A model generated the notes under the pieces. That model ran no database searches, had not been told where the DNA came from, and was given only the letters and a program-made list of their open reading frames with translations. This document shows positions 1-64,000 of a stretch of 64,000 bases of DNA, one piece after another. A program made the position numbers and the translations under genes. Source of the DNA: Eledone cirrhosa (lineage: Eukaryota). The DNA is taken from the NCBI GenBank assembly GCA_964016885.1, contig OZ024740.1, positions 159,340,001 through 159,404,000 of the forward strand, given 5' to 3'. The stretch's first letter is position 1. Each line of letters begins with the position of its first letter.

Positions 1-209
1 CACTGCTGCATCATTTAAAACCTCCATGGTTCCTGAGATTCGCCAACACTACACCTAATATTCCCCCTCCATACACACGCACACATGTATATCATGACTC
101 ATACACTATTCACTTCCCTGATATTTGTATATTATTCTATGTACTATACATGCACCTTTGACGAGTTGTAGTGCACCTGAGCACTGTACACAATAATTTC
201 ATTATTATT
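1..209 (+). mobile_element. probable 3' end of a CR1/L2-like LINE with (ATT)n tail
   Basis: Ends in aataatttcattattatt and abuts a SINE. Family inferred from general appearance only. Confidence 0.35.
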
Positions 210-364
210 TTCCAGCATAGTTACGTCCTCTTACGATCTGAGTTCAAATCCCGCCGAGGTTAACTTTGCCTTTCATCCTTACGGGGTCGATAAAATAAAG
301 TACCAGTAATGTACTGGGTAATTGCAGGCCTTGTGCCTAAAAGTAGAAACAATTATTATTATTA
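210..364 (+). mobile_element. 5'-truncated tRNA-derived SINE (octopus-type family A)
   Basis: B-box gagttcaaatccc, body gttaactttgcctttcatccttacggggtcgataaaataaagtaccag, (ATT)n tail. Many copies in the window. Confidence 0.85.
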
Positions 365-852
365 AATGCTCTCGTTGTCCTGTGCTCCTTGAGCCGTATG
401 TGTAACAATCGGACGGTATTTCGATGTAGGAGAAGCCACATGGTTTACATGTGACCTTGTAGACCACATAAGCTCTCATGCACGATGTATTTTGTTATAT
501 TTGTCATACTGTACCCTATATATATTTCTACTGCATTGTACCACCTTTCTGAAACTTATCCGTCATTTTTTATATATGTTTAGTATTAACTATACTACTT
601 TATTCGAATTTTACTTATGACCGTATTGCACTTCGTGTGGGTCTCATACGAAACAAACATAAATTGTACTCCCTCATATGTATATAAAAACACTCATACA
701 TTTATGTATAAGTATATATATATATATATATATATATCGTGTATGTATATATATAGAGTATATCTGTAAATATATGCACATATACACACATATAGACACA
801 CAGACACAGACAGACACAGACACACACCCACACACAAACACATACACACAGC

Positions 853-884
<32 letters not shown>

Positions 885-1266
885 CATACATGCATACATA
901 GATACAGTATGTATACGATATTAAGGAAGTATAATGTGATACGTGGAACAACTTGGCTGGTATTTCTTGTAAGTCAGGCTTAACACATCAAGGAACCCGC
1001 TTCATTCTTGTTATGTTGAAGTGGGAGGTGTGTGGTGTGTGTGGCGGGAGGGGGGTGTAGAGAATCAAATGGTTAATAAATATAAGTTCCAGAATAGGAA
1101 GGTAATTAATTGGACGGATGGTATATATCGACTACGATGTTAATCACAGAAGCTAGAATAGGAAGGATGAATTTTATGGTTAGATAAATACAGATAGATA
1201 TTGGAATGGAGACAATACGATAACTGCTGGGACTAGTCTGGTTCGTTAAATGTTAGCTCTACTGGG

Positions 1267-1297
<31 letters not shown>

Positions 1298-1335
1298 TGT
1301 ATGTATGTATGTATGTATGTATGTATGTATGTATG

Positions 1336-1394
<59 letters not shown>

Positions 1395-1554
1395 CTGAAT
1401 GCGTACATACATATACACAGAAATATGTCTATATGTACACAACCATACATATTTATATATACACTTATATATATATATATATATATATATATCATCATCA
1501 TCATCTCCGTTTAACGTCCATTTTTCCAATATATATATATATATATATATATAT

Positions 1555-1750
1555 GTAACAAAGGAATTGTGGTAAGGAACCAGATCGACCATAACGCACC
1601 AGAATACTCAATACTTAGGGTAGTAGAGTGGGAATTAGGAAAAAGTATTACCTCAACGGCAGAGCTCAAGCCGTTTCGCCGGCTATTTCTGGTCCAGAAA
1701 TAGCTGTCGAAACGGCTTGAGCTCTGCCGTCGGGGTAATACTTTTTCCTA
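1555..1750. mobile_element. hairpin mini-element, family H1 (PLE 3' tip containing the 3' half of a hammerhead)
   Basis: Inverted arms 1636-1692/1694-1750 with apex at 1693. Motif GAAA-cggc-ttgagctct-gccg-TC. Flanked by (TA)n. Copies at 3182, 27235 and 37927. Confidence 0.8.
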
Positions 1751-2151
1751 TATATATGTAAATATATATATATATATATATATAAGTGTATGTGTGTTAA
1801 AATGTTTGTATATTTACATCTGTACGTATTTCTTTTATGGTTATATAATTAAGATCAAATGTACTAATTATAACAAGAATCATGTTCGTAGGAACACGTT
1901 ATCGTTAATTACTTCAATGGTATGAGAAAAACTGATAACAGCTTACACAATCGTACAGACAATCCCCCCCCCCCCCCACACACATATACATATATATATA
2001 TGTATGAATATATATATATATAAATATATATATATTATATATATATGTATATATGTATATATACACATATATATATATATATATATTCATATATATATAT
2101 AGATATTCATTTATTTAAGTGTATATATATATGCATAGATCTATATATATG

Positions 2152-2243
<92 letters not shown>

Positions 2244-2585
2244 TGTGTGTGTATAAATGTTTATGGATAAAGTTTGTCTATATTTACGTGTGGATGTGTA
2301 AGTTTGCATACGCGTATACATAATATAAACATATAATCACACACGTATATCTTTGTTTTTTCTTTCTTTCACTCTCTCCCTGTTTTTACACACACACACA
2401 CACGCACATGCAAACACACACACAAACATATATTTTTAAATCGTCCATTCTCCTCCTTACTACATATGTATACAGTTATAATAAACAAAAGATAATGAAT
2501 TAATATAAGCGATAATAATGATATTGATGATGTAATTGGTCAACCATACGCTAATTTTACAACAACACAATAAAAGAAGTAATAA

Positions 2586-2640
<55 letters not shown>

Positions 2641-2938
2641 AAAAATAATAGTAATAGAAATGGTAGTTTTAATAATACTGATAAATATAGCACTAATAAG
2701 GATGAGGACAACAACTCATAACAATAATAATAGCAATGATGATGAGGAAGGAGTGGTGGATATTTTCATAATGGAGGAAGAACAATTTCGATTATTGAAT
2801 CTATGATATAATTTTTGATCAAATGCCAACTTTGTAAGCTTGACTGAAAATGTTCCCCTTGTACGTATAACACACACACACACACACGCACACACGCACA
2901 CGCACACGCACACACACACGCACGCACACACATACACA

Positions 2939-2969
<31 letters not shown>

Positions 2970-2972
2970 GCG

Positions 2973-3035
<63 letters not shown>

Positions 3036-3128
3036 ATGTATGTACGTATGTAGTGCTTCTTTGCGGGTGAATTTTTGCTACTGATGGTGGATAAAATACA
3101 TATATTCGTACACATGTGTGTGTTGTAC

Positions 3129-3181
<53 letters not shown>

Positions 3182-3368
3182 ATAGAAAACAGTTTAACCC
3201 CGACGGCAGAGCTCAAGCCGTTTCAACGGCTATTTCTGGACTAGCCGTAGAAACGGCTTGAGCTCTGCCGTCGGGGTTAAACTTTTTCCTATTACCCACT
3301 CTACTACCCTAAGTATTGAGTACTCTGGTGCGTTATGGTCCATCTGGTTCTTTACCACACTTCCTTTG

Positions 3369-3371
<3 letters not shown>
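3182..3371. mobile_element. hairpin mini-element, family H1 (opposite orientation)
   Basis: Same sequence as 1555-1750 but inverted. Apex is the native stem-loop cggcta-tttctggac-tagccg. Lies in (TA)n. Confidence 0.8.
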
Positions 3372-3414
<43 letters not shown>

Positions 3415-3722
3415 GTATATATATATGTGTGTGTGTGTTAGGTAATCCCGAAGGAAAAGCAACGAAAAAGAAAAGAGTGCTATTTAATTAAAAAGTGAAC
3501 AACAGAAAATTAAACTACTCCATTACCAAATGTTTCTGGATCTCCGACAATAATAATATACGTCTGGATCGGTCGTCAGACAGGGATGATCTCTTCAAAC
3601 CTTTGGTTATGGAATAGTTGTATTTTGTGTTGTTCACTTTCTAAATATATATATATTATATAAAAGAAAATTTCGCTCTACATGGCTGAATACAATAAAT
3701 GTAATCTGAGTTTTTCGAATAT

Positions 3723-3907
3723 TAATAATTGTTTCTACTTTAGGCACAAGGCCAGCAATCACCCAGTGCATTACTGGTACTTTATTTTATAGACCCCGTA
3801 AGGATGAAAGGCAAAGTCAACCTCGGCGGGATTTGAACTGAGATCATAAAGGGACGTAACTATGATGGAAAGCATGGCGTCGGACCCTCTACCGATACTG
3901 CCAATCC
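3723..3907 (-). mobile_element. SINE family A (left-arm copy)
   Basis: Reverse complement of 4164-4349. Confidence 0.9.
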
Positions 3908-4011
3908 AAATAACATTCGATTCGTTTGCAATTTTGCAAACAAGACTCAATTTCATAGCCATGCCAGGAGAATGAACACTTCATTCTTGCTCTTATGTCG
4001 GCATGAGAACA

Positions 4012-4060
4012 GAACTGCAGACACTAATGTTTCTGGGTATCACCCTTCCTCAGGACAGCT
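4012..4060 (-). ncRNA. type I hammerhead ribozyme
   Basis: Minus strand reads agctgtc CTGAGGA a-gggt-gat-accc-a GAAA cattagtg TC tgcagtt. Stem III is a near-palindrome. Confidence 0.75.
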
Positions 4061-4163
4061 CACTGTTCACCTGCCATAAGAGCAAGAATGAAGTGTTCAT
4101 TCTCCTGGCATGGCTATAAAATTGAGTCTTGTTTGCAAAATTGCAAACGAATCGAATGTTATT

Positions 4164-4349
4164 TGGATTGGCAGTATCGGTAGAGGGTCCGACGCCATGC
4201 TTTCCATCATAGTTACGTCCCTTTATGATCTCAGTTCAAATCCCGCCGAGGTTGACTTTGCCTTTCATCCTTACGGGGTCTATAAAATAAAGTACCAGTA
4301 ATGCACTGGGTGATTGCTGGCCTTGTGCCTAAAGTAGAAACAATTATTA
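4164..4349 (+). mobile_element. SINE family A (right-arm copy)
   Basis: A-box-like tggcagtatcgg, B-box cagttcaaatccc, conserved body. Confidence 0.9.
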
Positions 4350-4418
4350 ATATTCGAAAAACTCAGATTACATTTATTGTATTCAGCCATGTAGAGCGAA
4401 ATTTTCTTTTATATAATA

Positions 4419-5329
4419 CTAGCAGTAAAGCCCGGCGTTGCTCGGGGTCGCTCAGTAGCTGTGTTAAAGTTACAATGTTAAGTTTCTTTTTTGGCTTAAA
4501 AACTGTAGTGTCTACTGTGCGGACTTGCATGTGGTGTTTTTGATTAATATTCCCTCAACCAACAATATGCCTTATGAAGTTAAGAAAACATAACGATAAC
4601 CCGAATGTTATAACAAAAGAGGATGCTGGGGATAGAAACTGCACTGGTTATTTATTAACAAAGATCGAAAATGTAAACACTGCAACGCAGAGAAAAACAT
4701 TAGCGTAACCAAATTATCAGTTATGTCTGTCTGCACGCCTATATCACCTCTCTGCACGACTGTCTGTCTGCACGCCTATATCACCTCTCTGCACGACTAT
4801 CTGTCTGCACGCGTATATCACCTCTCTGCACGACTGTCTGTCTGCACGACTGTCTGTCTGCACGCCTAACGACGAAATATTTGCTTGTTTTACGTAGTCT
4901 TTAAATAGACTTGTTTTCAAGTAAAAATATTGTTTTAAAATGCTTTTAAATGGAAATGAAGCAAAACGGAAGCTTAGTGTTCGAACTGATGAATTTTGCA
5001 GGTCAATATTTTGCTGGCTCGACAACTGTTCGTGTATTGTGTTAATGTCATTTTAAACGCTGAGAAAGCCAGCGTAATGTTTTACGTAAGACGCTCAATG
5101 TAAACAGAACAAAGGGAAATAACTGATAACTTACGCTCAAAAATCGATACATTATATTCGATTTCGTCACATAGGGTGGGTCAATTTGAAATATCTTTTT
5201 TCCGATGTCTTCGCTAGGGCTCAATGTACAAGTATAGCAATTTCGGTGCAATTCCGTGAGAGATTCTAAGAGGAGATGTGTGCCAAAAATCGATAGACAG
5301 ACAGACAACCACAGTTTTATATATATAGA
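4419..5329 (-). mobile_element. non-autonomous Helitron
   Basis: Minus strand starts TCtatatatataaaa and ends with hairpin cccgagcaacgccggg followed by CTAG. Inserted between A4418 and T5330 with no TSD; the empty site is preserved in the other arm (about 3641-3670). Internal ~37-nt tandem repeat at 4725-4868. Confidence 0.9.
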
Positions 5330-5598
5330 TATATATATTTAGAAAGTGAACAATACAAAATACAACTACTCCATAACCAAAGGTTTGAAGAGATCATCCC
5401 TGTCTGACGACCGATCCAGACGTATATTATTATTGTCGGAGATCCAGAAACATTTGGTAATGGAGTAGTTTAATTTTCTGTTGTTCACTTTCTAATTAAA
5501 TAGCACTCTTTTCTTTTTCGTTGCTTTTCCTTCGGAATTACCTAACACACATGTACCGATGAAGGGTGATACCCAGAAACATTAGTGTCTGCAGTTCT

Positions 5599-6095
5599 TT
5601 GCGCATGTGTTACATCCGGGTGTCTGTGTGTGTTTATATTTGTTTATTTATTTGTTTATTTACATGTTGTTTATTTACTGGTTGGTTGTTTGTTCTATGT
5701 GTGTGTGTGTTTTCATTTTCATTTGAAAATGAAAACACACACACACAGACACCCGGATGTAACACATGCGCACAACACACACAAAAACAAGATGGCGTAG
5801 GACAGAACAAAGTAGAGGCACAAAAACAAAGAAAAGAATCCCCAGTCACTGAAGAGATGACAGAATGTGTGCCGAAAGAACTTTGACAATATATGAACAA
5901 TCGTCTGGTTGTGGAACCAACCAACCAACCGGAAATTTATAAATTCCTAAATTTATAAGTTTAATTTATAATAAATTGAAGTGAAAGCATGGTGCGTGTG
6001 TTTCTTATTGGCAACATGACCCTCCCAAAGTATAACAATATCGGTTTCAACACTCGTTTTCAGATAAAGAATCTTGCTAAACAAATTCAGAAACG

Positions 6096-6099
<4 letters not shown>
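5599..6099. mobile_element. inverted pLTR remnant of the 55-59 kb PLE family (family N), with degenerate hammerhead at 5844-5888
   Basis: Matches 58500-58934 and the 55308-55373 tail. Local hairpin ttttcattttc-attt-gaaaatgaaaa near 5722. Confidence 0.85.
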
Positions 6100-6129
<30 letters not shown>

Positions 6130-6134
<5 letters not shown>

Positions 6135-6950
6135 TTATAAGTATTTGGATGTCGATTCTCGAAACGTAACATCCTCCTGTATTGAACTAAAGAACATCAG
6201 ACTACGATTCTCTAACTGGATTGTCAAACGCTCAATATCGAATCGTCGTGGATTATGTGAGGGGCATATAATCTGAAAAATACACTCCCCAGACTATGAA
6301 AATGTCGAAGTACATGAGGTCCATATCATCCCTTCACTGCGCATTTCCAATATTTTTTATATTTTTAATGCTTGCACTATTTTTAATGCTTATATTATTT
6401 CTCCACACACAGACTATAACAATCATATAAAGAATTTGTCACCAGATCAACCAATCTAACACTCTTGTTTACCTACTTAAGGGCTTCTACTACACGTAAC
6501 TCTCTGCCACACTATATAAACAAGACGCACGTGCTTGACACACATATAACCTTTGCACTATATAACCGCTTATTTTCATGTTGTACTTTAACCTGTATTT
6601 TGGATTGTATCTTTTAATATGAATGTAATCTCTAAGTGTGTACTGCCACTCTAAATGCTGTAATGAATGTTGACCCACAATATTTGCATATGTATCTGTA
6701 TGTCTCTTGGGTGAAAATGAGGTCATATAAGTGTTCATTCATTAATAAATTGCTCCGAAGAATCCAAACCTCGGTTTGGAGGAAACAGTTGTAAGCATAA
6801 AAATGTTTTGAACAGTTCTTTGATTCTTATAATTCATTTAACTGCTCTGTAAATCATCTGATGTTTTTACATTGAGCTACTTAACTTACTGGTAATAAGG
6901 TAGTAATATATTACTGCCTACCACTATTTAGGGTTTGTATAAAAATATAT
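6130..6950 (+). mobile_element. probable 3' fragment of another PLE (degenerate endonuclease C-terminus plus 3' UTR)
   Basis: Bounded by (TA)n and contains the hammerhead at 6751. The peptide ...RFSNWIVKRSISNRRGLCEGHII only weakly resembles a GIY-YIG C-terminus. Confidence 0.5.
6751..6797 (+). ncRNA. type I hammerhead ribozyme with one core mutation
   Basis: tgct CcGAAGA a-tccaaacc-tc-ggtttgga-g GAAA cagttg TA agca. Confidence 0.75.
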
Positions 6951-7000
6951 ATAACTGCAAAAGGTTTTTATATTTACATAACCATAAATAGTATAATTAA

Positions 7001-7090
<90 letters not shown>

Positions 7091-7748
7091 TTTACTTTTG
7101 AATATATATATATACTCAAAAGTAAGATTTTTGTAGTATATCAACACAGGTAAATATGTAGGAAAAAGAAATTGAAACTGCAATTTAAGAAGGTTTATTT
7201 ACAATAACTTATACAATTTTCATGAATTTTCGAAAGTTAAGAAGTTAGGAGAACTGTGTGGCTATGCCATTATGTAACTCGCGTCTAACTGGTGTTGGGA
7301 GTTTATTTCAGTTTTATGCAAAACATGCGCCTAAGATTGCGGTATGATTAAAATAAAATTTGATAGGTTGAGGAAGATCATGTAATTAAGCATTGAATTT
7401 TGTTATAATTTCACACCAAAAATTGGGAGTGTCATATTTCTTGTTTTATTCGGAAAAGTGGCTCAAATTTCTCTCTGTTTAAAGTATAATTTGATATGCT
7501 GAGAATGATAATGTGATTTGGTTGTACTTAAGCGTCATAGTACGGGCGTGTCGTGGTTTAGGGAATGTGGACACTGCCAATTCATGCTGAACGTATTGTC
7601 TTTGTGGAAATCCGAAAAATTCAAAAGTACATGAATTTTCTTTATGTGTGTGTAGCTATGTTTTTGTTTCCTGCTACGTCCGAATAATAATAGCACAGTA
7701 ACAAAAATAGTAATAATAATAATTATTATTAACATTACCGTCACTATC

Positions 7749-7970
7749 ATAATTGTTTCTTATATAGGCACAAGGCCAGCAATTTTGGGGGCAGGGGAAA
7801 GTCGATTAAATCGACCCCAGTCCGCGACTAGTACTTTATTTTATCGACACCGTAAGGATGAAAGGCAAAGATAACCTCGGCGGGATTTGAACTCAGATCA
7901 TAAAGGACCGTAACTCTATGCGTCAAAGCATGGCGCCCGGCCCTCTACCGATACTGCCAATCCAATGACC
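7749..7970 (-). mobile_element. SINE family A, long variant
   Basis: Full body including the gtcgattaaatcgac hairpin. Confidence 0.9.
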
Positions 7971-8335
7971 CAATCAGCATAAAGAACACGAATTGTACGT
8001 GACTATGTGTGTGCGTTATGGTTCAGTAAGTAGCCGGGTGCACAAATATATAATTTTTATTTTGAATAAATATATATTATTTTATTCATTGTTGTGTCGT
8101 ATGTGTGTGAGTGCAACAATGGCGGTTTATTTCCTTCTCTGTCCGGGTACCAATGATCATGTGATAACAATAATAATTGCGACAACAATAACAATGATAA
8201 TGTTGATAGTAATTCGATTAGCTTGGTGACGGATATTATGTGCGCGCACGCGCCGTGTGGGTGTGGGGGTAGTTTGAGTCTATTCAGATGTGATTTGTAT
8301 TTTTGGATAAATAAATATATATATACATATATATA

Positions 8336-8376
<41 letters not shown>

Positions 8377-8641
8377 GGAAAAAATGAAACGAAATTTCAG
8401 TTCCCACTCTTAGTACGGCTGTTACTTAAATATAAGTATATACACGTACATACATATATGTATACAGACGTACAGTAGTATATATATATATATATATACA
8501 TACATGCACACATATATATATGTACGTATGGATTCACCTAACATTTATTATAATGCTCGGTGTGTTTTTAAACAAACATCCCGTATTAAGCCGTAGTGTC
8601 TAGCAACCATCGTTGCTCGTTTGTTCAACACTGACAAAGGA

Positions 8642-8684
8642 ACGCTGTACTAGTTTCAAGCTTATTAGATATCGTCAGCAACGT
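8642..8684 (-). ncRNA. type I hammerhead ribozyme (mirror of 8952-8994)
   Basis: Exact reverse complement of 8952-8994. Confidence 0.7.
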
Positions 8685-8951
8685 ATACCTTCCTGCCAGA
8701 TTGTTGAACGTATATACTTACCTTATGCATATTAATAGCTGCGAAGCCCAATTTGCATATCGAGTGGGTTAATGGGCCGGGTGCACCGAAAACGATAAAC
8801 GGTAAAAACGAAACGAAATTTCATTTTTTTTTTCCGTTTATCGTTTTCGGTGCACCCGGCCGATTAACCCACTCGATATGCAAATTAGGCTTCGCAGCTA
8901 TTAATATGCATAAGGTAAGTATATACGTTCAACAATCTGGCAGGAAGGTAT

Positions 8952-8994
8952 ACGTTGCTGACGATATCTAATAAGCTTGAAACTAGTACAGCGT
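8952..8994 (+). ncRNA. type I hammerhead ribozyme with minimal stem III
   Basis: acgttg CTGACGA tatctaataagctt GAAA ctag TA cagcgt. Stem II is poorly paired. Confidence 0.7.
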
Positions 8995-9233
8995 TCCTTT
9001 GTCAGTGTTGAACAAACGAGCAACGATGGTTGCTAGACACTACGGCTTAATACGGGATGTTTGTTTACAAACACACCGAGCATTATAATAAATGTTCGGT
9101 GAATCCATACGTACATATATATATGTGTGCATGTATGTATATATATATACATACTAATGTACGTCTGTATACATATATTTATGTACGTGTACATACTTAT
9201 ATATATATATATATGTATATGTATATATATATA

Positions 9234-9542
9234 TATTTCGTTTCTGAATTTTCTGAACACATGCGCAAACTAAGCACACAACACACACACAAAAACAAGA
9301 TGGCGTAGGACAGAACATAGGAGAGGCACAAAAAACAAAGAAAAGAATCCCCAGTCACTGAAGAGGTCACAGAATATGTGACGAAAGAACTTTGACAATA
9401 TATAAACAATCATCTGGTTGTGGAACCAACCAACCAACCGGAAATTTATAAATTCATAAATTTATAAATTTATTATAATAAATTGAAGTGAACGCAACTG
9501 GTGCGTGTGTTTCTTATTGGCAACATGACCCTCCCAAAGTAT

Positions 9543-9549
<7 letters not shown>
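9234..9549. mobile_element. family N pLTR remnant with hammerhead at 9353-9397 and a ~17-nt inverted long end
   Basis: agtca CTGAAGA g-gtcac-agaatat-gtgac GAAA gaac TT tgac. Left end atttcgtttctgaattt is the inverted family tail. Lies in (TA)n. Confidence 0.85.
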
Positions 9550-9600
<51 letters not shown>

Positions 9601-9601
9601 A

Positions 9602-9643
<42 letters not shown>

Positions 9644-10079
9644 GGTGTGTGTATACGTGTCAACACGTTTGCGTATTTGTATATATACATATGCATAGAG
9701 CTAGTGTTTTCCTATGTATACTTAACTAAAATAAGATAAGCACAAAAATCACAACATATTAATGGGAGCGGGCAAATGGTCAGGGAGAGCGAGAGAGGCA
9801 AAATGATAGATAGAAGGAAAGATATTAAGACTGCGAAGAGAGGGTTGAGGACACAATTGCTTTGATTTGATTGACATTAAACAGAAAACAAAGATGACAA
9901 TCAATATTATAGTGAAGAGAATGTGGTAAAGAAAATATTGGAACAATTTATTATACTTGTGTTTGTTTCATCGCTTTTTGATGGATATAATAGTTGTAAT
10001 TTAATGTCGGTCTTATCTATTTTCTGACCTATCTCTTTGTCAATAAATTGAAGCAATTACTGAATGAATATGATATTCT

Positions 10080-10770
10080 ACTGCAGATATTTACATCAAA
10101 TCACAATTCACCAATCATTTGTTAATATCGGATATATTGAGTTCAAATCATAGATATTGAGTTAAAAAAAAACAGATTCTGTCATTGAAAATATTTCTTG
10201 AGCTGAATTCATAGATCATGAGAATAGAAATTACAGATCATGAGCTGAAATTACAAATATTACCTTAAAACCACAGGTCTTCTGTTCAAATCTCAGATCT
10301 CGATCTTCGATTCAAGTCGCAAATTTTGAGTTCATAGTAATAGATCTTTAGCTGACATGACAGATCTATAGATCAAACCGCACATCTTACATTTAAAAGA
10401 AATAGTTATTGAGGTGACAAAGCTGATGGCGAGTTCAGTTCACAAATCACTGATCAAATCACATATATTGTTCTTTAGTCCAAATATAAGAGCTGAAAAT
10501 GTAATCATACATATATTGAGATCAAATCTTAGATATCATCATCACAGATATTGAAATCAAACCACAGATATTGAGATCAAATTACAGATATTGACTTGCA
10601 CTCAAATATCAGAACTTAATATCAAAGGGCAGATATTAAGGTCATATCACTTATTTACCTCAAAGCCCGCAACTATAGATAAAATAACATATCAAAGATC
10701 AAATCACAGAACATGAGTTCAAATCATACATCTTTAGATAGAATTACAGATAATCTATTCAAATCCAATG
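10080..10770. repeat. degenerate ~20-nt minisatellite (consensus about atcaaatcacagatattgag)
   Basis: Recurrent units, clearest at 10540-10595. Confidence 0.7.
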
Positions 10771-11349
10771 CATGCATGTAATGTCATCTGAGTAATTAGG
10801 CAGTGTAGCTGATCAATCTACACTAGATAGTCAACATGAAATAAACCTACGTCTTATCTAGAGGAGCTTGGAACTGGCTTATTTCTTACCTTATTTTATT
10901 ACTAAATGCACACTTACACACACACTCGCACACATACATACACAGACACACATACTACATACACACACACACATATACATAAATACACGCACATAGATAC
11001 AAACATACATACATATATACTGTAAAGATAAATTTAAGACTTGAAGTGAAAGATAATGTCTACATATATAAATAAACAAGACAAAATAATCAGAGGAATC
11101 CATAAAAAGAACGTAAAGTTAACATAAAAATAGGTATGAATTTAATTAAATGTTTCCTCACATATTGGATCCTTGAATTAAACTAGTTTGGAATTGTGTC
11201 AGATGCCAAAGACACACAGAAATTGTAACATGTTTCCTTTCGCTTGGCTAATCTGATTAATCTTTTTTGCCAATCCCTTTATCTCTTTAGGTTCATATCA
11301 ATTATCTCTAGGACAGTAAGACAAGATTCTATGTATACAAATTATATAG

Positions 11350-11870
11350 ATTTAATTTTAACTCTGTTATGCTTTTAAGTTATTGTTTAGCTCGCAGGAA
11401 AGCGCTGATTCTGGGTAATACATTTAGGTATAATCCTGTGGATAGCCTTGTTTAAGTTCACATTTAGTCCCACAAGACAGCCCTAAAGTCGGAATTTAAG
11501 CTAATGTTTAAACCATATGACAATCCTAATCTTGGGCGTTAAGTTATTGTTTAGGTCCTAGGACGACGCAAATCCCAGGCATTAATTTATTGTATACTTC
11601 CGAAGACATGAATGATCTTGGTGGGCAAATCATAATTAAACACAAATACAATGCTGATCTTCGGTGTTAAGTTATTGTTTTATTCCCAGCGTAGAGCTGA
11701 TCTTTGGATTATGTTATTGTTTAACCCCATGACAGCTCTATCAGTGAGAGTTAAGATATGGTTTAACTACTGGTCAGCATTGAGTCTTTACGATGTTGGT
11801 AAATCTCCAGGAGAACGCTGGCCCTGGTAGTTATTTAAAACCCAGGATAGTGTAATTTTCTCAATGTCAA
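11350..11870. repeat. degenerate ~43-45-nt tandem repeat
   Basis: Recurrent ttaagttattgttta...cagg...gctgatctt. Confidence 0.6.
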
Positions 11871-12007
11871 GATGCAGTTATGCATATATCAGCATAATTA
11901 TTTGACAAACAAGGACTGATATCATCAATGAAATTCTTTAAGGTGGTGCCCCCATCTAGATGGCAATTGAAAGACAGGAGACAATGATAGAAAAAATAGT
12001 TAACACA

Positions 12008-12262
12008 TCTTAATATATAAAAGCGATTGTATGTAATATATGTCTGTAATGTAGGTATGTATGTCCCAAGTTTGCATCTAGGTACTATGCGCTGTGTGAT
12101 TTGTTCAGATATGTTTCATAACCTCAGTAGGTTATAATCTAGCATGTGTCAAGTGTTTTATTCAATGAACGTATCATGTATCATGTATTGTAAGCATTAG
12201 AAATTATCATATTACCTATATTAGAAATGACTGCACAGGCGTGAGTGGGGTTACGGCTGTCA
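12008..12262 (+). mobile_element. degenerate non-autonomous Helitron-like element
   Basis: Starts a|TCttaatatataaaa followed by (tgta)/(tgtc) repeats like the other Helitrons. 3' end is decayed. Confidence 0.4.
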
Positions 12263-12434
12263 GAAAATGTTATAGACTGGATATTATTAGGAAGAAGGAT
12301 TTGCTTCTTGAAGCTTAGGCTGGGAGATAGGTCTCTGTGGGCAAGTGTATGCACCAAACAAGGAGTCCGAATACAAGTCACTGCAGTCCAAATGAAGTCA
12401 CTGCAGCGTTAGATATAATTATTAAGAATAAGTA

Positions 12435-13447
12435 ATATATCCTAATGGGAGACTGCAATGCATTGATCCGCTGACATGGAAAAGAGTGATTGGAAAGAAC
12501 GGCGATCCCGATCTAAATACGAAAGGAGAGGCTTTATCAGACTTCTGTTCTAACAATGGACTCTCTATTATGAACACCTTCTTCCATCATATAGACCTCC
12601 ATAAATATAAGGGGAATCGGGGACAGAGATCAATAATTGATTGTTATTCTCTCTGATCTCTTCGATTCTGTGCTGTTAAGAGAGGGGCTGAGCTGTCAAT
12701 TGATCATAATCTAGTTATCTGCAACTTGAGACTACCTAAAGCCAAAGAAGCCCACAAAGCCGGCAGGTCCAGGTCGACTTACAGGATAAAATAGGAAGCA
12801 ATGGTGGATATGACAGTCAGGACCAAGTATGCAGATACTATTGCATCTACATTCAGAGACCTTCCCGAGGAAAATGAAGACGGTGAAACGGAGTGGTGAT
12901 TGTTCAGTTCAGCAGTTTATGTTCCAGCTATTAAATGCCTCGGGCGAAAGAGGCTTGGTGTGGTCCCGGAGAGCGGCAAGGTCCCTTGTTTCAACCAAGG
13001 GGTTAAAGATGCAATCCGAGCAAAGAAGGAAGTCTACAAAGCTTGGCTTGGAAATTAGCCCTCCTTGCACTTGCGGTACTAACAGGCACTACGAATGGCA
13101 GCAGAGACAGTAAAGGTATCCAAAGTTGAACAGCGTGATTTTCGCCCCAGATGCAGCACACAGCCGACCAAATATTCACACTGTGGCAGGTCTTTGAAAA
13201 ATCGCGGGAGTACTGCCAAGAGGTATATTATTGCTTTGTAGACCTCGAAAGGGCATATGACTGCATTCCACGGGATCTGTTGTGGAAGGTTGTACATGAT
13301 TGATTGTGGAGCTTCTTGCTATGCCGATGTCTCTATAGGAATGAGTAAGTATTTGTGTTCGGATAAATGGTGCTTAATCGAAACCATTCAATGCGGGAGT
13401 CAGACTCCACCAAGGATGCATACTGCCTCCTCTCCTGTTCACAATCG

Positions 13448-13450
<3 letters not shown>
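12435..13450 (+). pseudogene. decayed, internally deleted RTE-clade LINE (APE endonuclease C-terminus plus RT pieces)
   Basis: Peptides ILMGDCNA, GLSIMNTFFHH, KRGAELSIDHNLV, FVDLERAYD and LHQGCILPPLLF, with many stops and frameshifts. Confidence 0.8.
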
Positions 13451-13499
<49 letters not shown>

Positions 13500-13507
<8 letters not shown>

Positions 13508-13669
13508 ATACTTTAGGAGGGTCATGTTGCCAATAAGAAACACACGCACCAGTTGCTTTCACTCCAATTTATTATAAATTAAACATTTTTTTCTAAAAGT
13601 ATAACAATATCGGTTTTAACACACGTTTTCAGATAAAGAATCTTGCTAAACAAATTCAGAAACGAAATA
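13500..13669. mobile_element. family N mini inverted remnant (short end left, long end right)
   Basis: 13500-13580 is the reverse complement of the pLTR ending at aagtataacaata. 13596-13669 is the tail ending at aaacgaaata. Confidence 0.85.
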
Positions 13670-13799
13670 TATTAATATATATAAATATATATTTAATCAC
13701 CGTGTAAGGAATAAACTTTGTTGATATGAGTCTTGATTTCTCCATCGTAAATTTCTGTTTATATATATATTTATAAATAATACATGTATTTATAGATAT

Positions 13800-13840
<41 letters not shown>

Positions 13841-13844
13841 TATG

Positions 13845-15060
<1,216 letters not shown>

Positions 15061-15141
15061 TATATATATATATATATCCGGAATAAATTTAATTAAATTA
15101 AATTAAAGGAGTCATGTCCGAGACATGCGCCATATCCACTG

Positions 15142-15289
<148 letters not shown>

Positions 15290-15696
15290 AATATATATAT
15301 ATATATATCCGAAATAAATTAATTAAATTAAAGGAGTCATGTAGGATAAGCTCAAATTTTCCAATGAATAGATCTAAGCATTTTATATCAACTAGAAATT
15401 GATTGACATATATATATTTAAAATAAACACATGAAACAATCACAGGGAATAATTTGTAAATTGTGTAATCACACACAGCCAGGTAGGTAACTAATTAAAG
15501 TTTAACTAGATCTTCAAATATTACCTTTTAAAAAATGATTAATCCTCCTTCTATATATTTCATTAAAGAAATATATTTCACCTAAAATCTGTAAAGTCAC
15601 AGTAGTTAAATCTTAGATCATCAGCAAGGAGGAAGAAATATCTGTCTGTGTTTACTCATCAAATGCACGTGCTGCAATATATATATATAGATAGAT

Positions 15697-16007
15697 ATGT
15701 AAAAGGTAAACAGAAATAACAACACAATCGGTACAGAATATGAAGGGATATATTAGGTTAACGCTTAGCAGGAAGAGTGTCTTAACGTTTCGGTCGCTAG
15801 TCCTTCATCAGAAGAAAGAATGAGAAATAAGATAGATTGAGGGGACGGGCAGGTTGGAATTGGTGTTTGCTACTACTATTGTTTACTCTCCTCCTCCTCT
15901 TCCACCTCCTCCTCCACCACGAACTATAAGAAAACAACAAAACAAAGAAACCAAGTCCCCAGTTGAAGTATATATATATAAAAGTATGTCGAGTTATGTT
16001 TTGCAAA
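15697..16007 (-). mobile_element. hammerhead-bearing pLTR-like element, family H4
   Basis: Homologous to 54800-55030 in the opposite orientation. Confidence 0.75.
15780..15815 (-). ncRNA. minimal type I hammerhead ribozyme
   Basis: Minus strand reads tctt CTGATGA aggactagcgacc GAAA cg TT aaga. The copy at 54906-54941 has intact stem II ggac-tagc-gtcc but core cagatga. Confidence 0.75.
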
Positions 16008-16491
16008 CAATCATCAATTGTTATTAAATTTTATAACATTACTTATTTTCGTCTAAGTTGTGATATTGTTATTAGAATCAGATAAACAACTATTCAGGAT
16101 ATATTTTCTTGGGAGCAGAGAAGCAACACAACAATTATTTATTGGTAACACTCTTAACAATTTCTTTATAACAAATGGTTTAGAAAACGCGTATTAAGAA
16201 CAAGTAATAATACTAAAAACATTGAATATATCACAATTTTACTCTTGTGTAATGGTTTGCATTATACTGCTTGTCAGAAGTGCGGTGGGTTGGCAGTGTG
16301 GATTCCGGAGGCTGAGTGTGTATATGTGGGGATGCGCACGTGTGTGTTTGTGTTTATATGTGGTGTGGATGTAGGTGTCGTGGTTCGAAGAAAAATGTGA
16401 GTGTTTGTTCATGGGTAAGTTCCTAAGGTAGTTCCGTGGATTGTGCGATGAGATGTTGGATATTTTCATGTTATAGAGTTGATAGCTGGAA

Positions 16492-16560
<69 letters not shown>

Positions 16561-16561
16561 C

Positions 16562-17392
16562 AAAATTAGTCCCTCATCAGTGATTTGCCAACGATCATTG
16601 GTATTTCATCGCATTAAAAAAGATATACCTCACGTTGGTGCGAGCAATAACTAAAATAAGCTATTGGGACAAGTGAAATGGGTAAAGCGAGTGAGACAAG
16701 TAAACAACATCGAAGAAAGGCTAATCGTTTTCATATATTTACCTAAACTGCGATTTTCTGTTTCTCTCTTTCTCTCTTACTGCTCCCTCGTTCTCTCTGT
16801 TTCTCTTACCTTCTTTCGTCCCCTCTGTCAGTTAACACTTTCTCTCGAGGGACCTCTTCCTCGCACTTCCACTCACTCACTCTCTGTTTCTCCCCTTCTC
16901 ACTTCCTCCCGTTCGCTAGGAGTCGGATCTTTCTTTCTCACATCCCATTCACAGCGAAAGGTCTGTTTGCTAAGCGCTCATGAATTCACCCAGCTTACGC
17001 TGATCGAATAACCATGTTGCTTGTTTTCTTCCCATCTTCGGTTAGCCTTTCTTTGATGTTGTTTACTTGTCTCACTCGCTTTACGCGTTTCACTTATCCC
17101 AATAGCTTATTTTAGTTATTGCTCGCACCAACGTGAGGTATATGATTTTTAATGCGATGAAATACCAATGATCGTTGGCAAATCACTGATGAGGGACTAA
17201 TTTTATAATATGTAATCCATGTGCCTCATCAGTGATTTGCCAACGATCATTGGTATTTCATCGCATTAAAAATCATATACCTCACGTTGGTGCGAGCAAT
17301 AACTAAAATAAGCTATTGGGACAAGTGAAACGCGTAAAGCGAGTGAGACAAGTAAACAACATCGAAGAAAGGCTAACCGAAGATGGGAAGAA

Positions 17393-17396
<4 letters not shown>
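16562..17396. repeat. three-armed inverted/direct repeat element containing CTGATGA half-ribozymes
   Basis: Arm 16562-16717 and arm 17224-17396 are direct; arm 17022-17204 is inverted. Flanked by (TA)n. Confidence 0.8.
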
Positions 17397-17455
<59 letters not shown>

Positions 17456-17652
17456 GCTTCTCATCAATCCGTTACTTTGTTGAAAAACTGCACTTTCTAG
17501 CATTATTTTAATAGAAAGTGAAATTAAAAGTAACTTCCGAAAATATTTACAAGTGAATAAGTAATCTTTTGGGAAAACCTACTTCTTGCATCAGCTTTAT
17601 TTGTGCTACAGATACCATATAATTACTGATTTGCGCGCGCGTGTGTGTGTGT

Positions 17653-17691
<39 letters not shown>

Positions 17692-17736
17692 TGTGGGTGT
17701 GGGTGTGCGTGTGTGTGTGTGTGGGCGTGTGTGCGC

Positions 17737-17793
<57 letters not shown>

Positions 17794-17871
17794 GTTATTG
17801 TAAGGTTGCAATAAAGGCGACCGTAGGCGGTATGCCGTTTGAGCACTCGATGCTCACGCGGAACAGAGTAT

Positions 17872-18150
17872 ATTATTATAGATAACGAGGAATCAGTGAT
17901 GCATCAAAACACAATTTATTAACATATTACATATGTTTCGCCGACGATCAGCTCAAGGTAGGATCTATTATAGATCAAACTTGAGTCGGATGAAATGCCT
18001 TGAAAACGATAAACATATCTGAGGATCTTGTGAATGCAGAGTCAGGTTTGATCTATAACAGATCCTACCTTGAGCTGATCGTCGGAGAAACATATGTAAT
18101 ATGTAAATAAATTGTTTTAATGCATCACTGATTCCTCGTTATCTATAATA
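17872..18150. mobile_element. hairpin mini-element, family H5
   Basis: Arms 17872-17985 and 18040-18150. Full hammerhead on the + strand; the left arm starts inside stem II. Confidence 0.85.
18013..18104 (+). ncRNA. type I hammerhead ribozyme with extended stem II
   Basis: acatat CTGAGGA [61 nt] GAAA catatg TA atatgt. Confidence 0.85.
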
Positions 18151-18648
18151 TATATATATATGGTATTAGCATTGGTGCTCTGAAATAGCGATGTATACAT
18201 GAATGTATGTATAGTATATTTAGCAATATACCGTATGTTTAATTAAAAACATTTAGAAGACCATTGGCCATGAGTTTTAAAAAGATGTAATCGAAAATGC
18301 AACTGGAGTCTTATTTTTAAAAAAATATATATATTTATTTGGTTCCTTTACCGGTTTCGCAGTTCTTCTCGATTTTCGATTTCATCTTTTTTTCTTTATA
18401 CTTTCACTCGTGTAGGACACCTCGGTTATTTTTCATTTTGTAAAAAACCCTCACTTTCTAATATATGTATATATATATATATATATACAGTATTTTCCGT
18501 AGTGTTGTAATATAAATATTACACACAGTAGATGGACAGCTCACGTAGAGTTTGCTCGACGGTTCCAGTTGTAGTTCCAAAAGTAATCCGGAGAAAAATA
18601 GAAGGATTTAAATGGATACAGTTTAGTTAAAAGGACACGTGTTTCAAT

Positions 18649-20830
18649 ATGAACTCACCATCAGAAAGTGGTGTAAACAACAAATTTGGTTTTAGAACGT
18701 GTAAAAACCCACCCACTAACCCACTATTAGATGCATTTGAGCAGGACTTTATGGACTTAATCCTTAAAATTAAATTCAAAGGACGTAACACCAACAACAA
18801 ATTAGAGAAAGATATTAAAAAACTACTGGACGACCTTAAAAACACCAAAGGAGTTGTAGTAAAAGCGGACAAAACATCAAACCTGTATACTATGGACTGC
18901 ACTACATACAACAACTTCATTCGAAAAGAATTACATAAAAAATATATAAAAACGAATGAAGTAACTCTTAAGCACATCAATGATGAGGCATGCGAAATAG
19001 TGAAAAATCTTGGACTCGAAGATAGGACGGGGACCACTCTTACCGGCGGTACCCACCTTCAATCTTAAGGACCATAAGGTAAACTTTGATAATGACCCTA
19101 AAATTAGATTAATCTGCCCCTTTAAATCAGATATAGGTAAAATAAGCAAATATATCTTAGATAGAATCATCCCCCAAATTAAGGCTAAGGTTAACATTAA
19201 ACTCTGGGGGAAGATCCAAGAAGCAATAAGATGGTTTAATAGCATTAGCAATAAGAATAAATCTAAGTTTATCCAGTTTGATATCGACGAATATTACTCA
19301 TCGATATCACCTGAAACTTTGAATAGAGCCATTAAGTTTGCTAAGGATAACTCTGACCTTACAAACGATGAAATTAAGATTATATTAGAAGCTAGGAAAA
19401 CTATAGTCAAATTTGAGAACAGTTATTGGGTTCGTAAAGATAGACCCTCTAACTTTGACATAACAATGGGCTCTAATGATTCGGCGGAAATAACTGATAT
19501 TGTGGGGTTATTTATCGCCTTTAGACTCAACGAAAAATTCAGCAATCTCCACAGCGGAATATACCGCGACGATGTTCTCCTCCTAGTTAAAAACCTAAAT
19601 AACCAAAAACTAGAAAAACTACGCAAAGATATAAGAAAACTACTACTCGAAATAGGACTAACTATAACATATGAATACAACCTTAAAGTAGTTAACTTCC
19701 TGGATGTCACACTCAATTTAAACTCTGGTCTGATTAAACCGTTTCATAAATTGAATGAAAATCTCAAGTACGTAAATGTTGGGTGTAACCACCCCATCTC
19801 TATAATTAAATCTATCCCTAAAAATATTTCCCTTAGAATCTCGAGTCTATCTTCTAACATACAAGTATTTTAGGAACACGCCGAGTACTACGATAACGCC
19901 CTTAGTAAAGCAGGCTACCTCAACAAAATAGAGTATATAGATGAGAACAATCAAAACACCCAAAATAAATCCCACATAGGTAGATATAATAACACAACAC
20001 CAAACAACACTTACTACCATAGTATACACACCAGTAAACCAACAAACAAAACTAATAGAAAGCGATGCAAAGAGTACTTATGGTATAACCCTGAATACAA
20101 TAGTTCCATTAGTACAAATTTACCAGTACTCTTCTTTAAAATAATTAAGAGACATTTTCCTACATCACACAAATACCACAAAATCCTAAACCCTACCGCT
20201 ATAAGACTGTCATACTCTACAGCGTTAAACCTTGAACAACACATAAAAAAGATCAATACTAGAAGGTTAAACGAAAACACTAAAAACTTAAGTACAAAGA
20301 ACACAAAAAAAACAGTAGACAATACACTACAGAACATAAATAAACCACACCTAAGTTCGTCCGCAATACTACTCCAGAGAAAACCCAACGTACACAACTG
20401 TAACTGCACCTATCCTGACAACTGCCCCCTCGGCAATAACTGCCTGGAAAAAAATATTATTTATAAGTGTACCATTAAATCCGGAGGCAACGAGTGGTAT
20501 TACATGGGATCAACGGCAACATCGTTTAAATCTCGATTGTATAGGCATTCTTACTCAATAAAACACCAGAGCCAAAGAAATGTAACAACTTTAGCAGAAA
20601 AAGCGTGGACGCTCAGGGATAGCGATCAAAAGTTTACCCTAAAATGGGAGAAATTAGCTAAAACCCAAAGCTTTTCCAGGAGCCAAAATTTCTGCAAATT
20701 GTATAATCTTGAGATTTATTACATAATCACACACAAGAAGAAATTGCTGAATAACTGAATTGAACGAACATTATTCTGCCGTCACCGAACTAAAACCCTC
20801 TTTTCCCACTACAAGCTGAATATTACATAA
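18649..20830 (+). pseudogene. PLE reverse transcriptase / GIY-YIG endonuclease ORF (frameshift near 19040, stops at 19871 and 20756)
   Basis: VKADKT, FIQFDIDEYYSSIS, FDITMGSNDSAE, GIYRDD, FLDVTL, WYNP, CNC..CPL..C..IIYKC...YYMGST..FK.R..H. Confidence 0.92.
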
Positions 20831-21107
20831 AAGAGGGACATCCCCCCAACTATATAAACCTCAATCTAGTTAGAAAAATATAAAAACAATCTCTTCTCAA
20901 CATATATATGTATATTAATAACCTTAAATTACCACACTAATAATGGAAAGATATGCTGATGAGAATAGGTGCAAATGTGCTATAATGAATGTGTCTAAAA
21001 GCGACCATATGTATGTATATATATGTGAAAATGTATATAAATAAGTAAATATATATATATATGTTTGATGTGTATAGTTAGATGTAAGTGTATTCATGTA
21101 TTAAAGT

Positions 21108-21154
<47 letters not shown>

Positions 21155-21673
21155 GACTGGAGTATGTATGTATATATGTGTGTGTCTATACGTGTGTATA
21201 TAAAGATAAGTTGAGTATGAAAATGTATACACATGGATACGTATGTATGTACATGTATATATGTGTATATATATGTATATATGTGTGCATGTGTATATGT
21301 ATGTAAGTATGGGCATGTAAGTATGTGTATGTGAGTATATGTATTTTGTAGAGGTGTGCATATATGTTTGTGTGTGAATGCGTGGGCGAAAGGATACTTA
21401 CACTTGAAAGATAAATTTAAGTCTGAATGTTAATTAAGTGCAAACACAAAACCAACCATGCATATCTATACTATCTCTAATCCTTCTATAGATTTAGAAA
21501 AATAACCAATAATATATTCTATAAAAATGTCAAAACAACAGATGGGAATCTAATTACTCACTGCCACCAAAAATTCTCACTGCTATCAAAAAACCACTCC
21601 CTCAACTATTCTTCTAACAACTTCACCTCTCCCTCCTAATATTCTCTATAAAAACCAAACAGGTCCTCAGTAA

Positions 21674-21799
21674 AATTATTCTGATGAAATGACAGTTGAT
21701 AATAACATTGAAATATTGAATGTCTGCATAACTAATACTTTGTAGATAGCAGCTGTTTTCAGGTTATGTAACTGTTATTGAAACACGTGTCAATAAATT
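21674..21799 (+). ncRNA. type I hammerhead ribozyme with a large stem II insertion
   Basis: aattatt CTGATGA aatgacagtt [~70 nt] aactgttatt GAAA cacgtg TC aataaatt. Confidence 0.85.
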
Positions 21800-21830
21800 C
21801 CTTTTAACTAAACTGTATCCATTTAAATCC

Positions 21831-21882
<52 letters not shown>

Positions 21883-22909
21883 TGAAAAACGGAAAGAAAC
21901 TGCAATTAAAGTAATGTGCTCAATACATCAGGTAGAGTGGTTACTTTATTTGACTAGTTCTGTGGCTTTCTGTGATGTAACAAAACAATTCAAGTAAAAT
22001 TGACCTCTGAATAATATCGTACATATAGACACTGATATAAATGAAAACGTAAACATCGCTGGAATGTTGGTACTTGTGTTGTCCGAGTGAAACAGGCATG
22101 CCTTTCTTCGCACTCCCGTCCATCGTAAAATTCAGTGGACTGGTGATTGTCTCGTTTGGGCATCTCTAACTAACGTTCACAAAATGAAATATAAAGTTAA
22201 CAAATACTTAAATAAACAAATAAATCTTGACAATTGACTTAATTATCTGGTAACAGGATGTTTATAGTATTGAACCTGCTCAGAGCTGCCGATTTAAATG
22301 AAAGCTTTTCAACATGCTTTTATTAAAAAACTGTTTGCTAAAAATGCTATTTTAAAAACACAATAATTAATAGTTTTAGGAATCTTTCAAAATTATTAAC
22401 TAATTAATTGAAATACACGGTATGTCATTAGAGAGGCGGTGAATTTGCAGTGTCGTTAGAACGGCGGATAGAATGTTTTGCGATATTCGTTCCAGCTTTC
22501 TAAGTTCAAATCCAGCCGAGGTCAACTTTATCTGTTATCATTTCGAATTCAATGAAAAAAAAAAAAAAATACCTGTCCAGCACGGATTATTTTTCTCTCT
22601 CTCTCTCTCTCTCTCTCTTCTCTTTCACTTCATCTCCACTTATCTCTCTCCTTCTCTGGAAGAAATTGTTTTCCTTTTGACCTGGAGAGGGTATGGACTC
22701 TGCTGGGTTTAAAGTACCCAAGCCCCACCGTATGTCATAACGGTGTCCCTACGACTCCATCAGAAGTTTCAAGTAAAAAAAAGTATGTTATTAGAAATAT
22801 GGTAATTAAGTGGTTAGATCGATTTCATGTAAATAAAGGCTTTTGTTTTTGTTTTGAAATTAATTTCTCCCTATATTGTTAATTATTTAGTTAATATATA
22901 GTTACAGTG

Positions 22910-23045
22910 AGGGTGAGTGGCTGAGTAGTTAGAGAATTGGATTCGTAATCATGAGGTTGTGAGTTCAATTCATGGACTGTGTGATGTGTTATGTCCTTGA
23001 GCAAGACACTTTATTATTGTTGCTCCTTCTACCCAGAGTTGCGAT
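22910..23045 (+). mobile_element. tRNA-derived SINE family B (CORE-like), degenerate
   Basis: tggctgagtagttag...gagttcaattc...ccttgagcaagacacttta, similar to 40709-40945. Confidence 0.7.
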
Positions 23046-23920
23046 GGATAGTTAGTATTAGCAATTCGAAAGACCAACTGAAACATTGTTTCGGTCCAAT
23101 TTGACGAAAGTCGATAGACTGTCGATAATTATAGTCGTTTACGCGTCAGATTAAATGCCTTTCAGTATCTGTTCCGGCAATATGCATTCTGTGCTCAAAA
23201 TCTTGCCAACTGTCAGGAAAAATGGTGACATCCTGATAGAACATGAAATCTATTATTAAAACTCAAGAAATTTCGGACGAGATGAAATCTCGAGCTAAGC
23301 CTACACAGGGGTGAGTCTTAACAACAAGTATTACTATGTATATGTGTGCATACATACATAAACACACACGCACTTGCACACACACACACACACGCACACG
23401 CACACACTCTCACACAGGCACACACTTGCACACAAGCGCTCATGCGTGCTTTAATACACCTATCCACTGTCAAATCTACTTTGTTCGCTTTCACACGTAC
23501 GTTCACACACACCTCTCGAGGTTCCTACGGCTTTGTTGCGGTCTGAAACACACATCTCCACAGCTTTCCAGAAACCAACAACAACTAGACACCTCTACAC
23601 TTACACTCACAGCTCTGTACGGACTAACAAAAACATCCACACACACATATGCACACATTCACACTCACACACACTTATACTCATACATGTCCATTCTAAA
23701 TACAAAAAGATTTTTTTCCTTTTCAGCACGATATAGGACGTTTTGGTCCCAGCCTTTCAAAAGACGGCCAACTGAGCTACCTACACCATAAACGCTCCTA
23801 TCAACAGTTTTCCAAGAGATGGCGAAATGAACAGGCTTGCTTTTTCTCGAAGAAACTTTTTCGTTTCTGCCCTTGTTCACACTCCTCTATTTTTCTATTT
23901 CTTCTTTAATTTCTGATTCT

Positions 23921-23960
23921 ATTTTCGGATGAAGGACTAGTGTCTAAAACGTCAAGACTT
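23921..23960 (+). ncRNA. degenerate hammerhead related to family H4
   Basis: tttt cggatga aggactagtgtct aaaa cg TC aaga. Confidence 0.5.
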
Positions 23961-25842
23961 TGCTTACAATATTAAGCGTGAAACTTATATATATCTTCAT
24001 TGTACTTCATCGTCTGTTGCGTTTTTTCCGTTTATGTTCACCACACACGCGCGCACACACACATACACACACACACACACACACATATACATATAAATAT
24101 GTATACATACATACACGGATAAGACAAAGTTCTCTAACACGAAAATACTGAGATGCAACCTCACACATACGTCGAGGTGTTTCAGCTGTAACAACAAAAA
24201 TACAATACCACATCTATTTTAGCATTTTAAAAATTTATCGATTTAATAATTATAAGCAATTTATCTATCAGCCCTGGCATAACTTTAAATTGAGAACAAT
24301 GACATACTCATCTTAGACTAACCCGAATTCAATGAAAGTCGAATGGTAAACAGAAGATTCTGTCAGAGAATTCAAAATTGCCAATCAATGGAATACGTAA
24401 GAAATATTATGCACAATCGGCTTAGTGAGCGTAGCTCGGAAGCAGTATACTTAATCATATATGGAGAGTTATAACAGTTCATAAAGCCGATATTTATCAG
24501 TAACTTCAGAAGGGATTTAGCATATGGAAGACAAATCTTCGCTACTATTAATCCCTCTGATATAACTTGTTTATTTCAAGATGAAGTATCGGTTTTTGTT
24601 TATATTCAAAGCCGTGGTAAAATAAGACCTGTAGAACTAAGTGATTTCTTCAAGGAAAAGAATAACCGCTGTAGTTTCTCCAAACATTTATATATTATTT
24701 GTGATTCTATCCTTACGCGGAAAGGTCAAGGATTCTGTTATCGCTAGACAAAAGAGATGCACCTTATCTTTTTCCAGGGTCTCCGTGACTGCCAACAGGG
24801 ATGACAGTAGGAAGGCAGGTATCCTCAAATCGGGGACTTCGCCTGAATGTTTGTCATAAAATGGATATCGCTAAATACAAACAAGAGCTGGGTGGCCGAT
24901 AAAGTTTACCACCCACGTAGTCTACGGCAGGGTTTGAACTCAGATCACATACAGCCGGAATAAACCCGACACTCCAATAATTACCTTAGACTACTATCAT
25001 AATTTCATGAAAGCCGAAGGTATGACAGGTAAAGTTGACCTCGGTGGGAATGGAATTCAGACGGCCAAAGGTTAGAGTGTATATCGTAAGTCATTTCGCC
25101 CGATGCTGAAACTCTTAAGTCATTTCGCCACCTTTTATGATTTTCTTGTTTTGCAAAATCTATTTGAGCCCATTTTGTTTGACCCAAGGATTGTCCACTA
25201 ACAAAAAAGGGTCAAACTATAAATTACATTGGCCCTCCACGCAAAGGTTTGTGGAGGAAGATACAACACATGTCTGTCATTTAGCCTACCCACAATCTAT
25301 ATATATATTAGTTATTTATTTACTAGCTGAAATACAAACCTATGTGCGGTTCTTGCTAGTGTCAGTATGTGTGTGTTTGTGTGTGTGTGTGTTTCTTAAA
25401 GTATCTATCAATATGTGCAAATGTAGGAAAAGGTAAAATTACATTGTTGACATGAAAATGATACGAACCCCCTACCGACCGACAGTGGTGGGTGATAAAA
25501 ACAGTACCAGTGCAGTACTGGGTTCGATTTTTCCTCTATATCTCTTTCTCACTTCCTTTCCTTTTATGGAAAAAACGGCTGTGTTCATACCTGGAAAGGA
25601 ACGAACTCCATCGGGTTTAAATGCCATATGTAACTACGGTGCCCTTACAGTGACATGAGGATTTACGGCTCCATACATGCATACATTACTGATGTATTTT
25701 TTAAAAATTATATTTGTTTATCGCAATTGGTGAACAATAACTTCATGGGTTACAGATTTGCAACGGGTCAATGAATAAATTCACTATATTTCTGAGTACG
25801 AGATTGACAAGGAAGTGTTATTATAACTCAATGCAGAATATA

Positions 25843-25943
25843 CGGGGTGTTCCCCCAAAATGTATACACACTTCAACATCATTGTAATAAATATTGCCTG
25901 TACAGGTAATCAAAGGGTGTATACAGTTTTGGGGGGCACCCTG
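25843..25943. mobile_element. Tc1/mariner-type MITE
   Basis: TIRs cggggtgttcccccaaaatgtatacac / gtgtatacagttttggggggcaccctg, flanked by TA on both sides. Confidence 0.75.
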
Positions 25944-27197
25944 TATATTTATGGACATAATTTCTTTTTTCTTTTCAGTTTTTCGCTTTGCATTTTTACC
26001 CATCACCGAAAGTTACACACAAACGCGCTCACATGCACACACATATACTCATTCACACAGAGTTTTGCCTCAGTATTGTCTTATTCTATTACGTTTATAT
26101 TATTTCTGTTAACTTTGCCTTTCATCCTTACGGGGTCGATAAAATAAAGTACCAGTAATGTACTGGGTAATTGCTGGCCTTGTGCCTAAAACAGAAACAA
26201 TTATTTCTATTCTTTCAACTAAATATCTTGTCAACCACCTTATACTAAATACTTTATATTTTACGTTATACAGTTTTAAACCTTAGAATGCCAATTGTAA
26301 TCAGTTTGTTCTGACCTGCCTGCATCTTATAATAAAACCAGTGATCGTGTGAAAATGGGGTGACGTGAGACACGACGTAATGACGAAGTAAAATCTTACT
26401 TAATAATTTATATCACCTAAAAAAATATTATCATAAATTATATCAGAACTGATCACCTATTCATATTACACCATGAAAATGACTACCAACATTAATTCCA
26501 CGAGCAGGCTGTTCTGTTATTCCATCAACTAGAACCCTTGTCGTCGGAAGCAACGTATGTCTAACAACAACAATAATAAATACTGTAGTATTTTTCAAAA
26601 GAGAAGGGTACTATTACGAAAATAACAACAACAATAATAATAATTATAATAATAGATCTAACTCTAATTCTTTTCTTCGAATGTGGCTTAAACATTTTTA
26701 ACAGACATTTTCTGAAATTATAGAGGATTTATTGAGCGTCTCTGTAATTTTAATCGGCCATCACTTAGAGTTTTACATTCTCATTATTTTTGTTTTGTTT
26801 TTGATTCTTTGATTTCATACAGCAAAACCATAACAGTTTGATTCAAGCTTGTAATTAAGTAAAATATTATTATATAAAGTAATCAGTTATTTTTATTTTT
26901 GGTTGGACTTTTCTGTTGTTCGTTTTCGTCATTCGTTACTGTGCTGTGTGTTTGTTTGGTTGGTCCGTGGACTTGTGGGTTGGTTGGTTAGTCGGTTACT
27001 CTTTATTTTTAATTTCGTTTCGTTTCGCTTTGCATTTTGGTAATTTTTTTTTTTTAATCTTGGGTTCGCTTTCTCTTTTACTTTTTTCTTTACCTTTCTT
27101 TTTTTTCCTTTCCCAAATTAAAACAAATATTTTTACCGACCATCAAAACATTTCAGCATATTTGCTGCTCTGACTTAATGAATCTAGGTGGCCTTGT

Positions 27198-27234
<37 letters not shown>

Positions 27235-27237
<3 letters not shown>

Positions 27238-27419
27238 CAAATGGACTAGATGGACCATAACGCACCAGAGTACTCAATACTTAGGGTAGTAGAGTGGGAA
27301 ATAGGAAAAAGTAAGACCCCGACGGCAGAGCTCAAGCCGTTTCGACGGCTATTACTGGAGTCCAGAAATAGCCGTCGAAACGGCTTGAGCTCTGCCGTCG
27401 GAGTCTTACTTTTTCCTAT
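27235..27419. mobile_element. hairpin mini-element, family H1
   Basis: Arms 27301-27359 and 27361-27419, apex tgga-g-tcca. Lies in (TA)n. Confidence 0.8.
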
Positions 27420-27511
27420 ATATATATATGTGTGCGTGTACTGTTGACCATGTTATTCTTCACTCTTTCACTATATATATATATGTGTGTGTGTGTGTGT
27501 ATGTTTGTGTG

Positions 27512-27542
<31 letters not shown>

Positions 27543-28017
27543 TTGTGTATGCGTGTGTCAATGTATGCATATTAGAGAGTGTATTTGTGGACTGTTTGCG
27601 GATATGTGTGCTGGCATATTAATGTATTTTGGTGTCTGTATAAATGTGTCTTCACCTGTGTGTGTGTGTTCATCAGTGCTTGTATCTATTACGCACATGT
27701 ATACGAGTGTAGTGTATGTGTAAATGTGTGTGTGTACAGATATGTGTATTTGTATGCATCCATGTGTGCGTCTTTGCGGTTGCGTGTGTATACCAGATCA
27801 TTATACAAGCTGTATCGATTAAGTGACTGCATTTCAATCGATCCGTCTGCGTATGCACGCGCATAAACGTGTAGAGTATAAGGTAGCGGTGGAGGTGGAA
27901 GTGTTAAAGATTTTTTTTACATCTGTTTTTTTTTAATGTAATTATTGTTGTTGTTCTTTTACTTGTCATTATTTTGGGGGGATTTTTTTCTTCTCTATTT
28001 TTGTTCTCTTTTTGTGA

Positions 28018-28135
28018 ACGCATTTATCTTACTTTCACTATTAACAAAAATACACACGCCGTCTCTGTCGAATTTCAAGTTCGCCGAATTCCATCTATTT
28101 ATTCCTTCTCGCTAGAATACCACACACATCTACCC
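28018..28135 (+). repeat. unclassified dispersed repeat
   Basis: Direct copy at about 38197-38305 (acgcatttatctt...gaatttcaagttcgccgaattc). Confidence 0.7.
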
Positions 28136-28480
28136 CCACACACGCACTCGCAGTCACACACAAACATATATAATTACACACATAGGTTTATGTGTGTAAT
28201 ACACTCGCATATCCACATATACATTAACAGATACGCACACACACTCGAATACACACATATACAAACAAGCATGCGAATACACGTACATTTACTATTTCTG
28301 CTTGTGTTGAGGAAAGTCTATGCCTGTTGCCACTGCCATTCAACCAAATACACATTAGGCCATTATATTAACCACCAGCCAACCATCCAGTCAGCCAGCT
28401 AGCCACCATATCAGCCAACACAGCCAATCGAACTAGTTCTTTTTCTCTATATTTTTCTATTTTTCGCACACACACATCTC

Positions 28481-28530
<50 letters not shown>

Positions 28531-28567
28531 CTTTGACGCACACACTCACGTACACGTACTTAATCAA

Positions 28568-28649
<82 letters not shown>

Positions 28650-29166
28650 CAAGGTAAAGGATCGAATAGATATCTTGTTTATGAGAAATACGTGTTCTAT
28701 TTTTTTTCTTTCATTTCCTACTTTGTTTCTGCGCTCTAAATGTTCAATGTCAATTACATTCATTTGAGTTTTTCAATAATACATGGCTTCCATGTCCCTC
28801 TTATATGCTCTATACTTAACTTTAATAGCTATTTTCTACTAAAAATGCCAATCGTTGAAAGTTATGTATAAAGAGGCAGCCATAAAAATGTCGTATATAC
28901 GGAGAAAGATAATTTTTTTTTGCTATAATGTGGAAAATGGTGTTTAATTTCTTTAATGAACCAATTCGTTTATATACACAATATACAAGATGTATTTTTT
29001 TCTGTCTAACCAATTTCGATCCACTGCTCGATAAAACCACAGTAATTATGCTTCTCTCTTGCTGTCTATGCCCGGGTGCTCCTGTTGTCGGGTTCCCAGC
29101 TTTCATCATCAACACCCATTACATCTATTTCACCTAAAATACAGTGCATTATGCATGACATATATG

Positions 29167-29233
<67 letters not shown>

Positions 29234-29442
29234 GCAAGTTTGAAGAATTAATAGATATACAGTATTTCCTCTTCCTAGTTCGTAGAAATCAACCACATAA
29301 AAAATCATTTAAACGAGGATATAAATTTAAAATGTAACTATCAAGAAATAATAGACAAATGATACAGACTATCTTCCGCGAGCGACAGCCAGATAAAATT
29401 TACCTAGTTATTTCTTTTAGCCCGTAGAAATTGACTAGACAA

Positions 29443-29634
29443 ATAATTGTTTCTACTTTTGGCACAAGGCCAGCAATTACCCAGAACATTACTGGTACTT
29501 TATTTTATCGACCCCGTAAGGATGAAAGGCAAAGTTAACCTCGGCGGGATTTGAACTCAGAATGGCAAGGGCCGTAACTCTATACCTCAAAGCATGGCTT
29601 CCGACCCTTTACCGATACTGCCAATCCACCACCC
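29443..29634 (-). mobile_element. SINE family A with target-site duplication
   Basis: Flanked by direct repeat attgactagacaaataat at about 29430-29447 and 29636-29653. Confidence 0.9.
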
Positions 29635-30099
29635 TATTGACTAGACAAATAATCAACACGGAGTTAGGTATAAAATAGAAGTTTGATGAAAAAATGCATA
29701 TAAACTTTACCAAAATTCCTCTAGTCTCGACTACCGGTAGTTTCATTGCTTTTCAGTGGATATACCCGATCTTGGATTTATCCACGAGGCTTGGTACTCA
29801 TCAAGAGACGCCCCGAGTCTGGACTAAAGTTATATATATATATTTGTGTGTGTATGTGCGTGTGTATATGTGTATACATATATATGTATATATATATATG
29901 TGTGTGTGTATACATAGCTACTTGAGTACAATTTCGTATTAAAAAGCATATAGTTAATTCATATATTTTAATACATGATGCAAGTAATGCCATAGAAATT
30001 GCCAGTTTCATAGACAGCATTCGTAAAAGCACGTATTCTCCAATATGAGATTTTCTACGTGCATCTTGTCAGGTCTAAGCATCTGTTTTGACGACATTC

Positions 30100-30285
30100 A
30101 GTGGATTGGCAGTATCGCTAGAGAGTCGGACCATGCTTTCCAGCATAGTTACGTCCCTTTACGGTCTGAGTTCAAATCCCACCAAGGTTAACTTTGCCTT
30201 TCATCCTTACGGGTTCGAGAAAATAAAGTACCAGTAATGTACTGGGTAATTGCTGGCCTTGTGCCAAAAGTAGAAACAGTTATTT
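30100..30285 (+). mobile_element. SINE family A
   Basis: Conserved body. Confidence 0.9.
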
Positions 30286-30625
30286 AGTATATATAACACT
30301 ATGCATATATATATATATATATATATATAGCAGTGTGGATTGACAAAATCGTTAGGGTGTTTGGGCAATAATGTCTGCTCTATTTATTAACTTACGTTCT
30401 GATTCCAAATTCCACCTAAGTCAACTTTACCTTTCAACGTCTGGGCTCGATAAAATAAAATATCAGTCAAGTTTTGGCTCGATGTAATCAAATATACCAC
30501 TCCCTCTGATATTCGAGGTCCTGTTACTATGTTAAACATCAATATGCTGTGTACACACTATATTTTATGCATTTTATTATCGTGTAAACATAGTATATTG
30601 TACACGTTTTATTATAGAGTATTTA

Positions 30626-30843
30626 GGGCGGTGGATTGGCAGTGTCGTTAAGGCAACGGACACCATGCTTCGCGGCATAGTGTTACGGCCCTTGACGTTC
30701 TGAGTTCAAATCCCGTCGAGGCTAGCTTTGTCTTTCATCATTACGGGGTTCGATAAAATAAAGCATCAGTAATACACGTGGGTCTATTTAATCGACTTTC
30801 CACTCCCCTTCAAATTGCTGGCCTTGTGCCTAAAGTAGAAACA
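30626..30843 (+). mobile_element. SINE family A, long variant
   Basis: Full length from gggcggtggattggc. Flanked by direct repeat atagagtat. Confidence 0.9.
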
Positions 30844-32171
30844 CTCATAGAGTATACTGTGTAACCTTCAATATAGACTATATACTATATAAGGCGAACT
30901 ATTTAGCAGAGTCGTTAGGACACCGGATGAAATAAATTGTAATGTTTTTTTTACTAACTCTCTGCAATTAACGTTCAAATCTCGCCAAGGTTTAGCTTCC
31001 ATTTCATCTTTTTGTCCTCGATAAAGAATGGCTGCAGCATATCCGAATGGTTAAGAGGCCCGCTTCTCAATCATTAGTTTCAGAGTTCGATCCCACTGCG
31101 TGGATTCTTCGGCAAGTGTCATTTACCATATCCTCGAGACCATCCCCTGTGAGTGAAATTGGATAGCTGGAAACTGTTTGGAAGCCCATTTACTTTATGG
31201 ATACACGTGTCTGTAACAAATGGAACACTTATCGTCAAAATCGATGGAAATCCATCGTGTCTTGACTGATACATTTATGTTATCGACCCAGTATTTGACT
31301 GGTACTTTTATTATATCATCTTCGATATCTGGACGCTGATTGTAAAGATAAAGTTTATTTGCATGAGGTGTTTCTATTTTATCAGAAGTATCTGTTAGCA
31401 CCATAAAAAAAAAAGATTATCTTGCCACAGAATTATATTTTCATTTCTTCTCTATCTCTGTCCGCCCCCTTTTGATTTACCCCCCCCCCTCTCTCTCTCC
31501 CTCTACACACATATATATATAGTATATATATATATATATATGAAAAGTGTAATTTTCTACACAAAACGAAGGTTATAGAGAACATTGAGGTTGGTAATGG
31601 CACATGGAATATATAAGAGACAGAATACTTTTTTGTGAAAAAACATAATTTTATAAGGTAAGGAAATAATAAAGGGTATAAAAAATGACCGGTTTCGATG
31701 GGTCTGCAAAAGCCATCTTTTCAAATGTTGATTAATATTAAGAAAAATTAATAATACGAAGAGTTAAAATTTGAGACTTGAAAATTCAAGTATAAAATTC
31801 ATTGTGGGATTTCATAGCAGTTTTCATCTAGGTAGCAACAACAGGTTGACTGCTGTGTCCCTTTCTGGTAGTGAATGAGAAGTTATTTGGGGTGTGGGTT
31901 ATTTTATAAAGGTCAGATTTAGCAATCACCAACTGGCCAGCTGCTGGTCAGTAAGGGGGTGGAAGCAATATACACACACATATCTTCCTGTGGTGGGTAG
32001 GAGAGTGGAGCGTGATAGAAAGGGATTTAGTGCACTTACACCTATATATACACACATACCTTCATCCACACATACATACATATACATATACATATACATA
32101 TATATATATATATATATATACATATACACACATATATATACATACACATACATCCAGATACACACATACAT

Positions 32172-32251
<80 letters not shown>

Positions 32252-32867
32252 CCCCACACATACACACACACACACATATATATATACATACACACATACA
32301 AACATACACACACACACACATATATATACACACATACACACACATATATACACACACACACACACACACGCATATATATATATATATACACATACGCATA
32401 CATCCAGATACCCACATACATACACACACACACACACACGCACACACAATACATACATCCACATGCACACACATACACACACACACACACACATATACAC
32501 ATACATACACATACATACACACACACACAGAGAAATGGCCTTCAAATATATATATATATATATATATATACATACAGACACATATTTTTTCCATAATATA
32601 AGAAGTTGGGGCAGTGAAATTAAAATACAAGTCATTCTGATCACATTGAGTTCTTCATGTAGATTGGGCCCCGCAACCGACAGTGGTGAATTCTGTGTGC
32701 GCATATATATATAGATATATGTGTGTGCACGTGCAGGGTTTAACATGGATGTGTTGGTCACACAAAGGCATGGTCTGTCAATGAATAAACCTGATTCTAC
32801 AGAATTGGTCTCTGGTCTTTAATAGTAGTGATTCCGTGCGTATGTGTGTTTATATTTTATGACAAAT

Positions 32868-33601
32868 CTATTGGGGTGATAACCCGTTTAGTTTTGGTTT
32901 AAATTTGTTAAGGAATAGATTTTCTTTGTTTATTCTTTGTTGCTGTGTGAACGAATCTGAGCACTTGTAGAAGGGGAAGATTTTAAAGTTGGGTAGTGTC
33001 ATTTCTGCGCAGTTCGCAATATGGCTGCTCAAGGGGATTTTTCTTGTGTTAGCGTCCCGGATTTGTTGGCGGTGGATGGTCATTCTTTTGCGTAATGAGG
33101 TGCCCGTCTGTCCTATGTAGTTGTGTTTGCACCCACCGCAAGTTATTGCGTAAATCAAGTTCTCCGAGTTGCAGGTGAAATTCTTTTTTACTGTAAATGT
33201 TTGGCCATCTTTGAATGTAAATGTTTGTCCTTCAGTGAGGTAGAGGCACGTTCCACAGTTTGTTCTACCACATTTGGTAACTGTAGGGTTGAGGATTGGT
33301 TTGGGTATATTTGGTCCAGTGAGAATGCGTTTAAGTGATTTGGGTTGTCTTTTACTTTTAAGGATCTTGTGTGTTTCAAGAATAGACTTCATTTTTACAT
33401 CTTTAAGTAGGATGGGGAGATTTTTGTGTAGGTGATCAAACATTTCGGTATTTCTGGGGTTGAAAGTGGATACATATGGCAGGGTGTTGAGTGTGGTTTT
33501 CTGTTTTGGATTGTTAAGTTGATGGGGATTTAGGTGTTTTGCCCTGTCTATTCCATTGTTGATTATTTCAAGTGGAAAGGCTCTTAAGATAAGGGTGTCT
33601 T
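32868..33601 (-). pseudogene. PLE C-terminal thumb / Zn-finger / GIY-YIG endonuclease fragment
   Basis: [56 protein letters not shown]....KF.PKLN. Confidence 0.92.
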
Positions 33602-33698
33602 GTGTATATATATATGTGTGTGTGTGTATATATATATGCACACACTATATTTCAAGTGGAAAGGCTCTTAAGATAAGGGTGTCTTGTGTATATATATA

Positions 33699-33775
<77 letters not shown>

Positions 33776-33814
33776 ATGTATGTGTGTATCTGGATGTATG
33801 TGTATGTATATATA

Positions 33815-33861
<47 letters not shown>

Positions 33862-34321
33862 ATGTGTATATGTGTGTGTGTGTGTATGTGTGTATGTATA
33901 TGTATGTGTGTGTGTATGTATGTGTGTATATGTATATATATATATATATATATGTATATGTATATGTATATGTATGTATGTGTGGATGAAGGTATGTGTG
34001 TATATATAGGTGTAAGTGCACTAAATCCCTTTCTATCACGCTCCACTCTCCTACCCACCACAGGAAGATATGTGTGTGTATATTGCTTCCACCCCCTCAC
34101 TGACCAGCAGCTGGCCAGTTGGTGATTGCTAAATCTGACCTTTATAAAATAACCCACACCCCAAATAACTTCTCATTCACTACCAGAAAGGGACACAGCA
34201 GTCAACCTGTTGTTGCTACCTAGATGAAAACTGCTATGAAATCCCACAATGAATTTTATACTTGAATTTTCAAGTCTCAAATTTTAACTCTTCGTATTAT
34301 TAATTTTTCTTAATATTAATC

Positions 34322-34370
34322 AACATTTGAAAAGATGGCTTTTGCAGACCCATCGAAACCGGTCATTTTT
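34322..34370 (+). ncRNA. degenerate hammerhead (mirror at 31681-31729 on the minus strand)
   Basis: aacat ttgaaaa gatgg-cttttgcagac-ccatc GAAA ccgg TC atttt. The CUGANGA core is doubly mutated in both arms. Confidence 0.6.
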
Positions 34371-34464
34371 TATACCCTTTATTATTTCCTTACCTTATAA
34401 AATTATGTTTTTTCACAAAAAAGTATTCTGTCTCTTATATATTCCATGTGCCATTACCAACCTC

Positions 34465-34600
<136 letters not shown>

Positions 34601-34602
34601 GT

Positions 34603-35211
34603 ATAAGAAAAAGTTTCAAAATAAATTTCAAAAAATTTACTGTACTCACTATGGTTACCTTTACCGAATCGGTTTCGAGTCTCAAAAATAAATGGACAGT
34701 CCTTGCGGCCTTCCATTGAAAAGATAAACTCTCGTCAGAAGGTTCTTTTCACTCGGAGAATATAAAATTCCCGAGTTCAAATTACGAACTGGCGCTATTC
34801 AAAATTGTTCCCGAGATGAGAATGAATGATGTGGAAGCAATTCTGTCCAGTGCCGTGTTTAAAGATACAAGCAGAGGCAGGGAGGTCAGTTTACTACCAC
34901 TATAAATAGAAGCAGTCAAAACGACCAAATATTTTCTCGACCAAGAGGAGCTAATAATAATAAAGTATATATCCCTACACACAATAAGCGTCCAGGGACA
35001 CATGTATTGTCCAACCATATGCCAATGTGGTTCAATGGCAGGTTAATAAATTAACGAGCCAGAACATATATAATCAAGGTTTAGCAAATAAGAAAAAGTT
35101 TCAAAATAAATTTCAAAAAATTCACTCTACTCACTATTCACTGTACTCACCGAATCGGTTTCGAGTCTCAAAATTAAATGGACAGTTCTTGCGGCGGCTT
35201 TCCATTGAAAA

Positions 35212-35215
<4 letters not shown>
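34603..35215 (-). mobile_element. ORF-less, terminally redundant hammerhead element (retrozyme-like, ~486-nt period)
   Basis: 34604-34725 is repeated directly at 35089-35215. Flanked by (TA)n. Confidence 0.8.
34657..34743 (-). ncRNA. type I hammerhead ribozyme, intact
   Basis: Minus strand reads acctt CTGACGA gagttt [loop with internal aatgga/tccatt helix] agactc GAAA ccg-att-cgg TA aaggt. Confidence 0.9.
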
Positions 35216-35276
<61 letters not shown>

Positions 35277-35334
35277 CCAATACTGGAATTGAACCATCCA
35301 GGCCGTTGAGGTATGTCATACATCAATTCATGTA

Positions 35335-35396
35335 TTTTATCTGACGAGGACGTACTGAAAAAACAGCACAGTACCTTCGAAATATATATAATAAAA
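35335..35396 (+). ncRNA. type I hammerhead ribozyme within a ~265-bp island (35275-35540) in (TA)n
   Basis: ttttat CTGACGA ggacgtactg-aaaaaacagca-cagtaccttc GAAA tatata TA ataaaa. Confidence 0.85.
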
Positions 35397-35804
35397 CATA
35401 TTTTTATTATGTGAATGTCTTCATTTATTAATATTCTGAATAATATTAATAACACCAGAAAACGTCACTGTAGAGTGCTTTTAATCTATTGTAAAACTAT
35501 ATTCATCGAGTAATCAATGAACCATATTAATCTTTGGTTATATATATATATATATATATATATATGGACAATAACAACACATTGGGATGGGAACTTCCCT
35601 CAAGCTATAGGGTCAGTAGACCCGCCACATAGAGCCCAAGGTAAACCACCCCTACACACTCACCACCCCTACTACCGCCTCGATCGACTCCTAGAGCAAC
35701 ACATACTTATACATATGTCCATATATAGATACTGTTATTTAAAATTCTACATATATAAATATGTGTGTATATATATATATATTTTTTCAAAACATACTTA
35801 CTTG

Positions 35805-35836
<32 letters not shown>

Positions 35837-36599
35837 TAAAATAACAGATTAAAGTTTAAGCAAAGAATCGCTGCTTTCACCCTTAACGGGATCTTCTGAA
35901 ACTAACAAAGTCAATCTGTAAACGCAGAAGTGGATATTTAAAAAAACATTGCAACCGGAGGAAGACAGGAAGACGATACTTTGGTTCATGGAAACGTCCC
36001 CTGGCAAAGAACGGGAAAAAATGAATATAATACGTCATTAATAGGAGCGGTGATAAACAATTACACGCAAAGACAGAACCACGTTTATGGTATAAAAGAA
36101 TGTTTGCAACATCAATTGGCGCGAAATGTATAGTGCTTATTCACGTGACATTCAACAACCAACCAAATCTTAATACCTCCCAACCCACTTTTTTCACATA
36201 AAACAGGAAGAATTTTCAAAGCTGATCAGATTAGAGCAAAAATCACGAGCACTCTATCTCAAAATTATTTTTGAAAAGTATAAGAAATGCGCAACCGGTA
36301 AAAAACTTTAAACTAAAACTGAATACTAACTAATACTTATTACTAATTTATACTTATTCCTAATTAAACAATCTTTCTCTGGGAAAAATTTGTCAGCATT
36401 TTTTTTTCCTTTTTACTAATATATATATATATACACACGCGCACACACACACACACACTCATACTGAAAAAATTAATAAGCAGCATACGCATGTGCGCCT
36501 GCGCGCGTATGTGTCAATATATTCAGTATGTTTAGTTAAACGCACGAATTAAAGATCTTGTGTATTAAGTTTCTCGTACATTCCTGTCATTTGTTAAGT

Positions 36600-36680
<81 letters not shown>

Positions 36681-37147
36681 AGAGATAGAGAGAGTGCGAG
36701 AGAGAGAGAGAGCAGCTTAGTGTTCTTAAACTAAGTGGCTAAGGATGAAGGTTTAGCTATATGTTTTTAGCGCGTAGAAAATTCAATGATGCGGTTGTCG
36801 TTACTTAGCCAAAGGTCAGCTTTATTTAAGCAGATCCTACGATCAAAGGCCTTCTAGCTATGACTACATTATCCAGTATGCTTCTTCTAAGACAGTTTTG
36901 TGTGATTTGAGCAGGTATTTGACTTATTGCTAGCAGACCATGGGACCATGCAAATACTGTAATGTAGTTGTGCATTTTCTGCTAGCTGATGTCTGCGTCT
37001 TTTAATTTGTTTTAGATGTTGATCTTGGGTCAGTTGTCATTGTCATTAACTAATGTTGATTCGAAAAGCTAAAATATATATATGATGTTGATGGTGCGCA
37101 ATGGTGTAGTTCTCTGTGTTTGGTAGAGTATTATGTCTTGTTTTCTG

Positions 37148-37343
37148 AGGGCGGTGGATTGGCAGTATCAGTAGAGAGTCGGACACCATGCTTTGCAGCA
37201 TAGAGTTATGGTCCTTTACGGTCTGAGTTCAAATCCCGCCGAGGTTAAATTTGCCTTTCATCCTTATGGGGGTCGATAACATAAAGTACCAGTAGCGTAC
37301 TAGGGTCAATTTAATCGACTTTCCCTTCTCCCCAAATTACTGG
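37148..37343 (+). mobile_element. SINE family A, long variant
   Basis: Conserved head and body. Confidence 0.9.
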
Positions 37344-37926
37344 AAATCATCATGTCTTGCTTTCTGTCTGGTATGAGGTATGAGCTTTTGAGGTGTATAA
37401 AGCGTACTTGTTTGTGTGTGTGTATGCATAATAGTACGTATATTTAGTTGAAGTAGGTTTTATAATTTCTGTATCTATATACTATAACGAGTTTATTTTT
37501 GATTGTTTAAGATTGGTTCATTGGTGAGCAGTATATTTATGGTCCTTTCATAGCAAAGATAGCACGGATAGCGTCCCCTGTGTAAGGTTTTGCTTTGATT
37601 CGAATTCTCTGTTTCAACATGAAATGAGTATTTTTTCATACAAGTGCCTAAGTATCGTACTTGTGCTAACACACACACGCGCGCGCATAAACATCCACAC
37701 ACGTATATATATCCTTAGAAAACGCGGGAAATATGTGTAGCCACAAGTAAAGTATAAGGTAAAGTATAAGGTAAAGTATCCCTATAGATGGAAAAATTGG
37801 CACTTTAAGCGATTATCTAAGCTACAATTTATAGCAATCGACTATGGTTACATTTATTTTCTCTGTCTTACATTTAAGACAACGTTTCGTTACTTCACAC
37901 TTACAATATATATATATATATATATA

Positions 37927-38050
37927 TAACAAAGAACGTGTGGTAAGGAACCAGGTTGACCATAACGCACCAGAGTACTTGATACTTAGGGTAGTAGAGT
38001 TAGGATTTAGCTGTCGAAACGGCCCGAGTTCAGCCGTCGGGGTCCTGACT

Positions 38051-38054
<4 letters not shown>
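37927..38054. mobile_element. family H1 remnant with non-overlapping arms
   Basis: Inverted long tail joined directly to tagctgtcGAAAcggc...gccgTCgggg, then the short end. Confidence 0.75.
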
Positions 38055-38090
<36 letters not shown>

Positions 38091-38091
38091 C

Positions 38092-38164
<73 letters not shown>

Positions 38165-38365
38165 ATAGCGAGAAAGATTGATTAATACACTCACTCACGC
38201 ATTTATCTTGCTTTCACTATAGACAAAAATACACACGCCGTCTGTTTTGAATTTCAAGTTCGCCGAATTCCATCTATATAGTCCTTCTCTCTAGAAAACC
38301 CACCCCCACATATATATATTTATATATATATATATATTTATGGGTTTTACTTTATAACTTTACTA

Positions 38366-39527
38366 CCAGCAGGACCCGGCGTTGCATGAGGTAGGAAACG
38401 TGAAATAGCAACACGCGTATGCAAATATTTGAAGAATGTAACTGTGTACTTTTTGAATTCCCTTATTCTCAGACAATGATTGTTCATCTACTGGAAACGT
38501 AGAGCACCAGCAGGCCGTATCCAGTAGTAACAGTGTCAGTGGGCTGATTGCGGCAATCCTGTATGCGAAAGGAGAAAGTGTTGGGGCGATGTATGTCGTA
38601 AGTCTGTTCATGTATTACGTCACGGATGGGGAACACACGTCAGTCTGAAGGAGCGACGTAGTCAATTGTGTGAAAACCAAGTAGGGATGTACGTTTAAGT
38701 AGGGATATTGAGATGACGGAATCAGCGTGGCAACGCAGCTGCAGCAGAAGGGGTCATAGTACAATTAGCACAAACGCTGGGCGGCAATGGTGGCACTGTG
38801 TTTACACAGCAACAAAAGTGCGACAAAAGGGGTCACCGCGGAATTAGCACAACCACTGTTCAGCGTACTTGCGCAGGGCGTTCATACTGCGGTGTAGGTG
38901 CAACAAAAGGGGTCTTAGTAGAAGTAGCACAGACGTGAGTTTTACGGTGTCAATAACACGACAACGTACACAGGGCCCGGATTTGCGCGTGATGACAGCA
39001 CCAAGCGTCAACAGGGCACCGACAAAAATTCTAAGGTGTTCCTCATTTCCTCAATCCCCTGAAAATGGTCCTACCTAAAAGTAAGTAAATGTTGTGTCCT
39101 CTGTTAAATAAACCAAATTTTTAACGAACTATTATACGCTACTTACTATGTTTAAGTAGCGTTTATATTGAAAATGAAAATGGCATGTAATGCTCAGTGC
39201 TAATTCGTAAATTTACTAGAAACCATTAATGGAATCGGAAATTGTTTTGTCCACAGCAATGCGAGGGGATTAACTAATGTGTGCTGTAAATTTCGAGGAA
39301 ATCGGCTGGATTATCTCAATGTTACGCTTCAAAAAAAGCCTAAAATGCCAAAAAATGCTGTTTTCGCCTAATGCGGGCCCCAGGGCAGAAAAAGCTAACA
39401 TTTCAGCCCATTGCACTTCAAGAAATATAAGTAACGCATGTGTAAAGTTTGAAAAAAATCGGTCGGGTACTTCTCGAGTTTTAGGGATTTACACAGACAG
39501 ACATCCTCTGTTTTATATATATAGAGA
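38366..39527 (-). mobile_element. non-autonomous Helitron (second family)
   Basis: Minus strand starts TCtctatatatataaaa with (gtct)n and ends ...gcaacgccgggtcctgCTGG. Termini resemble those of 4419-5329. Confidence 0.75.
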
Positions 39528-40399
39528 TGATTTGTATTGTTTCTATCCTTAAATCTATGAACTATTAAATATAAACATTAGAAAACTATTCAGTAATTTA
39601 AAGCACGTCTTTCAAAGACAAGAAGATATACAACATAATTTCTCGTGCTGAAATTTCAATCAGCTTAAACTTGCTTTAGATTAGCCATGAGCTAATATTT
39701 ATGTTTGGATGATTAAGTACGATGACTGAGTGGAATAGTGCGAGAAGAAAAAGAAGTGAAGGAAATTCTAACACTTAATGAAAAGCACTGCAACGTCAAC
39801 AGCCACCTACTGAAACGGCTTTTGAGTATAATTAAAAAGTTACTTTCGCAATCATAAGGTCCCTAGTTCGATCCAACAGTGTGGATCACACATCTTGGGT
39901 ATGTGTCATTTATCATAATTTAGCACCGCCCCATGTTTTTTGAGCAAAACTGAGTTAACAAAAATTGTTTAGAATCCTGTCGGGTGAAGTGTACATGTAA
40001 GTCAAAGAGCCAGCATTGTCAGCATTCCCTTTGGGAAATATGTGGAATGTTCTGCAACCTACATGCTAATTTAACAAGCAGGCTATTCCGTTGAATTGAA
40101 ACGTTCTATCGAAACAGACAGAGGTCCATTACATATAGTATTATGAGAAAGTCTATGTGGTTGCTAGACTTCTTAGAAATAGCAGTTAAATTTCTCTTCT
40201 AACCTCTAATTATATCCAAGGCCACCAGATGAAGTGAGCAACATTTTTTAACCTCGCAGTTTGTTGATTTCCCTGGTACCTGGTTACAGTATCTAATCCC
40301 AGAAGAGTTTCACAGTCTGATTTTATAGGTTCTCTGGTTTGTACTAATACCATCCTCAATGGTTGGGAACCTATATTATTTGCATGAACACCCATGGAG

Positions 40400-41572
40400 G
40401 TGTACGTTTAGAGTACGGCTTTGGTCTCAAAGACATATCAACAATGAAACAAAAATACATGTTTATCGTTCTTTTGAGTTACCGTCTCTTCTGTACTCTT
40501 CTGTAACTTGGACTTGTTATAAATATCACTTTAGACTCCTGGAACGATTCCATCAAGCATGCTTACGGCATATTCTGAAAATAAAATGGAATTCATTCAC
40601 TCCTAACTCTGACGTTCTAGTTGCATCTAATTTTGAAAAACCAACTGAGGTGGTCTGAACATATTGTCTGCATACCTGATGATTGTACTCTTAAGCAACT
40701 GTTTCGTGAAGGCGCATGGCTTAGTGGTTAGAGCATTGAGCTTGCAATCGAAAGGTTGGGAGTTCAATTCTCGGACCGGGTGATGTGTTGTTTCCTTGAG
40801 CAAGACACTTTATTTCACATTGCTCCAGTTTACTCAGCTGTAGAAATGACTGGGCCCTTATCACTAAATTACCCAAGACACCTCCAACGAGATATACATT
40901 GGAGGAGGCCAGCTAAACCTGCATGGGTGTGAGCTGTCACACACACAACTGTTTCGTGGGGAACTTGCTCAAGGTAAAAGAAAACAGAGTAAGCCAAAGA
41001 AAAGGTTCAATGATGCATTGAAGGAGAACTTGAAGAATGTAGGAATTGACCCCAGAAATCTGGAAAGTCTTGTAGTGGATTGCTCTACCTGGCCTTCAAA
41101 AATATGGGATGGTGTGAAAACCTTTGAATAAAACATGTTAATACAAGTAAATATTAAGAGGAATATAAGAAGAAGAAAAAGACAGCCACAAGGGAATACG
41201 AAATCAATGGAACTTCCTCTACTTGTACAGTTTGTGACAGAATCTGCTAGTCAGAGGTTGAACTTCAATCTCACCTAAGAACACACAGCAGGGCATTCCC
41301 TACTGACTATAGAATATAGAAACCGGTTTACCATTTATAAAGGTCACGTATGCCACGTATGCCACAAGATCTGCACATCTCAAGGAGGTGTAAAGAAATA
41401 TTTTAAGGTTCATCAAGTTACATAGGCTGTATAAGCTGTGCCAAAACTAATATGCAATTTATGTGGTCGGCTTTTTAAATGTGTCTGGTCTAAAAAGCCA
41501 CATGAGATCTCATGTCAGAACTGAACATCATGTACACTGGAGTGGTCAAGCTTTGTATTGAACCGACAACCG
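40400..41572 (+). pseudogene. 3' part of an RTE (BovB-like) LINE with C2H2-like zinc fingers, interrupted by a SINE
   Basis: TKIHVY..LPSLLYSSVTWT..LERFHQACLRHILKIKW, QLRW, GEL..GKR...KPKKRFNDALK, then three CxxC..H(xxxH) motifs. Confidence 0.85.
40709..40945 (+). mobile_element. tRNA-derived SINE family B with 13-bp TSD
   Basis: A-box tggcttagtgg, B-box gagttcaattc, (CA)n tail. TSD caactgtttcgtg at 40696-40708 and 40946-40958. Confidence 0.92.
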
Positions 41573-41585
41573 TTATATATATATG

Positions 41586-41618
<33 letters not shown>

Positions 41619-42278
41619 TTATATATATATATATATACAATATATTAATAAATGGAAACTATATTATATATATTTCACATATATAACTTATATATATATA
41701 TACGCAGATAAACACACACCTTTATACTCACAGAGATATATAAACTTATATCTATATATGTGTGTGATCACCTGCATGCATGTGTGTGAGTTGATAGGCA
41801 CGCAGGCACAGACACATTTACCTCACGCTCTTATTTCTAATAAATATCATATTTTTCTTATCTACACTTGTATCATCACTATATATTGTCGAAATTATAT
41901 TATTGAAATTTCATGACAGCTATTCAGAAAAATAAATTAGTAAAACCACACAAATACCATTATGTTCACAGATTTTTCACATCCTAAGAGTATTATACTT
42001 TATTAATTATCAAAGTCTTTAGTCATAATCCTCTAACGGTATTTCTAATATATGTTGGCAATAGAGCGAGATGGACGCAGTTCAAATAGTTATTTCATGT
42101 TCTTTCTACAATTATACAGAGATGTGTGTCTGTTTCGTAATGTATCACACAACAATGAATCTGTATGATTCTAAAGTTAATATTTTTAAATCAACATTTA
42201 TGTATGATTTGTTCTAATATTTCCATTTTCCTTAGGGGCAACCAAGAACAATCCACATTTTATATATATTCATATTTT

Positions 42279-42600
42279 TATTGTTATACTTGTGGTGGGT
42301 CATATTATTGTAATAATATTGCCAGAAATAATAACAGAACACACTCACTGTTTTATTGGTTTTCGCTTCTGTATCTTTTATATCTCCACAGTTAATTCAT
42401 TTGGTCCTCAAAATTTATCATTGACTGACCAAATTAATTAACTGTGGAGATATAAAAGATGCAGAAGCGAAAACCAACCAAATAGTGAGTGTGTTCTGTT
42501 ATTATTTCTGGCAATATTATTACAACAATATGACCCTGCCCAAGTATAACAATATTTGTTTCGACACACGATTTCATATCAAAAACCTCGCAAAACATAT
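42279..42600. mobile_element. hairpin mini-element related to the family N tail
   Basis: Arms 42279-42406 and 42427-42554. Right tail caagtataacaatatttgtttcgacacacgatttca resembles family N. Confidence 0.8.
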
Positions 42601-44504
42601 TTTTATTTTGATGGATAAATTATTAGATCCTTGACATGAGTGTTGATATACATTTACACCAGGTCCGAACAAAAAGGAACCAAACTCCCACTGTCACTGC
42701 TCCCGTCTCCCGCTTTCCCTATCTCTCACTATTATGAGAAAATGGTGGCCCACGTGCTGGCTACCCCACGGCCCCGGCGGACTAAATAGAGAAGGCGTTT
42801 CCCCGGAGGATGGTGAGGGAGACGCGCTTCGAAGCTCATTTCATGTTATTAAAGAATTCAATTATGTCTTCAAATTTGTTCTATAGATTTGTTTGTCGAA
42901 AGAGTAACTTTCAAACTAATGTTAAATGTTTTAATTATGTTTTCGACTTCATTCCATAGTTAAACATGTTTTAAGCGAAATATATTTCATAATTTTATTT
43001 TTAAACTTTGAAGAGCTGCCAGATGCCCTTGTTCTTAAAGTTTATTTAAAATAAGATAGTATGCTTGGAAACTTGGAGCCTTATTACAAAGTGAACTTTA
43101 AGTGAAATTACACCAAATTTCATGGTATAAAACTTTTACAATGGAGAACAGACATGATTGAAACTTGGAATCAGATAGGATTACAACACAAATTAGAACT
43201 ATATGAAACAACAATGGGTGCAAGTATAGCTTCGTCGTAGTGAAGTTTGTTTCGGAATCATGAAGTCCTGGAGCCGATATCACTGTGTGACGTCTTGGGT
43301 GAGGGTCTTTTATCATAACCTCGTGTTGACCCAAGCCATATAGATGAAAATATGTAATTCAAAGATTGTGTTATGCAGATTCGGCAACGTTGTTACGTTA
43401 AAAGTAAACGTCTCTGTGTAATATTAAGCCACTTTACATTTTAATTTTTTTAAATTAAGGCGTTCAATTGATCAAAGAACTTACTTTTCAACAACTAAAG
43501 TGATACAGCATCCATTATATAGAACCAATAAGAATATGAATAAGAAACTACATGCTGTTTGGCATTCGGTGAAGACTTGGTGCCAATCAGCATTTGAACT
43601 ATAATTTTACTCTTCGAACAGAGAAGGAAGAGCTGTCTCTATGAGACACTTTAGATCCCCACAGACTATCCACAGAGAGGGATAAACGTATCCTCAGATC
43701 GGAGCTAGGATACGAATGTTTGTAACTGAATAGACTCCGCTTAAGTCTGCCAAACGCTAGGTTGTGGTGTTAAACAGGACAATAGATTAAATTAACCACC
43801 CAAGTTAGACACAACGAGATTTGAACTCAGAACACAAAGAATCAGAACAAATACCAGGAAGCATCTTAACTAATGCACTTAAAATTTCACCAATCCAATG
43901 CTTTAACCCTTTAGTATTTACATTACTCTATATTTACTATGTATTTTTGTGGTAAAGGCTTTATCTCACATAATTATCTTACATAATATCGAATCTATGC
44001 GATTTTGATGTTATTAATTTTGAGAACAATACCTTAACATAAGTATGCGTGGCTAGTTTGAACAGAAAAGGTGAGAGAATTGTGACTAGATACGGCCAAT
44101 TTAAATGCTAGAGGGTTAAATTGCTAAGTTATTTTATCGATACCGCCAAAATAAAAGGTAGTTTCAACTTGGCGAGTTTTTAACTCAGGTTAAAGGAAGT
44201 CAGTACAAGCGCCACAAGGTGTTTTGCTCTAATTTAAACCGACAGTAACGACAAATCGCCACTGGACAGGAAGTTGGGACAATATGTAACTATATGCTAA
44301 CTGAAATTCGAACTTAGACTGGAACTATTTAAAAATACATTGCTGCAATGTATTTATTTAGTCAAGCACTCAGCTATCGATATTGGCAACGCATCGGACC
44401 TTGGCAGAGAACAGATTTGATAGTTCTTTTACAAACTGGTAGATTCTAGTAATTGGTAAATATTAAAGACAGAAAATACATACATACATACATATTTATA
44501 CACA

Positions 44505-45105
<601 letters not shown>

Positions 45106-45361
45106 TGCAAGCATAAATTTATTTACGCATGCATACATAGATACATACATAAATACATACATAGATACATTCATATACGCATATATGCCTAAATGCCTAT
45201 ACATATACATAGAAACATAATGAAAGGTTTCCACAAAGAATGACTAAAAGAACAGAATCTCATTTTCTTAATATTAAAAAAATCAAAAAATCTTTTCTTC
45301 ACGACCAGCCAGCGAGCAGCTGCCTGGTCAAAATAAACTCTAATACTGCAATCACGAAAGG

Positions 45362-45402
<41 letters not shown>

Positions 45403-45463
45403 CCCCCCACACACACACGCACGCACACACACATACACACACATACACACACACACGCACATA

Positions 45464-45499
<36 letters not shown>

Positions 45500-45764
45500 G
45501 CATTTCATATATAATATTTCATATATACATTCACATACAGACATACGCACTCATATATAAATACATGCATACAGATACGTATAGTAGCATACACATATAT
45601 AACATAACACTTATATACATGCACACATATCACTATACATAGACAAATGTATTATACACTTCAGTGTAAAATACTATTGTCAGTGTTCAATGATCGTTAT
45701 CGATTTTCTTTTCCTTCTTTCAGTAAAATTGGAAATCGAATTTTCTTCTATAAAATTTCTTTTC

Positions 45765-45800
<36 letters not shown>

Positions 45801-45810
45801 TCTCTCTCTT

Positions 45811-45887
<77 letters not shown>

Positions 45888-46083
45888 GCCTATATATATA
45901 TATAAATATATATATAAATATGCACACACACACACACACACGCATATATATATATATATATATATATAAGGTAAAGAAAAATAACAAAACAAACGTCACA
46001 TATAGATAATTTTATATATATATATATATATATAGTGAAAGAATGAAGAATAACATGATTACCTATAACGATAGTTTCTTATC

Positions 46084-46181
<98 letters not shown>

Positions 46182-47080
46182 TGAGACAGGGAATATTCAT
46201 ATATATATATATTTTTTTTTTCATCGTTTAATTTCCACTTTCACATATAAAGTTTTTCGCCCCGTAATTTAAGGACAATTTTAACAAGAACGCCTCTTGA
46301 ACAACCAAATATTGATTCCATATGATTAAACCATATTTAGTTTTTTCTCCAAAAATAAATATGGATGGCGTCATCGTTGTTAATATTGCTGTAGTGCTTG
46401 TTTACCCATAGGCTAACGCTAATCTAACAGAACTATATATGATTCATGGCGATATTACTGCGACTATTTCGTCTCTATAAGGGTTATAGCATTTTCTAAT
46501 CCACTTTACTGATATGTTATTTCTGTATTTAACTTTTAATGTCCTGTACCGTAGGATACCAGCTTTAAAAAAATGTTAAAAAGTACAAACAGCTGCATGA
46601 TTTCTATCATATCGATATCAAAGACGTTACAGAGGTTCTCAAACATTTAGGCCTACCGCCCCTTCGCAGCCACATAATACCCTCAGTGCGCCCCAGCCCT
46701 ATTTCCAGAGAGACTTACCTGCACGCAAATTGTAAATAATATATAATAAATAAAATCGCCCACTTTGAGAACCTCTGCTCTAATACTACAAATCTTCACA
46801 ACCATTTGTTCACAAATGCAGTTACTGTAAATTTTAACGTAGTGTTTAGTCTGTTTGATTCAGGAGTTTGTTTACACGGCGGGGCGCTGTGTCTTTAAGC
46901 AAGACATTTTATTTCATGTTGATCCTGTCCACTCAGCAGGCAAAAATGCACTGGACTTATAAGCGAAAGGTCTTGTCCTGGTGAATTTCACTGTACATCA
47001 CGTTAAGAGTCCATGTGTCTGTGGAATGCTCAGCTAATTTCACGCTAATTTAACGAGTAGGACAAATTATTGGAACACTT

Positions 47081-47139
<59 letters not shown>

Positions 47140-47195
47140 CACACGCACATACATTCCACTATTAATAAAAAATGAATAATCATGCCAAACAGCAA

Positions 47196-47610
47196 TAATA
47201 ATAATTGTGTCTACATTTGGCACATGGCCAGCAATTATCCCAGTGCATTACTGGTACTTTATTTTATCGACCCCGTAAGGATGAAAGGCAAAGTTAAACT
47301 AGGCGGGATTTGAAATCAGAACGTAAAGGGACATAACTCTATGCTGTGAAGCATGGTGTCTGACGCTCTACAGATACTGCCAATCAACTGCTATACAGCA
47401 ATAATAATAATTGTTTCTGATTCAGGCACAAGGCCAACCATTTTTGGGGAGGGGAAAGTCGATTAAATCGACCCCAGTGCGTTACTGGTACTTTATTTTA
47501 TTGACCCCGTAAGGATGAAAGGCAAAGTTAACTTCAGCGGATTTGAACTCTGAACGTAAAGAAGCGGAACAAATCCCATATAGCATTTATCTGGAGCTTT
47601 AACGACTCTA
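47196..47610 (-). mobile_element. two adjacent SINE family A copies (short variant, then long variant)
   Basis: Two bodies at 47196-47390 and 47400-47610. The first is flanked by acagcaataataataa. Confidence 0.85.
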
Positions 47611-47659
47611 GTATCATGATGACACCTTATGTTATCGATCTCTGAAAAGTCAATATGCC

Positions 47660-47747
<88 letters not shown>

Positions 47748-47774
47748 TATATATATACATATACACACCCACAT

Positions 47775-47812
<38 letters not shown>

Positions 47813-47871
47813 CTATATCTATATATATATATATATATATATAAGTATATATATATATATATATCTTTATT

Positions 47872-48318
47872 TATTTTCCACAGGGGCGTACACAAATGGG
47901 ACATTACAAGACGTGACGGCGGGGGTTTTACATAAAAATAACTTTAACATTAATAAATAACAATAAACTATATATAATAAAATAACATTTGAAATCCCCA
48001 ATAGGGGGGAACGTTACTGAAGGGTTGTTTTACACCCCGTGGATAGAACAACCCTCAACACCAGGAACACGTTTTGTAGGTGTTCCTGTCTTCTCTCTCT
48101 CTTTATCTTCCTCAACCTACAGGTTTATATACAGAGAAGGCCCATTCACTCGGGCCATTTTTTCCACATTTACCCACCTTTCAGCGAATTTACTGGGGAT
48201 AGCACCTCTATCTCCACTCTCACCTTCCTTCTGAAGTGATACTTAAAGAAGGGGATAAGTTGTTGTCCGGAGAGAAAGGTGTTTGGCCTCAGTCCTTTTA
48301 ACCTCGTCCACCATATTA

Positions 48319-48320
<2 letters not shown>
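47872..48320 (-). mobile_element. probable 3' end of a Tx1/L1-like LINE inserted in (TA)n
   Basis: Minus-strand peptide VIWWTRLKGL...LIPFFKYHFRRKVRVE, then a 3' UTR ending aaaataaataaaga. Confidence 0.5.
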
Positions 48321-48396
<76 letters not shown>

Positions 48397-49317
48397 GAGT
48401 GTGTGTGCGTGTATTTGTGAGTACCTTTATATTTCGGATAGCGGTACGTCAAATAGAGATCGATAAATTATGCACCGCACTTTAAACAAATCCTGGAGTC
48501 ACTATGATCGACCAAATACCTTGAGGGCGTGACACAGTTTAAAGGCAGTAAAATTATAAAGTAATAAGAATCGGTAATATGCATAAAATAGCGCTACTTC
48601 ACACATCACTTAGAATACTTTCAATTCAATAGATAACAAAAGCGAAACAAAACTGTGCACATACCTAAGGCACACAACAGAGCTGCAGCTGTTTGTGAAA
48701 TGCAAACACGCAATAACAAGACTAATAGAATAAGAACAACACCAACACCGGGAGCGACTATATAAAAATAACTAAAAAAACTAAAATAAAACTTACACAG
48801 ACTGATACATAACCAAATGACTAGGACTTACAAATATATACAATATAAAGAAAATGCCACAATTAGACACTGCACAGATATCACGAAGAGTACTCTTAAT
48901 ACAGTAGAAATAATACTGCTAATTCCTAAGGCACACAGAACTGTGCGCGGTAATGAGGTGGCAACACACAGTAAAGGTATAACTAATTATGATAATAATG
49001 GTAAATGCGTGCCAAAGAACATTACTGAGAGGAAATTAATTGAAATGCTTAATATCACGATAAACAATAACAGATTTAGATCAAACGTTGCCTTACATAT
49101 ATTTCAAGAAGGTGCGTGGCCTAATGGTTAGGGTTAGATTCTTGGACTGAGCGGCACGTTGTATACTTGAGCAAGATACCTGATTTCATGCTGCTTGTCA
49201 TGATAAGAATGGGTGTCCTATCATTAAAACTATGAGATCAAACCAAGCAGAAGACCATCTAAATTTGCATAGTTGCGAGCAGTAGATTTCATTTTCATTT
49301 ATATACTTTTTAAGATT

Positions 49318-49481
49318 AATTGTTTCTACTTTATCCCAGTGCATTACTGGTGCTTTATTTTATCGACTCCGTAAGGATGAAAGGAAAAGTTAACGTAGTG
49401 GGATTTGAACTCAGGCCATAAAGGGCCATAACTCTATGCTACAAACCATGGTATCTGACGCTCTACCGATTCTGCCAATCC
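49318..49481 (-). mobile_element. SINE family A
   Basis: Conserved body. Confidence 0.85.
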
Positions 49482-51189
49482 GGCCGGATTAATAAACTAG
49501 AGAGTACAATACACAAGAAAAATGCTTATGAAAGAATATTGTAGTTGCAAGGGTATAATACATAAAACCAAGGTAAATACAACATATAAAATAATAGATA
49601 TTAATACTCTAGACGTTCCGGTTTTAACTTATACATGTGATATAATCAACTAGAATTGAAGTGCATTACCAAGACCAGATAGGGAAAACGAAGAAAATAT
49701 GACACTTTAGAATACAAACGCAAAACATCTACAGAAAAAGATTATAATTATGACAAAAAATAGGAATATCGGTGAGAGTTTTCTGCAACTAAAATATCTA
49801 TGGGAGGACAAGAGAAATACATAGAAAAGAATAATGCTACAGAATATGGAAAAAATAAGAATCTATTATACTATTTTAAAGAAACCCAATGAATATAAAT
49901 TAGAGCCTGAGGTAAGAGAAATATGTGAGAAGGATGGAAAAAATAACAAGCAAGACTTAATAAAACTAAAATGTAAATTGAAAATAGTATTACAAAAATG
50001 GTATTCTAAGACATTAGGAAGAAAATAAACCCTATACAGTCAGTAAAAATACAAATGGGGGGAAAGGGTTAGTCAATTAAATCAACCCCAGTGATTGACT
50101 GATATTTTATTCTATTGATCAGGAAGGATGATAGAGAAAGTGTTGTATCTGATGCTTTAACTATTCTGCCAATCCACCGCATTATTCTATTTATATAATG
50201 CGAACAAAGGAACTACTTTGAATGTCAATATTTGCGGAGAATGTAGTGGTGGTAGCTTCCGACTTCTTTATTTCCGGATAATACACTTTAAATTAAGAAT
50301 GTCAGACAGGGCAGGATTTTATGGGGGACAAGGTGGGAAATTGACAGTTATGTACTGGGGTCGAAATAATCGACTTTCCCGTTCCCCACAATTGCTGGTC
50401 TTGTGCCAATATTAGAACGAATTGTGTCTACAACAATGTTTTCCTGGAGATTCTGAAGTGATAATTCTTTTGGCATTTAACACACCAAGTGTTTTAACAG
50501 TTCTGGCATAGTTGTGATTGAGTTGAGAACATTTAAAACCATTTGATACCAACTCGGCCAAAACCGACTGCTCCTTTAAAAAAACAACTATTTTAAAAGA
50601 TTACTTTTTATAATTAAAATCTTTCAACATAATTATAATGTTCAATTACAATCTTAGTAATTAGTAATTTTTGTAAATCCCTAGAATTTCTTCATTAATT
50701 GAAAGAGACTATATTTCATAAGAAATCTGGTCACATCTCCCAATGTATCAGTCGTTCTGGGCAGTTTCTGCTCTCAAAATGACAATAAATCCTATCATTC
50801 AGACTTCTACTCTATGTGTAGAAATATCCACTTTAGTAAAGTTGTGCAATCCTGTTTTGAGTATCATCTAAGAAAGGTTTGAGAAAAATTTATTTCTACC
50901 AAATAAATATTTAAAAACAAACAATTCTAGAAGAGCACCATTTGTCGGCTATACCATACCTAATTGCTTTTCTTTTGAAAATAAGGCCCTAACCCCGAAG
51001 CATCATAAGCTGAAAGTGTAAATTGTTTTGTCTAGTTTTATTACCTTGCCCTAGTATTTACTCTATATCTCTAATTTGATTTTACCGACTTTTCCAAATC
51101 AATCATAAACAATTCCACTTTATGATGCCACATGGAATAATCTTAATATAAAAGAAAGATCTAAAATGTAATTACACCAATGTGCTGTG

Positions 51190-51342
<153 letters not shown>

Positions 51343-51390
51343 CACATTGGTGTAATTACATTTTATATATATATATACATATATATGTAT

Positions 51391-51630
51391 GTGTTCTCTT
51401 TCCCTTAATTTCGAGTACATTTTGACCGGCCACCTTCTTGTAGGTAAGGTTGTAAAAGAAAAGAAATTGTCATCCCTTGAATCGCAAGATTGTTTTGCAA
51501 AGTTTGAAGGTGCCAGATATCGCAGTTATTTGTAGTCTTTGAATTAGGGAGCGGAGCTCTTTGTCCACAAATCCAAAGTCAGTCATACTTTGTTCAAAGC
51601 TTGTTGGTATATAACCTGTAGCTCCAATAA
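51391..51630 (-). mobile_element. older, short 3' fragment of the R4/Dong-like element
   Basis: Diverged direct copy of 51747-51990. Confidence 0.85.
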
Positions 51631-51746
51631 TATGCATGTATGTATGTATGTATGTATGTATATATGTATGTATGTACGTACGTATGTATGTATGTATGTA
51701 TGTATGTATGTATGTATGTATGTATGTATGTATGTATGTATGTATG

Positions 51747-53057
51747 TTTTCTCTTTCTCTTAATTTTGAGTATATTTTTTGACCGGCCTCCTTCCTGGTG
51801 GCAAGGTTGTAAAAGAAAAGAAATTGTCATCCCTTGAATCGCAAGAATGTTTTGCAAATTTTGAAGGTGCCAGCTATCGCAGCCATTTGTAGACTATGAA
51901 TTAGGGAGCTGCGCTTTTTGTCCGCAAATCCAAGTTCAGTCATACTTTGGTCCAAGCGGGTTGGTATATAACCCGTAGCATCAATAATGATGGGTATGAA
52001 GCTAAAGGTGTATCTTGGATACTGGATTTGTAAACTCCTCATCAATGGTCCGTAGATGTCCTCCTTCTCCTGTATTTTTCTGACAACGTTTACATCAAGT
52101 GGGCAGCTGATCTCCACAACAGAACACGTTTTCAATGTGTGGTCCCAAACTACAATATCAGGGCGGTTGTGCTTTAATTTGGTGGCAGTTTTTATTTTCA
52201 GGTTCCACCAGTATTCCTTAGTGCCATCTGTCTCAATATATTCTTCCTCGTTTGTTGTTGATTTTGTTTTCCGAAGTGCGTTCCAGATGGTTCTAGCTAT
52301 CCCATCGTGTCTCATGGGGAGGTAGTAGCGAGATGACATTCTTTCGCAGCTGGCAACAATGTGGCTTACATCCTCGATCTTTGTTTTACATAGCCTACAT
52401 TTATTGTCAGCTGCTGGCCCTCCTCTTTTGTGCAGCAGATATTTGGTAGGGAGTTCTTGTTCCTGTATTGCATAGAGATATCCCTCAAGGTGTGATGTCA
52501 TAAACTTGTCGGAACTCCATGCCAGGCTTTTTGAGTGGTTTATCCCCTCTATGGTCTGTGTTTTACGCCTCAAGTATCCATGCACAACTTTTTCTGTAAA
52601 TTGGTCAATTTTTTTTTCTTGTTTGAACATTGAATAGGATCTTCCGATTTCTCTGGGTGAGAGATTTATATCGGGCTTTATTCCATATCTCTCCTCCAGA
52701 TCAGTCGCTATTCTAATGATATTTCTTTTTTCATGGTCATAAACCTGGGCAAGATGGTTGCCAACCTTTTTCCTCTGTTGAAGGTGTTGCTTCAGTGTCA
52801 CTATCCGGGTCTCATATGTTGTTAATATTGATTTTAGACCCCGGCCACCTTCCTTGCGTGAGAAGTATAGCCTATCCACATCACCATTGATGTTAAAGTT
52901 CCCAGTAACACTGAGAAGTTTTCGAGTTCTAACATCCATCTCACTTAGTTCTTGCAATGACCAGTTCAGTAGGCCAAATGTTGGCGTTAGAATTGGCACA
53001 GCATAAGTATTGTGGGCAATGTATTTGTTGTATGCTGACAGTTCTGATGACCATATT
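51747..53057 (-). mobile_element. 5'-truncated R4/Dong-like non-LTR retrotransposon in (TACA)n
   Basis: Both junctions fall in (TACA)n. Short 3' UTR at 51747-51826. Confidence 0.88.
51827..53057 (-). pseudogene. post-RT domain, CCHC finger and restriction-like (PD-(D/E)xK) endonuclease; open frame
   Basis: RLYFSRKEGGRGL, CRLC..IEDVSHIVASC, RHD, HNRPDIV, VEISCP, K..IY. The ORF-track start at 53116 is microsatellite. Confidence 0.92.
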
Positions 53058-53502
53058 TGTATGTATGTATGTATGTATGTATGTATGTATGTATGTATGT
53101 ATGTACGTACGTACATACGTATGTATGTATGTATGTATGTATGTATGTATGTATGTATGTATGTATGTATGTATGTATGTATGTACGTACGTACGTACGT
53201 ATGTATGTATGTATGTATGTATGTATGTATGTATGTATGTATGTATGTATGTATGTATGTATGTATGTACGTACGTACGTATATATGTATGTATGTTGTG
53301 TCTTGTAATCTATAACTATGCGGAAAGATAGTTTAACATTAACTAAAAATATATCTCTATACATATAAGTAAAATATAGAATATAGTTTACAAGAAAAGG
53401 TTTGGCAATGAGTTTTAGCTATGAATATGCAGGAAAAGGATTTCGAGGATAGAATGAATAAGCACACGCAGAAGGTTGTTAAACTGAGGTTTAGGTTAAG
53501 AG

Positions 53503-53886
53503 TAAGATATGAACTATTAGTATACCGTACAGAGATATGAATTCCATCTTAAATGTTATGAGGCGTAGCTAAATAGATGAAAAATATATAGTAAAATAAT
53601 ATAAGAAAAAATAATTTACATATATTCATGCATATGCGCACGCATATATATATATATATTAAAATAACAGATTAAAGTTGCTTAAAATAACAGATTAAAG
53701 TCCCTTAACGGGATCTTCTGAAACTTTTAATAAATATTTGCTCTACGGTTCTTATATATTTGATATATATTTATCCTTATCGAACCCTCTTTGGATTTTA
53801 GTCTCCAAATTTATTATTATTACTATATATATATATATATATTACTATATATATATTACTATATATATATATATATATATATATAG

Positions 53887-53922
<36 letters not shown>

Positions 53923-54239
53923 ATAATAATAAATTTGAAGACTAAAATCCAAAGAGGGTTCGATAAGGATAAATATATATCAAATATATAAGAACCGTAG
54001 AGCAAATATTTATTAAAAGTTTCAGAAGATCCCGTTAAGGGTGAAAGCAGCGATTCTTTGCTTAAACTTTAATCTGTTATTTTAATATATATATATATGC
54101 GTGCGCATATGCATGACTATATGTAAATTATTTTTTCTTATATTATTTTACTATATATTTTTCATCTATTTAGCTACGCCTCATAACATTTAAGATGGAA
54201 TTCATATCTCTGTACGGTATACTAATAGTTCATATCTTA
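53503..54239. repeat. ~740-bp palindrome containing two tail-to-tail family H3 mini-elements
   Basis: 53503-53823 is the reverse complement of 53919-54239. The centre is (TA)n. Confidence 0.88.
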
Positions 54240-54245
54240 TATATA

Positions 54246-54768
54246 ATATTATAATGAAATGACAGGAGGCTGGATTTGTGTAAATCCTTGAAAGGTTTAT
54301 TATACTATGATCATTTCAATGACAGGGTTCCGTATGAATCCGGTGATATCATCAGGTATTCGAAATATAATACGTGAATGTAATAGATAAAATCCATGGG
54401 GCTGAAAATCGAGGGCGACCGGCTAAGGTAGAGGGTGCAAGATAGCGATCGCCCTCGGGTCCTCGATTTTCAGCCCCATGGATTTTATCTTTATACATTC
54501 ACGTATTATATTTCGAATACCTGATGATATCACCGGATTCATACGGAACCCGGTCATTGAAATGATCATAGTATAATAAACCTTTCAAGGATTTACACAA
54601 ATCCAGCCTCCTGTCATTTCATTATAATATTTAACTCCGTAATAGCACCACCAACTACAAAAACAAAGGCGGCTGAACTGCTTTACGTTGAGTACTCTCT
54701 ATATTATTACAATACGGTTGACCATACGGAATAGACCAGCTCTATACAGTGGTGAACCCCAAACCTGA

Positions 54769-54770
<2 letters not shown>
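54246..54770. mobile_element. hairpin hammerhead element, family H6
   Basis: Arms 54246-54414 and 54461-54630. The right arm extends ~140 nt further to (TA)n. Confidence 0.88.
54517..54574 (+). ncRNA. type I hammerhead ribozyme (mirror at 54302-54359 on the minus strand)
   Basis: atac CTGATGA tatcaccgg-attcatacggaac-ccggtcatt GAAA tgatca TA gtat. Confidence 0.85.
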
Positions 54771-54802
<32 letters not shown>

Positions 54803-55046
54803 TTGCAAGAGATGTCAACATGAATCGACCTGTTATTTTTATATAAAGACATTTTTTCCAATTCCATCCCGCCCGTCCCCTCAATCTATTTTATTTCTCA
54901 TTCTTTCTTCAGATGAAGGACTAGCGTCCGAAACGTTAAGACCCTCTTCCTGCTATATCAAGCGTTAACCTAATATATACCTTCCATATACTGTAGCGAT
55001 TGTGTTGTTATTTCTGTTGACCATTTTACATACACACACACACACG

Positions 55047-55094
<48 letters not shown>

Positions 55095-55116
55095 CACGCA
55101 CGCACGCACACACACA

Positions 55117-55235
<119 letters not shown>

Positions 55236-55808
55236 GTATATTATTCATCATACGTTTACTTTCCAATGTTGGCATATGTATGTATATACACTTATATATA
55301 TATCTATATATTTCGTTTCTGAATTTGTTTAGCAAGATTCTTTATCTGAAATCGTGTGTTGAAACCGATATTGTTATACTTTGGGAGGGTCATGTTGCCA
55401 ATAAGAAACACACGCACCAGTTGCTTTCACTTCAATTTATTATATATTTATAAATTTATAAATTTACAAATTTACAAACTTATAAATTTCTGGTTGGTTG
55501 GTTGGTTCCACAACCAGATAGTTGTTTATATATAGTCATAGTCCTTTCGTCACACACTCTGTGCCCTCTTCAGTGACTGGGGATTCCTTTCTTTGTTTCT
55601 GTGCCTTTCCTTTCTTCTATCCTACGCCATTTTATTTCTGTGTGTGTGTTGTGTGCTCAGTTTGCGCATGCGCCACATCCGGGTGTCTGTGTGTGTTTGT
55701 GTTCATTAATCTATTTGTTTATTTATTTATTTATTTATTGTTGGTTGGTTGTTTGTTCTATGTGTGTGTGTGTTTTCATTTTGTCCTGTGTGTGTTTTCA
55801 TTTTGTCC

Positions 55809-57640
55809 TTAATTGTAAGTTGTGATGTTGCTGTTCCACTCATATTTTCTATTTAATTTTGGTCTTAATTCTTTTATGCTTACTGCCTCTGTAATTTGCC
55901 TAAACATTGCGTCTTTTCTGTGTGTGGATTCTATTTTTATTTCTAAGTTCTCTAAACTACCCCTGTGTTCTATCTTAGCATGTTGGTAGAGCACAGATGA
56001 TTCTTTATTATCTTGGAGGTCTCGCCAGTGTTCATTTATTCGTTCCCCTATACTACGAGCTGTCTCACCTATGTACACTATATTTTTGTTTCTACATTGT
56101 CCTTCAGTACATCTTATGCTATACACTACATTTCTAGTTTTACAGTTAATATGGGGGCTTATTTTACAGGTTATACATTTCTTATCTATACATGAGGGTC
56201 TTTGGAACGGGTATGTCTTGCTAATAAGTGTTTTTACGGAGGTACCTGGTCTTTCTACTATCTTAATATTGAGATTATGTTTATTTGGGGCCCTTTTAAA
56301 TTCGTAGGCTAGTTCGCCTCTAGGGGTTGTATTGATGAACATTACACTCTGGTATTTATTGCTATCATATCATGAGTTTATTCTATTGGCCTTGTTCCTA
56401 GTTCTTTCTATTCTATTCCAAAATATGCTCCTATACAAGGGGCAGGTCCCATTTAAGTCATTATTTACCATTTTTTCCCATTTGGTTCTGGCTCCTTTAT
56501 ACACTCTGATTCTATCTCTCTGATTGTAGCCAGAGAACTGCATACGGTGGATGAAGTGTTGTATGTGTCTCTCTAGTTCTTCGGGGTTGCACATGCGGGA
56601 CACATTTCTCATCACCCGTACCAAATCCGCAATCAGTATGTTGATTTTGGTATGGTCCGAAATGGCCGAGTTTCGGTGGATCAGATGTTTGGAAGTCATG
56701 GGTTTGGCATAATGGGAATGGAGGATTTGTTTTTGGTTGTTAATGGTATCTAACAAGAGCTCTGTGTCTAGTACAGGTAATCGATGGTTGGGGTGTCTAC
56801 TTGGGTAGTCTATAGTAACTCTAATGCTCTGTTGGATGGAGTTTGCTATTTGCTGGATGCTTTCCATTGTGTTTTTCTCTAGTTCCTGACTGTTCTTTAG
56901 TGGGGGTGTCTTAACTACGATGTTTATATCATCTACGTAGCGGGAGTACATTATCAGGGTTAAGCTGTCTTCTAATTGTTCTTTAAGTTTTTGTTTAAGT
57001 CTACTGTCCCACCATACCATGAATAAGTTAGCTATGTCGCCTGCAATGCTAACACCAATGGCTGCTCCTTCCTCTTGGGCATATGTTTTACCATTAAATT
57101 TGAACATATGTTCCTTAAGGGTTAGTTTTATGCTGGCCCCTACCGCATGTGCAATCATTTTCTTCAGTTCATCGTGGTTTTCGGGTGTCCGTATGGCTCT
57201 GGTCCACCCGTTCCATCTATCTGTGTGGGTTTTCTTGGCCATTGAGGTAATGGTAGGTGGTCTGCCTCTTGCTGGTCTTGTAGGGCACAGGTTGCTAAGG
57301 TCATAAGTGTGTAGGTAACTATTACTATGGGTAAGCTTAAGTTGAAGTCCCAGCTCACTGGTATCAATCCCACGGAACTCAACCTTGCTCTCGCTGATCA
57401 TTTCTACGCATTTCTCCACAGCAAAATCCACGCCAATAGATGGATACAGGGACACAACATCCATACTGCCTATTATGCAGTTTGTTAGGTCCCCAGATCG
57501 GTTACCCGCGCCGATTCTGCTGAGGAGGTCCTCCGTGCTGTCACACACATCTGGGGACATCTCAATGATGGGGCGTATGATCAGGGAGAGGAAGTAGGAC
57601 AGTCTGTAGTTACTAGCAATGTTAGCCCCACAGACTGGCC
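55809..57640 (-). pseudogene. PLE RT plus GIY-YIG ORF, 5'-truncated, with one in-frame TGA at 56370-56372
   Basis: GSMDVVSLYPSI, YAQEEGAAIG, YSRYVDDI, LPVLDT, CIDKKCITC, NVVYSIRC...YIGETARS..ER..EH. Confidence 0.95.
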
Positions 57641-57648
57641 GTGTTGGT

Positions 57649-58498
57649 GGACCATACCAAAATCAACATACTGATTGCGGATTTGGTACGGGTGATGAGA
57701 AATGTGTCCCGCATGTGCAACCCCGAAGAACTAGAGAGACACATACAACACTTCATCCACCGTATGCAGTTCTCTGGCTACAATCAGAGAGATAGAATCA
57801 GAGTGTATAAAGGAGCCAGAACCAAATGGGAAAAAATGGTAAATAATGACTTAAATGGGACCTACCTCTTGTATAGGAGCAAATTTTGGAATAGAATAGA
57901 AAGAACTAGGAACAAGGCCAATAGAATAAACTCATGGTATGATAGTAATAAATACCAGAGTGTAATGTTCATCAATACAACCCCTAGAGGCGAACTAGCC
58001 TACAAATTTAGAAGAGCCCTAAATAAACATAATCTCAATATTAAGATAATAGAAAGACCAGGTACCTCCGTAAAAACACTTATTAGCAAGACATACCCGT
58101 TCCAAAGACCCTCATGTATAGATAAGAAATGTATAACCTGTAAAATAAGCCCCCATATTAACTGTAAAACTAGAAATGTAGTGTATAGCATAAGATGTAC
58201 TGAAGGACAATGTAGAAACAAAAATATAGTGTACATAGGTGAGACAGCTCGTAGTATAGGGGAACGAATAAATGAACACTGGCGAGACCTCCAAGATAAT
58301 AAAGAATCATCTGTGCTCTACCAACATGCTAAGATAGAACACACGGGTAGATTAGAGAACATAGAAATAAAAATAGAATCCACACACAGAAAAGACGCAA
58401 TGTTTAGGCAAATTACAGAGGCAGTAAGCATAAAAGAATTAAAACCAAAATTAAATAGAAAATATGAGTGGAACAGCAACATCACAACTTACAATTAA
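57649..58498 (+). pseudogene. inverted duplicate of the PLE ORF C-terminus (thumb plus GIY-YIG)
   Basis: Nearly identical protein to the left arm, with TGG where the left arm has TGA. Confidence 0.95.
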
Positions 58499-58728
58499 GG
58501 ACAAAATGAAAACACACACAGGACAAAATGAAAACACACACACACATAGAACAAACAACCAACCAACAATAAATAAATAAATAAATAAACAAATAGATAA
58601 ATGAACACAAACACACACAGACACCCGGATGTGGCGCATGCGCAAACTGAGCACACAACACACACACAGAAACAAAATGGCGTAGGATAGAAGAAAGGAA
58701 AGGCACAGAAACAAAGAAAGGAATCCCC

Positions 58729-58773
58729 AGTCACTGAAGAGGTCACAGAGTGTGTGACGAAAGGACTATGACT
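58729..58773 (+). ncRNA. minimal type I hammerhead in the pLTR (mirror at 55534-55578 on the minus strand)
   Basis: agtca CTGAAGA g-gtcac-agagtgt-gtgac GAAA ggac TA tgact. Confidence 0.8.
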
Positions 58774-58964
58774 ATATATAAACAACTATCTGGTTGTGGA
58801 ACCAACCAACCAGCCAGAAATTTATAAGTTTGTAAATTTGTAAATTTATAAATTTATAAATATATAATAAATTGAAGTGAAAGCAACTGGTGCGTGTGTT
58901 TCTTATTGGCAACATGACCCTCCCAAAGTATAACTATATCTATATATATCTATATCTATCTATC

Positions 58965-59015
<51 letters not shown>

Positions 59016-59310
59016 ATTTATATATATATATGTATATATATATATAGAGAGAGGATAACAAGATATCCATGTTATTCTCCACTTTTTGAATTGTGTATAT
59101 ATATATATATATATATAAGTATGTATGTATGCGTACATACATATATGTATACAGACATACAATAGTATGTATATATATACATACTACTGTACGTCTGTAT
59201 ACATATATGTATGTACGTATACATACATACATACTTACATTTAAGTAACTGCCATACTAAGAGTGAGAAATGAAATTTCGTTTCATTCTATTCCATTTAT
59301 AATATATATA

Positions 59311-59499
59311 TAGGTAAGTTATTCCGGGTTGAATCTGAGGTAACCACAGCAAGTAAGGTACTCAATACATAGCAGTGTATAAAAGTTCTAATATATATGA
59401 GATTCTACAGGACTAGAACTGTTTCATTCTTTAGAAATCATCAGGAATCTCAGATTCCTGATGATTTCTAAAGAATGAAACAATTCTAGTCCTGTAGAA

Positions 59500-59511
<12 letters not shown>
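59311..59511. mobile_element. hairpin mini-element, family H7, made of two back-to-back hammerhead-like motifs
   Basis: Arms 59391-59450 and 59452-59511. gattc CTGATGA tttct-aa-agaat GAAA ca(g/a)t TC tagtc. The left arm extends ~80 nt further. Confidence 0.75.
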
Positions 59512-59531
<20 letters not shown>

Positions 59532-60049
59532 CTATATATATATATATGAACAACTGGATGCATGCATAAATATATAAACGTAGTAAGTCATATAACCGAT
59601 GATTATATATGTATAATATATTATAGATTCGATAGGATATATAGAAGGATAATGTTGATTCATGTGGATGTTGGAGTATGAGGTGGTAGTTATAGTCATA
59701 TATTTTAAGTATGTCTAAAGACTGTTATTATTGCTTAACAGCGATTTCTATTTACTGTGTGCTTCCATATGTTTATCCGCATCGTAAATTACACATACGA
59801 TAATGTTTTATGTATTCATGCGCCAGCATATATCCTTTTTGTTTACATATACCGATGTGTAAGGTGCTGCAGCGGCAAGCTCGTTAGAAAGTTGGATAGA
59901 TATCTCTAATCGATTTGTTCTGCCTTTTTGTGCCCTGAGTTCAAATCCCACTGAAGCAAAGTTTATCTTTCATATTTTCGACATCGATAAATAAAGTACC
60001 AGTTCAATACATGGATCGATTCTTCTCTTTTTCACACATACATACCCCC

Positions 60050-60155
<106 letters not shown>

Positions 60156-60171
60156 TATATATATATATATA

Positions 60172-60679
60172 TATAAAATTGAGATGAGCGGAACAAGTAA
60201 GATTCAACGTTATGTAGAGAACAAATCCGTTGTTTTATTTAGCTGCTATTTTTAATGGCGTGATAGACAACACGTCTATGTTTATTTCCCGCTTCTACTA
60301 AGGGCTGGTTCGTGCACAGGTCAAGTTTACGGCCTTATTCGATCCTCTGCTAGCTGGCAGGTGGCAATATATTTTGCCGTTCCTGGGACTTTTGTCCTAG
60401 GTAAGGAAAATGCTCTCTCATGATCCGAGCATTTCCATTGGAGGTCCCTAGGTCCTCCAATCTTTTGTAAGGTGAAACCATCGGTAAAAGCAAATGGAAT
60501 AGGTAAATATTTAAATTATATTTTTTAATTTATTTAAAAAAATTGTTTGAATCTTACTTGCTCCGCTTATCTCAATTTTATAGTTGTGGTATGTCAAATT
60601 AATACCATAGAACACCACTGTATCATAGAGACCCTATATATTTCCAGGGGTACTTCGTACATGTGGGGATATTAATCTC

Positions 60680-60685
<6 letters not shown>
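60172..60685. mobile_element. inverted PLE-like remnant
   Basis: 60172-60207 is inverted at 60548-60581. GAAA-cc-atc-gg-TA at 60475-60487. The right tail extends ~100 nt to (TA)n. Confidence 0.55.
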
Positions 60686-60740
<55 letters not shown>

Positions 60741-60859
60741 GGAAGTTCAGGTATTTTACATTAGAGTAATAACATTACGTTTAGACAGCATGACAAATTG
60801 AAGATTGCGACCGGTGAGCCAGCAGCAAGGACCAAAGCAGCGATAAAACAAACTCGGGC

Positions 60860-60932
<73 letters not shown>

Positions 60933-60982
60933 CCTTAATTTCTTCTTATATATATATATATATTTTTATATATATATATATA

Positions 60983-61015
<33 letters not shown>

Positions 61016-61100
61016 CAAGATGTATGGTAGGTCGTATGTGAATCGCGATGATCACGTCTGACCTACCAAATATGTGACGGTAGCTAGTTAAGCTCTATGC

Positions 61101-61139
<39 letters not shown>

Positions 61140-61143
<4 letters not shown>

Positions 61144-61528
61144 GAGAAGAAATTAAAAGATGGTTAAAAAAAGAAAGTCCATATATTTTATTTTGCGCAT
61201 TTCAAAAGCAAATATCATTCTGGGACGAAGTTGCGTTCTGATCAGATAAAATAAGGTAACATGATATGAGGCCTAAAAAACACTTATGAACAAGGAAGTG
61301 TCCAGTCAACATATGATAAATAAATATAAAAGGATATAGAAGATTGGAAAAAAAGGAAGGAAGAGGAAAAAGGAAAAAGAAGGAGAAGATAACGGAGGAA
61401 AAATTTGAGAAAATTTAAGAAAAATTTAAGAAAATTTAAGAAAAATTTAAGAAAAATTTAAGAAAAATTTAAGAATAATAAAATATATGGAACTTTTTTA
61501 ACCATCTTTTAATTCCTTCTTATATATA
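61140..61528. mobile_element. inverted remnant with degenerate hammerhead at 61187-61250(-)
   Basis: Arms about 61140-61192 and 61477-61528. Minus strand reads tttat ctgatca ... GAAA tgcgca aa ataaa. Confidence 0.6.
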
Positions 61529-61606
61529 CTCCAGTCCAATAAACTGTTGAGTGCTACTCATCCGATATATGCATAGTTTTATTGTTCTACAATAAAACTC
61601 ACCTCC

Positions 61607-61641
<35 letters not shown>

Positions 61642-61886
61642 CACACGCACACACACACGCATGCACACACACACACATATCTATCTATCTATATATATAT
61701 ATAACTTAACAAAATAAGAGGAGGGGAGCCACATGTATCACAGATGATATAATATTGACAAAAAATACAAGACTCAGTGGTCATGGACCGGTAAAATAGA
61801 CGTATACAGTTCCGATTCCCTCCGACAGTAAAGCTTGTCTATTCCCGGTCACAGTGTATGACAGAAACAGAGAGAGAGAGAGAGAG

Positions 61887-62021
<135 letters not shown>

Positions 62022-62130
62022 AAACAGGGGAGATAGACTGAGCGGCGACCGCTCTGTATAATCAGTGCCTGATTATTACTGGAATTCTATAAGAATCCAA
62101 CACACAATTTTCAGCAAACAGGAGAAGTGG

Positions 62131-62179
62131 TGAACTTTGATAAGTACCAAAAAGTACGAAACAGAACTCTGTCAGTTTA
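62131..62179 (+). ncRNA. degenerate hammerhead
   Basis: tgaact ttgataa gtac-caaaaa-gtac GAAA caga-ac-tctg TC agttta. All three stems intact, core mutated. Downstream sequence is inverted at 62022-62041 and 62106-62122. Confidence 0.65.
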
Positions 62180-62360
62180 TCTCCCCTGTTTGCTGAAAAT
62201 TTTAATAAGTGGTATTGTCACTATATTAAAACAATAGCGTATGGTCTTCAAAATGCTTTTGATTAAGCATACAGTGTATTGCAAAATATACTATATATGC
62301 ATTCATATATATATTGCTATTTCAGAGCACCAATTCTAATATATATATATATTTTTTTTC

Positions 62361-62483
<123 letters not shown>

Positions 62484-63140
62484 CAATACAAATATAACCA
62501 TGTTAACAGCACAGGTTCTATTGCCAGATCTCCCACCACATGGGTCAGATTCAAAGATTCAACCCAGCAGGATGCTAATCTTAGGACGGGGAGAATCGAA
62601 ACTAAAACACATTTGTACACCGTTTTAATCTACCACACAACCACACCACCGCACGGAATTAACCAACACCACTAGTAATAATATATATATATATATATGC
62701 TGAATTCACTGGCCAAAATAGGGGTTTTCTCCCCTTAGATTCTCATATGTGTTTTCATAACCTGCGAGATTCTGGTGATAGAAGAACAAAAACCCGTTGA
62801 GAAAGCGATGCCTTGTTCGATCATTATACCAAAGCTTATTTTTTATAAGCAGACAGTATTATTGATTTAGGTGTTGCAGAAAACCAATTTCGGAGTATGC
62901 CATCTTCCCCGAGGGTCCGGGTAAATATTTCAATCATATCTCATTTTATTTGACCCGTTTAGCTTGTTCGCTTTTTTGGCTAAGGTGGTTAATGGCTTCT
63001 TAACCATCGTATCAGCGTGTATGACCATTTTAACTTATGTTTATAGCTCTGGTATCTTCTTCATATCCATGGAGCGCTTGTCAGCACAATATGGAAGTTG
63101 CGTTTCGCTAATTTCTACCCGCCGATATGTGATTCTCGCT

Positions 63141-63230
<90 letters not shown>

Positions 63231-63790
63231 CGTGTGTGTGTGTATGTGTATAATATTTTATATTATATTACATATAGGTCAACATTGAAATATGCACAGA
63301 CATAAATACAGATGGGTTGAGAAGGAATTAGATAGAAGAGTATTGGAATCGTTAATTGATGTCCATGAGAGAAATAACTAGTTACTGGGACAAATATAAA
63401 TTTAGAACCGAGGACGTTGTGATTGGAAAACGAAGATATCTGAAACAGGAGTTGTATTGTGTGTATTTTTGTGTATGTAAATTTTAAAGAGTTATTGACA
63501 GATATATCTATAAATGAATCCATAAACGCACATGGCATGTGAAGGTGCGTGGTTTTGTGGTTGAAGAGTTTCGCTCGCAATCATGTCTATGGAATGCTCA
63601 GCCACCCGTATGTTAATTTCGTGAGCGAAATTCTATTATTTTGACAAATGGAATATATGTCGTTGGAAGCGACACATATCCAACTCCACACTATTATGGT
63701 TGATTATTCGTTTCAAAGTTATTGTGGTCAGTGAATGGGGAAAGTGATTGCGGTTTGGTTTGTCTATGCATAAAGCAAACTTGTACCACC

Positions 63791-64000
63791 AATAATGATT
63801 TCTAGTATAGGCACAAGGCCAGTAATTTGGAGGGAGGGGAAAATCGATTAAATCGACCCCAGTACATTACTGGCATTTATTTTATCGTCCCGGTAAGGAT
63901 GAAAGGCAAAGTTAACCTCGGTGAGATTTGAACTCAGATCATAAAGGGGTGTAACTCTATGCTGCACAGTATGGTGTCCGACGCTCTACCGATACTGCCA
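63791..64000 (-). mobile_element. SINE family A, long variant, running to the window end
   Basis: Conserved body. Confidence 0.9.

Follow-up and report, generated by a model that had tools for sequence, protein, structure and literature searches.

Head-to-head Penelope-like stubs in Eledone cirrhosa and a probable transcription start inside loop II of a variant hammerhead ribozyme

The explanation that we judge probable from the sequences is that the palindromic hairpins (family H1) of the window, i.e. of the whole 64,000-nt stretch of DNA analysed, are short copies of a Penelope-like element (PLE) placed head to head, and that their common 5' end marks a transcription start in loop II of a hammerhead ribozyme with a U3-A8 core. 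Throughout the text the A of TYAGTY in loop II is numbered +1; the 3' strand of stem II then takes up positions +8..+16, the GAAA block +19..+22, and the predicted cut falls after +41.

Four hairpin copies are present in the window (Table 1), near 1693, 3236, 27360 and 37927, with the junction letters given in the initial annotation, and all four lack CTGANGA, as stated there. The hairpins have arms of unequal length and (TA)n on both flanks, so that this (TA)n is also what stands where a target-site duplication would be sought. In each copy one arm comes close to the same position, with the furthest 5' reach at +2 in copy 1, -1 in copy 2, +1 in copy 3 and +1 in copy 4. The last value is a by-eye reading against parents of subfamily C, while the script halted at +11 on mismatches. 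In copy 1, G1692 is common to both arms, a microhomology of 1 nt. A 29-nt core of the family had 37,497 exact matches genome-wide, compared to 0 for the reversed control.

Table 1. Hairpin copies and related features in the window (positions in the window; element positions relative to +1).
Feature	Positions	Strand	Description
Copy 1, long arm	1556..1692	-	Element +4 to about +140 (ribozyme 3' half and tail), terminal (TA)n
Copy 1, short arm	1692..1751	+	Element +2 to about +60; predicted cleavage site after 1731
Copy 2, short arm	3182..3243	-	Extends to -1/+1
Copy 2, long arm	3242..3371	+	+11 to +140; 2-nt microhomology at 3242-3243
Copy 3, long arm	27236..27359	-	From +3; small deletion near tail end
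Copy 3, short arm	27359..27419	+	From +1; 1-nt microhomology
Copy 4, long arm	37927..38000	-	Cut short at +69
Copy 4, short arm	37998..38055	+	Older C subfamily; from +1; 3-nt microhomology
H5, right arm	17984..18150	+	Starts at initiator-like A; whole ribozyme, CTGAGGA at 18019
35215 family	34600..35215	-	Partial tandem; downstream unit with whole ribozyme at 34738
18343 family	18331..18367	-	Short partner arm with GAAA block; family start 30 nt behind TATAAAA

In two matches the stub sequence ran on past the stub end into coding sequence, and a search with that piece gave long copies. The parent forms tandem arrays with a period of 3,543 bp and intact 718-aa frames that combine a reverse transcriptase (RT) with a GIY-YIG domain. 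Along the frame we found RWR at 37 (a K to R change in the RWK motif), DKT at 117 in place of DKG, YRDD at 348, a CxCX5C linker at 572, a C-terminal GIY-YIG-like VIY..YIG at 591, CxxC at 670 and CxH at 698. Searches of Pfam and PDB with the element ORF gave no match, and a homologue search returned 2,154 relatives, the best of them 40-54% identical. A single ORF, RW(K/R), DKT, the CxCX5C linker, and CxxC and CxH around GIY-YIG are the marks described for Hydra-clade PLEs (PMC8557442). The layout of the element (insertion into (TA)n, tandem and inverted arrangement, a tail) presents further traits of the clade, and the protein looks similar by eye to the Hydra sequences aligned in the supplement of that paper. 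Judged by these motifs, the parent belongs to the Hydra clade of Penelope-like elements and is autonomous. At three loci (L161, L162 and L164) the 3,543-bp monomers stand head to tail with frames intact, which suggests recent activity.

The likeness to Hydra-1_Obim and other Hydra-clade PLEs covers the single ORF, all of the above protein motifs with a C-terminal GIY-YIG, the (TA)n target, a ribozyme in the repeat, an inverted 5'-truncated partner and a tail (PMC8557442). The parent is nevertheless a family distinct from Hydra-1_Obim, whose repeat letters are absent from the supplement of PMC8557442. Its monomers are 3.0-3.5 kb long, while Hydra-clade PLEs are described there as generally under 3 kb. 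The Hydra ribozymes given in file S2 of the same paper all have a CUGANGA core and a loop II of 3-10 nt; the ribozyme described here combines UUGANAA with a loop II of 33 nt and a stem III of 5 bp.

The upstream half of this ribozyme consists of CCCC followed by TTGANAA and by a strand that pairs with the stem II 3' strand across the loop of about 33 nt. In 43 scored intact copies (46 were found) the core read TTGANAA in 38, CTGAGAA in 4 and TTCATAA in 1, and none of the 43 had the CUGANGA..GAAA..UH core of a type I hammerhead. All four bases occurred at N7 (position 7) of the TTGANAA copies. In TTGANAA the C3-G8 pair is replaced by U3-A8, a covariation described in Schistosoma PLEs (PMC4209133); a U3-A8 variant was reported to be active in vitro (PMC3088659). 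Since the variant core has this published active form, the claim that the motif works like a hammerhead still stands as a prediction. The initial annotation had foreseen correctly a retro-element parent with a hammerhead fold, but not its core. Of 34 genomic matches that combined CTGANGA with the family core, 30 were inspected and none had both stem I and stem II; these 30 were junction fillers or joins to other repeats. The CTGAGAA subfamily (loci L096, L160 and L208) carries a C3-A8 mismatch, with which the ribozyme is probably inactive; its copies spread nonetheless.

Across 24 aligned copies the three-helix fold had 93.8% of 480 cells paired, compared to 24-52% in slid controls. Three pairs of stem II changed on both sides between subfamilies, mostly at one split, so the covariation amounts to few events. 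In energy folding the centroid was a three-way junction for an A copy only (z -2.3), and the ribozyme fold was not recovered for the B and C copies. The intact ribozyme form had 2,971 exact matches in the genome and the older subfamily 196; no hammerhead appeared among the 150 Rfam matches listed. The covariation from C3-G8 to U3-A8 is shared with the Schistosoma Cercyon PLE (PMC4209133, PMC3088659). In these sources U3-A8 hammerheads are not listed for the Hydra clade, and the form found here differs in its long loop II with a promoter-like motif.

We determined where truncated copies start in the window and at 86 further loci (76 of them at the first matches to the core on contig C1, the other 10 chosen arbitrarily). 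The 168 arms at these places made up 110 insertions, of which 91 were truncated and 19 retained the whole ribozyme. Among the truncated insertions the furthest 5' end was located at -3..+2 in 55 cases and at +3..+7 in 24; another 6 extended to -4 or past it, and 6 stopped at +8 or downstream of it. The mode was +1/+2 of TYAGTY. An interval of 10 nt thus holds the furthest 5' end of 79 of the 110 insertions, i.e. of 79 of the 91 truncated ones; with ends spread uniformly over the 3,543-bp monomer about 0.3% would be expected there. The earlier observation that the apexes cluster was confirmed on this larger scale.

Because this sample requires the core, a second one was anchored on the tail instead. 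There, 58 of 101 long arms started at -4..+7 and only 2 near the predicted cleavage site. The 34 tail-anchored arms that had not been chosen by the core are less uniform: only 12 started at -4..+7, while 12 started beyond +46, some of the latter partnered by a short arm that reaches +1. Single copies joined directly to (TA)n, without a hairpin, share the same start (about 56 distinct places among the first 100 matches listed). Given the clustering in both samples and the direct (TA)n joins at the same bases, the cluster reflects where the template itself has its 5' end. Its upstream edge is sharp, and its place is loop II rather than a helix. A turn inside stem II, as first proposed, was not confirmed, and copy 4, thought to resume in that stem, resumes in the loop. 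The 5' half of the ribozyme was likely never in the RNA, rather than deleted from the copies.

Subfamilies that have no other likeness in loop II still retain TYAGTY, which is close to TCAKTY, the initiator consensus of Drosophila (PMC4581360, Table 1). In Drosophila promoters the TATA box stands at -30/-31 (PMC4581360, Table 1); a TATA-like word occurs at -29..-31 in subfamilies A and B, and none is seen in C.

Similar clusters were found in the comparison families. The left arm of H5 starts inside the ribozyme, in keeping with the initial annotation; the right arm extends as far as an initiator-like motif that precedes an intact CTGAGGA by 35 nt. An initiator-like site upstream of the ribozyme was reached by 13 of 22 truncated H5 insertions (4 of the 13 by eye from partner arms), and a second, broad cluster of 7 ended at +48..+69 inside the ribozyme. 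Among the H5 loci (L181-L210) this second cluster adjoins a small perfect hairpin. In the 18343 family, 11 of 18 truncated insertions started at -1..+5, with TATAAAA at -30. This family had been thought to begin in stem II as well, but in 4 of 4 long copies no stem II partner or CUGANGA was found within 1,450 nt upstream. The upstream unit of the 35215 family starts just behind the stem II 5' strand, close to where it had been placed, in the one copy seen. Judged by the sequence words next to them, the larger H5 cluster and the 18343 cluster follow an initiator or a TATA box, not stem II. As a separate observation, the stub start of the 18343 family (window 18331-18465, loci L271-L300) is preceded by canonical CCAAT and TATAAAA; the family, which has a GAAA-palindrome block, had 11,632 exact core matches.

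These data bear on the proposal that the ribozyme helix is a hot spot for reverse transcription stops or template switches. Reverse transcription does end or jump at this place, but in loop II, after stems I', III and II' have been passed, and not at the helix. An RT stall or switch at the structure of the whole ribozyme on a longer RNA, either at stem II or at the inner hairpin of loop II, could draw on several observations. Folding places +1 in a weak inner hairpin of 7-8 bp in A and B; the H5 insertions that end within the ribozyme and the 35215 unit that starts beside stem II fit a stall too. On the other hand, the ends lie 5' of the stem II 3' strand, only 6 of 91 being at +8 or beyond, and the RT had passed stem III, the stronger helix, before reaching them. 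The inner hairpin of subfamily C does not extend to the motif, and still the C-type stubs start at +1/+2 (fewer than 10 copies, read by eye). The 18343 family has the same kind of cluster without a stem II partner, and the extra G described below is not predicted. We therefore regard a stall as unlikely. Since the ends follow promoter-like motifs across families, past stems I', III and II', a helix stop is not supported for H1; for H5 the second cluster lends it partial support.

The TYAGTY motif could also be read as a 3' splice site, or mark another processing site that creates the RNA 5' end. YAG precedes +3 in all subfamilies and a TAA word stands about 16 nt upstream; three arms end at -14..-17; and in Penelope of D. 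virilis an intron next to the ribozyme ends at helix I (PMC4209133). However, the modes of the 5' ends are +1/+2 rather than +3, no upstream exon recurs in the junctions read, and the 18343 and H5 clusters follow TATA or initiator words. Processing of this kind appears improbable as the source of the common end, for which we retain a transcription start.

At the opposite side of the copies, the 3' ends group at two sites, near +60 and near +140, each at a TAT with microhomology to the (TA)n target. The same tail signature in the Poseidon element PAc of Anolis has been traced to a pair of internal RT start sites, one at either side of the tail; in PAc, both strands of the target are cut and extended (PMC11167929). 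A short arm was paired with a long arm in 52 of 58 hairpins. In these 52 the further 5' reach belonged to the short arm in 21, to the long arm in 19 and to neither in 12. The 21 short arms with 5' bases absent from the long arm imply that neither arm was copied from the other, and hence that both were made from RNA. Both arms carried the same subfamily variant in 50 of 56 hairpins (shuffled mean 12). This agreement suggests that a single RNA or a single source supplied both arms, although later gene conversion could add to it. Arms with different subfamily variants at L139 (about 5576) are a possible two-RNA event. Among 57 joints, 20 had microhomology of 1-4 nt, 9 were blunt and the rest contained fillers.

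Inverted 5'-truncated partner copies are a standard trait of PLEs (PMC8557442, PMC3846280), and for rotifer Penelope palindromes it was proposed that one cDNA or antisense template folds back and primes itself (PMC3846280). Such self-priming would agree with the variants shared between arms and with fillers that copy nearby sequence, and it may account for a share of the copies. It is hard to hold for the 21 hairpins just mentioned, in which the long arm has 80 nt absent from the short one; joints with a spacer of 0-1 nt cannot be priming hairpins; and single copies start at the same base, a position that self-priming leaves unexplained. As a general origin we find it quite improbable, and we prefer two cDNAs made from RNA.

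MITEs are short, very numerous and palindromic elements in a TA context, and the hairpins have all of this in common with them. The hairpins are unlike MITEs in having no fixed terminal inverted repeats, no transposase parent, a variable centre and a retro-origin. The junction strings, which the initial annotation had seen to differ between three copies, were distinct in 53 of 58 hairpins from unbiased sampling, a count that later point changes inflate somewhat; an identical apex, as in a true MITE, is not what these copies have. The apex of copy 1 recurs in about 23 of its best 30 matches, which could suggest a MITE or the amplification of one master hairpin as a whole, but these matches were ranked by likeness to copy 1. 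The differing junctions, the unequal arms, the missing terminal inverted repeats and the continuity with an RT-coding parent refute such an origin as a general one, and we give it hardly any weight; secondary spread of some stubs may have occurred. In summary of the earlier wording, the palindromes do arise repeatedly and without a transposase, while "MITE-like" does not suit copies with unequal arms that need the RT/endonuclease of the element.

A further feature was seen at flush joints, in which both arms start at +1 with one base between them. The base was G/C in 45 cases and A/T in 5 (50 listed of 197 loci), compared to T at -1 in 26 of 26 intact A-type parents. Of 40 fetched cases, 23 had the extra G on the long arm and 14 on the short one, and several sequence variants were represented. 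Presence on both arm types and in several variants argues that the flush joints do not descend from one master copy. Full-length L1 insertions carry an extra G that was ascribed to the cap (PMC11702581), and by analogy the G at flush joints looks like a cap-derived one. Conversely, the base before +1 in unbiased A-type stubs was T in 12, G in 9, C in 4 and A in 2, with several of the G belonging to the partner arm, and untemplated C addition by the RT could produce an extra G without a cap. The ratio of G to C at direct (TA)n joins (71:19) was dropped as uninformative; it exceeds the ATAT?A background (563:556), but not that of long (TA)n (923:143).

We propose the following order of events. 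RNA polymerase II would start at TYA(+1)GTY. The resulting RNA would open with the 3' half of the ribozyme, and its first 140 nt would include both priming sites. The protein of the element would cut both strands of a (TA)n target, and each target 3' end would prime at one of the two sites (about +60 or +140) of one RNA. Both cDNAs would run off the capped RNA 5' end and, after some trimming, be joined by microhomology or short templated fillers. Use of the same two sites in the 3' repeat would give long copies that keep the whole ribozyme, since the RNA would hold a whole ribozyme only at its far (3') end. At L024:1500-2100, L070 and L080, a stub is followed by a piece of the 5' ORF and a second stub from +2 in the same direction; we read this arrangement as a jump of the RT to a second RNA template on reaching the 5' end of the first.

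More tentatively, the promoter may split the ribozyme in a way that matters for the element. The capped 5' end would never self-cleave, and only the 3' or read-through copy could do so; the cut would remove the 3' priming sites and leave the 5' ones. The ribozyme might then steer RNA from full-length copies to stubs, and the stubs, which number in the tens of thousands, would be a base-resolution record of both the start and the twin priming on one capped RNA.

With PAc of Anolis the element shares the two internal RT starts that bound the tail and the cutting and extension of both strands, the uncut RNA being the template there (PMC11167929). PAc belongs to another clade; in the element described here the sites are 80 nt apart, and PMC11167929 contains no analysis of stubs or of a start site in the ribozyme in the parts consulted. 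Penelope of D. virilis and Adineta Pen1-3 likewise have an initiator promoter inside the pseudo-LTR, head-to-head inverted repeats and palindromic joints (PMC2377424, PMC3846280). In those elements the start site precedes the ribozyme, an intron borders directly on helix I, and the joints were explained by antisense self-priming. The open-access literature searched contained neither this family nor a start site inside loop II of a PLE ribozyme, a U3-A8 core in the Hydra clade or a cap-like G in Penelope joints. As far as the sequences tell, the variant core in the Hydra clade, the start inside loop II and the extra G would be new, while inverted stubs were already known as a Penelope trait.

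The role of hammerheads in PLEs and the origin of the inverted repeats were named as open questions in PMC8557442. The family leads to sharp predictions on both: transcription should start at a site that cuts the ribozyme in half, and the joints should require two cDNAs made on an RNA template. Short Penelope stubs can serve to map promoters from DNA alone, and they are open to confusion with MITEs. The ribozyme variant is very abundant (the 2,971 exact matches above) and escapes both CUGANGA searches and Rfam, as far as the 150 matches listed there go.

Other repeats of the window are of interest as well. Four copies of another family, at 5849, 9358, 55573 and 58734, contain a whole CUGAAGA hammerhead, and a stub of a further family at 35271-35545 has a whole CTGACGA hammerhead at 35341. 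Long near-perfect inverted repeats occupy 3654-4418, 8483-9153, 17022-17396 and 53503-54239; the first of them mirrors unrelated repeats and flank.
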